Positions 1 through 50,418 of a stretch of 50,418 nt of DNA are shown here, piece after piece (within the stretch, counting starts at the first letter, position 1; every line of letters starts with the position of its first letter). The stretch is from Clostridia bacterium (lineage in GTDB: Bacteria > Bacillota > Clostridia > Oscillospirales > CAG-272). The stretch spans positions 1 through 50,418 of the forward strand of contig JAFWAA010000051.1 in NCBI GenBank assembly GCA_017507905.1, read 5' to 3'. Below the pieces are notes generated by a model, which had not been told where the DNA came from, did no database searches, and saw only the letters and a program-made list of their open reading frames with translations. The position numbers were made by a program, and so were the translations under genes.

Positions 1-2693
1 CCGAAGATGGCGCGGAGCAGTCTCTCCTCGGCGGTCAGCTCGGTCTCGCCCTTGGGCGTGATCTTACCGACGAGAATGTCGCCCGAGCGAACCTCGGTTC
101 CCTTCTTGACGATACCCTCGGCGTTGAGGTCGCGGAGTGCGTCCTCACCGACGTTGGGGATCTCGCGGGTGATCTCCTCCGGGCCGAGCTTGGTCTCTCT
201 TGCCTCGTGGGTGTATTCCTCGATGTGGAGGGAGGTATACATATCGTCCCGCACCAGACGCTCATTCAGCAGAACGGCGTCCTCGTAGTTATAGCCCTCC
301 CAGGTCATAAAGCCGATCAGTGCGTTCTTACCCAGCGAGATCTCTCCGTTGGAGGTTGCGGGTCCGTCGGCAATGACCTGTCCTGCCTCCACGTAGTCGC
401 CCTTCTTGACGACGGGACGCTGGTTGAAGCAGGTGCCCTGGTTGGTTCTCTTGAACTTGATCAAGGTATAAACGTCCTTGATGCCACCCTCGCAAGCAAC
501 CACGATGCGGTCAGCCTGAACGCTTTCCACGTAGCCTGCACGCTCGGCAAGCACCACGACGCCGGAGTCGACGGCGGCCTTGTACTCCATACCGGTTCCC
601 ACGATGGGCGAATCGGTCACCATCAGCGGCACAGCCTGCTTCTGCATGTTGGAGCCCATGAGTGCACGGGTGTTATCGTCGTTCTCCAGGAAGGGGATCA
701 TGGCCGTTGCCACGGAGACCAGCATCTTGGGGGCGACGTCCATATAGGAGATCTCGGAGGCGTCTGCCTCAACGATCTCGGCCTTGTCGCGCGCCGTGAC
801 CTTCTGGTTGATGAAGCTTCCGTCCTCGTTGAGGGGCTCGTTTGCCTGAGCCACGATGAAGCGGTCCTCCATGTCGGCGGTCATGTATTCGACCTCGTCG
901 GTCACGATGTGCTTCACGCCGCCGTTGCCGTCGTCCACGTGGATGACCTTGCGGTAGGGAGCCTCGATAAAGCCGTAATCCGAGATCTTGGCGTAGGTGG
1001 TGAGATAGGAGATCAGACCGATGTTCGGTCCTTCAGGCGTCTCGATCGGGCACATACGGCCATACTGCGTGTAGTGTACGTCACGCACGTCGAAGGAGGC
1101 GCGGTCGCGGGAAAGACCGCCGGGGCCGAGCGCGGAGAGACGGCGCTTGTGCGTCAGCTCTGCTAAGGGGTTGTTCTGATCCATGAACTGGGACAGCTGG
1201 CTGGATCCGAAGAACTCGCGGATCGCGGTGGTCACGGGACGAATGTTGATCAGCGCCTGAACGGTCAGCTTCTCGTTGTCCTGCGTGGTCATGCGCTCCT
1301 TGATGATCTTATCCATACGGGTAAAGCCGATGCGAAGCTGGTTCTGCAGCTGCTCACCCACGGAACGGATGCGGCGGTTGCCCAGGTGGTCGATATCGTC
1401 CACGCTGCCAACGTCATGCGTCAGGCAGAGCAGATAGTTGATGGAGGCAAAGATATCGTCCACGGTGATGTGCTTGGGGCAAAGCTCGGCGATGCGATCC
1501 TTTGCCATGGCCTTGATGGCGTCCACGTCGCCCTCACACTCGGCGGCGATCTCCTGCAGAACGGAGATGCGGACTTTTTCGCGGATGCCGCAATCCTGCA
1601 GGTCAAAGCCGAGCAGATACTCGGGCTCAACGGTGTTGTTGCCAAGGACCTTCAGCACAAATCCGTCATCCAGAAGCAGCTTGACCTCGTTGACACAAGC
1701 GTGCTCCAGCTCCAGTGCCTTTTCGGGAGTGATGACGGCGCCTGCCTCGAGAAGCACCTCGCCCGTGATGGGGCTGACGACGTCCTCTGCCAGGCGGTGG
1801 TTGGCGATACGGCTGTGGATCGCCATTTTCTTATCATATTTATATCTTCCCACAGGCGCGATGTCGTAGCGCTTGGGATCGAAGAAGTAGTTGTTGATGA
1901 GGGTGCGTGCAGCCTCCTCAATGGGGGGCTCGCCCGGACGGAGCTTTTTGTAGATCTCCTTGAGGGCCTCCACACCGGGGGTGGAATGGTTGGCCAGAGC
2001 CAGCTGCTCGGACTCATCCTTCTCAAAGGTGGCACTCAGGTGCGAATCGTCGCCGAAGAGCGCGTAGATATCCTCGCGGGACTCCACGCCAAGCGCGCGA
2101 ATGAGGACCGTGAGGGGCATCTTGCGGTTCTTGTCGATGCGGACGTACATCACGCCCGAGGCGTCGATCTCATACTCCAGCCATGCGCCGCGATAGGGGA
2201 TGACGGTGGTGGAGTAGGTCTTCTTGCCCGCCTTGTCGATCTCGGAGGCATAGTACATGCCGGGAGAACGAATGATCTGGGAGACGATGACGCGCTCTGC
2301 ACCGTTGATCACAAAGGTTCCCGTCTCGGTCATGAGCGGGAAATCGCCCATGAAGATATCGGCCTGCTTGACCTCGCCCGTCTGCTTGTTGGTCAAGCGG
2401 ACGTTGACCTTAAGGGGTGCGGCGTAGTTGACGTCACGCTCCTTGCACTCCTCTACCGGATATTTGGGGTTCTTGTCATCCAGGGTAAAGGAAATGAATT
2501 CGATCACCAGATTGCCGGAATAATCGGTAATCGGGGAGGCATCGCGCAGAACCTCCATCAGACCCTCGTTCTTAAACCACTCGTAGGACTTCGTCTGGAT
2601 CTCGACCAGATTCGGCAGCGGGTAGTCGAAGTGGGATCGCGAGAAGCTCTTTCTGGTGTTTTGACCAAGCTTTTGATCCTTCAAATTGATCAT
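1..2693 (-). CDS. rpoB: DNA-directed RNA polymerase beta subunit (5' part; runs off the left edge of the window)
   Basis: ATG at 2693 with GGAG RBS. Translation begins [33 protein letters not shown] and includes [57 protein letters not shown] and [14 protein letters not shown]. Confidence 0.98.
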
Positions 2694-2850
2694 TAATTTA
2701 ATCACTCCATTCCAAGAATTGGTACACTCTGAAACTTTTTCCATCGCTTAAGAGGGCAATTCTCGGGATTTTTTGAACGTCGGAGCGAGGTCCCCCGAGC
2801 CAAGGCATGCCGAAAAAAGCACAATATAAGCGATTATAATGCAGTTTACT

Positions 2851-2879
2851 ATTTTATCATCTTTTTCCGCCTTTGTCAA
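2851..2879 (-). promoter_or_regulatory. sigmaA-type promoter of rpoB
   Basis: Minus strand TTGACA (2879-2874), 17-nt spacer, TAAAAT (2856-2851) with TG extension. Confidence 0.7.
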
Positions 2880-3030
2880 GAGTTTTCTCCAATATTTTTA
2901 TAAAAAAGTTTTTCTTTTTTCATTTTAGGGCTCAAAAGCGGAAGCGGAGGACGAAAAAGGGGTGTTGAGGGGAAAACTCGCGGTGAAAAAAATATTTTTC
3001 AAAAAAAATCAAAAAATTTTGAAAAAGGGG

Positions 3031-3059
3031 TTGCAATTTGAAAAAAAGTATGCTATAAT
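3031..3059 (+). promoter_or_regulatory. sigmaA-type promoter of tRNA-Glu
   Basis: TTGCAA, 17-nt spacer, TATAAT with TG extension; A/T-rich UP-like region upstream. Confidence 0.8.
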
Positions 3060-3078
3060 AGGCAAGGTTTGAAGCCAC

Positions 3079-3153
3079 GGCCCGTTGGTCAAGCGGTCAA
3101 GACGCTAGCCTCTCACGCTGGAAACATGGGTTCGATTCCCGTACGGGTCACCA
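3079..3153 (+). tRNA. tRNA-Glu (anticodon CUC)
   Basis: GGCCCGT...ACGGGTC acceptor stem, anticodon loop CT-CTC-AC, GGTTCGATTCC T-arm, encoded CCA. Confidence 0.95.
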
Positions 3154-3192
3154 AAAAAGAAACATCCGAACACCGTTCGGATGTTTCTTTTT
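3154..3192 (+). terminator. Intrinsic terminator after tRNA-Glu
   Basis: AAAAAGAAACATCCGAAC-acc-GTTCGGATGTTTCTTTTT. Confidence 0.85.
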
Positions 3193-3374
3193 ATCCAAGC
3201 CGACAGGCTTGGCATGGAATCACGCGTCAGCGTGCATGGAATCGCCGCAGGCGTATGGCATCACCGCAGGTGTATTTCTCTGTCGGCTTGATTCCATACG
3301 CGACTTCGTCGCAATTCCATACCGCGGCGAGCCGCGGATTCCATACACGCCTTCGGCGTGATTGGGACGCGGAA
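3192..3374 (+). repeat. tRNA-associated seven-hairpin structured element, copy A (ncRNA or ssDNA structure)
   Basis: Seven short hairpins separated by three YATGG(A/C)AT and three ATTCCATA linkers; both ends identical to the copy at 32452-32655. Confidence 0.85.
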
Positions 3375-3385
3375 AGGAGAAGAAG

Positions 3386-3739
3386 ATGGCAAAGAATTTG
3401 TTGCTTGAATATTCCGAACAATTAGCTTGTGAAATTGCAGCGCTTTGCAACGAGCACAAAATAGACTCCAATACCGTATATCAAATCAAAAAATCCTCAT
3501 CAAGTGTTTTCGCCAACATTTCCGAAGCTCAATATCCTCAAAGCCTCGCAGATATGCTATCCAAATTTGAAATCGCACGAAAGGAATGTGCAGAGACCGA
3601 AAGCTGGCTCAAATTAATTTTCTCTTCCGGAAGTATTGACGAAAGCACCTTTAGGCGGCATCGCAATCTCTGTGGAAGAATACGCAGAATGCTGACAGCA
3701 TCGTGCATAACGATCGAAAGCAAAATAAAGCAAGGCTGA
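3386..3739 (+). CDS. Four-helix-bundle protein (23S rRNA intervening-sequence protein / Avd-like fold)
   Basis: AAGGAG RBS. Motif QIKKSSSSVFANISEA...SLADMLSKFEIARKECAETESWL matches the family pattern QxxRSxxSxxANIxE...FxxKxxIAxKExxETxxWL. Confidence 0.85.
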   Translation: MAKNLLLEYSEQLACEIAALCNEHKIDSNTVYQIKKSSSSVFANISEAQYPQSLADMLSKFEIARKECAETESWLKLIFSSGSIDESTFRRHRNLCGRIRRMLTASCITIESKIKQG

Positions 3740-3755
3740 AAAGCCTTGCTTTTTT
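3727..3755 (+). terminator. Intrinsic terminator overlapping the four-helix-bundle stop codon
   Basis: AAAGCAAGGCT-gaaa-AGCCTTGCTTTTTT. Confidence 0.75.
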
Positions 3756-3772
3756 CATTGGTTCCCTTTCCC

Positions 3773-4006
3773 AACGGCGAAATTCCCGTAGGATACTTCC
3801 CTACCGCACGTCTTGCGACGTGCGGTTTCTTTTTTTGCCGATTCCGCGCGCGGAATCGGAGAAGCGTCTGCTTGCAGACGCTTGGGTTCGCATACCCCGC
3901 CCGAAGATCGGAAAGCTCGCTTTCCAGGCGCAGGGCGAGGGTATATTCGCTAACGGCGAAATTCCCGTAGGGCACTTCCCTGCCGCACGTCGCAAGACGT
4001 GCGGTT
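3773..4006 (+). repeat. Two 55-bp direct repeats (3773-3827, 3952-4006) ending in a CCGCACGTC-N4-GACGTGCGG hairpin
   Basis: AACGGCGAAATTCCCGTAGG..ACTTCCCT.CCGCACGTC....GACGTGCGGTT occurs twice; a third partial copy lies at 11378-11443. Confidence 0.85.
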
Positions 4007-4033
4007 GATCGCGCAGATGATTGCGCATTGATT

Positions 4034-7000
4034 TTAGAAAAGCCTTTTCCTTCTGCCGATGGCCGCAAGGACAGCCAGAACGCCGCATCCTGTCAGCGAA
4101 ACTCCTGCCATGGAGCACGAAACCGTGGTGAGGGACTTGAGCTCGTCGGTCTTTTCCTCAAGCTCTGTGTTCTTTTCCGCAAGCTCGCCGTTCTTCTCCT
4201 CCAGCGCCGCCTTGATTTCATCAAGATCCTTCTGAATTGCCCTGATCGCTCCGTCGAGAGCCGCATACGCTTCCTCGATCTTTGCGGTCATAGCCGCCTT
4301 GTCTTTCGCATCTGCCGCTTCAAGAGCAGCCTTTGCCGCATCAAGTGCCTTATTCAGATTGATGATCTTACCGTCAAGGGCTGTGTCGCCGTCGGCGATC
4401 GCCTTACCAAGCTCTGCCTTTGCATCGTCGAGATTCTTCTGAACGGTCTTGATCGCTCCATCGAGAGCCGCATCTGCCGCCTCGATCTTTGCGATCAGCT
4501 CTGCTTTAAGCGCTTCGTCTGCCGCACCGTATGCGGAGATCGCATTTTCCAGCGCCTTGCCAAGATCGGCGATCTTGCCGTCAAGCTTCGTATCGCCATC
4601 TGCTATCGCCTGCTCGAGCTCTGCCTTTGCATCGTCGAGATTCTTCTGAACCTCTGCGATCTTTGTATGGAGTGCGCTCTCTGCCTCGGTGATCTTACCG
4701 TCGAGGGTCTCGTCACCTGCGGTAGCCGCCGCCTTTGCCGCCTCGATAGCCTTGTTCAGAGCGTCGATCGCCTCCGTAAGTGCGTTCGCATTGTTAAGGT
4801 CTGCTGTCTTGAGCTCCTCAACAGCCTTGTTGAGATTTGCCTGGACCTCTGCTACTTTACCCTCGAGTGCCTTGTCAGCCTCGTCGATCTTTGCGTCAAG
4901 CTCGTTCTTGAGAGCGGTGTCGGAGGTGGTAGAAAATGCCCTTGCATCCTCGATCGCCTTATTCAGCGCTGTGATAGCGTCCTCAAGCGCCTTTGCGTCA
5001 GCCGCGTCAACAGCCTTCAATTCCTCGATCGCCTGTTCGATCTTACCGATAGCCTTTTCCGCATCGGTAAGTCTTGCGTCAAGAGCCGCGATCAGCTCGT
5101 TTGCCTTCTTGATCTCTTCATCAAGCACAGCCTTCAAAGCCGCATCCTGCGTGTCAGCATACGCTTCCGCCTCCTTGATGAGAGCCTTCAGCACGTCAAC
5201 CGCCTTGTTCAGCGCATCGGTATTGGACTTGTCAGCCGCTTCAAGCTCGCCTACTGCCTTGTTGAGGGCCGCGGTGTAAGCGTCGGTCACTTCCTGCTTT
5301 GCCGCCGCGATGGCATCCTCAACCGCCTTGTCGGTGGCGTAGGTGCTGTCAAGTGCGTCGATAAGGTCTGTGACCTTCTTGATCTCTGCCGCAAGCTCGT
5401 CGGGATCGATCTGCGCCGCGATCTTTGCTTCAAGCTCGCCTACCGCCTTGTTGAGGGCGTCGGTAAGCTTGGTTTCCAGTGTATCAAGCGCCGTGTCGAG
5501 AGCTTCTATCGCCTTTGTCAGCGCGGAATCCTTGTTCGTCAGATCGGTAAGCTTCTCAAGTGCTTCGATAGCCTTGACCGCCTCCGCGATAGCGTCAGCG
5601 TTTGCCTTTACGTTGTTCACGTCAGCCGCGCCGACCTTTTTTTCAAGCTTTGTCACACGCTCGGTGAGCTTTTCGATCAGCTCGTTGAGCTTTTCGTCAG
5701 CCGCCTTGTAAGCGTCCTCAAGAGCGGTTATATCGCCTTCAGCCGCCTCAATTGCCTCCTTTGCCTCTGCCATCGCTGTCTCAAGAGCCGTTACTCGGTC
5801 AACAAGCACGCCGATATCGTCGGTATCCAGTCCCGCAATAGCGTTTTCCAGCTTTGCGAGAAGGTCGGAGGAGCTGGTAGCCTTCAGCTCGATGGGGGTA
5901 TCCGAAGTGAATTCAAAGTACTTGCCATCCATCGTTTGAACATATACCCACAGGTAAACAGAGTCTCCCGGATCAACGTTAAGATTGAGCACGTCTGTGT
6001 AATTGTCCTGCTTTGTATGTCCCGAGCTGTCATTTATGCTGTAGAGGAAAGCGTATTGATATGTGCTGTATTCGCTTGTGATCTCCTCACCCGTGTCGGC
6101 GCGGTATATCTTCACCGCAAGGGTAAGGTCGTCGCCCGGAACGATCCACTCCGGAGCAACGATCGCTGCGTAGATGGGTGCTTGGACGATCTCGTAGTCC
6201 AGCGTATCGGTATCGCCGTAATTGCCTATGCCGGTGATCGTTGCTGTGTACGTTTTAGCAGGGATAAAATCACTGCTGTCCCAGCTGATTTCGTAGTCCA
6301 CGCCCTCGGTGAGGACCTTGTCGCCGTCCTTTACGGTAACGGTGGGCACGTGAGACTCGCCGTCGTAAACGGGAGGTACGGACTTATCGTGAGAGATCTG
6401 AAGCTCACCCACGGGTTTGGGGGTTATGGTAATGATATCGTGAAATTCGCCTGTAAAGTTGATGCCTGCTGCGGTTAAAAGCACCTTCTTTTCGCCTGCA
6501 TTTGTGAAATCCCATGTGCTGAAGGAATCTATGTATTCATAATATAACTTGAGCTCGAGATCGATCCTGCCGTCATCGTCAAGGTCAAAGCCCACCTTGA
6601 GGTTGGGGGTCTTTGGTGTACCGTCGTAGACTGCGGTTTTTCCGGTATAATAATCACCGTACTCTACCATAAAGCTGTCCGATCCAAAGTCCAGAGGACT
6701 GATTGTGACGGTATACGCAAAGGTCTCGGGCAGGTCGTTGTGGTTACTGTCGCCCACTACCTTGTAATAGACATCATACTCACCTGCATCCTTCTTCGTT
6801 TCCATGTAGGAGAGCCACTCGCCGTCGTTTACCTTATACATTACGGTTCCGTCATTTGTGCTTCCGATCATATCGTAGAGCGCCTGCTCGGTACCGTTGT
6901 AGAAGATAGTTGTGTTATTGATCACGGGTGCGATGACCGCAGCAGCCCCCTTTTTGATGGTCCATGTGACTTCCTCAGGCGTCAGATCGGGAGCTTCCTC

Positions 7001-10000
7001 ATCGTTCCTTCTGATCTCGGTGCTGAACCTGACTTCTAAGCCCTGTTCGCCTGCGCTCTTCTTATCGCCGGTATATTCAATATAGTAATATTTGTCATTG
7101 TTGAGATCATACGTGCCATTGCCGGTCTTTATGGCGACGGTAACGGTAGGTACCTGTTCACCGCCGTTGTAGGTGAATTCGGTCTCGCTCTGCGTAATCG
7201 AAAGCTTGCCTATGATGACCTCGCTGTCGTGGAGGAGCTTGCTTGCGCTACTGATATTCTCGTGAGCAAAGGTCTTTACAAGGGAATCTGCATCAGGCTC
7301 ATTTACCATTACGATCTGATCAAGATTCGAGCCGATTTCGCATCCCGCGCCTACGGTGATGACCGCATCTGTATTTCCATCTTCGTCAGCTCGACGGTCC
7401 ACGTATATGGTGTCGGTAAGGTCTCTGTCTATATGAAGTGTTCCCTTGCTGTTAACGAAGGTGACGGAGGCTACGCTGTTATCAAAGTCGACGAATGTAA
7501 GCTCGCAGTATCCCGCAGAAGCATTTCCCTCGGATATGTATATACCCGTTTCGCCGCCCACGGTCAATTTGTTCGCGCCGGTGTCGACGACCGTTTTGCC
7601 CACGAGACTCAAGCGTCCGTTGACAAAGATGGAAGCGTTTTGCGAAGCCTCGGTTTTTATGACGGATACGTTTTCTTCGTGGAGATTCACCACCACAACG
7701 TTAGCGTCCTCTTCGACGATCAGCGCAATAAAATCGGAGCTTACGATATCGTATCCGTTAAGATCGAGGCGGAAATGGGGGAGGTCTCCGCTTATGGTCA
7801 GGGTATCGTTAAGGTCTGTAAGAAGGGTGACCACGGGATGAAGCACTTGAGCGGATATGCCTCCATTGACAAGGCTAACGATCCGATCAAAGGCATCCTC
7901 CACCTTGAAGTAGAGCTCTGTCGCCCCCTCGGCATCAGCGTCGCCGCTTGTGATGTAGTCAAGCTTTGCCTCTGCCTGCGCACCGCAAGCAAGACACTTG
8001 CCGTTCGCGTCAAAGTGTTCCGACGCAATAACGTCCATATCGTGAGACACAGTCTTTTCGCTGTTGGAGTAGATCCAAGTACCGTCACATTCGAGCCGGT
8101 TGTAAACCTGATTTGTTTCTGTTCTGAATACGGGAAGTGCGTCCACGGTCTCGCCGTTGTCAACGTTCTGACCGAAAGCGTCACCCAGAAGGTGCGCAAC
8201 CTCGCCGCTTGCAAACTGTGCGGAGGTCTTGGCGGTGGTAACCTCCGCCACATCCTCAGTTGTGTTGCCCAGTCCTGCGTTGCCGATGCCGTTCTGGGGA
8301 GCACCATAGCCGTCCTCGGCACAGTCGCTCAGATAGTAGCAGTTCTGCACGATGCCGTCATTACTTCCAACCACGCCGCCGACAAATTCGTTGCCGCTGA
8401 CAGAACCGGTATTGTAGCAGTTCTGTACGGTGCCGCTGTAGTTCTCTCCAACCACGCCGCCGACATTATTCATGCCGATGACGGTGCCTTGGTTGTAGCA
8501 GTTCTCTACGGTGCCAAGGTTATATCCAACCACGCCGCCGACATAATAATTTCCGTTAAAATAGGAATCGATCACTCCTACGTTCTGCACCTTGCCGTTC
8601 GTGCCTACGTAGCCGAACAGACCCACGTAGTCTACGGCGCTATCATCGAAATACAAGCCGCTTACGGTCTTGCCGTTTCCGTCGAAGACGCCGGTGTATC
8701 CGTTCGAGTCATTACCGATGGGAGTCCACAGTCTGAAGCCCGAGGGATCGGGGAAGGTTTTTGCCATTTCGGTAAGGACGCCCTCGTTGACTACGATATC
8801 TTTGGTCAGAATGGCGTCCGCACTTGTATTCTGCGCCGTGCCGTCGGTCAACGTACCGTTCACCAGTGCCGCAAACCAATACAGCTTGCCTGCGTTGTCG
8901 ATCTCGTAGTAGCCGTCGCCGTCCGAGTCGGTTGCGGGCTGATATAGACCTTCTTCGGCGCACTCGGCGCAGAAGCCGTTGCTTGCTTCGGTGAAGGTGT
9001 GGGGCTTCGTCTTATCTTGAAGAGCCGCGTCGTTTGTGTATGCTACCGTTGTGCCGTCGCACCCGATGCACGGATAGACTTTGTTTGTAGCGGTTATCTT
9101 TACCGGAAGTTCGTCTACGGTCTCACCGTTGTCAAGGCTCTGACCGAAAACACCGTTCGACAGGTACGCAACCTCGCCGCTTGCAAACTGTGCGGAGGTC
9201 TTGGCGGTGGTAACATCCGCCACATCCTCAGTTGTGCTGCCCTGTGTTTCGTTGCCGATGCCAAATTGAATTGTACCTGCGCCGTCCTCGGCACAGCCGC
9301 TCAGATAGTAGCAGTTCTGCACGTTGTCGTTATTACTTCCAACCACGCCGCCGACATATTCGCTGCCGCTGACAGAACCGGTATTGTAACAGTGCTGCAC
9401 GGCGCTGCTGATCATGTTACGTCCGACCACGCCGCCGACATATTCGCTGCCGCTGACAGAACCGGTATTGTAGCAACGCAGCACGGTGCCGCCGTCATTC
9501 GTTCCAACCACGCCGCCCACATAGCTCACACCGCTTACGGTAACGTTGCTGTGGCAGTCGAGTACATAGGAGTTGCTTGCGAGATATCCCACGACGCCGC
9601 CTGCGGATCCGTTCCCACCGCTTACAGAGGAGTATATCGCTCCGCTTACGTGCAAATTTTGGATAAAATTATAGCCCAGGCCCAGGTCGCCGGGATTATA
9701 TTGGACATACCCGAAAAGTCCGACGTATTTGAGCTCTTGATTGGGAGATGCAGAGCTGCCGATGGTAAGGCCCTTGACGGTATAGCCTGCGCCGTCAAAG
9801 ATGCCGCTGAATACGTTATGCGAACCGTCGATACCGATGGGGATCCACGGTTTTCCCGAAAGATCGATATCCTTCGAGAGCTTGATGAATTTGCCCGAAA
9901 AAGTACTTGTCGTTGCCGTTGAGTCATTGATGCCTGTGAGCTCGGTTGCGTTGCCGTCATATCGGTTCACCAGCGCCGCAAGTGCCGCAAGCTGTGCCGA

Positions 10001-10240
10001 GGTAGAGATCTCGTAGGGGCTATCCTTCGCTCCGGTCTTTCCACCATTGGTAGACGCGTTAAACGGCGAGAAGTCGGCGTAGGTGTACGTGTTCGTGTCC
10101 GGAACGTACTCTCCCCAGGTTCCCGGAGCAGCCTTTTCCGCCGCGCTTGCGCACAGCGAGAACGCGCCGAAAACGGTGACGATCATCATGACCGAGAGCA
10201 AAAGCCCGGTTATTTTCCTCTTGTTGTTTGTTTTTTTCAT
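4034..10240 (-). CDS. 2068-aa cell-surface fibrillar/adhesin-like protein (signal peptide, two GLUG-repeat domains, beta-sandwich repeats, long coiled coil, C-terminal membrane anchor)
   Basis: GGAGG RBS; signal peptide ending ASA; repeated YVGGVVG..N...V..CYNTG GLUG motifs; YDG..PTVTVK repeats; ~550-aa A/E/K/L heptad region; hydrophobic C-terminus followed by RRKRLF. Confidence 0.85.
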   Translation of the reverse strand: MKKTNNKRKITGLLLSVMMIVTVFGAFSLCASAAEKAAPGTWGEYVPDTNTYTYADFSPFNASTNGGKTGAKDSPYEISTSAQLAALAALVNRYDGNATELTGINDSTATTSTFSGKFIKLSKDIDLSGKPWIPIGIDGSHNVFSGIFDGAGYTVKGLTIGSSASPNQELKYVGLFGYVQYNPGDLGLGYNFIQNLHVSGAIYSSVSGGNGSAGGVVGYLASNSYVLDCHSNVTVSGVSYVGGVVGTNDGGTVLRCYNTGSVSGSEYVGGVVGRNMISSAVQHCYNTGSVSGSEYVGGVVGSNNDNVQNCYYLSGCAEDGAGTIQFGIGNETQGSTTEDVADVTTAKTSAQFASGEVAYLSNGVFGQSLDNGETVDELPVKITATNKVYPCIGCDGTTVAYTNDAALQDKTKPHTFTEASNGFCAECAEEGLYQPATDSDGDGYYEIDNAGKLYWFAALVNGTLTDGTAQNTSADAILTKDIVVNEGVLTEMAKTFPDPSGFRLWTPIGNDSNGYTGVFDGNGKTVSGLYFDDSAVDYVGLFGYVGTNGKVQNVGVIDSYFNGNYYVGGVVGYNLGTVENCYNQGTVIGMNNVGGVVGENYSGTVQNCYNTGSVSGNEFVGGVVGSNDGIVQNCYYLSDCAEDGYGAPQNGIGNAGLGNTTEDVAEVTTAKTSAQFASGEVAHLLGDAFGQNVDNGETVDALPVFRTETNQVYNRLECDGTWIYSNSEKTVSHDMDVIASEHFDANGKCLACGAQAEAKLDYITSGDADAEGATELYFKVEDAFDRIVSLVNGGISAQVLHPVVTLLTDLNDTLTISGDLPHFRLDLNGYDIVSSDFIALIVEEDANVVVVNLHEENVSVIKTEASQNASIFVNGRLSLVGKTVVDTGANKLTVGGETGIYISEGNASAGYCELTFVDFDNSVASVTFVNSKGTLHIDRDLTDTIYVDRRADEDGNTDAVITVGAGCEIGSNLDQIVMVNEPDADSLVKTFAHENISSASKLLHDSEVIIGKLSITQSETEFTYNGGEQVPTVTVAIKTGNGTYDLNNDKYYYIEYTGDKKSAGEQGLEVRFSTEIRRNDEEAPDLTPEEVTWTIKKGAAAVIAPVINNTTIFYNGTEQALYDMIGSTNDGTVMYKVNDGEWLSYMETKKDAGEYDVYYKVVGDSNHNDLPETFAYTVTISPLDFGSDSFMVEYGDYYTGKTAVYDGTPKTPNLKVGFDLDDDGRIDLELKLYYEYIDSFSTWDFTNAGEKKVLLTAAGINFTGEFHDIITITPKPVGELQISHDKSVPPVYDGESHVPTVTVKDGDKVLTEGVDYEISWDSSDFIPAKTYTATITGIGNYGDTDTLDYEIVQAPIYAAIVAPEWIVPGDDLTLAVKIYRADTGEEITSEYSTYQYAFLYSINDSSGHTKQDNYTDVLNLNVDPGDSVYLWVYVQTMDGKYFEFTSDTPIELKATSSSDLLAKLENAIAGLDTDDIGVLVDRVTALETAMAEAKEAIEAAEGDITALEDAYKAADEKLNELIEKLTERVTKLEKKVGAADVNNVKANADAIAEAVKAIEALEKLTDLTNKDSALTKAIEALDTALDTLETKLTDALNKAVGELEAKIAAQIDPDELAAEIKKVTDLIDALDSTYATDKAVEDAIAAAKQEVTDAYTAALNKAVGELEAADKSNTDALNKAVDVLKALIKEAEAYADTQDAALKAVLDEEIKKANELIAALDARLTDAEKAIGKIEQAIEELKAVDAADAKALEDAITALNKAIEDARAFSTTSDTALKNELDAKIDEADKALEGKVAEVQANLNKAVEELKTADLNNANALTEAIDALNKAIEAAKAAATAGDETLDGKITEAESALHTKIAEVQKNLDDAKAELEQAIADGDTKLDGKIADLGKALENAISAYGAADEALKAELIAKIEAADAALDGAIKTVQKNLDDAKAELGKAIADGDTALDGKIINLNKALDAAKAALEAADAKDKAAMTAKIEEAYAALDGAIRAIQKDLDEIKAALEEKNGELAEKNTELEEKTDELKSLTTVSCSMAGVSLTGCGVLAVLAAIGRRKRLF

Positions 10241-10299
10241 GGTTTTCCTCCGTAGATAGGGTTTGCGTTCGTTTGATTATATCCTTTTGCGTTGCGACG

Positions 10300-10998
10300 T
10301 CAACTCATGATCAGAGCTTCGAGGTCTTCCTCGTCAAGCCCTTCGGTGTACTCGATGAAGCCGCGCAGGATCTGTCTGCCAAGCCCCCGATAATCGGTTG
10401 CCAGTACTTTGCTGATTTTCATTTTTCTGATCTCCTCGGGAACGTTGTAGATCAGCATGACCGCGCCAATCGCTCCCGCGATCCTTACGTCAAGGGGTGC
10501 CGAGCTTTCGGTGGTCATCATCGTGGCGTATTCGATTCCCGATACCAGGAGCTCCGCCTCGCGGAAGTTCTGATCCTTCCAGGTACTGCAGTATTCCTTG
10601 CCGAAGACCTGTCTCGCCTTCTCCGTATCGTTCTTCCGTATGATGTCAAGGGTCATCGGGTGGGTGTAGGTCGAGAGATAAAAGTCCTTCGCGATCTCGC
10701 TTTCCTCACAGCTCGCCGCCATAGCGGTCAGCTCAAGGCAGAGCGCCATCAGCGAGGTCTTACCCTCGTCTGCCGCGTGCTCCATCATCTCCCATTGGTA
10801 TCGGCAGAGCATCTTGACCAGCAGTGCCAGCAGGTGCTCCTTCGTGGGAAAGTAGAAGGTCAGATTCCCCGTGCTGATATCGAGCTCGTCACAGATCGCC
10901 TTCAGCGAGGTCTCGGTGTAGCCCCTTTCAAGAAACCTTCTCGTCGCCGTCTGTACGATTTCGATCTTCGTTGTATTCACCCGTCGTCTGCGTGCCAT
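10300..10998 (-). CDS. TetR/AcrR family transcriptional regulator
   Basis: N-terminal HTH IVQTATRRFLERGYTETSLKAICDELDISTGNLTFYFPTKEHL. Confidence 0.92.
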   Translation of the reverse strand: MARRRRVNTTKIEIVQTATRRFLERGYTETSLKAICDELDISTGNLTFYFPTKEHLLALLVKMLCRYQWEMMEHAADEGKTSLMALCLELTAMAASCEESEIAKDFYLSTYTHPMTLDIIRKNDTEKARQVFGKEYCSTWKDQNFREAELLVSGIEYATMMTTESSAPLDVRIAGAIGAVMLIYNVPEEIRKMKISKVLATDYRGLGRQILRGFIEYTEGLDEEDLEALIMS

Positions 10999-11040
10999 AT
11001 AAGACCCTCTCTTTCTCTTTATTTTGGTTGTACGTCGGTT

Positions 11041-11118
11041 TTTGCATGCGTGCTAATTTTAGCACGAGTCCTAATTTAGCATCTGCCCTATTTTAGCACA
11101 CTTGCTAAAATTTGTCAA
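11041..11118 (-). promoter_or_regulatory. tetR promoter with four tandem TTAGCA-N4-TGCTAA operator-like palindromes
   Basis: TTGACA (11118-11113), 17 nt, TAAAAT (11095-11090); palindromes start at 11041, 11059, 11076 and 11093. Confidence 0.75.
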
Positions 11119-11377
11119 TAGCTTTTGGAAAATTGTCTTATTTTTTTCCTTCGTTCTCCTTCCTTCCGACGACAAAAAAAGGGGGACTCTCCCCCCTTAC
11201 GGACCGCGCCGTCGCCCCCCTCTTTGCCTTTATGAAAGGAGTATGATACAATAAATGGAATGTTGAACGGGCAACGCCGATTTTGTCAGCGTTGCCCGAT
11301 CGATTATACTAAGCTTGTCTTTTTGAGAACCACCTTGCTGATTGCGCCAAGACCGAATGCAAACAATGCACCGCCGG

Positions 11378-11443
11378 CCGCACGTCGCAAGACGTGCGGT
11401 TTCTTTTTTTGCCGCTTCCTCGCGCGGCACGGGGAGGCGTCTG
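11378..11443 (+). repeat. Third copy of the CCGCACGTC hairpin repeat (direct repeat of 3804-3870); probably also a terminator
   Basis: CCGCACGTCGCAAGACGTGCGGTTTCTTTTTTTGCCG.TTCC.CGCGCGG...G.GA.GCGTCTG. Confidence 0.8.
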
Positions 11444-11479
11444 TGCCAAAAGCTTATTTTCCGCTTGCAAGAGCCGCTT

Positions 11480-12094
11480 TTATTTCATCCGCTCGGAAAG
11501 GTGCGACCAATCCAACAGACAGACGTTGGATCCGCATATCCTCTCTCCGACAGCGAGGTGTTCCTTTTTGGCGCAGTCTGTGATCTGCTCCGGAAAACGA
11601 TCAAAGAGGATCGCGCGAAGCTCCGCATCCGCATCCCACGCAAGGCTTTGCTTTCCTACCTGCTTGACCTCGACCAGCTCGGAAATCGTGCCACCTCGTA
11701 TCTTTATACTTTTGAAGACCGCGCGATTTGCGCGGTAGAACTCCAATCGGTGGATGCTGTCAAAGTGATAGCGCTGATACTTTCGCTTCCGTGAGAGCAG
11801 AAGGATCTGCGCCTTCTTGCCTTCGTAAGAAAAGGTAAGACTGTAATGGCCGTGAAAAAAGGACGCCCAAGGAAGGAATTTGATCTTCGTCCCTTCGATG
11901 CCGCTTTGCTTGAGGTGCTTATTCACCTTGATCACCAATACAACGTATTTGCAGAAGCGAATCAAGACAAAGAGCAACATGAGCGAGAGCAGAACAAGCA
12001 AAAGGGGCAGATTCCGTATTTCCGTACTTCCCGTGCGAGGAAAAAACAGAAGCACGGAAGCAAAAAACAGGATTGCATATACAACGTATTTCAT
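11480..12094 (-). CDS. Hypothetical membrane protein (two N-terminal TM helices)
   Basis: 204-aa ORF with upstream GGAGG/AAGGA RBS and two hydrophobic segments. Confidence 0.7.
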   Translation of the reverse strand: MKYVVYAILFFASVLLFFPRTGSTEIRNLPLLLVLLSLMLLFVLIRFCKYVVLVIKVNKHLKQSGIEGTKIKFLPWASFFHGHYSLTFSYEGKKAQILLLSRKRKYQRYHFDSIHRLEFYRANRAVFKSIKIRGGTISELVEVKQVGKQSLAWDADAELRAILFDRFPEQITDCAKKEHLAVGERICGSNVCLLDWSHLSERMK

Positions 12095-12251
12095 TCCTTG
12101 TCCTCCCGGTCAGTAGTAAAACGGATCTTTCCTTCGTTGATCCCAAAGGGATCACCACCAGTATAGCACGCAAGCACGCGAATGTCAATCACGGTCTGGT
12201 TGAATGTCCTTCCCCTCGGCATCGTTTCCCTCCCCTCGCGGCGGCATCTCC

Positions 12252-12659
12252 TTACTTCATCAGCTCGTCGGTCAGGCGAAGGATCTCAGGTGCAAGCTTT
12301 TTACGCTTTGCCTTTACGATCGCGTTATAGATGGGATAGGCGAGGCTTGCAAGAACGCCGCCGACAACGCCCACAAGAATACCGATGACCATAGCCATAT
12401 CCTTGTGCGAACCGAGAATTTCTCCAAGCTCGGTCATGCAAAGGCTCATTCCAAAGCCGAGGATCAGTGCGCCTAGAATACCAAACACAAGGGCGACCGC
12501 TTGCGCGGTGTTCGTCACGCTTGCGTCAAGTCGGCGCAGGCGTGCCATCTTGTCCTCCTCCTCGGTGGGAGCTGTATATTTCTCGCGGATATGCTTCAGC
12601 TCTGCCTGCTCACGCGCGGAGTAGGTGTAAGTAAATCCGTTTTTTTCGTTATTCTCCAT
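12252..12659 (-). CDS. Small two-TM membrane protein
   Basis: GAGG RBS; MENNEKNGFTYTYSAREQAEL...; two hydrophobic helices; overlaps the stop of the upstream gene. Confidence 0.8.
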   Translation of the reverse strand: MENNEKNGFTYTYSAREQAELKHIREKYTAPTEEEDKMARLRRLDASVTNTAQAVALVFGILGALILGFGMSLCMTELGEILGSHKDMAMVIGILVGVVGGVLASLAYPIYNAIVKAKRKKLAPEILRLTDELMK

Positions 12660-13542
12660 TTTCAACCTCTGATTTTAATTGTTTCAGTTTCTTTGTTCCA
12701 ACGACGATCATATACATTGCCGTAGCAACGATCAATAGCGAGACCACGCCGCCCGTTGCGCCAAGCATCCATTTTTGCGCAGTATCCGTCATCGTTCCGT
12801 CACCAAACGTCGTCAGCATCGTGGATTCAAGTGTCAACATGGACACAAGAGCTGCCGCAAGGCTGATCGCTTTGGATGCGGAAAAGACGGGGCTGTTATA
12901 CTTTCTGTATTTTATGACATTGACAATAGCAGTAGTTAGCGCCGTAAACGTGTACGCCGCCATCGCAATCGCCGTGATCATGTGATGCTGGAAGGTTCTG
13001 TTCCAATAGACCATAAAGAAGATGATCAGAGCAAGCGCAAGGTTCATCAAAAGGAACACGATGCCGCAGGCACGGTATTTTACAAGCTCGGTTTGCATCT
13101 TCTCCCCGGGCGCAAACTTTCTCGTGTGCCTGACCAAGAAGAAGCGCATGACGGCAAGGCAGATATAGTACGCGCCAAGCGAGCAGAACCAAAAGGTGTG
13201 GTGATAAAAGCCAAGCCACAGTTGGAAAAGTCCATAGAATGCGTTCCACGCAAGTGAGCCGTAAAGCGATACGTTTACGCGCAGGCGTGTATCGTCTTGC
13301 CAACGTCTTGCATATTTGTTTTCATCTTTGAAGGTTTTGAAGAACTGAATCAAGTATGGAATCTTGAAGCACCACACCGTCAAGGTATAGGCAGCAAGAA
13401 CGTAGGAAATGTACGCGATTACGGACTCCGTTCCGATAAATACCATTGAACCGACAAGTAAAACGGTTGCAACCGGAACGAGCAATATCATAATCGCGAT
13501 ATGCGGAAACAGCAAAGCTTTACCGAGCTTCTTCCAATCCAT
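12649..13542 (-). CDS. Multi-pass membrane protein of unknown function
   Basis: AGGAGG RBS before MDWKKLGK; roughly 8 hydrophobic segments; overlaps the kinase stop. Confidence 0.8.
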   Translation of the reverse strand: MDWKKLGKALLFPHIAIMILLVPVATVLLVGSMVFIGTESVIAYISYVLAAYTLTVWCFKIPYLIQFFKTFKDENKYARRWQDDTRLRVNVSLYGSLAWNAFYGLFQLWLGFYHHTFWFCSLGAYYICLAVMRFFLVRHTRKFAPGEKMQTELVKYRACGIVFLLMNLALALIIFFMVYWNRTFQHHMITAIAMAAYTFTALTTAIVNVIKYRKYNSPVFSASKAISLAAALVSMLTLESTMLTTFGDGTMTDTAQKWMLGATGGVVSLLIVATAMYMIVVGTKKLKQLKSEVENGE

Positions 13543-14617
13543 TTTCAGCCCTCCTGATCCTGACGGTAAAGGTCGTCCCAACGCCGATCGCGCTCTCCAC
13601 ACCGATCTCGCCCTGCAGAATATCAATCACTCTTTTGACAAGAGGCAAGCCGAGGCCGTTGCCCTGCGTGGCATGCGAGGTGTCGCCCTGATAGAATTTT
13701 TCAAAGATGTGTGCGCCAACCTCCGCGCTCATGCCGCAACCCGTGTCGGATATTTTTACGGTAGCAAATTCCTCGTCCGCCGTAAGCGTGAGCGTGACCT
13801 TGCCGCCCTCCTCGGTAAACTTGAAGGCGTTTGAACATAAATTATTCCACACGAGCGAGAGAAGCTCCGCGTCGGCAGAGACGTGCACACCCTCGGCAAT
13901 ATCGGTCTCAATCTCAATCTTCTTCCGCTCCCACGTGCTCTCGTATTGCAAAAGGCTCTCGCACAGCTGCTCGCCGAGGTCGAAGGTGGTGAGATGCGGA
14001 TAGATCTGCTGATTCTCCAGCCGATTGAGCTTGAGGATATTCGTCATCATATCGGCAAGGCGGCGCGAGGCGTCGGTGATCGCCTTTGCGTACTCGATCC
14101 GCTTTTCCTCGGGCAGGTCGGGCGTTTGCAGGAGCGTGCCGTAGTTCTGCATCACGGCAAGCGGCGTTTTCATCTCGTGGGAGACGTTGGCAATAAAATC
14201 GGTGCGCAGGGCCTCCACGCCCGAAAGCTCCTCGGCCATCTTGTTGATGCATTCGATGATTTCATTAAAGCTATCATCGTTAGCAAATTTTGAGATAGGC
14301 TCAATGCGAACGTCAAAATCTCCCTCGATCATTTTCGAGGTCGCCTCGGTAATTCGCTTTACGGGGCGTTCTACCGTGAACTTACGGCGAACATAATCAA
14401 CTACCGCCATACCGATACTCAAAAGGATGACGTTAAGCATCGTGATCTTTGCCGCAACCGTGATTTCCTCCTGGGTGAAATCACGACCAATAGAGCCTTG
14501 CAAGATGTTGATAAACAACATAATGCAGCAAGTGGTGACGAAGGCGGCAAGCAAAAAAAAGACGAAGAAATTACTGATTGTGCCAAGGACGGTTTTCGTT
14601 GTATTCCCTTTTTTCAT
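13520..14617 (-). CDS. HAMP-domain sensor histidine kinase (HssS-like)
   Basis: Two TM helices, HAMP domain, H-box FIANVSHEMKTPL, N-box NLCSNAFKF, DTGCGM and GNGLGL. Confidence 0.93.
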   Translation of the reverse strand: MKKGNTTKTVLGTISNFFVFFLLAAFVTTCCIMLFINILQGSIGRDFTQEEITVAAKITMLNVILLSIGMAVVDYVRRKFTVERPVKRITEATSKMIEGDFDVRIEPISKFANDDSFNEIIECINKMAEELSGVEALRTDFIANVSHEMKTPLAVMQNYGTLLQTPDLPEEKRIEYAKAITDASRRLADMMTNILKLNRLENQQIYPHLTTFDLGEQLCESLLQYESTWERKKIEIETDIAEGVHVSADAELLSLVWNNLCSNAFKFTEEGGKVTLTLTADEEFATVKISDTGCGMSAEVGAHIFEKFYQGDTSHATQGNGLGLPLVKRVIDILQGEIGVESAIGVGTTFTVRIRRAENGLEEAR

Positions 14618-15285
14618 TTGATCACCGCCTTGTAGCCAAGCCCGTGCACGGTCTGGATCTCAAAGGCATCGCACTCCGAAAGCTTTGCGCGGAGCTTGGT
14701 GATATACACATCCACCGTCCGCGTGCCCGCTTGGGTGTCCACGTCCCAAAATTCGTCCATCAGCTGCGTGCGCGTAAAGGTCTTTTTGGGATAGGAAAGA
14801 AGCTTATAAAGAAGGTCAAATTCTCTTGCCGTCAAGGGTATCTCCTCGCCGTCAAGCGTTGCGCTTCGCTCATCGGCGTCCATCACGAAATTGCCCACCG
14901 CAAGGCGGCGGCTCGACGCGATCTTGGAACGGCGCAAAAGCGCGCCGATGCGCAGAAGCAGCTCGTCAAGATCGATGGGCTTGATCATGTAATCGTCGAT
15001 GCCGATGCGAAAGCCCCTCTGCTTGGAGGCAAGATCGTCACGCGCGGTCATGAAAAGAAGGGGAATATCGCTGTTGAGCGAACGAACGGTCTCGGCAAAC
15101 GCAAAGCCGTCGATATTCGGCATCATGATGTCCGACACGATGCAGTCAAAGGTGGTCTTATACATCTCGTCGTAGGCGCTCTCCGCGTCAAGGCAACCGA
15201 TCGCCTCGTAGCCCGAATGATTGAGAAAGGAGCAAACGCTGCGGTTCAGATCCCTGTCGTCCTCCACAATGAGAATTTTGAACAT
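14614..15285 (-). CDS. OmpR-family response regulator (HssR-like)
   Basis: MFKILIVEDD, DIMMPNIDG, GIDDYMIKP, winged helix RTVDVYITKLR, TVHGLGYK. Confidence 0.93.
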   Translation of the reverse strand: MFKILIVEDDRDLNRSVCSFLNHSGYEAIGCLDAESAYDEMYKTTFDCIVSDIMMPNIDGFAFAETVRSLNSDIPLLFMTARDDLASKQRGFRIGIDDYMIKPIDLDELLLRIGALLRRSKIASSRRLAVGNFVMDADERSATLDGEEIPLTAREFDLLYKLLSYPKKTFTRTQLMDEFWDVDTQAGTRTVDVYITKLRAKLSECDAFEIQTVHGLGYKAVIK

Positions 15286-15405
15286 ACTTTCACCCTCCAA
15301 AGCCCATGTTTTCCCGTATTCGCTTAATTGTAGCACGGAAATGTTAAGATTTTGTTTGCGTTTTCCCCTTTTTTGAAAAAAGTGCCGCACGAGAGCGTTT
15401 TTCGC

Positions 15406-17184
15406 TTACGCCGTGGGGTATTGGCTGTTGTAGATCCGCGCGTACAGACCGTTTCTCCGTAGCAATTCTTCGTGCTTGCCCTGCTCAACGATATGGCCGT
15501 TGTCCACGACCAGGATCGTATCCGCATTTTCGATCGTGGAAAGACGGTGCGCGATCACAAAGGCCGTCCGTCCCTTCATCAGCTCGTCCATGGTCTGCTG
15601 GATCAAGAGCTCGGTGCGCGTGTCGACGTTGCTCGTCGCCTCGTCCAGGATCAGGATCGGGCGGTCCGAAAGATAGGCCCGCGCGATCGTCAACAGCTGC
15701 TTTTGGCCCGCGCTGATGTTGGTGCTGTCCTCATTGATCTCGGTCTCGTATCCGTTGGGGAGCGCGTCGATAAAGTCGTCGATGTGCGCTTTTCGCGCCG
15801 CCTCCATCACCTCCGCGCGCGTGGCCCCCTCCTTGCCGTAGGCAATATTCTCATACACGCTGCCCGAAAAGAGGACCGTATCCTGCAGGACCATGCCAAA
15901 CATCTCCCGCACGTCCCGTCGGCTCATTTGGGCAATATCCCTGCCATCGACCAGCATCCTTCCCGACGCGGCATCGTAAAAGCGCATCAGAAGATTGACG
16001 ATCGTCGTTTTTCCTCCGCCCGTAGGGCCAACGATGGCCACCTTCTCGCCGGGCTTGACGTGCAGATCCAGATGCTCGATCAGGGGCTTGTCGTCCACGT
16101 AGGAAAAGCATACGTCGAGAAGCTCGACCTCGCCCCGCACGTCGGCGCTGCCCCGTGGCTCCTGCTCTTCCATTTCCTCGCCGTCCAGATATTCGTACAC
16201 CCGTCTTGCCGAGGCGACCGTGGACTGGATCATGGACATTCCGCTCGCGATGGATTCCAGCGGTCCCGAAAAAAGCTTGGTATACATGATGAACGCCACC
16301 AGCGCGCCAACGTTGACCCGCCCCTCGATGGCAAGATAGGCGCCGATCACGCAGATGGCAACGTAGGAGAGATTGTTGATCAGCCCAACAATCGGACTAA
16401 CCAGCCCCGAAACGAAATAGCCCTTGGCCGAGTAATCGGCATACCGGCGGGTAACCTCCCGATACTTTTGGTTCTGGGCGTCCTCGATGGAAAAGATCTT
16501 GACCGCGTCAAAGCAGGTCAGATTTTCCTCGCAGATGCTGTATAGCTTTCCCGATTGCTCTCGGGAATCGTTAAAATGCTTCTCGCTCCTTGAGGCCAGA
16601 ACGGCCGAGAGAATCAGCGAAAGCGGAACGAAGACGATCACGGTCAGCGCCATGACGGGCTCCTCTGTGAAGATGATCACACAGATCATGATCAGCTGGA
16701 TCACGCCGTTGATGATGACGCCGAAAATATCGTGAATGGAGCCGCCCATGATGGAGACGTCGTTGGTCATGCGCGAGATAAACTCGCCGTTGGGCGTGCT
16801 GTCCACCGTCTTGATCGGAATGCGCGCGATCTTTTCGCTCATTCTGATCCGCAGCTTGCAGGTGAAAAAGCTGCTCACCGAGTAGTTCATCACGGCCTTG
16901 GTCAGCGCGCCAAGCAGAGCGGAGGCAAGGTAAAGTCCGATCAGCGTCAGCACGCGGCTCAGAAAGAGTGCACGGTCCAGCGGAAGCTGCCGATCGAGCA
17001 GATCGTAGATCTGGTTGGTCAGGTGCCCGAGCAGCTTCGGGGCGATCATGGCCAGGTAGGCAGACCCGATGCTCAGAAGCGTGGCGAGAAGCAGCCAATG
17101 CAGGATCCCCTTGGAATCCTTCAGAATACGCGCGATCACCTTGGACGCGCGAAGCCCCTTAGTCTCAGTCCTTGTTCGTTTCAT
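15406..17184 (-). CDS. ABC exporter fused permease/ATPase, subunit 2
   Basis: TM domain; Walker A GPTGGGKT; signature ISAGQKQ; Walker B ILDEATS; IAHRL. Confidence 0.93.
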   Translation of the reverse strand: MKRTRTETKGLRASKVIARILKDSKGILHWLLLATLLSIGSAYLAMIAPKLLGHLTNQIYDLLDRQLPLDRALFLSRVLTLIGLYLASALLGALTKAVMNYSVSSFFTCKLRIRMSEKIARIPIKTVDSTPNGEFISRMTNDVSIMGGSIHDIFGVIINGVIQLIMICVIIFTEEPVMALTVIVFVPLSLILSAVLASRSEKHFNDSREQSGKLYSICEENLTCFDAVKIFSIEDAQNQKYREVTRRYADYSAKGYFVSGLVSPIVGLINNLSYVAICVIGAYLAIEGRVNVGALVAFIMYTKLFSGPLESIASGMSMIQSTVASARRVYEYLDGEEMEEQEPRGSADVRGEVELLDVCFSYVDDKPLIEHLDLHVKPGEKVAIVGPTGGGKTTIVNLLMRFYDAASGRMLVDGRDIAQMSRRDVREMFGMVLQDTVLFSGSVYENIAYGKEGATRAEVMEAARKAHIDDFIDALPNGYETEINEDSTNISAGQKQLLTIARAYLSDRPILILDEATSNVDTRTELLIQQTMDELMKGRTAFVIAHRLSTIENADTILVVDNGHIVEQGKHEELLRRNGLYARIYNSQYPTA

Positions 17185-18913
17185 CGGTCTCCTCCCTTCT
17201 GCCCCCCAGCTGGGACTCGGCGATCTCACGGTAGATCGGGCAGGAGTCAAGCAGCTGGCGGTGCGTGCCCACGCCAATGATCGCGCCCTTGTCCATGACG
17301 TATATGCGATCCGCACTCATGGCCGTGCTGATGCGCTGTGTGGCAACGATCCGACTCTTGCCCGAAAGCCGCGCGGCGTAGTTCTCCTTGATCTCCCTTT
17401 CGGTGAGAAAATCCAAGGCGCTGAAGCTATCGTCAAAAATATAGATCTCTGCAGGCTTGATCACGGTCCTTGCCATGTTCAGGCGTTGCCGCTGACCGCC
17501 GCTGACGTTTCGTCCGCTCCCGACCAGAAGGTAAGAAAGCCCCTCGGGGTGCGAGTCCACGAAGTCCGCCATCTTGGAAAGGCGAAGCGCCTCGTAGATC
17601 TCCCCGTCGTCGGCCTTGGGGTTGCCCATGCGGATATTCTCCCGAACCGTCCCCTCAAAGATCTGCGCCTTTTGCAAAGCGACCGAAAAATGCGACCGCA
17701 CGTCCGCACGCCGCATCTCGGCATAGGAGGCGCCGCCAATGCGGATCTCTCCCCCGCTCGGCTCAAACAGCCCCGCCAAAAGCTTGATCAGCGTGCTTTT
17801 GCCGCTTCCCGTTCCGCCGATCAAGGCTACGTGCTCGCCCTCGCGATCCGTGAAGGAGAGGTCCTCGATCACGCTTTTGGCGGCTCCCGGGTAGGAAAAG
17901 GAGAGATTGCGGACCTCAAGGGCAAAGCCCGAGGGCTTGGCGCCCTCCTCCTCGGGGATCCGTTCCTCGTTCGGACGGGAATGGATCTCGTTGAGTCGGC
18001 GGACCGACACCTTGACCTTTGGGAGCCAGGCCAGCGTCCAGGAAATGCTGATCAGCGCGTTGGAGAGGATCCCGATGTATTGCAGAATGGCAATAATGCC
18101 TCCCGTGCTGATCCCCGAGCCCATCTCGGCGCGCAGGCCGCCAAACCAGATCACCGCAACGGTGGCGAGGTTGAGCAAAAGCATGGCAAAGGGATCGACC
18201 ATGCCGCCGCGCGTGTTTGCCCGAATCATGTATTTTGCCATTTCCTCGGTCGCGCTCTTGGCTCTTGCGTGCTCCCGCTTCTCGTTATTGAAGGCGCGGA
18301 CGACGCGCAAACCGGAGAGCCGCTCCCGAACGATCTTGTTTTGCAGATCCACGTATTTGTCCGACTTGTCCCACATGGCGTACAGGGGACGCATCAGGAT
18401 CAGCACCAGAAGGAGGATCGGCGGAATGGAGAGCATAAAAACGGCGGCGAGGACGGCGTCCTCCAAGAAGGCAAGAACGACCGAGCCGATGAACATGATC
18501 GGCACGGTGAAGAGCGTGTACGGAAGGCTCGTGACCGTTCCCTCCACGTTCCAGATGTCGTCGGTGGCTCTGGTCAACAGCCACGACGGACCGATCGCCG
18601 TGTAATCCGTGTAGGAAAGCGCGTTGATCTTCTCAAAGGTCGCGCGGCACAGATCGGCGGAGTATCCCGCGGAGATGTCGGTATTCAGCTTTGCGGAAAG
18701 GATATTGGCCGCCACGGAGAGCAAAGCCAACGCCACCATGATCCCTGCGTATTTCCACACCAGGGAGAGATCCTGCCCCGAGATCCCCTTTTCCACGATC
18801 TCGCTCATCACGAAGGGCAGAAGAAGCGAGCAGATCATGCCGACGCCGTCGATCAGGGCCACGCCGACCAGCTTGCTTCGATACGGTTTTAATAATTGAA
18901 GTAGTGTTTTCAT
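17165..18913 (-). CDS. ABC exporter fused permease/ATPase, subunit 1 (degenerate site)
   Basis: GGTGSGKST, VSGGQRQ, non-canonical IFDDSFSALD and ATQRIST, typical of TM287/288-type heterodimers. Confidence 0.92.
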   Translation of the reverse strand: MKTLLQLLKPYRSKLVGVALIDGVGMICSLLLPFVMSEIVEKGISGQDLSLVWKYAGIMVALALLSVAANILSAKLNTDISAGYSADLCRATFEKINALSYTDYTAIGPSWLLTRATDDIWNVEGTVTSLPYTLFTVPIMFIGSVVLAFLEDAVLAAVFMLSIPPILLLVLILMRPLYAMWDKSDKYVDLQNKIVRERLSGLRVVRAFNNEKREHARAKSATEEMAKYMIRANTRGGMVDPFAMLLLNLATVAVIWFGGLRAEMGSGISTGGIIAILQYIGILSNALISISWTLAWLPKVKVSVRRLNEIHSRPNEERIPEEEGAKPSGFALEVRNLSFSYPGAAKSVIEDLSFTDREGEHVALIGGTGSGKSTLIKLLAGLFEPSGGEIRIGGASYAEMRRADVRSHFSVALQKAQIFEGTVRENIRMGNPKADDGEIYEALRLSKMADFVDSHPEGLSYLLVGSGRNVSGGQRQRLNMARTVIKPAEIYIFDDSFSALDFLTEREIKENYAARLSGKSRIVATQRISTAMSADRIYVMDKGAIIGVGTHRQLLDSCPIYREIAESQLGGRREETDETNKD

Positions 18914-18970
18914 GTGTTCTGTTTCAAATTGCTTTCGGTATGTGGGATGGTGAAGCCTCACGCTCGAGAG

Positions 18971-19006
18971 AAAAAGGAAAAAGCACCCGCGCGTCACCAC
19001 GGGTGC
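18971..19006 (-). terminator. Leader terminator (attenuator) upstream of the ABC exporter
   Basis: Minus strand GCACCCG-tggtgacgcg-CGGGTGC-TTTTTCCTTTTT, between the promoter and the first ABC gene. Confidence 0.75.
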
Positions 19007-19079
19007 ATGATCCAAAAAACAGAAAATGCCCCCTGGCGCATACTCGACGCGTCGGGAGCTGCCGGACGAAAAAGCCCGG

Positions 19080-19148
19080 TTATGCCTGTATTCCCTCGGA
19101 GGTGAGTACGTTGATGATAAAATTGCGGTTGATGCTGCGGTTGGTCAT
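19080..19148 (-). CDS. Putative 22-aa leader peptide MTNRSINRNFIINVLTSEGIQA
   Basis: Strong RBS AAAGGAGGAG before ATG at 19148; TAA at 19082-19080; lies just downstream of a consensus promoter. Confidence 0.7.
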   Translation of the reverse strand: MTNRSINRNFIINVLTSEGIQA

Positions 19149-19187
19149 GGTATTCTCCTCCTTTCCTTAAAATTTTTTTACAACGGT

Positions 19188-19216
19188 ATTCTATCACGCT
19201 CCGAGCGATTTGTCAA
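19188..19216 (-). promoter_or_regulatory. sigmaA promoter of the leader/ABC operon
   Basis: TTGACA, 17 nt, TAGAAT with TG extension. Confidence 0.75.
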
Positions 19217-19302
19217 GAGAAAAGCGAAATTTATTTTTTTCGCTTTTCTCCAAGCCTCGCGCACCGTCCGAAAGCGCTCTCCTTGCGCTCGTCCGCGTAC
19301 CG

Positions 19303-20184
19303 TCAGGCGCGCATCCGCGCGCGGAAAAGACGGGGCGGCGTGCCGTAGCATTTGCGGAAGCGCTCGATAAAATAGCTCGCCGATCCAAAGCCGATGCGAT
19401 AGGCGATCTCGGTGATCACCATGTCCGTCATCAAAAGCAGCCGCTCGGCCTCGCGCAGACGCACCGACTCCAGATACGCCGTGTAGGAGATGCCAAAGGC
19501 CTTTTTGAAGGCGTGGCTGAAATAATTGTAGGAGAGTCCGCAGGCCGCCGCGGCCTCGCGCGTGCTCCAATCCTCCAGGTGCGCGGGCGTCTCCTCCAGC
19601 GCGATGCTCAACGCGCTTTGCAGGTCGGGCGACAGCGAGGCCGATCCCTCCAGCTCCGCTCCGCAATGCCGCAGGATCCAGACGAAGATCTGCATCACGT
19701 TGGCGTGCGCGATCATCTCGTAGCCCGCAGATCGGCCCTCCCATTCCCTTTGGATCTCGCGGATCCATTCGTCCACGCGGCTGTCGGCAAGCTCGGCACG
19801 GCGGATCGCAGGACGGAATTTGACCTGCTTTTGCCACAGGGGGATCAGATAACGGATCACCGAAAGGCTCTGCCCCTGCCCGTACAAAAGCTTTGGTAAA
19901 AATTTGATAACGTAATAGGAGGTCTCCCCTCTCTCGCAGGAAACGTCGTGGATCTCCCCCGAATAGGCCACGAGAAGATCGCCCTCGGCCATGGTGTAGA
20001 CCCGATCTCCAATGAGGACCTTGGCCTCTCCTCCCATTCCGTAAAGCAATTCAATATATTCGTGATAGTGCGGATCCGAGAAGCGGGCGTGGCGTGAGGA
20101 GGAATTGCGGATATGCCGCATCAGGCAATCCATCGCCCTCTCCTGCCCTTCGCGCGTGTACAGCTGCTCTTGCTTGGCCTCCAT
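19303..20184 (-). CDS. AraC family transcriptional regulator (cupin plus HTH)
   Basis: PHYHEYIEL cupin; C-terminal ITEIAYRIGFGSASYFIERFRKCYGTPP; GGAGG RBS before ATG at 20184. Confidence 0.92.
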   Translation of the reverse strand: MEAKQEQLYTREGQERAMDCLMRHIRNSSSRHARFSDPHYHEYIELLYGMGGEAKVLIGDRVYTMAEGDLLVAYSGEIHDVSCERGETSYYVIKFLPKLLYGQGQSLSVIRYLIPLWQKQVKFRPAIRRAELADSRVDEWIREIQREWEGRSAGYEMIAHANVMQIFVWILRHCGAELEGSASLSPDLQSALSIALEETPAHLEDWSTREAAAACGLSYNYFSHAFKKAFGISYTAYLESVRLREAERLLLMTDMVITEIAYRIGFGSASYFIERFRKCYGTPPRLFRARMRA

Positions 20185-20197
20185 TTTTCCCTCCATC

Positions 20198-20259
20198 GTA
20201 AATATTTGATATTTTCGTGTAAAAATATGATATCACATTCCAATGGAATATGCTATACT
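20198..20259 (+). promoter_or_regulatory. Activator-dependent promoter with 21-bp-spaced direct repeats
   Basis: GTAAATATTTGATAT and GTAAAAATATGATAT, followed by TG-C-TATACT with a poor -35. Confidence 0.55.
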
Positions 20260-20296
20260 CAAATTGTAAATTTTTTGATTGAAGGAGGGACCCAAA

Positions 20297-21079
20297 GTGA
20301 GACTTGGAAGGATCCAGAATGATTTCTCTGCCGCAGGCTTTGACCTGGTCAAGGCGCAGGGGCTGGAATTTATCGAATTCTGCTGCAACAACGACGAGCA
20401 ATCGCACAGGCTGATCGACGCCAAGGAGAGCATCAAGAAGGAGATCGCACGCACGGGAATTGACGTATCCTCCGTTGGCCGCTGGAACAACAACATTCAG
20501 GAAAACGGCGTGATCGTTCCCGAACGCTTATCCCTTTATCTTGAGCTGATGGAGACTGCGATCGAGCTTGGCGCAAAGGTCTTCGTGGTGGGCTGCAACC
20601 GCGACAAGAGCATCAGCCTCTACCGCAACTACGAAAACGCCGTCTCCTTCTTCCGCACGCTGATCGAGCGCGCCGACGGACGCATCAAGGTGGCGGTCGA
20701 GCATTGCGACTGGAACAACTTTATCACCTCCCCAAAGCAGTGGGAGATCGTGCTTGACGAGCTCCCCGAGCTCTACCTCAAATACGACGCCTCGGCACAC
20801 TGCTACCGCGGTGAGGATTACCTCGCCCCCCTCTCGGATTGGGCTCACCGCGTGGCCCACGTGCACATCAAGGGCGTGGTTCGCGCAGGCAAGAACGCCG
20901 TGGACGATCCGCCCGCAGGCATGGACGACATCAACTGGCCCGCGATCTTTGCCATTCTGTATAGCAGAGGCTACAACGGCGACCTGAGCATCGAGCCCCA
21001 CTCCAAGACCTGGAGCGGCGAGCTGGGCAACGCAGGCATACTCTTTACCCGCGATTACATTCGCAAATTTATGCTGTAA
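20297..21079 (+). CDS. Sugar phosphate isomerase/epimerase (xylose-isomerase-like TIM barrel)
   Basis: AAGGAGG RBS with GTG start; metal-ligand motifs AVEH, YDASAH, HVHIKG and SIEPH. Confidence 0.88.
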   Translation: MRLGRIQNDFSAAGFDLVKAQGLEFIEFCCNNDEQSHRLIDAKESIKKEIARTGIDVSSVGRWNNNIQENGVIVPERLSLYLELMETAIELGAKVFVVGCNRDKSISLYRNYENAVSFFRTLIERADGRIKVAVEHCDWNNFITSPKQWEIVLDELPELYLKYDASAHCYRGEDYLAPLSDWAHRVAHVHIKGVVRAGKNAVDDPPAGMDDINWPAIFAILYSRGYNGDLSIEPHSKTWSGELGNAGILFTRDYIRKFML

Positions 21080-21111
21080 AAAATAAATCACTCTTACGGA
21101 GGAATCAAATC

Positions 21112-22203
21112 ATGGAACAGAAGAAAACACGCGTAGGCATTATCGGCTGCGGAGGCATCGCCAACGGCAAGCATATGCTCTCTCTGCAGAAGGTGAAGGA
21201 GTGCGAGATGGTCGCATTCTGCGACATCGTCATCAAAAGGGCGCAGGCTGCGGCCGAGAAGTTCGGCACGCCTGACGCAAAGGTTTACGAGGACTATCAC
21301 GAGCTGCTCAAGGACGAGAGCATCGACGTCGTTCACGTCTGCACGCCCAACCGCTCCCACAGCTTCATCACCGTAGATGCGCTGGAGGCAGGCAAGCACG
21401 TTCTGTGCGAGAAGCCCATGGCCATCAACTCCACCGAGGCAAAGAAGATGCTGGACGCCGCCAACCGCACCGGCAAGCTCCTCTCCATCGGCTACCAGAA
21501 CCGCTTCCGCTCGGATTCGGTCTACCTCAAGCAGGAGGCAGAGGACGGCACCTTCGGTGACATCTACTACGCCAAGGCAACCGCACTTCGCCGTCGCGGC
21601 GTTCCCACCTGGGGCGTCTTCCTCAACCAGGAGGAGCAGGGCGGCGGTCCGCTGATCGACATTGGAACGCACGCGCTTGACCTGACCCTCTGGATCATGA
21701 ACAACTACAAGCCCAAGTACTGCGTGGGCAGTGTTTACCACATGCTGAACAACGACAGAAACGTGGGCAACCCTTGGGGCGACTGGGATCCCGAGAAGTT
21801 CACGGTTGAGGACAGTGCCTTTGGCTTTGTGGTCATGGAGAACGGCGCGACCATCGTGCTGGAGTCTGCATGGGCCCTCAACACGCTGGACGTTCGCGAG
21901 GCCGTTACCTCGGTCTGCGGAACCAAGGCAGGCGCGGATATGATGGACGGACTGCGCATCAACGGCGTACGTCACGGCCGCCAGTACACCATGTCCCCCA
22001 ACTTCAAGGCGGGCGGAGTAGCCTTCAACGCCGGCAGACGCGGCGAGACTGACGCCGATGCCGAGATCCGCCTGTGGATCGAGGCCTGCCGCGGCGGTGC
22101 CGCTCCCATCACCAAGCCCGAGCAGGCATACTGCGTAACGCGTATCCTCGAGGGCATCTACGAGTCCGCCAAGACGGGCAAGCCCTACTACTTCAACGAT
22201 TGA
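21112..22203 (+). CDS. Gfo/Idh/MocA family oxidoreductase
   Basis: GIIGCGGIA, AGKHVLCEKP, GGGPLIDIGTHALD. Confidence 0.93.
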   Translation: MEQKKTRVGIIGCGGIANGKHMLSLQKVKECEMVAFCDIVIKRAQAAAEKFGTPDAKVYEDYHELLKDESIDVVHVCTPNRSHSFITVDALEAGKHVLCEKPMAINSTEAKKMLDAANRTGKLLSIGYQNRFRSDSVYLKQEAEDGTFGDIYYAKATALRRRGVPTWGVFLNQEEQGGGPLIDIGTHALDLTLWIMNNYKPKYCVGSVYHMLNNDRNVGNPWGDWDPEKFTVEDSAFGFVVMENGATIVLESAWALNTLDVREAVTSVCGTKAGADMMDGLRINGVRHGRQYTMSPNFKAGGVAFNAGRRGETDADAEIRLWIEACRGGAAPITKPEQAYCVTRILEGIYESAKTGKPYYFND

Positions 22204-22217
22204 AGCAAATAAAAAAC

Positions 22218-22260
22218 GGGATCTGCTTGAGGGTACACCCCTTTAGCAGATCCCTTTTTT
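22218..22260 (+). terminator. Intrinsic terminator
   Basis: GGGATCTGCT...AGCAGATCCC-TTTTTT. Confidence 0.7.
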
Positions 22261-22353
22261 CTTGCTCGAAAAAGCGGCAAGGGGCTTGCTTTTCCCTTCC
22301 CTCTGTGCTATAATAAGGGCGACCTCAACCAAACGACAAGGAGGAACGTTTTG

Positions 22354-24096
22354 ATGAACAGCATTCCAAGAGCGGAGCATCCGCGTCCCGACCGCGAGCG
22401 CGCCGAATGGCTCTCGCTCAACGGCACCTGGGAGTTTGAGATTGACAACGCGCGCGTGGGCGTGGAAAAGCGCTTCTTTGAGCGCACCTCGCTGGAGGGG
22501 AGCATTCTCGTCCCCTTCTGTCCCGAGAGCCGCCTCTCCGGAGTCGCGCACACGGATTTTATGAACACCGTCTGGTACCGTCGGGACATCGAGATCCCGC
22601 CGTCCTTTGCGGGCAAGCGCGTGCTTTTGCACGTCGATGCCTGCGATTACCATACCGCCGTCTACGTCAACGGCCGACACGTCGGCTCGCACGACGGCGG
22701 ATACACCCCCTTTGCCTTTGATATCACCGACGCGCTGCACGACGGGAAAAACTCCCTCACCGTCCGCGCCGACGACGATCTCCGCTCGGAAAAGCAGCTC
22801 TCGGGCAAGCAGAGCAGCCGCCTCGCCTCCTACGGCTGCTACTACACGCGCACCACGGGCATCTGGCAGTCGGTCTGGCTGGAGGCCGTGGAGGAGGCGC
22901 ACGTCCTCTCCTACCGCGCCTACCCCAACGTCACCGATCCGTCGGTCGGCCTGCTGGTCTCCATGAGCCAAGCCTCGCTCGGCGCAACGCTCACCGTCAA
23001 GGCCTACTACGAGGGACGCCTGATGGGCAAGGCCTCGATCAGAGTGGACTCCCTGCAAGCCTCTCTCTCGCTTCCCCTTGCGGAAAAGCACCTCTGGGAA
23101 TGCGGCAAGGGACGCCTCTACGATCTCGTCTTCACCACCGAGCAAAACGGCCGCACCGATCTGCTCAAGGGCTATTTCGGTCTGCGCGAGGTCGCCCTGA
23201 CAAAGGAAAAGGGACTGACGATCAACGGCAAAACGGTGTTCGGCCGCTTCGTCCTCGACCAGGGCTTCTACCCAGAGGGGATCTACACCGCCCCCTCGGA
23301 CGAGGCACTCCTCTTTGATATTGAGGCCTCCATGGCCTGCGGCTTTAACGGTGCAAGACTGCACCAGAAGGTCTTTGAGCCCCGCTTCCTCTACCACGCC
23401 GACCGCCTGGGATACCTGGTCTGGGCCGAGACGGGAAACTGGGGCTTGGATCACACACAGGAGAGCTCCCTCTATTCCTTCCTCCCCGAGTGGCTTGAGG
23501 AGATCGAGCGCGATTTTTCGCATCCCTCGGTCATCGGCTGGTGCCCCTTTAACGAGACCTGGGACAAGCACGGCCGCCGTCAGTGCAATGCCTTCCTTGA
23601 CACGGTCTACGACGTCACGCGGACGATCGATCGGACGCGTCCCGTGATCACCACCAGCGGCTCCTATCCCACCCGACGTACCGACGTGCATGACGTGCAC
23701 GATTACGAGCAGGATCCCGAAAAGCTCCGCTCCTATTTCGCCGATCTGAAAGACGGCGTTTGCCACGATCAGCTCTGGCGGCGCGACTCGCACCGACAGG
23801 TCTTTAATCCCCGCCTGCCCGTATTCGTCAGCGAGTACGGCGGCATCGCGTGGAAGAAGGAGGACGGCGCCTGGGGATATGGCAAGAGCGCGACGAGCGA
23901 GGAGGAATTCTTTGCCCGTCTTGAGGGTCTGACCGACGCTCTTTTGGAAAACCCCTACATCTTCGCCTTCTGCTACACCCAGCTGACCGACGTGGAGCAG
24001 GAGCAAAACGGACTGTTGACCTACCAAAGAGAATACAAGTTTGCCCCCGAACGCTATCACCGCATCTTCTCCAAGGCGGCGGCGATCGAGAAATAA
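22354..24096 (+). CDS. Glycoside hydrolase family 2 (beta-galactosidase/beta-glucuronidase-like)
   Basis: SLNGTWEF, H..GYTPF, TGIWQSVWLE, RLHQK, WCPFNETW (acid/base), SEYGG (nucleophile), TDVEQEQNGL. Confidence 0.92.
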   Translation: MNSIPRAEHPRPDRERAEWLSLNGTWEFEIDNARVGVEKRFFERTSLEGSILVPFCPESRLSGVAHTDFMNTVWYRRDIEIPPSFAGKRVLLHVDACDYHTAVYVNGRHVGSHDGGYTPFAFDITDALHDGKNSLTVRADDDLRSEKQLSGKQSSRLASYGCYYTRTTGIWQSVWLEAVEEAHVLSYRAYPNVTDPSVGLLVSMSQASLGATLTVKAYYEGRLMGKASIRVDSLQASLSLPLAEKHLWECGKGRLYDLVFTTEQNGRTDLLKGYFGLREVALTKEKGLTINGKTVFGRFVLDQGFYPEGIYTAPSDEALLFDIEASMACGFNGARLHQKVFEPRFLYHADRLGYLVWAETGNWGLDHTQESSLYSFLPEWLEEIERDFSHPSVIGWCPFNETWDKHGRRQCNAFLDTVYDVTRTIDRTRPVITTSGSYPTRRTDVHDVHDYEQDPEKLRSYFADLKDGVCHDQLWRRDSHRQVFNPRLPVFVSEYGGIAWKKEDGAWGYGKSATSEEEFFARLEGLTDALLENPYIFAFCYTQLTDVEQEQNGLLTYQREYKFAPERYHRIFSKAAAIEK

Positions 24097-24120
24097 GCCA
24101 AATACGAAAGGACACCTTTC

Positions 24121-25410
24121 ATGAAAAAGATCAGCTTTATCGTCATCGGCGCGGGCAACCGCGGAGCAAAGTATTCCCGCTACGCCATCTCCAATCCCGA
24201 CAAGATGGAGATCGTGGGCGTGGCAGAGCCTGTCAAGGCGCGCCGCGAGTCCATGCGCGATCAGTTCCACATTCCCGAGGAGAACTGCTTCTCGGATTGG
24301 AGCGAGATCCTCTCCCGTCCCAAGATGGCCGACGCCGCGATCATCTCCACGCAGGATCAGATGCACTACGAGCCCGCCATGAGGGCGATCGAGCTTGGCT
24401 ACCATCTGCTCCTGGAAAAGCCCATGTCCCACCGCCCCGAGGAGTGCGTTGCCATCGCCAAGGCGGCCGCCGAAAAGGGCGTATACGTCATCGTCGGTCA
24501 CGTGCTGCGCTACGCCCCCTTCTTCACCGCACTGCGCAACGTCATTGCGAGCGGACGCATCGGCAAGGTGGTCAACATTGATCACGTCGAGGGCGTTGGC
24601 GACATTCATTACAGCCACAGCTACGTCCGCGGCAGCTGGCACCGCGAGGAGGACAGCGCCCCCATGCTTCTGGCCAAGTCCTGCCACGATTTTGACCTGC
24701 TGCAATGGCTGGTCGATAAGGATTTTACGCGCGTGCAGTCCTTCGGCTCGCAAACGCATTTCCGCAAGGAGAACAAGCCCGAGGGCGCACCCAAGCGATG
24801 CATCGAGGGCTGCCCATACGGCGAGACCTGCATCTATAACGCCGTCAAGCGCTATTACGACGACAAGCAGAACGCCTGGTTCCGCAACGCGGCGGCCATG
24901 GCGGCGCAGTTTGACAACATCGCCACCGACGAGGAGATCGAGCGCGCTCTGCGCGAGACGCCCTACGGCTACTGCGTCTACGACAGCGACAACACCGTGG
25001 TGGATCACCAGACGGTCAATATGGAGTTTGAGGGAGGCGTGCTTGCCACCTTCACCATGAGCCCCTTCAACCGCGGCGGCCGCAAGATCCACGTCATGGG
25101 CACCGAGGGCGAGGTCTACGGTGACGCAGGTGTGGGAGATCTGACCATCTTTACCTACCAAAACCGCAAGACCGTGGTGGAGAAAAGCTCGGATATCGTG
25201 CAGGACGAGACCATTCTCGGCGGACACGGCGGCGGAGATTCCCGTCTGATCAAGGCACTCTGCGAGCTGATCGCCACGGGAAAGACGAGCGTTTCCTACT
25301 GCTCGGCCATGACCTCGGCGCGCAACCATCTGGCCGTCTTTGCAGCCGAGGAGGCACGCCACACGGGCACCGTGGTGGACGTTGCCGAATACGAAAAGCG
25401 CTTCCTCTGA
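24121..25410 (+). CDS. Gfo/Idh/MocA family oxidoreductase
   Basis: VIGAGNRG, LLEKP, HSYVRGSW, LLAKSCHDFD, HGGGD. Confidence 0.93.
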   Translation: MKKISFIVIGAGNRGAKYSRYAISNPDKMEIVGVAEPVKARRESMRDQFHIPEENCFSDWSEILSRPKMADAAIISTQDQMHYEPAMRAIELGYHLLLEKPMSHRPEECVAIAKAAAEKGVYVIVGHVLRYAPFFTALRNVIASGRIGKVVNIDHVEGVGDIHYSHSYVRGSWHREEDSAPMLLAKSCHDFDLLQWLVDKDFTRVQSFGSQTHFRKENKPEGAPKRCIEGCPYGETCIYNAVKRYYDDKQNAWFRNAAAMAAQFDNIATDEEIERALRETPYGYCVYDSDNTVVDHQTVNMEFEGGVLATFTMSPFNRGGRKIHVMGTEGEVYGDAGVGDLTIFTYQNRKTVVEKSSDIVQDETILGGHGGGDSRLIKALCELIATGKTSVSYCSAMTSARNHLAVFAAEEARHTGTVVDVAEYEKRFL

Positions 25411-25459
25411 TCGCGCAGAAAAGCCCAACCCCGCGAAAGCCGCGTGGCTTCGCTATTCA

Positions 25460-25503
25460 AAAAAGACCGTCCCGAATGCGTATGCAAAAGGGACGGTCTT
25501 TTT
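25460..25503 (+). terminator. Intrinsic terminator
   Basis: AAAAAGACCGTCCC...GGGACGGTCTTTTT. Confidence 0.7.
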
Positions 25504-25598
25504 CGTATACCGTTTTCCCGCAAAGAACTTGCATAATTTCCTCTTTTGTGCTATACTGTATACGTCCGAACCAACCGCTTACCCCAAGGAGGAAAACC

Positions 25599-26909
25599 AT
25601 GAAAAGATTGATCTGTATGCTCGTTTTGCTCGGCCTCTCCCTGCTTACTCTTGCAGGCTGTCAACGTCCAAGCGATCCCTATCAGGAGGCCATGGCGCTT
25701 CTGGAGCAGGGCAAGATTGAGGAGGCCTATGAGCTCCTGCTCTCGATCGGTGACCGCGAGGACGGCAAAAAGGAGCTGGCGCATTTTTATACCGTACCCG
25801 TAAAGAGCAACAGCACGTACACCGCTCCATCGGTAGAGCTGACGCAGGAATACGCCTACACCTACAATGAGAAGAATCTCCCCGTACAGATCCTTACCAA
25901 TGGAACCCTGAGCGGGACGCAAAGCACAACCTACACCTACGATGAAAAGGGCAACCTGATCAAAGAGGTTGACGTATACGTTAACCAATCCTCGCAGATC
26001 AACGAATACGTCTACGACGCCGAGGGGCGGATCCTCAAGAAAATCCGAATCGACACAAATGGCCAGCAGTACACCGACGAATACACCTACGATAGCACGG
26101 GAAAGCTGACCGCGCTGCTGCAAACGGCCCCCTCGGGCAAAGCAACGGCGCATACCTACACCTATGATGCCGACGGAAACCGCGTAGGCGAAACCGTCGT
26201 CCACCCCGACCGATTCAGATCCTTTTACACCTATGCGGCCGACGGTGAGCTGATCCTGCGCGTCAAGGTGAGCGGCGACGGCCAGGAATGGGCGCGCTAT
26301 GAGCTTACCTATGACGAGAATGGCCGCCTGCTCCGCAAGGTGGACCGTATGCAAGGCTCCTACGAGAAGGCCGAGGACTACTCCTACGACGAGAACGGCA
26401 ATCTCGTCCAAATGCTTCAAAATGACGGACACACCACCCAAACCTACACCTATACCTATGACGAGCGCGGCAACCGCCTCACCGAGACCCACGTTGCACC
26501 GGGCGGTGTGGTGCGCTCGGTGATTGAGCACACCTACGATACCAACGACCGTCTGATCCAAACGAAAAAAGGAGACACCGTTACCACCTACGCCTACGAC
26601 GAAGAAGGACACCTGACGCGCAAGGAGGAGGTCTTGCCGGGCGGAAAGAAAAACGTTTTTGCCTACACCTACAACGAAAGAGGCAGGCTGATCGAAAGCT
26701 TGATCACACGGGTGCTTTCCTCCGGCAAGGAGCGCAACTACCGATACGTTTATGACGCCTACGGAAATCCGGTCCACTCTGTCGAGCCCAACCTGGACGG
26801 CAGCACGTCGGAGGTCACGTCCGAATACAAGCTCGTTTACCTTCCCTTCCCCCTCTCCGAGCAGATTCTGGAGCTGGGGCTGATCCAACCGATCCCCTCG
26901 GCAGAATAA
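25599..26909 (+). CDS. YD-repeat (Rhs-like) lipoprotein 1
   Basis: AAGGAGG RBS; lipobox LAG-C; short TPR-like helix pair; about 13 Y.YD..G.L repeats. Confidence 0.88.
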   Translation: MKRLICMLVLLGLSLLTLAGCQRPSDPYQEAMALLEQGKIEEAYELLLSIGDREDGKKELAHFYTVPVKSNSTYTAPSVELTQEYAYTYNEKNLPVQILTNGTLSGTQSTTYTYDEKGNLIKEVDVYVNQSSQINEYVYDAEGRILKKIRIDTNGQQYTDEYTYDSTGKLTALLQTAPSGKATAHTYTYDADGNRVGETVVHPDRFRSFYTYAADGELILRVKVSGDGQEWARYELTYDENGRLLRKVDRMQGSYEKAEDYSYDENGNLVQMLQNDGHTTQTYTYTYDERGNRLTETHVAPGGVVRSVIEHTYDTNDRLIQTKKGDTVTTYAYDEEGHLTRKEEVLPGGKKNVFAYTYNERGRLIESLITRVLSSGKERNYRYVYDAYGNPVHSVEPNLDGSTSEVTSEYKLVYLPFPLSEQILELGLIQPIPSAE

Positions 26910-26943
26910 TCCACCGAAAGGCCAACCAAAAGGAGGAAAACCC

Positions 26944-28188
26944 ATGAAACGCTTGCTTTGCCTGTTGCTCCTGCTCTCCCTGTTCACGCTTTCCCTTCTC
27001 TCCTGCGGCGAGCAGGCCTCTGATTATCGCCAAGCAAAGGCTCTGCTCGAGCAGGGCGAGCTTGCCAAGGCCTATGGTCTGCTGCTCTCTCTTGGCGACT
27101 ACAAGGACGCCGAGGAGCTGCTCGAACATTTCTGCTTCGTTCCCACGGAGGGCTCGTCCACGATCTTCTGCGACTGGGGGCAGACTCCTTTGTCCGACTG
27201 CGAATACGTCTTTACCTATAACGAAAAGGGCCTGCTGACGAAATACGATCGCGCGGGCAATACCACGGTCTATGTCTACGACGAGCAGGGCCATCTCCTG
27301 GAGGAGCGCCTCACCCGCTCATGCGACGAGCAGGGCTGTCTCTCGGAAGCGCCTGACACCGGCTCCACCCATACTACCCTCTATACCTATGACGAGCACG
27401 GCAATCGGATCAGCATGGTCCGTGTCCGTACAGACGAGGAATGGGAGGTATGGTACTACGAGGAATACACCTACGACGAAAAGGGCAACCTCCTGACCGA
27501 AACGCATTTTTCCAAGGATCCCAACGCAGCCGATCTCCCCTTTGAGCTTCCCTTCCGCCAGGAGCTGGCCTACGCCTACGCCTATGACGAGGCAGGCCGC
27601 GTGATCCGCAAGGAGCGGACCTGCGAGGACGATAAGCAGGTCATAGAATACCGCTACGACAACGCCGGCCTTCTTCTCGAGGAGCGCTTTACCCAAAACG
27701 GCGGGGCAACCGTGGTCACTGCCTACGTCTATGACGAGGCAGGAAGGATCCTCCGCTCGGTATCCCCGAAGAAAGAGGTCAATTATACCTACGACGGGCA
27801 TGGAAACCTGACCCGGAAAGAGAGCCTCACCGCCTCCGTCGGCGGCTACACCAGTCTCTCGACCGACACCTACGAATACACCTACGACGAGAGCGGAAAC
27901 GTGATCAAGCGCGTGGAGGACCTCGCGGGGCTTAAGCCCTGCGTGTACGAATTCGTCTACGACGAGGACGGCGTGCTCCTGGAGCAGATCCGCACCAGCC
28001 AGTCGGCCGACTACAACGTAGAGACCGTTATCCGTGAGCGCTATGACCCTTACGGGAATGTGATCGAGAAGACCGTTACGAGTGTCGGCCTCATCACCAC
28101 CGTCACCACAATGACCTACGAGCTTGCCTATCTCTCCCCCGAGAACGGCGCCTTCATTCAATCCATCATCGACTCGATCTTCCCCTGA
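26944..28188 (+). CDS. YD-repeat (Rhs-like) lipoprotein 2
   Basis: AAGGAGG RBS; lipobox LLS-C; LGDYKDA motif; about 11 YD repeats. Confidence 0.88.
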   Translation: MKRLLCLLLLLSLFTLSLLSCGEQASDYRQAKALLEQGELAKAYGLLLSLGDYKDAEELLEHFCFVPTEGSSTIFCDWGQTPLSDCEYVFTYNEKGLLTKYDRAGNTTVYVYDEQGHLLEERLTRSCDEQGCLSEAPDTGSTHTTLYTYDEHGNRISMVRVRTDEEWEVWYYEEYTYDEKGNLLTETHFSKDPNAADLPFELPFRQELAYAYAYDEAGRVIRKERTCEDDKQVIEYRYDNAGLLLEERFTQNGGATVVTAYVYDEAGRILRSVSPKKEVNYTYDGHGNLTRKESLTASVGGYTSLSTDTYEYTYDESGNVIKRVEDLAGLKPCVYEFVYDEDGVLLEQIRTSQSADYNVETVIRERYDPYGNVIEKTVTSVGLITTVTTMTYELAYLSPENGAFIQSIIDSIFP

Positions 28189-28197
28189 TCCAAAAGA

Positions 28198-28245
28198 AAA
28201 AACACCCCCGATGCCCTTTCAAGGCATCGGGGGGATCTTATTTTT
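28198..28245. terminator. Bidirectional terminator between convergent genes
   Basis: A-tract, CCCCCGATGCC...GGCATCGGGGG, T-rich tract. Confidence 0.7.
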
Positions 28246-28254
28246 GTGTGGGGA

Positions 28255-30507
28255 TCATTCCGCGAAGCGGTAGGAGCCGCCGCCAAGGCAGGTCGTAAAG
28301 CCGCCGGGAAGCGTCACCCTTGCCGTAACGCCCTCGGGAATGTCAAACTCGTAGTAGACCACGTCGCCCTTGTAGTACCAGTGCGAGCGGATCTTGCCGC
28401 TGCGCGACTCGACCGAGCCCTCGGCCCAGCCCAAGCACTTGTTGGGGTGAGGTGCGATCTCGATCTCGCGGTAGGCGGGAGACGTGGGCTTGATGCCAAG
28501 GGCTGCACCAAAGATCCAATCGTAGACCGTTCCGTAGGCGTAATGGTTGAAGGAGTTCATGTCGGTGCTCCAGAAGGTGCCGTCCTCCTTGAGGCTGTTC
28601 CAATGCTCCCACATGGTGGTCGCGCCGTGGTTGACCGAATAGAGCCAGGAGGGTGCTCTCTCCTCCATCAAAAGCTCGTAGGCCACATCGGCGTGTCCCG
28701 TTGCGGTGAGGGCGTGGAGCAGATAGGGCGTGCCCACAAAGCCCGTGCTCATCAGGTTTCCGTTCTCGCGGATCATCTGCACCAGCATGTTTCCGTAGCG
28801 CTCGCGGTCCTTCTCGGGGCAGAGACGGAAGTGGAGCATCAGCACAAGCGTGGTCTGCGTCATGCAGGAGCGCACCTGGTCGATGGGGGGCTTGTGCAGG
28901 CGGTAGGCAGGACGCACCTCGGTGAGCGGAAGCTTCTCCTTGGGTGTGCCGTCCTCCTCGAAGAAGTATTCGAGAATGCGTGCACGGATCTTCTGATACA
29001 TCTCGCGGTATTTCGTCATATCCTTGCCGAGGACCTCGCCCGCGCGGACCAGAAGCTCGGTGGAATAGGCAAAGAAGGCACTCGCAATAAAATCGCAGGA
29101 GGTCGCGCCAACGTAGGAATCCTCGCCTGCGTCCATAGCGAGCCAGTCACCGTAGTGCTGTCCCGTCAGCCAGAGGAACTCCTCCTCGCCCGTGGCGTGC
29201 ATATACTCCACCCAGCGCACCATGGTCGGGAACTGCTCGCGGAGCATGGCCTTGTTTCCGTAGGCCATATACAGCTCCCACGGCACCACGCAGGCAACGT
29301 CGCCCCAGGCGGCGGAGATGCGGGTGGGATGATCGGGCATACTGTCGGGCACCGTGCCGCGGATCGATCCGTCGGGTCCCTGCTCGATGGCAAGGTCGCG
29401 CATCCACTTGCGGAAGAATTTTTCGACGTCAAAGTTGATGGCCGCGGTGCGGCAGAAGATCTGCGCGTCGCCCGTCCAGCCCAGGCGCTCGTCGCGCTGC
29501 GGGCAGTCGGTGGGGATATCCAGATAGTTGCTCTTCTGTCCCCAGATAATATTGTGGTAAAGCTGATTGATCTTTTCGTTTCCGCAACGGAATTCGCCCG
29601 TGCGCTTGATGTCCGAATGCACGACCACGGCGCGGAAGCAATCGGGATCCACCGTGTCAAAGGGGTACTCCACGAGCTGAATGTAGCGGAAGCCCTGGAA
29701 GGTGTAGGTGGGCTTGAAGACGTCCTCGCCGCCGCTGAGAATATAGGTGTTCTCGTTGCGCGCATGGCGGAAGTTGCCCGTGTAGAAGTTGCCCTCAGCG
29801 TCCAGCACCTCGGCGTGATGAATGACGATGCGGTCGCCGCGCTTTCCCTTTGCGCGGACCTCCACGTAGCCCGTCATGTTCTGTCCGAAGTCCAGAACCA
29901 GCTCTCCCTTGGGCGTGCGGAAGATCTCGATGGGCGCCAGGCGCTCGTGCTCGGTGATCCATTCGCCGTCCTGCGGGACGAGCTTGCTCTTGACCGTGGG
30001 ATCGAGCATCGCCTTGCCGATGCACTCGATGGGTGCGGTCTTATCTACCGTCTCGCCGTGGTAGATCTCGGTGAAGGTGACCTCGTTGGTGTAAACGTCC
30101 CAGGCCTCGTCCGTGACGAGCTCCTCCTCGGTGCCGTCCGCATAGCGAATATGCAGCCAAGCAACGACGGCGGTACGCTCGGCAAAGCAGTGATTGGTGT
30201 TGACGTGTCCGATGTAACCGACCGCCCAGCCCTGGCCGACGCTGATCTCCAGGCGGTTCTCGGCGCGAAGGAGAGAGGTGAGGTCATAGGTCTGGTACAG
30301 CACGCGCGTCTTGTAGGAGGTCCAGCCGGGGGCCAGTACGCCCTTGCCCACACGCTCGCCGTTCAAAAAGAGCGCATAGTTGCCCATGGCGCTGGCGCAA
30401 AGCGTAGCCTTTTTGATCTCCTTGTTGCAGGTCAGCTCGCGGCGGAAGGTGGTTGCCGCCACGCCCATATCTCTTGGAGCGGTGATCCATTTTGCATTTT
30501 TGTTCAT
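28255..30507 (-). CDS. Alpha-L-rhamnosidase, glycoside hydrolase family 78
   Basis: DFGQNMTG, FQGFRY, PTDCPQRDERLGWTGDAQ, GATTMWEHW, SFNHYAYG. Confidence 0.95.
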   Translation of the reverse strand: MNKNAKWITAPRDMGVAATTFRRELTCNKEIKKATLCASAMGNYALFLNGERVGKGVLAPGWTSYKTRVLYQTYDLTSLLRAENRLEISVGQGWAVGYIGHVNTNHCFAERTAVVAWLHIRYADGTEEELVTDEAWDVYTNEVTFTEIYHGETVDKTAPIECIGKAMLDPTVKSKLVPQDGEWITEHERLAPIEIFRTPKGELVLDFGQNMTGYVEVRAKGKRGDRIVIHHAEVLDAEGNFYTGNFRHARNENTYILSGGEDVFKPTYTFQGFRYIQLVEYPFDTVDPDCFRAVVVHSDIKRTGEFRCGNEKINQLYHNIIWGQKSNYLDIPTDCPQRDERLGWTGDAQIFCRTAAINFDVEKFFRKWMRDLAIEQGPDGSIRGTVPDSMPDHPTRISAAWGDVACVVPWELYMAYGNKAMLREQFPTMVRWVEYMHATGEEEFLWLTGQHYGDWLAMDAGEDSYVGATSCDFIASAFFAYSTELLVRAGEVLGKDMTKYREMYQKIRARILEYFFEEDGTPKEKLPLTEVRPAYRLHKPPIDQVRSCMTQTTLVLMLHFRLCPEKDRERYGNMLVQMIRENGNLMSTGFVGTPYLLHALTATGHADVAYELLMEERAPSWLYSVNHGATTMWEHWNSLKEDGTFWSTDMNSFNHYAYGTVYDWIFGAALGIKPTSPAYREIEIAPHPNKCLGWAEGSVESRSGKIRSHWYYKGDVVYYEFDIPEGVTARVTLPGGFTTCLGGGSYRFAE

Positions 30508-30698
30508 GCGTTCATCCTCGGCCTTCCCGACGGGGAAAAGCCATCCTTTCTGTCATTGATTTTGCGCAAAGCCATAGCGAAAAGCCGCGGCTCGGGGACT
30601 TTTTTCTTCTTTTTTGCAAAACCTCTTGAAACCATTATAGCATATGTGTTATAATAAATCAACCTTCACTTTTACTGCAAACAGGGGGTATTTTTAAG

Positions 30699-31574
30699 AT
30701 GGAAAGCGCAAAGCCGCCGATCTGGATCCGCGTTCTGCCAAAGCTCAAGCAGGACAAATTCTATATGGAGCTGCACCGCCGCCAAAAGGCCGTGGAGATG
30801 CACGATCACGCCTTTTTGGAGCTGACCTACATTCTGGAGGGTGAGGTCGAGCATACGCTGGACGGGCAGACCTCCCGCCTTTGCCGCGGAGACTACCTGA
30901 TCGTGGATTACGGCAGCCGCCACGCCTATTCCGCCGTGGGTGCGGAGGGCTTTGACAACCTGGACTGCCTCTTTCTCCCCGAGCTTCTCGACCCTGTGCT
31001 GAAGGGGACCGAGAGCCTGCGCGCGCTGCTGGAGCATTACCTTTTGCACTTCAACGTGCAGGCGCTCCTGCAAAATCCTGCACACATGGTCTTTCACGAT
31101 GACACGGGACGCATTCTCGAGCTGCTCGAGCGCATTCGCACCGAGGGGGAGCAGCGTGCCGCGGGCTACACCGAGATCATTCGCTGCTATCTGATCGAGA
31201 TCCTGATCCTGACCGTGCGCCGCATGAGCACCGCGCAGATCGCTTCCTCGGGGCAGAGCGTCAGCGACTACCTCTCGGCCTACGTGGCAGAGCATTATAT
31301 GGAAAACCTGACCCTGCGCGAGCTTGCCGTCACGCTCAATTACAGCCTTCCCTACATCAGCAAGCGCTTCAAGGAGGACACGGGCATCTCCTTTGTGCAT
31401 TACCTGCAGAGCTACCGCATCATGCAGGCCTGCCGTCTGCTCTCCTCCACCAAAAAGACGGTCGCGGAGATCACCGAGCTTGTCGGCTACCGCGACGTCA
31501 AGTTCTTCTCCGCCCTATTCAAGCGCACCGTTGGCCTCTCCCCCGCCGAGTTCAGAAGGCGGAAGGAGAAGTGA
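30699..31574 (+). CDS. AraC family transcriptional regulator
   Basis: MHDHAFLELTYI cupin; VAEITELVGYRDVKFFSALFKRTVGLSPAEFR. Confidence 0.92.
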   Translation: MESAKPPIWIRVLPKLKQDKFYMELHRRQKAVEMHDHAFLELTYILEGEVEHTLDGQTSRLCRGDYLIVDYGSRHAYSAVGAEGFDNLDCLFLPELLDPVLKGTESLRALLEHYLLHFNVQALLQNPAHMVFHDDTGRILELLERIRTEGEQRAAGYTEIIRCYLIEILILTVRRMSTAQIASSGQSVSDYLSAYVAEHYMENLTLRELAVTLNYSLPYISKRFKEDTGISFVHYLQSYRIMQACRLLSSTKKTVAEITELVGYRDVKFFSALFKRTVGLSPAEFRRRKEK

Positions 31575-31605
31575 GGAAGGAAAAAGAAAGAACCGACACA
31601 TTTCC

Positions 31606-31643
31606 AAAACAAAAAGCACTTCGTAAGAAGTGCTTTTTGTTTT
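31606..31643. terminator. Bidirectional terminator
   Basis: AAAACAAAAAGCACTTC-gtaa-GAAGTGCTTTTTGTTTT. Confidence 0.8.
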
Positions 31644-31687
31644 GAGCCGTGTTGACAAAAAAGATGCCAACACGAGTATGTTAAAAA

Positions 31688-32254
31688 TTACTTATCGACA
31701 ACGATTTTTTCAACAAGCTCCGCAATTTTATCGGTAACATAACCGAGGGCTGCAAACTTGTCTTGGGTTTCCATATCGGAATCCTTGATCATTGCCATAT
31801 TGTTATCAAATGCCGATTTCACCAAATCAATTTTTCTGGCTTCTTCATTTTGAATGTCATCGTACATCCTTTCGTATAACTCCATCATTTTACGAATAGT
31901 CAACTCTCTCGTTTTAAAAATATCACAAATTCCGGAAATTTGCTCAGCGGAAGCTTCAACATTTTCACTCTCAAATGTTGAAAGGGTATCTCCAAGACGA
32001 TGTAAAGATGTTTGGCTGTTTTCGGTAAGTTCCTTTTGCAATGTTGTAAGCTGTACGAATATTTCTTTTGCGGTTAATTTATTTTCTTCCATTTTTTCTT
32101 CCTCCAAAATTTTATCCGGAGGACACGCAAGGCATATTTTATTTTCACCTACGAAGCGTGCCCTGCCGTTTTTTACAAGATCTTTCGCCCTTTTCGGGTA
32201 GGTCGCCTCATATTCATTTCCTTGCTCATCAACAACAATTACGTTTTTTTCGAT
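31688..32254 (-). CDS. AT-rich hypothetical protein; probable non-AUG (ATC) start at 32254, alternative internal ATG at 32092
   Basis: The frame is open from a TAA near 32326 with no ATG/GTG before 32092. AAGGGGG SD lies 8 nt before ATC; the translation is IEKNVIVVDEQGNEYEATYPKRAKDLVKNGRARFVGENKICLACPP... A GGAGG SD also precedes ATG 32092. Confidence 0.7.
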   Translation of the reverse strand: MEKNVIVVDEQGNEYEATYPKRAKDLVKNGRARFVGENKICLACPPDKILEEEKMEENKLTAKEIFVQLTTLQKELTENSQTSLHRLGDTLSTFESENVEASAEQISGICDIFKTRELTIRKMMELYERMYDDIQNEEARKIDLVKSAFDNNMAMIKDSDMETQDKFAALGYVTDKIAELVEKIVVDK

Positions 32255-32334
32255 GGGTGTCGCCCCCTTTGTATTGATTTGCTTTTTGCTAATGTCGTTT
32301 TTTGTTATGGGTACCGTCCCCGATTAGCGAATAT

Positions 32335-32363
32335 ATTATATCATAATTTTACACATTTTGCAA
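32335..32363 (-). promoter_or_regulatory. sigmaA promoter of the islet gene
   Basis: TTGCAA, 17 nt, TATAAT with TG extension. Confidence 0.7.
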
Positions 32364-32451
32364 TATATTTCGAAAGATTTTTGTTAGCATTCCAAATGAT
32401 GCGGCATCTGACGGTGATATGCTGCATTTTTCTTGCAAACAGGACGCTGCC

Positions 32452-32655
32452 TTCCGCGTCCCAATCACGCCGAAGGCGTGTATATCATCCTGTTCCAAAG
32501 GAACGGCATATCATCAATGCGAAGCATTGTATATCATCAAGCCGCAGGGAAAATGCACGCTGGCGCGTGATGAGATACAAGGGCGGCTCGCCGCCCTTGA
32601 TGATATACACCGCACTTCGCGCGGTGATGATATGCCAAGCCTGTCGGCTTGGATA
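32452..32655 (-). repeat. tRNA-associated seven-hairpin structured element, copy B
   Basis: Same ends and architecture as 3192-3374, with linkers YATATCAT/TATCTCAT x3 and ATGATATR x3. Confidence 0.85.
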
Positions 32656-32691
32656 AAAAAATTCGACAAGTCGAAACTTGTCGAATTTTTT
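32655..32691 (-). terminator. Intrinsic terminator after tRNA-Arg
   Basis: AAAAAATTCGACAAG-tttcga-CTTGTCGAATTTTTTT. Confidence 0.85.
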
Positions 32692-32768
32692 TGGCCTACC
32701 CGAAAGGATTCGAACCTTCGACCTTCAGAGTCGGAGTCTGACGCGCTATCCAGCTGTGCCACGGGTAG
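32692..32768 (-). tRNA. tRNA-Arg (anticodon CCG)
   Basis: CTACCCG...CGGGTAG acceptor stem, anticodon loop CT-CCG-AC, GGTTCGAATCC, encoded CCA; 77 nt. Confidence 0.95.
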
Positions 32769-32840
32769 AGATGAATTGATTTTGCCCTTCGCTACCTTCA
32801 ACGTCGGAGCGGACACGCCATCCGGCTGTGCCACGGGTAG
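32769..32840 (-). pseudogene. Degenerate tandem copy of tRNA-Arg(CCG)
   Basis: CTACCCGTGGCACAGCCGGATGGCGTGTCCGCTCCGACGTTGAAGGTAGCGAAGGGCAAAATC aligns with the adjacent tRNA; T-loop and 3' acceptor strand are lost. Confidence 0.8.
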
Positions 32841-32857
32841 TTTCGGAAAGCACTCGT

Positions 32858-32886
32858 ATTATACCATACTTTCCGCGCAAATGCAA
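32858..32886 (-). promoter_or_regulatory. sigmaA promoter of the pseudo-tRNA/tRNA-Arg unit
   Basis: TTGCAT, 17 nt, TATAAT with TG extension. Confidence 0.75.
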
Positions 32887-32936
32887 GCGATTTTTGCAGT
32901 TTTTGCCCTTCTTTTTTCCAAGGAGAAGAAAAACTG

Positions 32937-32965
32937 TTGACAAATTTCGAAGTTCATTATATAAT
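32937..32965 (+). promoter_or_regulatory. sigmaA promoter of glutamine synthetase
   Basis: Consensus TTGACA, 17 nt, TATAAT. Confidence 0.8.
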
Positions 32966-33026
32966 TATGATATTCTATTCCGCTTCGCCGCTCGGCGAAG
33001 CCCCTTAGAAAGGATTTTCTGAACCG

Positions 33027-35117
33027 ATGAAAACAAACGTTTCCGAAATCTTTGGCTCGATGGTCTTTAACGACGACGTCATGCGCGAGCGCCTCCCCAA
33101 GGAGGTCTACAAATCGCTGACCAAGACCATCGCCACCGGCAGGACTATCGACCCCTCGATCGCCGACGTGGTCGCCAACGCCATGAAGGACTGGGCTGTG
33201 GAAAAGGGCGCAACGCACTACACGCACTGGTTCCAGCCTCTGACCGGCGTCACGGCGGAAAAGCACGACGCCTTTATCTCCCCCGTTGGCACAAGTAAGG
33301 TCGTGATGGAGTTCTCCGGCAAGGAGCTGATCCACGGTGAGTCGGATGCCTCCTCCTTCCCCACGGGCGGCCTGCGCGCCACCTTTGAGGCAAGAGGCTA
33401 CACCGCCTGGGATCCCGCCTCCTACGCCTTCGTCAAGGACGGTACCCTCTATATCCCCACCGCCTTCTGCTCCTATACGGGCGAGGCGCTGGACGCAAAG
33501 ACGCCCCTTCTCCGCTCCATGGACGCCCTCAACACGCAGGCCCTGCGCATTCTTCGCCTCTTTGGCGATACGACCTGCCGCCGCGTGGACATCACCGTGG
33601 GCGCCGAGCAGGAGTACTTTATCGTGGACAAGGCCATGTACGACCGCCGCAAGGATCTGGTCTACGCGGGCAGGACCCTCTTTGGTGCGCCGGCCCCCAA
33701 GGGGCAGGAGCTGGAGGATCACTACTTCGGCCCGCTGAAAACGCGCATCGCCGCCTTTATGGCCGACCTCGACAAGGCGCTCTGGACCATGGGCATCAAC
33801 GCCAAGACCAAGCACAACGAGGCCGCTCCCGCACAGCACGAGCTGGCCCCCATCTACGAGACCGCCAACATCGCCGTGGATCAGAACCTTCTGACCATGG
33901 AATACATGAAGAAGATCGCCGAGCGCCACGGCCTTGTCTGCCTCCTGCACGAAAAGCCCTACGCAGGCGTCAACGGCTCGGGCAAGCACAACAACTGGTC
34001 GCTCAGCGCAAACGGAAAGAACCTGCTCGACCCCGGCAAGACCCCCGCAGATAACGCCAAGTTCCTCCTCTTCCTCGCCGCCATCATTCAGGCGGTGGAC
34101 GACTACCAGGATCTGATGCGCGTGTCGGTGGCCTACGCGGGCAACGATCACCGTCTTGGAGCCGGAGAGGCTCCTCCCGCCATCGTCTCGCTCTTTGTGG
34201 GTGAGGATCTCGGCGCGCTGATCGAATCGATCGTGGACGGCACCGCCTATCAGGGTACGAAGGCCGCCATGATGGATCTGGGCATTCCCTCCGTTCCCGT
34301 CTTCCGTAAGGACACCACCGACCGCAACCGCACCTCTCCCTTTGCCTTTACGGGCAACAAGTTTGAGTTCCGCATGGTGGGCGCATCCCAGAACATCGCC
34401 CTGCCCAACACCGTTCTCAACACCGCCGTGGCCGAATCCCTGCGCCAGTTTGCCGACCGTTTGGAGGAGGCCGACAACGTGGAGAGCGCCGCCGCTCAGC
34501 TGATCAAGGATACCCTCACCGCGCACAAGCGCATTCTCTTTGACGGCAACGGCTACTCCGACGAGTGGGAGGCCGAGGCAAAGCGTCGCGGTCTGCTCAA
34601 TCTGCGCACCTCGGTGGACGCCTACAAGACCTTTATGGACGAGAAGAACGTTCGCCTGTTCTCCTCTCTCGGCGTCATGAGCGAATCCGAAATGCGCTCC
34701 CGCGAGGAGATCTACTTTGAGAACTACGCCAAGGTCGTCAACATCGAGGCGCTGACCATGGTGGTCATGGCCTCGCGCGACTACATTCCTGCGGCAGAGG
34801 CCTACATCGGCCGTCTTGCCGACACCGCCACCAAAAAGCGCGCGATCTCTCCCACGCTCACCTGCGCGCTGGAGGAGGATCTGATCCGCCGTCTTTCCTC
34901 TCTCAGCTACGAGGCCTACTGCGCCGTGGAGGAGCTGAAGTCCGCTGAGACGGCCGCCGCCGCGATCCCCGACGCCCGTACGCGCGCCGAGCGCTACTGC
35001 GACGTGGTAATCCCTCTGATGCAACGGCTGCGCCGCGCCGTGGACGGCATGGAGGTGCTGACGGCAGGTCAGCTCTGGCCCGTTCCCACCTACGGAGATC
35101 TGATGTTCCGCGTCTGA
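33027..35117 (+). CDS. glnA: Glutamine synthetase type III
   Basis: [83 protein letters not shown]. Confidence 0.97.
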
Positions 35118-35142
35118 TCCCTCCGAAACGAAAAAAAGAAAG

Positions 35143-35191
35143 AAACGGATGTGTACTCTACGCAAGGGCGTGGACGTACGCATCCGTTTTT
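35143..35191. terminator. Bidirectional terminator between glnA and MATE
   Basis: AAACGGATG...CATCCGTTTTT long stem. Confidence 0.6.
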
Positions 35192-35195
35192 CGCT

Positions 35196-36620
35196 TTATT
35201 TTTCGACCGCGGCAAGCAGCGACGCCTCGCTCTCGCGCCTCGCTTCACGCTTTCGCCGTCTGTGCAGACTGCAAAGACCGATCGTATAGTGTGCCGTCGC
35301 CGTAAGGCCCCAGGAGATGGGATAGGAAAGATACAGCACCTCCATGGTGGGCATCGCCGCAAAGAGGGTATAGACCCACACCACGCGCAGCACGCAGGAG
35401 CCAAGGAGAGAGACGACCGTTGAGGTCAGGGATTTTCCAAGTCCGCGCAAAAGACCGCTTCCCGTTTCCATCAGTCCTAGGAGAAAATAGACCGAGAAGG
35501 TCAAATTCACGCGCTTCATGCCCGCCGCGATGGCCGCGGGATTTTCGGGCGCGTACAGGCCAAGCAGGCTCTCGCCAAAGGGACGGACCAGGTTGCCAAG
35601 CACGAGGCCGACCAGGGCGACCGACAGCGCACAGCGCAGAATGCACTGGCGCACGCGCTTGTAGTTTTGCGCGCCCACGTTCTGCCCGACGAAGGTCAGC
35701 GTTGCCTGGTAGAAGGAGTTTTGCACCGTGTAGAGATAGCCCTCCACGTTTGCCGCGGCCGCATTGCCTGCGACCACTGCCTTGCCAAGCGAGTTGACCG
35801 AGCTTTGGATCAGCACGTTGGAGATGGAAAAGAGCATTCCCTGCACGCCCGCAGGAATACCGATGGCGAGCAGACGCTTGAGCTTGTCCCCGTGAATGCG
35901 CAGCTTGCCAAGCTCCAGACGGCAGGGGCCGTCGGTGTGAAGCATAAAGCCGATGATCAGCACGCAGGAGAGCCAATGCGAGGCCGCCGTGGCAATTCCC
36001 ACGCCGATCGCGCCCAGATGGAAGCCCAGAACCATGATCAGATTGAGGATCACGTTGAGCACGCCCGCCGCGGAAAGGAAGGCCAGAGGGCGGACGGTAT
36101 CTCCCGTGGAGCGCAGCATTGCCGCGCAATAATTATACAGGATATTGGCGATCGCGCCGCAGAAGTACGCGCGCATATAGGGCACGGCCTGCGCCATGAC
36201 GACCTCCTCGGTCCCCATCAGCGCAAGAAGCGGACGGGCAAAGAGAATGCCGATCACGGTCGCCCCCACGCCGCAGACCAGCGCGGTCAGCACCGAGGTA
36301 TGTACCGTACGGGAAACGTCGTCGTACTTTCGCGCGCCCATGTCGTTGGCCACGGTAACGCCCGAGCCGATCGACAGGCCAATGAACAGATTGATCAAAA
36401 GGGTGATCAGCGAGCCGCAGGAGCCAACGGCGGCCAAAGCCGTCTCACACTCCTCGGGCGTGCTTCCTCCCCAGCGGCCGACCACGATGATGTCTGCCGT
36501 ATTGAACAAGAGCTGCAAAACGCCCGTGGCGATCAGGGGAAGCACGAATCTTGCCAGCTGCGGCAGGATCGGGCCCTCCGTATAGTCACGAAATCGCTTT
36601 TGCGCACCTGTGCTTTCCAT
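35196..36620 (-). CDS. MATE family efflux transporter
   Basis: LQLLFNTADIIVVG, ALAAVGS, LRSTGDT.RPL, TFVGQNVGA; about 12 TM segments. Confidence 0.93.
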   Translation of the reverse strand: MESTGAQKRFRDYTEGPILPQLARFVLPLIATGVLQLLFNTADIIVVGRWGGSTPEECETALAAVGSCGSLITLLINLFIGLSIGSGVTVANDMGARKYDDVSRTVHTSVLTALVCGVGATVIGILFARPLLALMGTEEVVMAQAVPYMRAYFCGAIANILYNYCAAMLRSTGDTVRPLAFLSAAGVLNVILNLIMVLGFHLGAIGVGIATAASHWLSCVLIIGFMLHTDGPCRLELGKLRIHGDKLKRLLAIGIPAGVQGMLFSISNVLIQSSVNSLGKAVVAGNAAAANVEGYLYTVQNSFYQATLTFVGQNVGAQNYKRVRQCILRCALSVALVGLVLGNLVRPFGESLLGLYAPENPAAIAAGMKRVNLTFSVYFLLGLMETGSGLLRGLGKSLTSTVVSLLGSCVLRVVWVYTLFAAMPTMEVLYLSYPISWGLTATAHYTIGLCSLHRRRKREARRESEASLLAAVEK

Positions 36621-36755
36621 TCTTTACTCACTCCTCTCCAAGGGAAAACGGGCTTGCCGTGGGAAGCTCCCTCCCGCGCGCAACACCCGAAGATTGCCGA
36701 TCGGCGCATAAGGAAAGCCGCCTCGCAACGTCCTTGCGGGGCGGCTCGCTTAGAT

Positions 36756-37118
36756 TCAGGCATCAAAAATGAAGTCCTCGATCGAGGTCTCCTCGTCCAC
36801 CTCAATGCGATGCAGATGATCGCGGGAGACGCTTCCGCGGTCGGCGGCAACGCCAAGCACCTCGGAAATGTTGCGATCCATCAGCTCGGCATCCTCGCCG
36901 TCGATCACGTCGTCCATCTTCAACCGGCGAACGGCGTCACGCTCGGGCTTGGAGGCGATCGCCATGCCTGCGGCAAGGCCTGCAATGCCTGCCAGAAGGC
37001 TGACCACGCTGGTCTCCTTCTTCTTGCCTGCACGGACCGAATAGTCGGTGATCAGCGCCACCGAGATGGCGGCGACCGATGCGCCTGCGATGCGGTAAAA
37101 CAGATTTTCGTTTTTCAT
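36756..37118 (-). CDS. Hypothetical membrane-associated protein
   Basis: GGAGGG RBS; two hydrophobic segments and an acidic tail. Confidence 0.7.
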   Translation of the reverse strand: MKNENLFYRIAGASVAAISVALITDYSVRAGKKKETSVVSLLAGIAGLAAGMAIASKPERDAVRRLKMDDVIDGEDAELMDRNISEVLGVAADRGSVSRDHLHRIEVDEETSIEDFIFDA

Positions 37119-37160
37119 AGTTCCCTCCGAGTCGGTTTTATCGGTATAGCTTGCTTTGTC

Positions 37161-38270
37161 TTAATTGGCGGACGTCATCTTGAGGTAAGCGTTGATGAAG
37201 CCGTCGATGTCGCCGTCCATAACGGCCTGAATGTTGCCGGTCTCGTATCCCGTACGGGTGTCCTTGGCCAGCGTGTAGGGCATGAAGACGTAGGAACGGA
37301 TCTGTGCGCCCCACTCGATGTTGGTCTTGTTGCCCTGGATATCCTCGATGGTGTCCAGACGCTCCTGGAGCTTGATCTCCATCAGCTTGGACTTGAGCAT
37401 ACGCATGGCGGTCTCCTTGTTCTGGAGCTGGGATCTCTCGGTCTGACAGCCCACCACGATGCCCGTCGGCTTATGCACGATGCGAATGGCCGAGTCGGTC
37501 TTGTTGATGTGCTGACCTCCCGCGCCGCTCGAGCGGTGCGCCGTGACCTCGATGTCCTCCTCGCGAATGACCACCTCGTCCACGTTATCAAACTCGGGCA
37601 TGACCTCGATCGAGGCAAAGGAGGTCTGGCGGCGTCCGTTGGCGTCAAAGGGGGAGACGCGCACGAGACGGTGCACGCCGTTCTCGCTCTTGAGGTATCC
37701 GTAGGCGTTCAGTCCGCTGATCATGACCGTGGCGCTCTTAATGCCTGCGCCGTCACCGTCCAGCCAGTCGGTCAGCTTCACCTGGAAGCCTCGCTTCTCT
37801 GCCCAGCGCGTGATCATGCGGTAGAGCATCTGTGCCCAATCCTGCGCCTCGGTTCCGCCCGCACCCGGGTGGAAGGAGACGATGGCGTTATTCTTATCGT
37901 ATTCGCCCGAAAGCAGGACCTCAATGCGGCGGCGCTCCTCCTCCTCGAGAATGGCGGCAAGCTCGCCCTGCACCTCCTCCACGAAGGATTCGTCATTCTC
38001 CTCGATGGCCATTTCCGCAAGGGCAATCGCGTCCTCAAGCCGTGCGCAAAGGCGCTCGTAGCCTGCCACCTTATCCTGTCCCTGCTTGACCACCTGCAGC
38101 ACCTTGCTGGATTTCTCCGCATTGCTCCAGAAATCGGGGGCCTGCGTTTGTGCCTCCAGATCCTTCAGGCTCTCTCGGGTCTCCTCGATCCGCAGTGCGT
38201 TGCCCAATTCCTTGATGTCCGCACGCAGGCCGATCAGCTTATACTTTGCTTCTTCTAATGCAACGATCAA
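37161..38270 (-). CDS. prfB: Peptide chain release factor 2 (no internal frameshift)
   Basis: GGAGG RBS with TTG start; GAGGTEAQDW, RVSPFD (SPF), SSGAGGQHINKT, QIRSYVFMPY. Confidence 0.96.
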   Translation of the reverse strand: MIVALEEAKYKLIGLRADIKELGNALRIEETRESLKDLEAQTQAPDFWSNAEKSSKVLQVVKQGQDKVAGYERLCARLEDAIALAEMAIEENDESFVEEVQGELAAILEEEERRRIEVLLSGEYDKNNAIVSFHPGAGGTEAQDWAQMLYRMITRWAEKRGFQVKLTDWLDGDGAGIKSATVMISGLNAYGYLKSENGVHRLVRVSPFDANGRRQTSFASIEVMPEFDNVDEVVIREEDIEVTAHRSSGAGGQHINKTDSAIRIVHKPTGIVVGCQTERSQLQNKETAMRMLKSKLMEIKLQERLDTIEDIQGNKTNIEWGAQIRSYVFMPYTLAKDTRTGYETGNIQAVMDGDIDGFINAYLKMTSAN

Positions 38271-38389
38271 ATGTACCTCCCACGCCCGTATCGGGCGTTC
38301 TGTGTATCGGTCTTTCCGTTCTCTCTTTATTATAGCACGAATCCACGCGCTCTTGCAAGAGGTTTTTTTGTTTTTTTCAAAATCTGCCG

Positions 38390-38869
38390 TTATTTATGAT
38401 ATTTCGTTCCCTTCAGAATGGAAAAGGAGCGATAAAGCACCTCGAGCAGCAAAACGCGCATCATCTGGTGCGGGAAGGTGAGGGCCGAGACCGAAAGCCG
38501 AAGCTGGCAGGCCTCCTTGACCTCGGGGGCAAGCCCGTGCGACGAGCCGATCACAAGGCAAAGGCTTCCCTGCCCGTCGATCGCGCTCTGCAATCTCTCG
38601 GCCAGCGCCTCGGAGGAGAACTGCTTTCCCTCCACGCAAAGCGCTATGCGGTAGGCTCTTGGCGGCATGGCAGAGAGGATCCGCTTGCCCTCGTCGGCAA
38701 GCGCCGCACGCACCTCGCTCTCGGAGGGATTCTCCGAAAGGCGCGCCTCCTTCAGCTCCAGCAGAGTCGGCTTGCAAAAGGCGCAAAGGCGCTTTTCGTA
38801 TTCCTTGACGGCGTCGCGCCAGTAGGCCTCCTTCAGGCCTCCCACGGTGATCACGGTAAGCTGAATCAT
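38390..38869 (-). CDS. rlmH: 23S rRNA (pseudouridine1915-N3)-methyltransferase
   Basis: EGKQFSSE, VIGSSHGL, TFPHQMMRVLLLEVLYRSF, KYHK. Confidence 0.95.
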   Translation of the reverse strand: MIQLTVITVGGLKEAYWRDAVKEYEKRLCAFCKPTLLELKEARLSENPSESEVRAALADEGKRILSAMPPRAYRIALCVEGKQFSSEALAERLQSAIDGQGSLCLVIGSSHGLAPEVKEACQLRLSVSALTFPHQMMRVLLLEVLYRSFSILKGTKYHK

Positions 38870-38909
38870 CGTTTCCTCCTTCCACGGCGTGCAAGGGTCG
38901 CATGGACCG

Positions 38910-39701
38910 TCACGCGTCTTCCTCCTCAAAAAGTACGGTAATGGCGTCGGGGTGTGCCACGCGAATGCAGACGCCGTCGTCCCCCACCGCGCCAAAGCAC
39001 TCGTCAAAGGCGATGTCGGGCGTGTTGTTCTCGCGGCTCAGATGCGCCAGAAGCAGATAGCGCGTGCCGCTCGCGCAAAGACGGGAGGCAAGGCAGGCGC
39101 TGTCGGGATTGGAGAGATGCCCGCGCCGCGATGCGATCCGCCGCTTCAGCTCGTAGGGATAGGACCCCGTCTGCAGCATCTCGGGATCGTGGTTGCTCTC
39201 CAGGATCACGGCGTCGCACCCAAAAAGTCCCTGCTCGACCTCGGGCGTTACGTAGCCCAGGTCGGTGGCGTATCCCAGACGGAAAACGCCCTGCTCGGTG
39301 GGGATCTCGATGCGATAGCCCACGGAGCCGCGGCTATCGTGCGGCGTGGGAAAGGAGGTCACGGTCATGCCGCAGATCTCCTGCGTCCAGATGGGGGGAT
39401 GGGGACAAAGATGCGGCTCCACCGACGTCTCCCCCGCAAAGCGCGGAAGGCAGGCGGTGGGCAGATGTATGGGCATGGGGTGCTTCTTGATCCACACGGC
39501 AAGCGCGCTGACGTGGTCGCTATGCTCGTGCGTCAGCAGGATCGCCCCGATGCGTGCGGGATCCACCCCTCCCTCGGTCAGTGCGGCGTTCAGGTGCTTT
39601 GCGTTTTTGCCCGCGTCGATCAGCAGCGTGCCGCTCGGCGCGCAGATGGCAAAGGCGTTTCCGCTCGAGCCCGAATACAGGGAAAGAATACGCAATCCCA
39701 T
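38910..39701 (-). CDS. MBL-fold metallo-hydrolase (YycJ/WalJ-like)
   Basis: LYSGSSGN, THEHSDH, TPHD, ATDLG, ESNHD, GHLSN, AHLSRENN; adjacent to rlmH. Confidence 0.9.
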   Translation of the reverse strand: MGLRILSLYSGSSGNAFAICAPSGTLLIDAGKNAKHLNAALTEGGVDPARIGAILLTHEHSDHVSALAVWIKKHPMPIHLPTACLPRFAGETSVEPHLCPHPPIWTQEICGMTVTSFPTPHDSRGSVGYRIEIPTEQGVFRLGYATDLGYVTPEVEQGLFGCDAVILESNHDPEMLQTGSYPYELKRRIASRRGHLSNPDSACLASRLCASGTRYLLLAHLSRENNTPDIAFDECFGAVGDDGVCIRVAHPDAITVLFEEEDA

Positions 39702-40063
39702 CACGAGAGCCTCTCTGCAAAAAAGGGCCAAAGGAAAAGATACGCGTAATCCAAAAGCAGCGTCAGGATCATGGGCAGCACCAGCGTCAGGATCCACTCC
39801 GAGCGGGCAAGACGCTCGCGGCTCTCGCGCAAAAGCGTCCGCTTCTCCTCAAGCGACATACTGTCGGGGAGCGTTTCCTCGGTGGCGTTCTTCCAGGCAA
39901 GGCCGCGGTTATAGATGACGTAGACCAGGGCCAGGATCGCGCCGCAGCCCACGTAGAGCAGGTGCATCGGCACGCCCTTGGCCGCCAAAAGAAAATAGAT
40001 GACCGCAAGGATCACCGTATGCAAAAGCAAACGAAGCGCAAGCCTCTTCTTTTCGGGTCGCAC
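39701..40063 (-). CDS. Small membrane protein
   Basis: AAAGGAGG RBS with GTG start; three hydrophobic segments. Confidence 0.7.
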   Translation of the reverse strand: MRPEKKRLALRLLLHTVILAVIYFLLAAKGVPMHLLYVGCGAILALVYVIYNRGLAWKNATEETLPDSMSLEEKRTLLRESRERLARSEWILTLVLPMILTLLLDYAYLFLWPFFAERLS

Positions 40064-40147
40064 TGTGCAAGACCCCTCCTTTCCTTCCAAGCAAGCAGAT
40101 CACAGACGGAGCACTCGCCATGGGCAGGCGCTCCGTCCGCTGTTTCC

Positions 40148-41443
40148 TTATTCCTCATCAAAGACGCGGATCGCGCCCGCGGGACGAATGGAAAGCACCT
40201 TGCAGCTTCCCTCGCCGAAGGCTCCGTCCATCACGCGGCGAAGCTCCTCGACCTGCGAAAGAGGCACGAAGGCCTGCACCGTTCCCGCAAAGCCGCCGCC
40301 ATGCACGCGCCAGGCCGCGCGCTCTCCCGAAAGGGTACGCTCGGCAAGGCAGAGCGCCAGCGAAAGCCCCTGCTCGGTCACGTTCTTGGTGGTGTATACG
40401 TTTTGCAGATAGCAGAAGGAGGAGCGCCCCGAGGCGAGAACGCCGTCAAAGAAGCCTTCAAGGTCGCCCTTCTCCAGCGCCTCTCTCTGCGCAAGCACGC
40501 GGCGGTTCTCCTCCACAAAATGCAAGGCGCGCAGAATGGCACGGTCGCCAAGGCTCTCGCGCAGACGCGGAATGGCCGCAAGCAGCTCTCCCTCGTCCAC
40601 CTCGCGAAGCACGTCCTTGCCCAGCGCCGCGGCAACCGCCTTCATCTCGGCAGGCACGGCGGCGTAATCCTCGGTCAGGTCGGCGTGGTTGCCTCCCGTG
40701 TTGATGATGCAAAGACGGTAGCCGAGCGCGGTGAGATCAAGCTCCAGCTTTTCAACGACGGGGGCCTTGGGATCGGCAAAGTCGATGGCCACGATGCCGC
40801 CTGCGGCGCAGGCGATCTGGTCCATCAGTCCGCAGGGCTTGCCGAAGAAGACGTTCTCGGCATACTGCGCGATGCAGGAGATCTCTACGAAGGAGATCCT
40901 GCCGCCGTTGTAGAGATGGTTGAGGATCGTGCCGATCATGTCCTCAAAGGCGGCCGAGGAGGAAAGCCCCGAGCCTCCCGGGACGTTTGAGGTGGTGTAG
41001 GCGTCAAAGCCGCCCGTGGCGTATCCGCGATCGGCAAAGCCGCGCACCACGCCTGCGATCAGCGCGTCCGAGCGGCCAAAGCGCTCAGGGTTCGGCTCGC
41101 AAAAGTGCGCAGGGTCAACGACGTCCTCGTCAAAGCCCTCGCTCTTGAGGCGGATCAGCCCATCCTCCACGGGAGAGGCCACCGCCAGAATATCCAGATC
41201 CACCGAGGCGGCGATCACGCGGCCGCGGTTGTGGTCGGTGTGGTTGCCCGAAAGCTCGCTCCGTCCCGAAACCGAGTAGATCTCGGCCTCGCGATCCTCG
41301 CCGTAGCGTGCGGCAAAGGCGTTGACGGCGTCGGTATAGCGTCTTCTCTGCCCGTCAAGGGCGTCCGCACCGTAAAGCGAAAGCAAACGGCGATCCAGCC
41401 TTCCCTCGGCAAGAAGAGCTCTCCATTCAGAAATCGGTCTCAT
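40148..41443 (-). CDS. galK: Galactokinase (GHMP kinase)
   Basis: SGRSELSGNHTDHN, PGGSGLSSSAA, GKPCGLMDQ, RVHGGGFAG; AAGGAG RBS. Confidence 0.9.
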   Translation of the reverse strand: MRPISEWRALLAEGRLDRRLLSLYGADALDGQRRRYTDAVNAFAARYGEDREAEIYSVSGRSELSGNHTDHNRGRVIAASVDLDILAVASPVEDGLIRLKSEGFDEDVVDPAHFCEPNPERFGRSDALIAGVVRGFADRGYATGGFDAYTTSNVPGGSGLSSSAAFEDMIGTILNHLYNGGRISFVEISCIAQYAENVFFGKPCGLMDQIACAAGGIVAIDFADPKAPVVEKLELDLTALGYRLCIINTGGNHADLTEDYAAVPAEMKAVAAALGKDVLREVDEGELLAAIPRLRESLGDRAILRALHFVEENRRVLAQREALEKGDLEGFFDGVLASGRSSFCYLQNVYTTKNVTEQGLSLALCLAERTLSGERAAWRVHGGGFAGTVQAFVPLSQVEELRRVMDGAFGEGSCKVLSIRPAGAIRVFDEE

Positions 41444-41487
41444 CAAAAACGCACTCCTTTCAAGCGATCCCCCTCGTCCGTCGGCAC

Positions 41488-42300
41488 TCAACGCAAGCGG
41501 AGGAGACGCCGCAGAAGAAAGCCCACGAGCGCCAGAAGGATCCAAAGTAACGAAAAGGTAAAAATCAAAATAAAGAAGGACAGCGCGTGCAAGCTCCACA
41601 GGCGCAGGCCGAGAAAGACCTGCTCCCGCACGCCAAAAAGACGCGTAAGCAGTGCCGCGACGGCCAAAAGCAGAAGGTAAAGAGGAACCGCACTCGCGCT
41701 TCCCTGAATGTCCTGCCAGCTCAAACGAACGTGCAGGGACACCGAGAGCATCACGAGAAGCCCGATCAGGCTGCGGATCCAGTCGGTGCGAAAGGCAGAG
41801 AGGATCCCCTGCAGCAGGGATACGCTCTGCTCGAGTAGCGCGCGAAGTGAAGGCGCACCCGCAAGCATCTGCCGCGAGGTGGCGAGATAGCTCTCCCACG
41901 GAACGGGAAAGCAAAGCCGAAGCATCAGCCAAAGCACCAAAAGGCCGCTGAAGATGGGTCCCAAGCCAATAAAGAGGTTGCCAAGACGCGCCCAGGGATT
42001 GCGGTGATTGTAGCTATGCTCCACAAAGCCGTAGACCCCGTCCGCAGAGCGCGGCGACCAAAGGCGCATTCGCTCGATGCGATGTCCGAACAAAAGACAC
42101 ATCGCGGCGTGCCCAAGCTCGTGCACGGGCGTGCCGATGACGGCGGTCACGTCAAAGACCGCTCCGCTCCCTTTGCCGATCAGGCGGGAAAAGAGCCTTG
42201 CGCAAAGCTCGACCGTAAGTCCGCAAAGCAGGATCACTCCGACCGTCAGGATCACCCACCAAAAGAGGTCGGAGAGGTAAGACAGGATCCAATTGCCCAT
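41488..42300 (-). CDS. Membrane protein with HExxH motif (M50-like intramembrane metalloprotease)
   Basis: IGTPVHELGHA, GFVEHSY, NLFIGLGPI, LS.QD. Confidence 0.75.
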   Translation of the reverse strand: MGNWILSYLSDLFWWVILTVGVILLCGLTVELCARLFSRLIGKGSGAVFDVTAVIGTPVHELGHAAMCLLFGHRIERMRLWSPRSADGVYGFVEHSYNHRNPWARLGNLFIGLGPIFSGLLVLWLMLRLCFPVPWESYLATSRQMLAGAPSLRALLEQSVSLLQGILSAFRTDWIRSLIGLLVMLSVSLHVRLSWQDIQGSASAVPLYLLLLAVAALLTRLFGVREQVFLGLRLWSLHALSFFILIFTFSLLWILLALVGFLLRRLLRLR

Positions 42301-42322
42301 GCGTATTCCTCAGCGCAGGCGA

Positions 42323-42979
42323 TCAGTGCTTCTTCTTGGCGGAGATCTTCAGCACGTCGCTCGAGCGTCCGATCACCACGATGTGATCCTCAGGACGGAA
42401 GACGTAGTCCGCTCCCGGCGTGGGCTGCAGAATTCCGCCGCTCTTGACGGCGACAATGTTGATCTTGTGCTTGCGGCGCACGTCCACCTCCATAATGGTC
42501 TTGCCCTGCCAGAGCGCGGGGATCGGGATCTCGTAGATGGAATATTCGGGCGTGAGGGGCACGTAATCAAAGACGTTGTTCGCGCTGTAGCGCACGGCCA
42601 GATTCTCGGCCAGGTCGCGCTCGGGATAGACGATCTCGTCCGCGCCGATCTGCTGCAAAAGCTCGGCCTGGATCTCCTGGTTGGCCTTGGCCACCACCTG
42701 CTTTGCTCCCTCGCGCTTGAGGAGCGAAGTGATGATCAGCGAGGACTGAAAATCCTCACCGATGGACACAAAGCACAGATCCATGGACTTGACGCCAAGC
42801 GAGCGGATCACCGCCGCGTTCGTGCAGTCGCCGATGTGCGAGTCGGTAAACTCCTCGGCGATCGCGTTGATGCGGTCGGCATCGCGGTCAACGATCATCA
42901 CGTCGTTGCCCAGAGCCTTCATTTTGCAGGCTAAGTGTTGTCCAAATCGGCCCATGCCGATGATCAGTACAGATTTCAT
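42323..42979 (-). CDS. ktrA: Potassium uptake regulatory RCK subunit (TrkA/KtrA family)
   Basis: IIGMGRFG, GADEIVYPERD, RCK_C domain. Confidence 0.9.
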   Translation of the reverse strand: MKSVLIIGMGRFGQHLACKMKALGNDVMIVDRDADRINAIAEEFTDSHIGDCTNAAVIRSLGVKSMDLCFVSIGEDFQSSLIITSLLKREGAKQVVAKANQEIQAELLQQIGADEIVYPERDLAENLAVRYSANNVFDYVPLTPEYSIYEIPIPALWQGKTIMEVDVRRKHKINIVAVKSGGILQPTPGADYVFRPEDHIVVIGRSSDVLKISAKKKH

Positions 42980-43021
42980 AACGGTAGCTTCCTTTCCTTT
43001 ATTACGGTCTTTCCGTATTCG

Positions 43022-44362
43022 TTAACCGATAAGCACCTTTTCAACGGGGCGCTTCAAGGGCTCGGGCTTGGCCGTCTCTCCCAGTGCCAAAAAGAGCGAG
43101 AGTCCGCCAAGACGCCCTGCATACATCAGCAGGATCAGCACCAGCTTTGAGCCGATGCAAAGCGTGGGAGTAAGGTTGCGCGAGAGGCCGACCGTGGCCA
43201 CCGCGGAGACCGTTTCGTACAGCACGTCAAGGAATGCGGCGTCCTCCATGGCCGAGATCAGCAAGGTGGCCAGAAGCGCCATGAACAGGTATACGCCAAC
43301 CACGGCGCCTGCCTGCCGCACGATGCGGTTCTCAATGCGCCGCTTGCCGAAGATCACCGTCTCGCGGTTTCGGGAGAAGCGCAGAATACTGAGCACGAAG
43401 ATGAGCATGGTCGTGGTCTTAATTCCTCCTGCCGTGGATCCGGGCGAGCCGCCCACGAACATCAAGCAGATCGACGCCAGCGCTCCGGAGTCGCTCAGCG
43501 CGGTCTGATCCACCGTATAAAAGCCTGCCGTACGCGTGGTGACCGACTGGAAGAGCGAGGCCATGAGCCGCTCGCCAAAGGACATTCCCGCAAAGGCGTG
43601 GTTGTATTCGGTGATGAACAGCAGCACCCAGCCGCCAAGCAAGAGCGCACCCGTGGTGCAAAGCACCATCTTGGTGTGCAGGCGCAGGCGCCGAGGGCGG
43701 AAGAAATTGCGCATCAGATCGTCCCAGACCAAAAAGCCAAGTCCGCCCATCACGATCAGCATCATGACCACACCGACGACCAAGGGGTCGTTGCGAAAGG
43801 CGCTCAGCGAGGCCGAGCCCTCCGCACCAAAGAGATCCAGTCCCGCATTACAGAAGGCCGAGACCGAATGGAAGACGGCATACCAGATGCCCTTGCTCCC
43901 GTACATCGGGTAGAAGCGGATCGAAAGCAGTGCCGCGCCAAGTCCCTCCATCAAGAAGGTGCCGATCAGGATCTGGCGGAAGGTCGCCATCACGCCGCTC
44001 ATCTGCAGAGAGCCAACGCTCTGCAAGAGCAGGCGCCGCTCGTGCAGGCTGACCTGCCGATGCACGAAGAAGGAGAAGAGCGTGATCAGCGTCATAAAGC
44101 CGATGCCGCCAAGCTGGATCAGGACCAGGATCACGATCTGTCCAAAGAGCGACCAATGCGCCGCGGTATCCACCACCACAAGACCGGTTACGCAGGTGGC
44201 GGTTGTTGCCGTAAAGAGGGCGTCCACGGGGTTGGTCCAGCTTCCCGACGCCGAGGCAAACGGCGTGCAGAGCAGAAGCGCGCCCACGAGGATCACCAGC
44301 GCAAAGCTGATGGCGATGATCCGCGTGTTGGTCATCTTCATTTTCACGTTTTGAAAGGCCAT
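43022..44362 (-). CDS. ktrB: Potassium uptake membrane subunit (TrkH/KtrB family)
   Basis: ATCVTGL, SAFCNAG, TTRTAGF, GSTAGGIK, ATVGLS, MYAGRLG. Confidence 0.92.
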   Translation of the reverse strand: MAFQNVKMKMTNTRIIAISFALVILVGALLLCTPFASASGSWTNPVDALFTATTATCVTGLVVVDTAAHWSLFGQIVILVLIQLGGIGFMTLITLFSFFVHRQVSLHERRLLLQSVGSLQMSGVMATFRQILIGTFLMEGLGAALLSIRFYPMYGSKGIWYAVFHSVSAFCNAGLDLFGAEGSASLSAFRNDPLVVGVVMMLIVMGGLGFLVWDDLMRNFFRPRRLRLHTKMVLCTTGALLLGGWVLLFITEYNHAFAGMSFGERLMASLFQSVTTRTAGFYTVDQTALSDSGALASICLMFVGGSPGSTAGGIKTTTMLIFVLSILRFSRNRETVIFGKRRIENRIVRQAGAVVGVYLFMALLATLLISAMEDAAFLDVLYETVSAVATVGLSRNLTPTLCIGSKLVLILLMYAGRLGGLSLFLALGETAKPEPLKRPVEKVLIG

Positions 44363-44412
44363 GGGATCCTCCTTTCCCAAGCGGCACGCGGCCGCAAAAG
44401 TATCATTAAAAC

Positions 44413-44441
44413 ATTATACCACATTCTGCCCTGCCTGTCAA
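44413..44441 (-). promoter_or_regulatory. sigmaA promoter of ktrBA
   Basis: TTGACA, 17 nt, TATAAT with TG extension. Confidence 0.75.
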
Positions 44442-44573
44442 GAAAGCATCGCATTATTTCTGCGCGGCGGGAAGCCGACCGAAAAAAACGGCACGTTTTC
44501 CGTTTGTCGTTTCCCCTTTTTTCGTCCTTTTTTCTGCAGGATAATGCATTCTCGGCAAAAAATCAACTTGGCG

Positions 44574-44602
44574 GTATAAATCTCCCCCGTTTGCAGATAC
44601 TA
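44574..44602 (+). promoter_or_regulatory. Possible forespore sigmaF/sigmaG promoter of spoVT
   Basis: GTATA, 17 nt, GATACTA resembles GHATA...CATACTA. Confidence 0.5.
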
Positions 44603-44640
44603 ACATCACCACTTTGCAGATCAAGGAGATTTTTATATAG

Positions 44641-45198
44641 ATGAAAGCAACCGGAATTGTAAGAAGGATCGACGACCTCGGACGCGTCGTCATTCCCAAA
44701 GAGATCAGAAGAACCATGCGTATCCGCGAGGGTGACCCCCTGGAAATTTATACCGACCGCGAGGGGGAGGTCATCTTCAAAAAGTATTCCCCCATTGGGG
44801 AGCTGGCCTCCTTTGCCGCGCAGTACGCCGAGACCCTGCACAAGACCTGCTCGCTCTCGGTCGTGATCTGCGACCGCGACGCCGTGATCGCCTGCGCGGG
44901 CGTTCCGCGCAAGGAGTACACCGACAAGTCGCTCTCCCAGGAGCTTGAGGAGATCATTGAGGGACGCAGCCTCTACGTGCACCGCGAGGACGCCCCCGCC
45001 CTGCCCGTCCTGGCCGACAACCACGCGCACGCCGTGCGCTGCGCCATGCCCATCATCAGCGAGGGCGACGTGCTTGGCTGCGTGGCCTCGGTGGGAGAGG
45101 GCGACGCTGATCCCCGACACCGCTCCCCCATCGGCGAGGTAGAGACCAAGCTGATCCTCACCGCCGCCGGCTTTTTAGGCAGACAGCTGGAAACCTAA
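44641..45198 (+). CDS. spoVT: Stage V sporulation protein T
   Basis: MKATGIVRRIDDLGRVVIPKEIRRTMRIREGDPLEIY...KKYSPIGEL, GAF domain, AAGFLGRQLE. Confidence 0.96.
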   Translation: MKATGIVRRIDDLGRVVIPKEIRRTMRIREGDPLEIYTDREGEVIFKKYSPIGELASFAAQYAETLHKTCSLSVVICDRDAVIACAGVPRKEYTDKSLSQELEEIIEGRSLYVHREDAPALPVLADNHAHAVRCAMPIISEGDVLGCVASVGEGDADPRHRSPIGEVETKLILTAAGFLGRQLET

Positions 45199-45345
45199 CC
45201 CAGCTTCCCTTTACGAAGATGCCGTCGGTTTTCCGGGAAGACAGCCGGAAACCTAACCCAACCTCCCTTTACGGAGATGCCGTCGGTTTTTTGGGAAGAC
45301 AATTAGAAACCTGACCCAACCTCCCTTTACGGAGATGCTTTCGGC
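45163..45345 (+). repeat. Three tandem 58-bp units beginning with the last 12 codons of spoVT
   Basis: Units start at 45163, 45221 and 45279, with a partial unit at 45337. Confidence 0.9.
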
Positions 45346-45399
45346 ACTCCGCGAAGGGCGTTGAAGTCCGCGTAAACGCGCGGCCGTTGAAGCAAAACG

Positions 45400-45431
45400 A
45401 ACGGCCCCAAGGCAGAGGTCTTGGGGCCGTT
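45400..45431 (+). terminator. Hairpin/terminator downstream of spoVT
   Basis: AACGGCCCCAAG-gcagaggt-CTTGGGGCCGTT. Confidence 0.55.
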
Positions 45432-45464
45432 TGGGATATATTGTTATTTTTTTTACAAAAACCT

Positions 45465-45494
45465 ATTGACTTTCGCCAATTTCTATGCTATACT
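45465..45494 (+). promoter_or_regulatory. sigmaA promoter of the cold-shock gene
   Basis: TTGACT, 18 nt, TATACT with TG extension. Confidence 0.65.
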
Positions 45495-45629
45495 GGACTG
45501 GTATTCGAGATAAACTCCTTGGTTCACAAGCTCCACGGATCATGGTTGTCCCATGATGCACGGCTTGTGAATTTTCTTTTTTTACCTGATTTTATCCGAT
45601 GCAAATTACATTTTTACGGAGGTACCCGA

Positions 45630-45842
45630 ATGAAAACAGGTACAGTCAAGTGGTTTAATGCAGAAAAGGGTTATGGCTTTATTTCCTGCGATGAGTGCGG
45701 AACCGATGTGTTCGTACATTTCTCGGCCATTCAGATCGATGGCTTCAAGACCCTTAACGAAGGTCAGAAGGTGACCTTTGACACCGAACCGGATCCCAAA
45801 AACAGCGACAAGCTCAGAGCTGTCAACGTTTGCCTCGCTTGA
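45630..45842 (+). CDS. cspA: Cold-shock protein
   Basis: [35 protein letters not shown]; GGAGG RBS. Confidence 0.95.
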
Positions 45843-45868
45843 TAGGCACACCTACATTCGGATCAATC

Positions 45869-45916
45869 AAAAAGCAGCGCCGCCGTGAGAAATCTCTCAC
45901 CACGCGCTGCTTTTTT
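45869..45916. terminator. Bidirectional terminator after csp
   Basis: AAAAAGCAGCGC...GCGCTGCTTTTTT. Confidence 0.75.
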
Positions 45917-45920
45917 CCTT

Positions 45921-46037
45921 TTTTACAGAGGAAATCTATACGCCTTTCCCTTCTGCTTTTACAAAGGAAGGTCTGTGCGCCTTTCCCTTCTGCTTTTACA
46001 GAGGAAGATCTATGCGCCTCTCCCTTCTGCTTTTACC
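45921..46037. repeat. About three tandem 36-37-bp repeats
   Basis: TTTTACA(G/A)AGGAA(G).TCT.T.CGCCT(T/C)TCCCTTCTGC at 45921, 45957 and 45994. Confidence 0.85.
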
Positions 46038-46076
46038 GTTTACCGAGGGAAAGATGTCCTCCTTCTTCCTCCCCCC

Positions 46077-47039
46077 TCAGCGATAAAAATCGTGATTGCC
46101 GATGCGGAAAGCGAAGGGGCGGTTCTTGGAGATCCAATTGCTGGTGGCAATCCGCGGATTCATGAAGAACAGAATGTCCTCCGAGAGCGTGTATCCCTCG
46201 AGGCACATCTTGGCCGCAAGGATCGAGGACGCCGACGGCTCGCGGTAGATCGTGCCAAGGGGCACGGGCGAAAACTGCGTGCCGTGCTTGCGGTCAAAGA
46301 TCACGCCGTAGATCGTGTTGGGATAGGATCGGCTTCTGACGCGGTTGAGCACCACGTTCCCCACGGCGATCTGCCCCTCGATGGGCTCGCCTGCCGACTC
46401 GGCCGAGATGATGCGCGAGAGCCAGTAGAGATCGTCCTTATTATAATTCGCCCACGAAACGAATGCGCTCTTGCGCCCCTCCTCCGAAAGCTCCACGCAG
46501 CGTCGGCTCGCATTCCAGGAGAGCGTCAGGTTCATCGTGCGCGCCAAAGGACGAATGGGCACGTAGAGGCTTCCGTTATCGTTAATGACCTCGCCCACCG
46601 TGTAATACACGTGGCCGTTGGCCGTGATGTAGACCGCACCCTCCTGCACCGTCATGGTCAGCCCATCGGCGGTAACGGTGGCCGTTTTGGTCTTGCCGTT
46701 CCAGGAAAATTGGCAATCGGCAAACAGATTGCAGAATTTGCGCAGGGGAACGTAGGTGATCGAATCGCGGATCACGCAATCGCCAACCAGGATCTCCCGT
46801 CCGTCAAGATAGACCGCCGTAACGCTCTCCCGCGCACGGTCCTGCGCAAATGCGGAGCGCATTTCCGCATTCTGCATCTCACTGGCAACGCCTTGCACGC
46901 CGCCTAAGGGGCTTTCCTGTCCGTCTGCCGAGACGCCGATCCTTGCGCCTGCCAAAAGGAGAGCCGCCAGCAAAAGCGCGATCCCGCTTCTGCGGCTTGC
47001 CTCCTGCATCGGTGTTCGTCGTTTTTGTGTTTCCTTCAT
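46077..47039 (-). CDS. Cell wall hydrolase (SleB/CwlJ Hydrolase_2 domain) with copper-amine-oxidase-N-like domains
   Basis: Signal/TM segment, YVPLR and YVPIR repeats, [38 protein letters not shown]. Confidence 0.9.
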
Positions 47040-47313
47040 GCTCGTCACTCCTTTGTCTGGGATATTGACCGAACGCTTCCGCTCGGTCCATACCCCTATT
47101 GTAGCAGGAAAAAAAGCCAAAATCAACCCACACATTCTGCCAACGCAGGAAGCCCGAGCCTGTGATGGAAGGATCGGGCAATCGGACCTTCCCCGTTTTC
47201 CCTTTTTCTCCGCAAAGCGGCGAGATCCTCGTCATTTTTTTAACAACTACTGGACAAAACGAAGAAAATATGGTATGATAATCCTATATCTATGCATACC
47301 GGAGGAAACCATC

Positions 47314-48984
47314 ATGATGACTGATATTGAGATCGCCCAATCCGTGCGCTTAAAGCACGTAACCGAGATCGCCAAGGTGGCCGGCATTGAGGACAAGTAC
47401 CTCGAGCAATACGGCAACTACAAGGCAAAGATCGATCTCTCCCTGCTGAAGGAGAACGCACGCAAGGACGGAAAGCTGATCCTCGTGACCGCCATCACTC
47501 CCACCCCCGCGGGCGAAGGAAAGACCACGACCACCATCGGTCTTGCCGACGGACTGAAGCGCATCGGCAAAAACGTAATGGTCGCACTCCGCGAGCCCTC
47601 GCTCGGCCCGGTCTTCGGCGTTAAGGGCGGAGCCGCAGGCGGCGGATGGGCGCAGGTCGTTCCCATGGAGGACATCAACCTGCACTTCACCGGCGATTTT
47701 CACGCCATCGGCGCGGCAAACAATCTGCTCGCCGCAATGCTCGATAACCATATCTATCAGGGCAATGCCCTCAATATTGATCCCCGACGCATCACCTGGA
47801 AGCGTTGCGTGGACATGAACGACCGCCAGCTCCGCTTTGTGACCGACGGTCTCGGCGGACGCGTAAACGGCGTTCCGCGTGAGGACGGCTACGACATCAC
47901 CGTGGCCTCCGAGATCATGGCCGTGTTCTGCCTGGCCAGCTCCATCACCGATCTCAAGGAGCGTCTCTCCCGCATCGTCGTGGCCTACACCTACGACGAA
48001 AAGCCCGTGACCGCAGGTCAGCTCGGTGCCGTTGGCGCCATGACCGCCCTGCTCAAGGACGCCCTTAAGCCCAACCTCGTGCAGACCCTGGAGGGCACCC
48101 CCGCGCTGGTGCACGGCGGCCCCTTTGCCAACATCGCACACGGCTGCAACTCGGTGATCGCCACCCGCATGGCGATGCGCCTTGGCGACTACGCCGTGAC
48201 CGAGGCAGGCTTTGGCGCTGACCTGGGTGCTGAAAAATTCCTGGACATCAAGTGCCGCATGGCGGGACTGACCCCCTCGGCCGTGGTGATCGTGGCCACC
48301 ATCCGCGCCCTCAAGATGCACGGCGGTATGCCCAAGACCGAGCTTGGAACGGAAAATCTCGAGGCTCTGGAAATGGGGCTTCCCAACCTGCTCCGTCACG
48401 TTTCCAACATCAAGAATGTCTACCGTCTGCCCGCAGTGGTGGCCGTCAACCGCTTCCCCACCGACACCGATGCCGAGGTCGAGCTGATCATTCGCAAGTG
48501 CCGTGAGCTTGGCGTGAACGTGGTCCTCTCCACCGTTTGGGCCGAGGGCGGAAAGGGCGGCGAGGAGCTTGCCCGCGAGGTCGTTCGCCTCTGCGAGGAG
48601 GAGAAGGGCGACTTCACCTACTCCTACGCGTCCGACCTCTCCATCGAGGAGAAGATCGAGGCCATCGTGAAAAAGGTCTACGGCGGCGACGGCGTGACCT
48701 TCCTGCCCCAGGCCAAGAAGCAGATCGCGCAGCTGACCGCTCTGGGCTACGGCTCCTGCCCCGTTTGCATGGCCAAGACGCAATACAGCTTCTCGGACGA
48801 TCCCGCAAAGCTGGGCGCTCCCGAGGGCTTTACCGTAACCGTCCGCAACGTCAAGATCAGCGCAGGAGCAGGCTTTGTGGTTGCCCTGACGGGTGACATC
48901 ATGACCATGCCGGGTCTGCCCAAGTCCCCTGCCGCCGAGCGCATCGACGTCAACGAGGACGGCGTGATCTCCGGACTGTTCTGA
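47314..48984 (+). CDS. fhs: Formate--tetrahydrofolate ligase
   Basis: [66 protein letters not shown]. Confidence 0.98.
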
Positions 48985-49016
48985 TCTTCTTTCCAACCCC
49001 ATAGGAGGACCTTACC

Positions 49017-50009
49017 GTGAATACAAGCAAGCATTTTCCCACAAAAGGCTATATCCTTTCCGTAACCGACGACTCGAACAACCGTCAGGAGCCCGGAAAC
49101 AAGGGCTTTGAGAACGGCATGAGCGTGTTCTTCACGCTCTCCGACGGCACCTTCCTCATCTTTGACGGAGGACAGGGCAGCAACACCGTGTCTGCCGACG
49201 CCGATCATCTCTACCGCCGCCTGCGCGAGAAGGCAGACGAGAACGGAATTGAGGATATCGTGGTCTCGGCCTGGGTCTTCACCCATTCGCACGGCGATCA
49301 CACCTGCTTCATTCGCCGCTTTCTCCCCGACTACTCCGACCGCGTGACCGTGCGCGAGTTCTGGTTCAATCCCGTGGGCAACTGCGACTGGATCCTCAAC
49401 CGCCTTGCCGAGTTCTACCCCGACACGCCCGTGGTTGCTCTTAAGGCAGGCGAGGAGCGAGAGCTGGCCGACGTGAAGGTCGAGGTCATGCTCACGCCCG
49501 AGGCGATCGAGGAATTTGAGCCCAACGCCTTTACGCTGGATTACAACAACTCCTCGCTGATCCTCCGTCTGCACATTGGCGGCAAGACCGTTCTGATGAC
49601 GGGAGACGCCAGCGAGCAGGCCATGGCCTACCTCAACGCCAAGTTCCCTGCGGAGGACCTCAAGTGCGATATTCTGCAAGTTCCGCACCACGGGTTCTTC
49701 AAGAGCTATAACAAGATCAACGAGAGCTGGCGACGTGACGAGATGTACTCCGATGACCAAACGATCGCCGCCTACGCCAAGATCGCGCCCTCGATGGCTC
49801 TTTTCCCCTGCGGAGAGCTGCATTTCCGCTCCACGAGCGAGCCGAACACGGGATACCCGCGCAACGGCGGCTTCCACCGCTTCAAGAGCAATTCCACCAT
49901 TTCCCTGCTCAATCAGCGCTCCCTGGAGACGGTGATCGTGGCCGGCTGGTACGACATAGCGCGTCCCGAAACCGCCGTCTGCCGCTGCTTCCTCTCTGCC
50001 GAAGACTGA
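49017..50009 (+). CDS. MBL-fold metallo-hydrolase (ComEC/Rec2-like catalytic domain)
   Basis: AGGAGG RBS with GTG start; IFDGG, THSHGDH, NNSSLI, MTGDA, DILQVPHHG. Confidence 0.85.
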   Translation: MNTSKHFPTKGYILSVTDDSNNRQEPGNKGFENGMSVFFTLSDGTFLIFDGGQGSNTVSADADHLYRRLREKADENGIEDIVVSAWVFTHSHGDHTCFIRRFLPDYSDRVTVREFWFNPVGNCDWILNRLAEFYPDTPVVALKAGEERELADVKVEVMLTPEAIEEFEPNAFTLDYNNSSLILRLHIGGKTVLMTGDASEQAMAYLNAKFPAEDLKCDILQVPHHGFFKSYNKINESWRRDEMYSDDQTIAAYAKIAPSMALFPCGELHFRSTSEPNTGYPRNGGFHRFKSNSTISLLNQRSLETVIVAGWYDIARPETAVCRCFLSAED

Positions 50010-50034
50010 TCGGGACGGAGAACGCGGGGTTTTT

Positions 50035-50064
50035 GTGGGGGACTTTTTGTAAAAAGTCCCCCAC
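50035..50064. repeat. Perfect 14-bp-arm palindrome (REP-like)
   Basis: GTGGGGGACTTTTT-gt-AAAAAGTCCCCCAC. Confidence 0.7.
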
Positions 50065-50418
50065 ACCCCCCCAAAAACTCCCCAACAAAAAGAATAGCTA
50101 CCCATGGAAGGAAGTGCGAACACCACGCTTCCTTTTTTTGTGCCGCGAAGGGGAGTTTTCGTTCGCCGTTCGTGCGGTGCAGATTTTAGTTTGTGCCCCT
50201 CCCGCTTGTGGACTTCTTCGAAGCCTCGCCCTACGGAAAGTGAGCGAACGGTGGCGGAGGAGTAAACACGCACGGCACAAGGCGGTTACTCGACGCGCGA
50301 GAGCGCGCTCGCCGCACAAAACGGCTACGTACCGCGCGTGAGCGCGTTTGCAGCCCCCACGCCAGTGGGCGCAGGTGGAGGGCGCGGAGCCCTCCTCGCC
50401 GTCCGCAGACGGCGAAAC

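Follow-up and report, generated by a model that had tools for sequence, protein, structure and literature searches.

The REP/BIME elements of enterobacteria are multi-copy, intergenic elements located behind genes, in which palindromes and short linker motifs are arranged in mosaic order and with inverted halves. The attC sites of integrons, which are found before or after gene cassettes, are folded single strands in the form of a single imperfect hairpin, and their structure is conserved rather than their sequence. The tRNA-linked repeats (TLR) of E. coli are located behind tRNA or rRNA genes past the first terminator, some of them being transcribed by read-through and processed to small RNAs; they are defined by an 18–19-bp copy of the upstream tRNA 3' end, which is located at the 3' end of the repeat (PMC8144298). 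Intervening sequences of the 23S rRNA that encode S23p (PMC4990558) are inserts in a stable-RNA gene; they are structured and apparently selfish. Gut-1 (RF01706) has been an orphan motif in Rfam since 2010; the main text of the original description lists it among the likely non-coding RNAs, with sequences from the human gut as its only source, and gives no function (Weinberg et al. 2010, PMC2864571).

The element described here is located in a stretch of 50,418 nucleotides of a Clostridia bacterium (GCA_017507905.1, contig JAFWAA010000051.1, positions 1 to 50,418 of the forward strand), which is referred to as the window. The genome under study (G000) comprises 1.61 Mb on 63 contigs and is 92% complete. 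It and all other genomes compared are draft metagenome-assembled genomes; the samples of relatives are draws, in which kin are not independent, and the loci were collected via the element or the partner gene, never via the tRNAs.

Architecture of the element behind tRNA-Glu

The tRNA-Glu gene (anticodon CTC; 3079–3153, forward strand; ARAGORN; Rfam tRNA 61.1 bits) is preceded by a promoter at 3031–3059 on the same strand (TTGCAA-17-TATAAT, promoter scan). Right after its CCA end begins an intrinsic terminator (3154–3192, forward strand), an 18-bp perfect hairpin with arms at 3154–3171 and 3175–3192 (100%) and with an A-run and a T-run on either side. The element, designated copy A, spans 3195–3374 on the forward strand and consists of seven near-perfect GC-rich hairpins with an AT-rich linker word between them. 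Hairpin 1 (3195–3212) has a 7-bp stem and a 4-nt loop. The left comb (3213–3261) comprises the linker CATGGAAT (3213–3220), hairpin 2 (3221–3234), a second CATGGAAT (3235–3242), hairpin 3 (3243–3253), and the variant linker TATGGCAT (3254–3261). It is followed by hairpin 4 (3262–3272, assigned from the hairpin marking), which forms the apex of the ladder described below, and by a centre segment (3280–3290), which is the exact reverse complement of 3196–3206 in the 5' arm and loop of hairpin 1 (11 nt, 100%). The right comb (3291–3360) contains the linker ATTCCATA (3291–3298), hairpin 5 (3299–3313), a second linker (3314–3321), hairpin 6 (3322–3337), a third linker (3338–3345), and hairpin 7 (3346–3360); a repeat search returned ATTCCATA in three copies with a spacing of 23 and 24. 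The last section (3361–3385) is a tail, which is shared by alignment with a second copy up to 3374, and the RBS of the next gene; the promoter scan detected no promoter-like site in this section.

The sequence string given in the original prediction is identical to the window letter for letter, and the layout it proposed was borne out. The start had been placed at 3192; hairpin 1 begins at 3195, since 3192–3194 reads TAT and is the end of the terminator T-run. The three left and three right 8-nt linkers are complementary as proposed, but each pair matches at seven of eight positions and the third left linker at one fewer: the core ATGGAAT (3214–3220, 3236–3242) is opposed by its reverse complement ATTCCAT (3291–3297, 3314–3320, 3338–3344), and the third left core reads ATGGCAT (3255–3261), with one further mismatch. 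The complement between centre and first hairpin is exact, but is 11 nt long and not 10. In the window, ATGGAAT occurs 10 times versus 5.75 expected and is thus not over-represented; its clustering and arrangement are unusual.

The fold of 3154–3390 is more stable than that of shuffled sequences (z = −6.85; 0 of 200 shuffles fold equally well). With RNA parameters, the minimum free energy (MFE) is −85.1 kcal/mol, compared to −65.2 kcal/mol for the nested ladder and −53.8 kcal/mol for the hairpins alone. The ladder is thus 20 kcal/mol less stable than the predicted optimum, but 11 kcal/mol more stable than the hairpins alone. A peptide reading of the ladder (ORF 3209–3361) was rejected because indels in the loops and unequal lengths of the cassettes distinguish the copies.

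Further copies in the genome

A second copy with the same plan (copy B; 32466–32652, reverse strand) is located behind tRNA-Arg (CCG; 32692–32768, reverse strand), which has its own terminator at about 32691–32655. In the alignment, copies A and B agree exactly in their first and last hairpins and in the tail. All six linkers are swapped for another complementary pair, ATATCAT/ATGATAT, and hairpins 2 to 6 are different palindromes. The left linkers of copy B are (C/T)ATATCAT (twice) and TATCTCAT, the right ones ATGATATA (twice) and ATGATATG; an extra tail hairpin is found at about 32461–32442.

A genome-wide scan for a word occurring at least twice and followed at least twice by its reverse complement gave 37 matches versus one in the shuffled genome. 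The list includes false matches to tandem or coding repeats (C17, C25:8291, C62), which were dropped by name from later counts; the genome contains roughly 35–40 elements. By inspection, at least seven linker classes occur in this one genome, each of them self-complementary. At least eight of the 29 tRNA genes carry an element behind them, and seven further tRNA genes are too near to a contig end for a call. Several contig ends join inside the elements, which would account for the breaks that the assemblies of these genomes show at tRNA genes. A BLAST search with copy B gave matches in 23 of 41 genomes, and a swap of cassettes between copies was found at the orthologous tRNA-Arg loci of G000 and its relative G017.

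Several variant forms were observed. Comb-only arrays (G000 C45:5646–5713, C57:42444–42511, C57:73589–73658, C9:37695–37762) consist of three to five direct GTGATAT linkers with tiny hairpins; they have no reverse-complement half, and some begin right after a stop codon. In elements of the copy B class (G000 C27:32577–32630; L004; L013), the loop of hairpin 1 carries an insertion of ~50 nt, and the RNA gene upstream of the C27 element has a tRNA-like end, yet received no call from ARAGORN or Rfam. Ladders of the AGTGATAT class (G000 C32:45–300, locus L041; C40, C39:619, C7:423, C57:573, C17:37677) are followed by a consensus promoter and then by a conserved leader of ~70 nt, for which no Rfam match at the gathering score was obtained in the two copies scanned (C32 and C40). 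At the C32 locus, a small cysteine-rich ORF follows the leader.

Relationship to Gut-1 RNA

The element had not been recognised as a named family, a match to a described Rfam or REP family being the outcome that would speak against it. Copies A and B indeed gave no match to Gut-1 or any other Rfam family, neither at the gathering score nor at E ≤ 10. At E ≤ 0.01, however, RF01706 has 28 matches on sibling elements of this genome, five of them above its gathering score of 50 bits (50.5–69.6 bits) and 23 at 28.9–49.3 bits. Through these siblings and through high-scoring Gut-1 members with the same architecture and setting, a connection to a described family is in part established. Since the Gut-1 family is already known, the element is not categorically new.

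The RF01706 model has 77 positions and consists of three local hairpins with the linker GUGAAAU between them; it therefore describes the left comb only. Copies A and B match the layout of the model consensus (at least three GC hairpins and a repeated AU-rich linker of ~7 nt), but use other linker words. Gut-1 matches of 85–91 bits in other genomes show the complete arrangement: the tRNA ending in CCA is followed by the terminator (0–1 nt between them), the first hairpin begins after AAAT, and GTGAAAT (three times, with hairpins), a centre, and ATTTCAC (three or four times, with hairpins) follow. The centre in these matches is the reverse complement of the flank and the 5' arm of the first hairpin. 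The presence of the right half was evaluated in the 200 nt downstream of the 30 best-per-genome Gut-1 matches, a set in which a right half was not presupposed and which includes three matches truncated at a contig end. Two or more reverse-complement linker cores were detected downstream in 22 of 30, upstream in none of 30, and direct copies of the core were detected downstream in none of 30. Canonical Gut-1 elements (L054–L063, L245–L247) additionally have a conserved tail of ~100 nt beyond the right comb, with the T-loop-like word GTTCGAA and a small AT hairpin.

Copy A thus appears to be a divergent, full-length member of the Gut-1 family of hairpin-comb elements. These data indicate that the 77 nt annotated as Gut-1 cover only one half of a unit of roughly 180 nt, which has linkers complementary over a long range and a competing pairing, is attached to tRNA terminators, and has a PF05635 gene as a companion. 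The main text of PMC2864571 does not mention a right half, a pairing of hairpin 1 with the centre, a tRNA link, or a PF05635 link. In the literature covered, no publication was found that describes for Gut-1 a right half, an association with tRNAs, or one with PF05635; the supplement of PMC2864571 (Additional file 1) may bear on these points. Judged by this literature and by the main text of the 2010 description, what appears to be new is a right half complementary to the left one, the competing pairing of hairpin 1 with the centre, the tRNA-terminator attachment, the many linker classes escaping the Rfam model, and the PF05635 partnership, with the reservation that some of them may already be contained in that supplement.

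Comparison with other described elements

Like REP/BIME elements, the ladder elements are a multi-copy intergenic mosaic of palindromes and linkers with inverted halves. In REP/BIME, however, the palindrome is conserved and the linkers vary, whereas each ladder element keeps to one linker word and its hairpins vary by slot and copy. The Y1 (RAYT) transposase profile PF01797 had no match in G000 (92% complete), and a REP/BIME system with RAYT was rejected on this ground and because the palindrome is not the conserved repeat. The inverted repeat of copy A (hairpin 1 versus centre) is internal and not terminal as in a MITE, and no filled/empty pair was found by which the ends could be set.

Resemblance to attC sites lies in the conservation of structure over sequence and in the folded single strand. 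Unlike attC, the ladder has multiple hairpins, no integrase is located next to the element, and there is no cassette array. Matches to the tyrosine-recombinase profile PF00589, which is not specific for IntI, were found only on contigs C21 and C6 and none on the contig of the window, and an integron was rejected for the lack of such a match on this contig and of a cassette array. The HUH/RAYT or recombinase neighbour that had been envisaged did not materialize: neither an HUH/RAYT gene nor a reverse transcriptase was found in the genome, and no tyrosine recombinase was found on the contig of the window. The tyrosine-recombinase match on C21 (17099–17890) is located about 175 nt from a partial ladder of the copy B class; its distance to the tmRNA gene is about 1.5 kb. 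A diversity-generating retroelement (DGR; Avd, RT, and TR/VR) was rejected as well, since the reverse transcriptase profile PF00078 had no match in G000.

The ladder shares with TLR (PMC8144298) the position behind a tRNA after its terminator. A TLR was rejected because copy A contains no 18–19-bp copy of the tRNA 3' end, the best match being 11 nt at 82%. The copy A module resembles the 23S rRNA intervening sequences in encoding a PF05635 protein, but it is located behind a tRNA and not in a 23S rRNA helix, and it carries a ladder instead of one long stem. No rRNA match was obtained with Rfam within the window.

Covariation of the pairings

Three rungs and the hairpin-1/centre helix were scored in an alignment of 15 copies belonging to two linker classes. 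Of the 420 cells, 95.2% are paired, and changes on both sides occurred in 11 of 28 pairs. None of 500 shuffles reached the observed value, and slid controls were paired to 12–57%. One left linker per element shows an uncompensated A-to-C change. The pairing between the first hairpin and the centre covaries too, with at least four variants; an exact complement of at least 9 nt between the two regions was detected in 43 of 61 elements, compared to 5 of 1220 shuffled centres. By eye, the loop of hairpin 1 and the centre have changed together between copy A and its close relatives. Among 201 unique inter-linker segments, 111 contain a perfect stem of at least 5 bp versus 113 of 4020 shuffles, and in the comparison with the relative L161, also by eye, six of the seven hairpins have kept their stems unaltered, and five loops differ. 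These data show that a single-strand fold is kept by selection, in agreement with the functional conserved fold of the original prediction.

The strand or nucleic acid in which the fold acts was addressed by mismatches and loops. Nine interior mismatches were counted in 628 stem pairs, five of them G.T versus one A.C, counts that are too few to serve as a strand test. Loops of 3 nt account for 62 of 104 loops, and no strand bias was found in the loops as a whole (left comb, 13 G..A versus 18 T..C; right comb, 27 versus 19). In L166 and L173, the right linkers are decayed.

The PF05635 partner gene

Downstream of copy A, a gene at 3386–3739 (forward strand) encodes a four-helix-bundle protein of 117 amino acids (Pfam 23S_rRNA_IVP, PF05635, 3e-18; NCBIfam TIGR02436, 8.2e-20); its terminator is located at 3727–3752 on the same strand. 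The structure PDB 2RLD matches the PF05635 family profile at 2.4e-38. We take the protein to be a relative of Avd, the nucleic-acid-binding protein of DGRs. PADLOC found nothing for it. In comparison with the two closest relatives (L160 and L161), dN/dS amounts to 0.064 and 0.077 (dS 0.85 and 0.74), which indicates from the coding sequences that the protein is under purifying selection. Between the tRNA-Glu terminator and the start codon of this gene, the promoter scan detected no promoter-like site.

The genome contains three PF05635 genes, all located behind a ladder (four matches, two of which are the halves of a gene split between contigs). In the best 30 PF05635 loci of the order, a strict ladder ends 51–95 nt before the Pfam match in 12 of 30, and the six top scorers have none. 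With a profile built from the ladder-linked proteins, 80 loci were collected, 70 of which have at least 350 nt of upstream sequence. A strict ladder is located upstream, with a constant short spacing to the gene, in 37 of these 70, and in 15 of the 37 a co-oriented tRNA is also found just before the ladder. A loose detector fired in 69 of 72 loci compared to 29 of 74 and 16 of 66 control windows; since it fires in 24–39% of control windows, the contrast alone counts. By our own count in 121 related genomes, 48 contain both the gene and Gut-1, 10 the gene only, eight Gut-1 only, and 55 neither.

In the lineage of the copy A protein, the module was found behind the tRNAs for Glu, Thr, Cys, Leu, Arg, Gln, Val, Asn, and Ser, with the linkers ATGGAAT/ATTCCAT or ATGTAAT/ATTACAT. 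The element and the PF05635 gene constitute a conserved module, in which the element directly precedes the gene and which is located behind many different tRNAs. The capture of cargo, as it had been proposed, applies in so far as a gene regularly follows the element, but this gene belongs to one family only (PF05635) and the modules do not carry varied cassettes. At the locus L249 (G135:C9:9400–10200), the ladder is followed by an internally deleted remnant of a PF05635 gene, in which the N- and C-terminal ends are fused. PF05635 (S23p/Avd-like) proteins are unexplained outside DGRs, and a candidate for a defined nucleic-acid partner would make their function testable.

Position relative to tRNA genes and distribution

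Among 121 distinct strict ladders, 68 could be oriented via the hairpin-1/centre relation. A tRNA ending within 130 nt was found for 35 of the 68, and in all 35 the tRNA is located upstream and co-oriented, the ladder following closely on its terminator (14 tRNA identities), as the proposed link to tRNA 3' ends implies. No tRNA was found downstream of any of the 68 or in the opposite orientation, and the other 33 are without a tRNA nearby. Other copies are located behind the terminators of protein genes or behind a family-specific long hairpin. In some classes, hairpin 1 is itself the terminator, and the last hairpin is frequently adjoined or overlapped by a consensus promoter.

In other species of the genus, 17 tRNA-Glu(CTC) loci were inspected, and all of them are without the element. 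The tRNA-Glu adjoins rpoB only in G000 and G017, and the contig of G017 stops at the tRNA. Neither a filled/empty site pair that would set the boundaries of an insertion nor a target-site duplication was found among G017 and the 17 other loci, the latter not being syntenic.

In the host's order, 68 of 151 sampled genomes contain Gut-1 matches; 51 of these genomes exceed the cut-off, and a single genome has as many as 29 scored matches. In the rest of the phylum, matches were detected in two of 150 sampled genomes. Gut-1 is thus very abundant in one order of gut Clostridia. The related loci are assigned in their records to uncultured gut Clostridia of ruminants and other animals.

Possible mode of action

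The explanation preferred here, to which we assign a probability of roughly 45%, is that of a full-length Gut-1 module serving as a read-through RNA leader and platform for the PF05635 protein, with solo remnants and with a shuffling of cassettes driven by the linkers. The unit would extend from the terminator after the tRNA CCA via hairpin 1, three units of linker and GC hairpin, and the centre to three units of reverse-complement linker and GC hairpin. In a single strand, the left and right linkers could zip into 7-bp rungs, resulting in a ladder; in the alternative pairing, the centre would open hairpin 1. The element is presumably transcribed by read-through of the tRNA terminator and would then fold as RNA, acting both as a leader and as a binding platform of the PF05635 protein, a binding that is purely conjectural. 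The module would move from one tRNA locus to another; solo copies may be remnants of modules after loss of the gene, as the deleted gene at L249 suggests, and the identical linkers might drive template switching or gene conversion and thereby shuffle the cassettes. An action as RNA would be in accordance with the invariant orientation to transcription and with the lack of another promoter for the gene behind copy A. Here, the tRNA promoter is the only promoter-like site, so that the selected gene is reached through the terminator and the ladder. Against this explanation, little transcription is expected at a position behind a strong terminator. In four metatranscriptomes, of which assembled contigs only were used, coverage of the bins with ladder and gene was low to absent, a result that speaks neither for nor against transcription. 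In several modules, a separate promoter is located between the ladder and the gene; the role as a leader can therefore not be universal. Furthermore, near-perfect stems and unbiased loops fit DNA palindromes as well as RNA, and the ladder lying above the MFE, the decayed right linkers of L166 and L173, and the comb-only arrays also count against the preferred explanation.

The same palindromes, with 3-nt loops in 62 of 104 and without strand bias, lend themselves to a selfish repeat acting at the DNA level in the manner of REP/BIME, MITE, or attC, whose ladder would form in single-stranded DNA during replication or transfer and serve copying or insertion behind terminator hairpins, the transcript being incidental. 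The roughly 35–40 copies in 1.6 Mb, the occurrence of one family behind different tRNAs in different genomes, the shuffled cassettes and chimeras, the spacer position behind the terminator, and the breaking of contigs at the elements would all be expected from such a repeat. We nevertheless regard it as rather unlikely: the 92%-complete genome encodes no Y1/RAYT transposase and no reverse transcriptase, its two tyrosine-recombinase matches are not on the contig of the window, and neither a target-site duplication nor an empty-site pair was found. In addition, the stems are conserved at a dS of about 0.8, the orientation to transcription is invariant (35 of 35), and copy A is tightly linked to a selected gene that has no promoter of its own. 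A doubtful combination of mobility and gene link is a minimal mobile module made up of terminator, ladder, and PF05635 gene, which would home to the 3' flanks of stable-RNA genes behind intrinsic terminators via the folded single strand, with the four-helix-bundle protein as the only dedicated factor and solo ladders as non-autonomous derivatives. If true, it would tie together the PF05635 genes in 23S rRNA intervening sequences, cas loci, and DGRs. That the element instead benefits the host as an accessory of the tRNA gene seems quite improbable. In this role it would back up the terminator, insulate the next promoter from the highly transcribed tRNA gene with respect to transcription or supercoiling, or offer a platform on which the tRNA precursor is processed at its 3' end. 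It invariably separates a tRNA terminator from the following unit, consensus promoters are often found at the last hairpin, and hairpin 1 is the terminator in some classes, but only eight of 29 tRNA genes carry it, all 17 tRNA-Glu(CTC) loci in other species of the genus do without it, and other copies follow protein genes; the complementarity of the linkers and the PF05635 link would be left unexplained. An array of three direct and three inverted double-stranded DNA sites bound by an oligomeric protein is hardly credible. The regular spacing (19–24 bp in copy A) and the use of the same word for all six linkers within an element are compatible with such an array, but at least seven words in one genome would require as many proteins, the same word occurs in either orientation to the tRNA depending on the class (L079 versus the copy B class), the spacing varies with the hairpin length, and complementarity is the sole conserved property.

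Neighbouring sequences in the window

Past the PF05635 gene, a second, different repeat was observed (3757–4010), in which a direct repeat of ~55 nt is located at about 3770–3826 and 3951–4006. The stretch between these two copies, at about 3885–3950, resembles the sequence that other members of the genus have behind tRNA-Glu(CTC) (L150, L152, L155–L159); in L155, the element following tRNA-Glu(CTC) lies between two copies of the tRNA terminator. On the reverse strand, 4034–10240 contains an ORF of 2068 amino acids. Its product has an N-terminus resembling a signal sequence, repeated units of the VGGVVG type, and a long coiled region rich in alanine and glutamate, which ends in a membrane anchor.

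Follow-up and report, generated by a model that had tools for sequence, protein, structure and literature searches.

A tRNA-linked hairpin array of gut Clostridia: an orphan copy of a repeat family in which small hairpins are joined by one short word

REP, BIME and REPIN sequences, which are mobilised by RAYT, are extragenic multi-copy mosaics of palindromes and short linkers, often arranged as inverted doublets. Four-helix-bundle proteins of family PF05635 are encoded by open reading frames within 23S rRNA intervening sequences, and include Avd of diversity-generating retroelements; to our knowledge, no role of PF05635 proteins is known outside these retroelements, and Gut-1 has been an orphan motif since 2010. 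The main text describing the latter calls it a likely non-coding RNA and reports it from gut sequences (Weinberg et al, 2010; PMC2864571). Its Rfam model (RF01706; gathering cut-off 50 bits) consists of three hairpins joined by GUGAAAU. A "23S rRNA IVP" is listed among CRISPR-linked proteins in a figure legend of PMC10910872. The element described here, copy B, is a gene-less orphan copy of a repeat widespread in gut Clostridia, in which small hairpins are joined by one short word.

Copy B lies in a stretch of 50,418 nucleotides (hereafter the window; contig JAFWAA010000051.1 of assembly GCA_017507905.1) from a Clostridia bacterium, where it occupies positions 32452-32655 on the minus strand; rereading confirmed the sequence that an initial, sequence-only reading had given for it. 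It starts 36 nt after the gene for tRNA-Arg(ccg) (32692-32768, minus; ARAGORN, and Rfam tRNA with 58 bits), directly behind a terminator made of an A-tract, a hairpin and a T-tract (32656-32691, minus). Copy A (3194-3375, plus) is placed likewise behind tRNA-Glu(ctc) (3079-3153, plus; ARAGORN and Rfam), and both copies abut the terminator of a tRNA in the same orientation, as the sequence-only reading had stated. Directly upstream of tRNA-Arg, a truncated tRNA-Arg-like duplicate (32770-32845, minus) was observed, in which the acceptor 5′ strand, the D arm and the anticodon arm are present and the T arm is absent.

In copy B (all parts minus), the head hairpin CCAAGCC-GACA-GGCTTGG (32635-32652) is followed by a left arm (32556-32634) with linkers CATATCAT, TATATCAT and TATCTCAT, a centre (32538-32555) containing CTGCGGCTTG, a right arm (32466-32537) with linkers ATGATATA, ATGATATG and again ATGATATA, and the tail ATTGGGACGCGGAA (32452-32465); in both arms a hairpin follows each linker, the final one being the tail hairpin CACGCC-TTCG-GGCGTG common to both copies. 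The corresponding parts of copy A (plus) are the head at 3195-3212, the left arm at 3213-3272, the centre at 3273-3290, the right arm at 3291-3360 and the tail, of the same sequence, at 3361-3375. Inverted-repeat pairs bore out that both copies have the same head hairpin (18 nt) and the same last hairpin with its tail (29 nt), letter for letter. The inner hairpins differ and yet stay paired, apart from a bulge in hairpin 6 and one G-U pair in hairpin 2 of copy B. All six linkers differ between the copies (left/right CATATCAT/ATGATATA in copy B and CATGGAAT/ATTCCATA in copy A), and left and right are still complementary, with 7, 8 and 7 of 8 pairs in nested left-to-right pairing in copy B and 7, 7 and 7 of 8 in copy A. 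The third left linker is mismatched in both copies, owing to an internal C. Apart from that bulge and G-U pair, the initial description proved accurate.

Both copies fold more stably than shuffled sequences (z = −7.1 for copy B and −4.7 for copy A; none of 200 shuffles was equally stable). For copy B, a ladder fold with linker helices between the hairpins was calculated at −78.5 kcal/mol versus −70.2 kcal/mol for the hairpins alone, and for copy A at −66.4 versus −53.9 kcal/mol, an advantage of ∼8 to 12 kcal/mol. The minimum-energy folds of both copies use left/right registers other than the nested ladder.

Behind the tail of copy A, the ribosome-binding site of a PF05635/TIGR02436 four-helix-bundle gene (3386-3739, plus) follows directly. 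Its product matches Pfam PF05635 with 66.4 bits (cut-off 33.8), TIGR02436 with 71.1 bits (cut-off 24) and PDB entry 2rld with E = 4.5e-10. Scanning 2950-3800 for promoters returned a single promoter-like site, that of tRNA-Glu (3031-3059, plus), and none of the PF05635 gene's own; a terminator-like hairpin (3727-3752, plus) closes the unit of tRNA-Glu, array and PF05635 gene. As no promoter of its own was found, the array of copy A is probably the 5′ leader of a tRNA-array-PF05635 transcript. Downstream of copy B, the window's list of open reading frames contains no PF05635 gene, and the promoter scan indicated a promoter-like site of the next gene (32335-32363, minus). The full form of the element is tRNA, terminator, two-armed array and PF05635 gene, of which copy A is a complete and copy B an orphan example. 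Other repeats of the window are a 23-nt perfect palindromic hairpin occurring three times (3803-3825, 3983-4005 and 11378-11400), two of these palindromes flanking 160 nt behind the PF05635 terminator; YD/RHS-type repeats at 25850-28000 (families D3 and D6-D8); long coiled-coil repeats in a 2068-aa surface protein (4034-10240, minus); and tandem repeats of 58 nt (three units, 45163-45356) and 37 nt (three units, 45935-46045; families D9 and D18).

With Gut-1, the element shares rows of short GC hairpins with a constant, purine-rich word of 7-8 nt, UUC-type loops and the occurrence in gut metagenomes; in the right arm of copy B these are ATGATAT words and TTC, TTT and TTCG loops. The two inverted arms, the head hairpin with an inverted copy at the centre and the shared tail distinguish it from Gut-1, as do its site behind tRNA terminators and the PF05635 gene, none of these features being described in the main text on Gut-1 (PMC2864571). 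When 32380-32780 and 3060-3420 were searched with Rfam at E ≤ 10, only the tRNAs and chance-level hits were obtained and no match to Gut-1, and no Gut-1 hit reached the gathering score in the whole window. Elsewhere in this genome, an array behind tRNA-Val(gac) scored 69.6 bits and nine others scored between 22.7 and 48.8 bits. Rfam Gut-1 models one arm of one sub-type of the array family.

The arrays resemble REP, BIME and REPIN sequences in lying outside genes, in occurring in many copies and in being mosaics of palindromes with short linkers, often as inverted doublets. In REP-type sequences, however, conservation lies in the palindrome, and here it lies in the linker, the hairpins varying freely (124 distinct among 266 parsed). 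An HUH enzyme distributed along with the element had been envisaged, but a partner of the RAYT type was rejected: the profile of Y1_Tnp/RAYT (PF01797) found no match in this genome (92% complete), and control genomes were positive. As in 23S rRNA intervening sequences and with Avd, a PF05635 gene stands beside a highly structured RNA of a stable-RNA operon or retroelement, the gene of copy A apparently depending on the tRNA promoter; unlike there, the element does not interrupt an rRNA helix, its structured part is a repeat array, and no reverse transcriptase was noticed in the sequence inspected. The CRISPR-type arrays, as portrayed in PMC10910872, likewise alternate a short constant repeat with variable spacers, but here the repeats have 8 nt, the spacers are self-complementary hairpins and the arms are two and inverted. 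Classification as a CRISPR array, which would have repeats of ∼23-50 nt, non-palindromic unique spacers and cas genes, was discarded on account of the 8-nt repeats and the hairpin spacers. Among the papers listed in searches on tRNA hairpin arrays and on four-helix-bundle intervening sequence proteins, none dealt with such arrays; supplements may hold more.

When copy B was used as BLAST query, matches were obtained in 30 of 61 related genomes (23 of 36 within the genus), with up to 15 matches per genome, and the head pattern was present in 39 of 78 genus genomes. The arms were typed across these 78 genomes for 60 additional head-bearing places of ∼100 listed, plus other head-bearing loci; eight rows were left out (five reverse-strand artefacts, two terminator-like heads and one duplicate). 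Left and right arm were both of type B in 59 copies and both of type A in six (plus copy A of the window), one copy joined a B left arm to an A right arm, and the reverse combination did not occur. Twenty-three copies were truncated or untypable, 14 of them having a left arm of type B but little or no right arm and 9 being solo heads. Type A is marked by the word ATGGAAT and type B by ATGATAT, each with its own sister clade of PF05635, and copies of either type were found in several genomes. Judged from their sequences, A and B are two sub-families sharing one scaffold. The coordinated compensatory change in six linkers that had been read from the two window copies is thus a difference between sub-families and not a change at the tRNA-Arg locus; it spread by recombination or concerted evolution, not by six local compensatory mutations.

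The same genome (1.6 Mb in 63 contigs, here G000) contains further B-type copies (contigs C27, C19, C29 and C59), fragments (C21 and C37) and arrays with other word pairs, namely ACATCATT/AATGATGT (C12, C52 and C3), CGTGATAT/ATATCACG (C39), AGTGATATT/AATATCACT (seven copies) and TGAAATC/GATTTCA (C36 and C20), as well as the word GTGAAATA at the start of C36. Across the genus, at least 10 linker types were seen, all of which have complementary left and right words, and in one arm all words share an RTGAWR-like core. One-armed arrays are also present in this genome; those at C4:17259, C9:37698, C45:5649, C57:42432 and C57:73595 combine TGATAT with 12-nt hairpins from a small stock (GCGCTGCGCGCG, GCACTTCGTGCG and GTCCTTCGGACG) and lie inside a larger repeat with conserved flanks. 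Another variant is AT-rich and almost free of hairpins, with the word TTCATTA/TGAATAA in tandem (G000 C20:23590-23700; L126, L128 and L132), a tRNA upstream and a PF05635 gene downstream. Contigs C6, C8, C10, C16, C19, C29, C36 and C39/C46 end in an array or within a few hundred bases of a tRNA gene, and assembly breaks next to tRNA genes are probably caused by the arrays.

Several copies bear marks of exchange. The same hairpins recur at differing positions in different copies, which indicates that hairpin units are shuffled between copies. Hybrid L099 (G090:C168) has left linkers of type B (TATATCAT) and right linkers of type A (ATTCCATA), its first right linker ATGCCATA being the exact complement of the third left linker of type A, and copy L038 has mixed words. 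In locus L085 (G079:C12), two complete B-type arrays stand in tandem. L014, at the tRNA-Arg(ccg) locus, shares its flanks with copy B and has other hairpins; in L059, at that locus as well, only the head and one A-type linker are left, which looks like a deletion rather than an empty site. Sixteen of 29 arrays, of several linker types and with differing sequences, repeat the 5′ half of the head perfectly and in inverted orientation at their centre, over at least 10 nt. In copy B, CTGCGGCTTG in the centre is the inverted 5′ half and loop of the usual GCA-loop head of B-type copies, as comparison of head and centre revealed; to its own GACA head the centre has no match, only 9 complementary nt located in a linker, and this mismatch suggests that copy B is mosaic, an apparent recombinant. 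An inversion switch between the head and its inverted copy was considered and dropped, a flipped left arm being found in none of 66 typed copies.

How the arms relate to each other is apparent from their loops. In the A/B family these are mirrored, with GAA/GCA in the left and TTC/TGC in the right arm, and the word arms of 22 other arrays have loops that are 75% pyrimidine, their anti-word arms loops that are 69% purine. A ladder fold would not need such mirroring; judged from their loops, the two arms are inverted copies of one polar DNA unit. Both orders of the arms relative to the flanking genes occur. Among 882 stem positions of the 124 distinct hairpins, 831 (94%) were Watson-Crick pairs, 26 G-U, 10 A-C and 15 other. 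The excess of G-U over A-C (26 to 10) was rejected as a strand test, as it is confined to the left arm (24 to 5, compared with 2 to 5 in the right arm) and stems mostly from one hairpin family. Selection on structure, as originally proposed, holds insofar as stems are kept while their sequence is free and the words of the left and right arm match as complements in all linker types seen; against it, the variable end bases of left and right linkers did not covary in any of nine registers (48 B-type copies), the C of the third left linker is conserved (41 copies) and compensated in only four, and L099 pairs unlike arms.

Upstream sequence of 150 nt or more was available for 84 copies, 52 of which follow a tRNA on the same strand. 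These tRNAs belong to 13 species, 12 of them found with B-type copies and tRNA-Lys with an A-type copy, and arrays other than A and B also stand behind tRNAs in the same genome. Near-identical terminators precede B-type copies behind other tRNAs, and close variants of copy B's terminator, with a different loop, were found in C27, C19, L014, L016, L017 and L033. Modules of ∼130-190 nt ending in a tRNA-like T-arm, acceptor and CCA were seen in G000 contigs C27, C29, C39, C56 and C3; they are followed by a copy of the neighbouring tRNA's terminator and are sometimes arranged in tandem behind real tRNA genes, and the array in C27 is preceded by one such module rather than a called tRNA. In assembled contigs of two public metatranscriptome runs, short contigs covered the array, with the same pattern as in a DNA run, which is no sign of transcription.

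PF05635 genes are present in 56 of 78 genus genomes. In this genome, the profile gave four hits, two of them halves of one gene across the contig ends C39/C46, and all three genes stand behind arrays, each with a different word. Among the best 30 loci in the genus, two had too little upstream sequence; in the 28 assessable ones, the gene was preceded by a two-armed hairpin array in 22 cases, by an AT-rich word-only array in three and by neither in three, and for 12 of the 30 ARAGORN placed a tRNA no more than 520 nt upstream. When 35 PF05635 proteins (median isoelectric point 8.5, only mildly basic and uninformative) were arranged in a tree, linker type changed 12 times, with 11 as the minimum; shuffled assignments averaged 26.1 changes and were as low in 0 of 200 shuffles. 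The proteins linked to A and to B group as sisters, and the three genes that lack an array fall into a single clade. Linker words follow the clade of the PF05635 protein and not tRNA identity, a pattern that physical linkage alone also predicts. The notion of the linker as a specificity code thus fails for tRNA identity, as the B-type word occurs behind 12 tRNA species, and stands for the protein clade to the extent that linkage leaves room for it. At least five B-type arrays in this genome (92% complete assembly) are accompanied by no B-clade PF05635 gene.

The explanation that we hold to be probable, if by a modest measure, is a joint one: copy B is an orphan of a modular array family, and in a tRNA-linked PF05635 cassette the array forms a folded leader or control module. 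The order of the unit would be tRNA gene, terminator, head hairpin, left array (an 8-nt word plus a hairpin of free sequence), centre, right array with the reverse complement of that word, tail and PF05635 gene. In single-stranded nucleic acid, the arms would fold back on each other so that word pairs with anti-word between the hairpins, and the four-helix-bundle protein would have its cognate nucleic-acid partner, or its control region, in the folded array; the element may act either as RNA or as DNA. Unit turnover and gene conversion would keep the words within one element similar to each other and so account for six linkers changing together. Several observations fit this explanation poorly: fine-scale left/right covariation is absent and the third-linker mismatch mostly uncompensated; the hybrid L099 and the mixed-word L038 exist; a ladder fold has no need of mirrored loop composition; the G-U excess comes from the left arm only; most B-type copies sit between a preceding terminator and a following promoter, which is the reverse of what an RNA gene needs; B arrays occur in this genome without a B-clade gene; and the match of word and clade is expected from linkage alone.

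An alternative that we consider unlikely, albeit the most serious one, is a double-stranded DNA element. The word would then be a protein site present at least three times per orientation, in an operator or iteron array upstream of the promoter or at the ends of a non-autonomous transposon, with the hairpins being only GC-rich spacers or extruding as cruciforms. Arms that are mirror images down to the composition of their loops, arrays placed between terminator and promoter, a right arm that in many copies reaches up to or into the −35 hexamer of the promoter downstream, and the lack of fine-scale pairing covariation are all consistent with such an element, as are the numerous, mosaic copies varying between genomes and the RTGAWR-like core, which pure pairing would not demand. 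However, the words of copies A and B are spaced by 19 to 30 bp, which would put binding sites out of helical phase, and perfect stems in 124 distinct hairpins call for single-strand folding. At least 10 words in one genus would require as many DNA-binding specificities. Furthermore, neither target-site duplications nor terminal inverted repeats were noticed in an unsystematic look at A and B copies, and no Y1/RAYT transposase was found in this genome.

We regard it as quite improbable that the element is a structured small RNA of the Gut-1 type that stands by itself and works in trans, for instance by sponging up a protein at multiple sites, and that its neighbours are incidental. The main text of PMC2864571 rates Gut-1 as a likely RNA, but not as a cis-regulatory one or a riboswitch, and the strong fold z-scores and the loop types, which include UUCG, GNRA-like GCAA and GUAA, would suit an RNA. 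Yet, in both window copies no promoter was found before the array and no terminator after it, both fail the Gut-1 model, the arms occur in both orders relative to flanking genes, and an array next to PF05635 in 22 of 28 loci is not incidental. Very improbable, finally, is stepwise compensatory mutation of the six linkers under selection, with the word encoding the tRNA or cargo served: complementary left and right linkers between an identical head and tail in A and B would agree with it, but the B word behind 12 tRNA species largely refutes it for tRNA identity, and the recurrence of both types in several genomes, the recombinant centre of copy B matching a GCA-loop head, and the state of the tRNA-Arg(ccg) locus in L014 and L059 all speak against it.

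The fixed order in which tRNA, terminator, two-armed array and PF05635 gene follow each other ties Gut-1 to PF05635 and makes both testable. It also accounts for assembly breaks beside tRNA genes, and short-repeat finders may flag such regions. As a more speculative extension, which we consider doubtful, the 8-nt word might be a recognition code, each PF05635 clade binding the word that belongs to its array, displayed several times between the hairpins of a scaffold of folded RNA or single-stranded DNA. If so, the arrays would represent a new class of programmable protein-nucleic-acid module carried by tRNA transcription units, as the tRNA equivalent of 23S rRNA intervening sequences, and two orphans, the Gut-1 motif and the IVP/Avd-like family, would gain a function.
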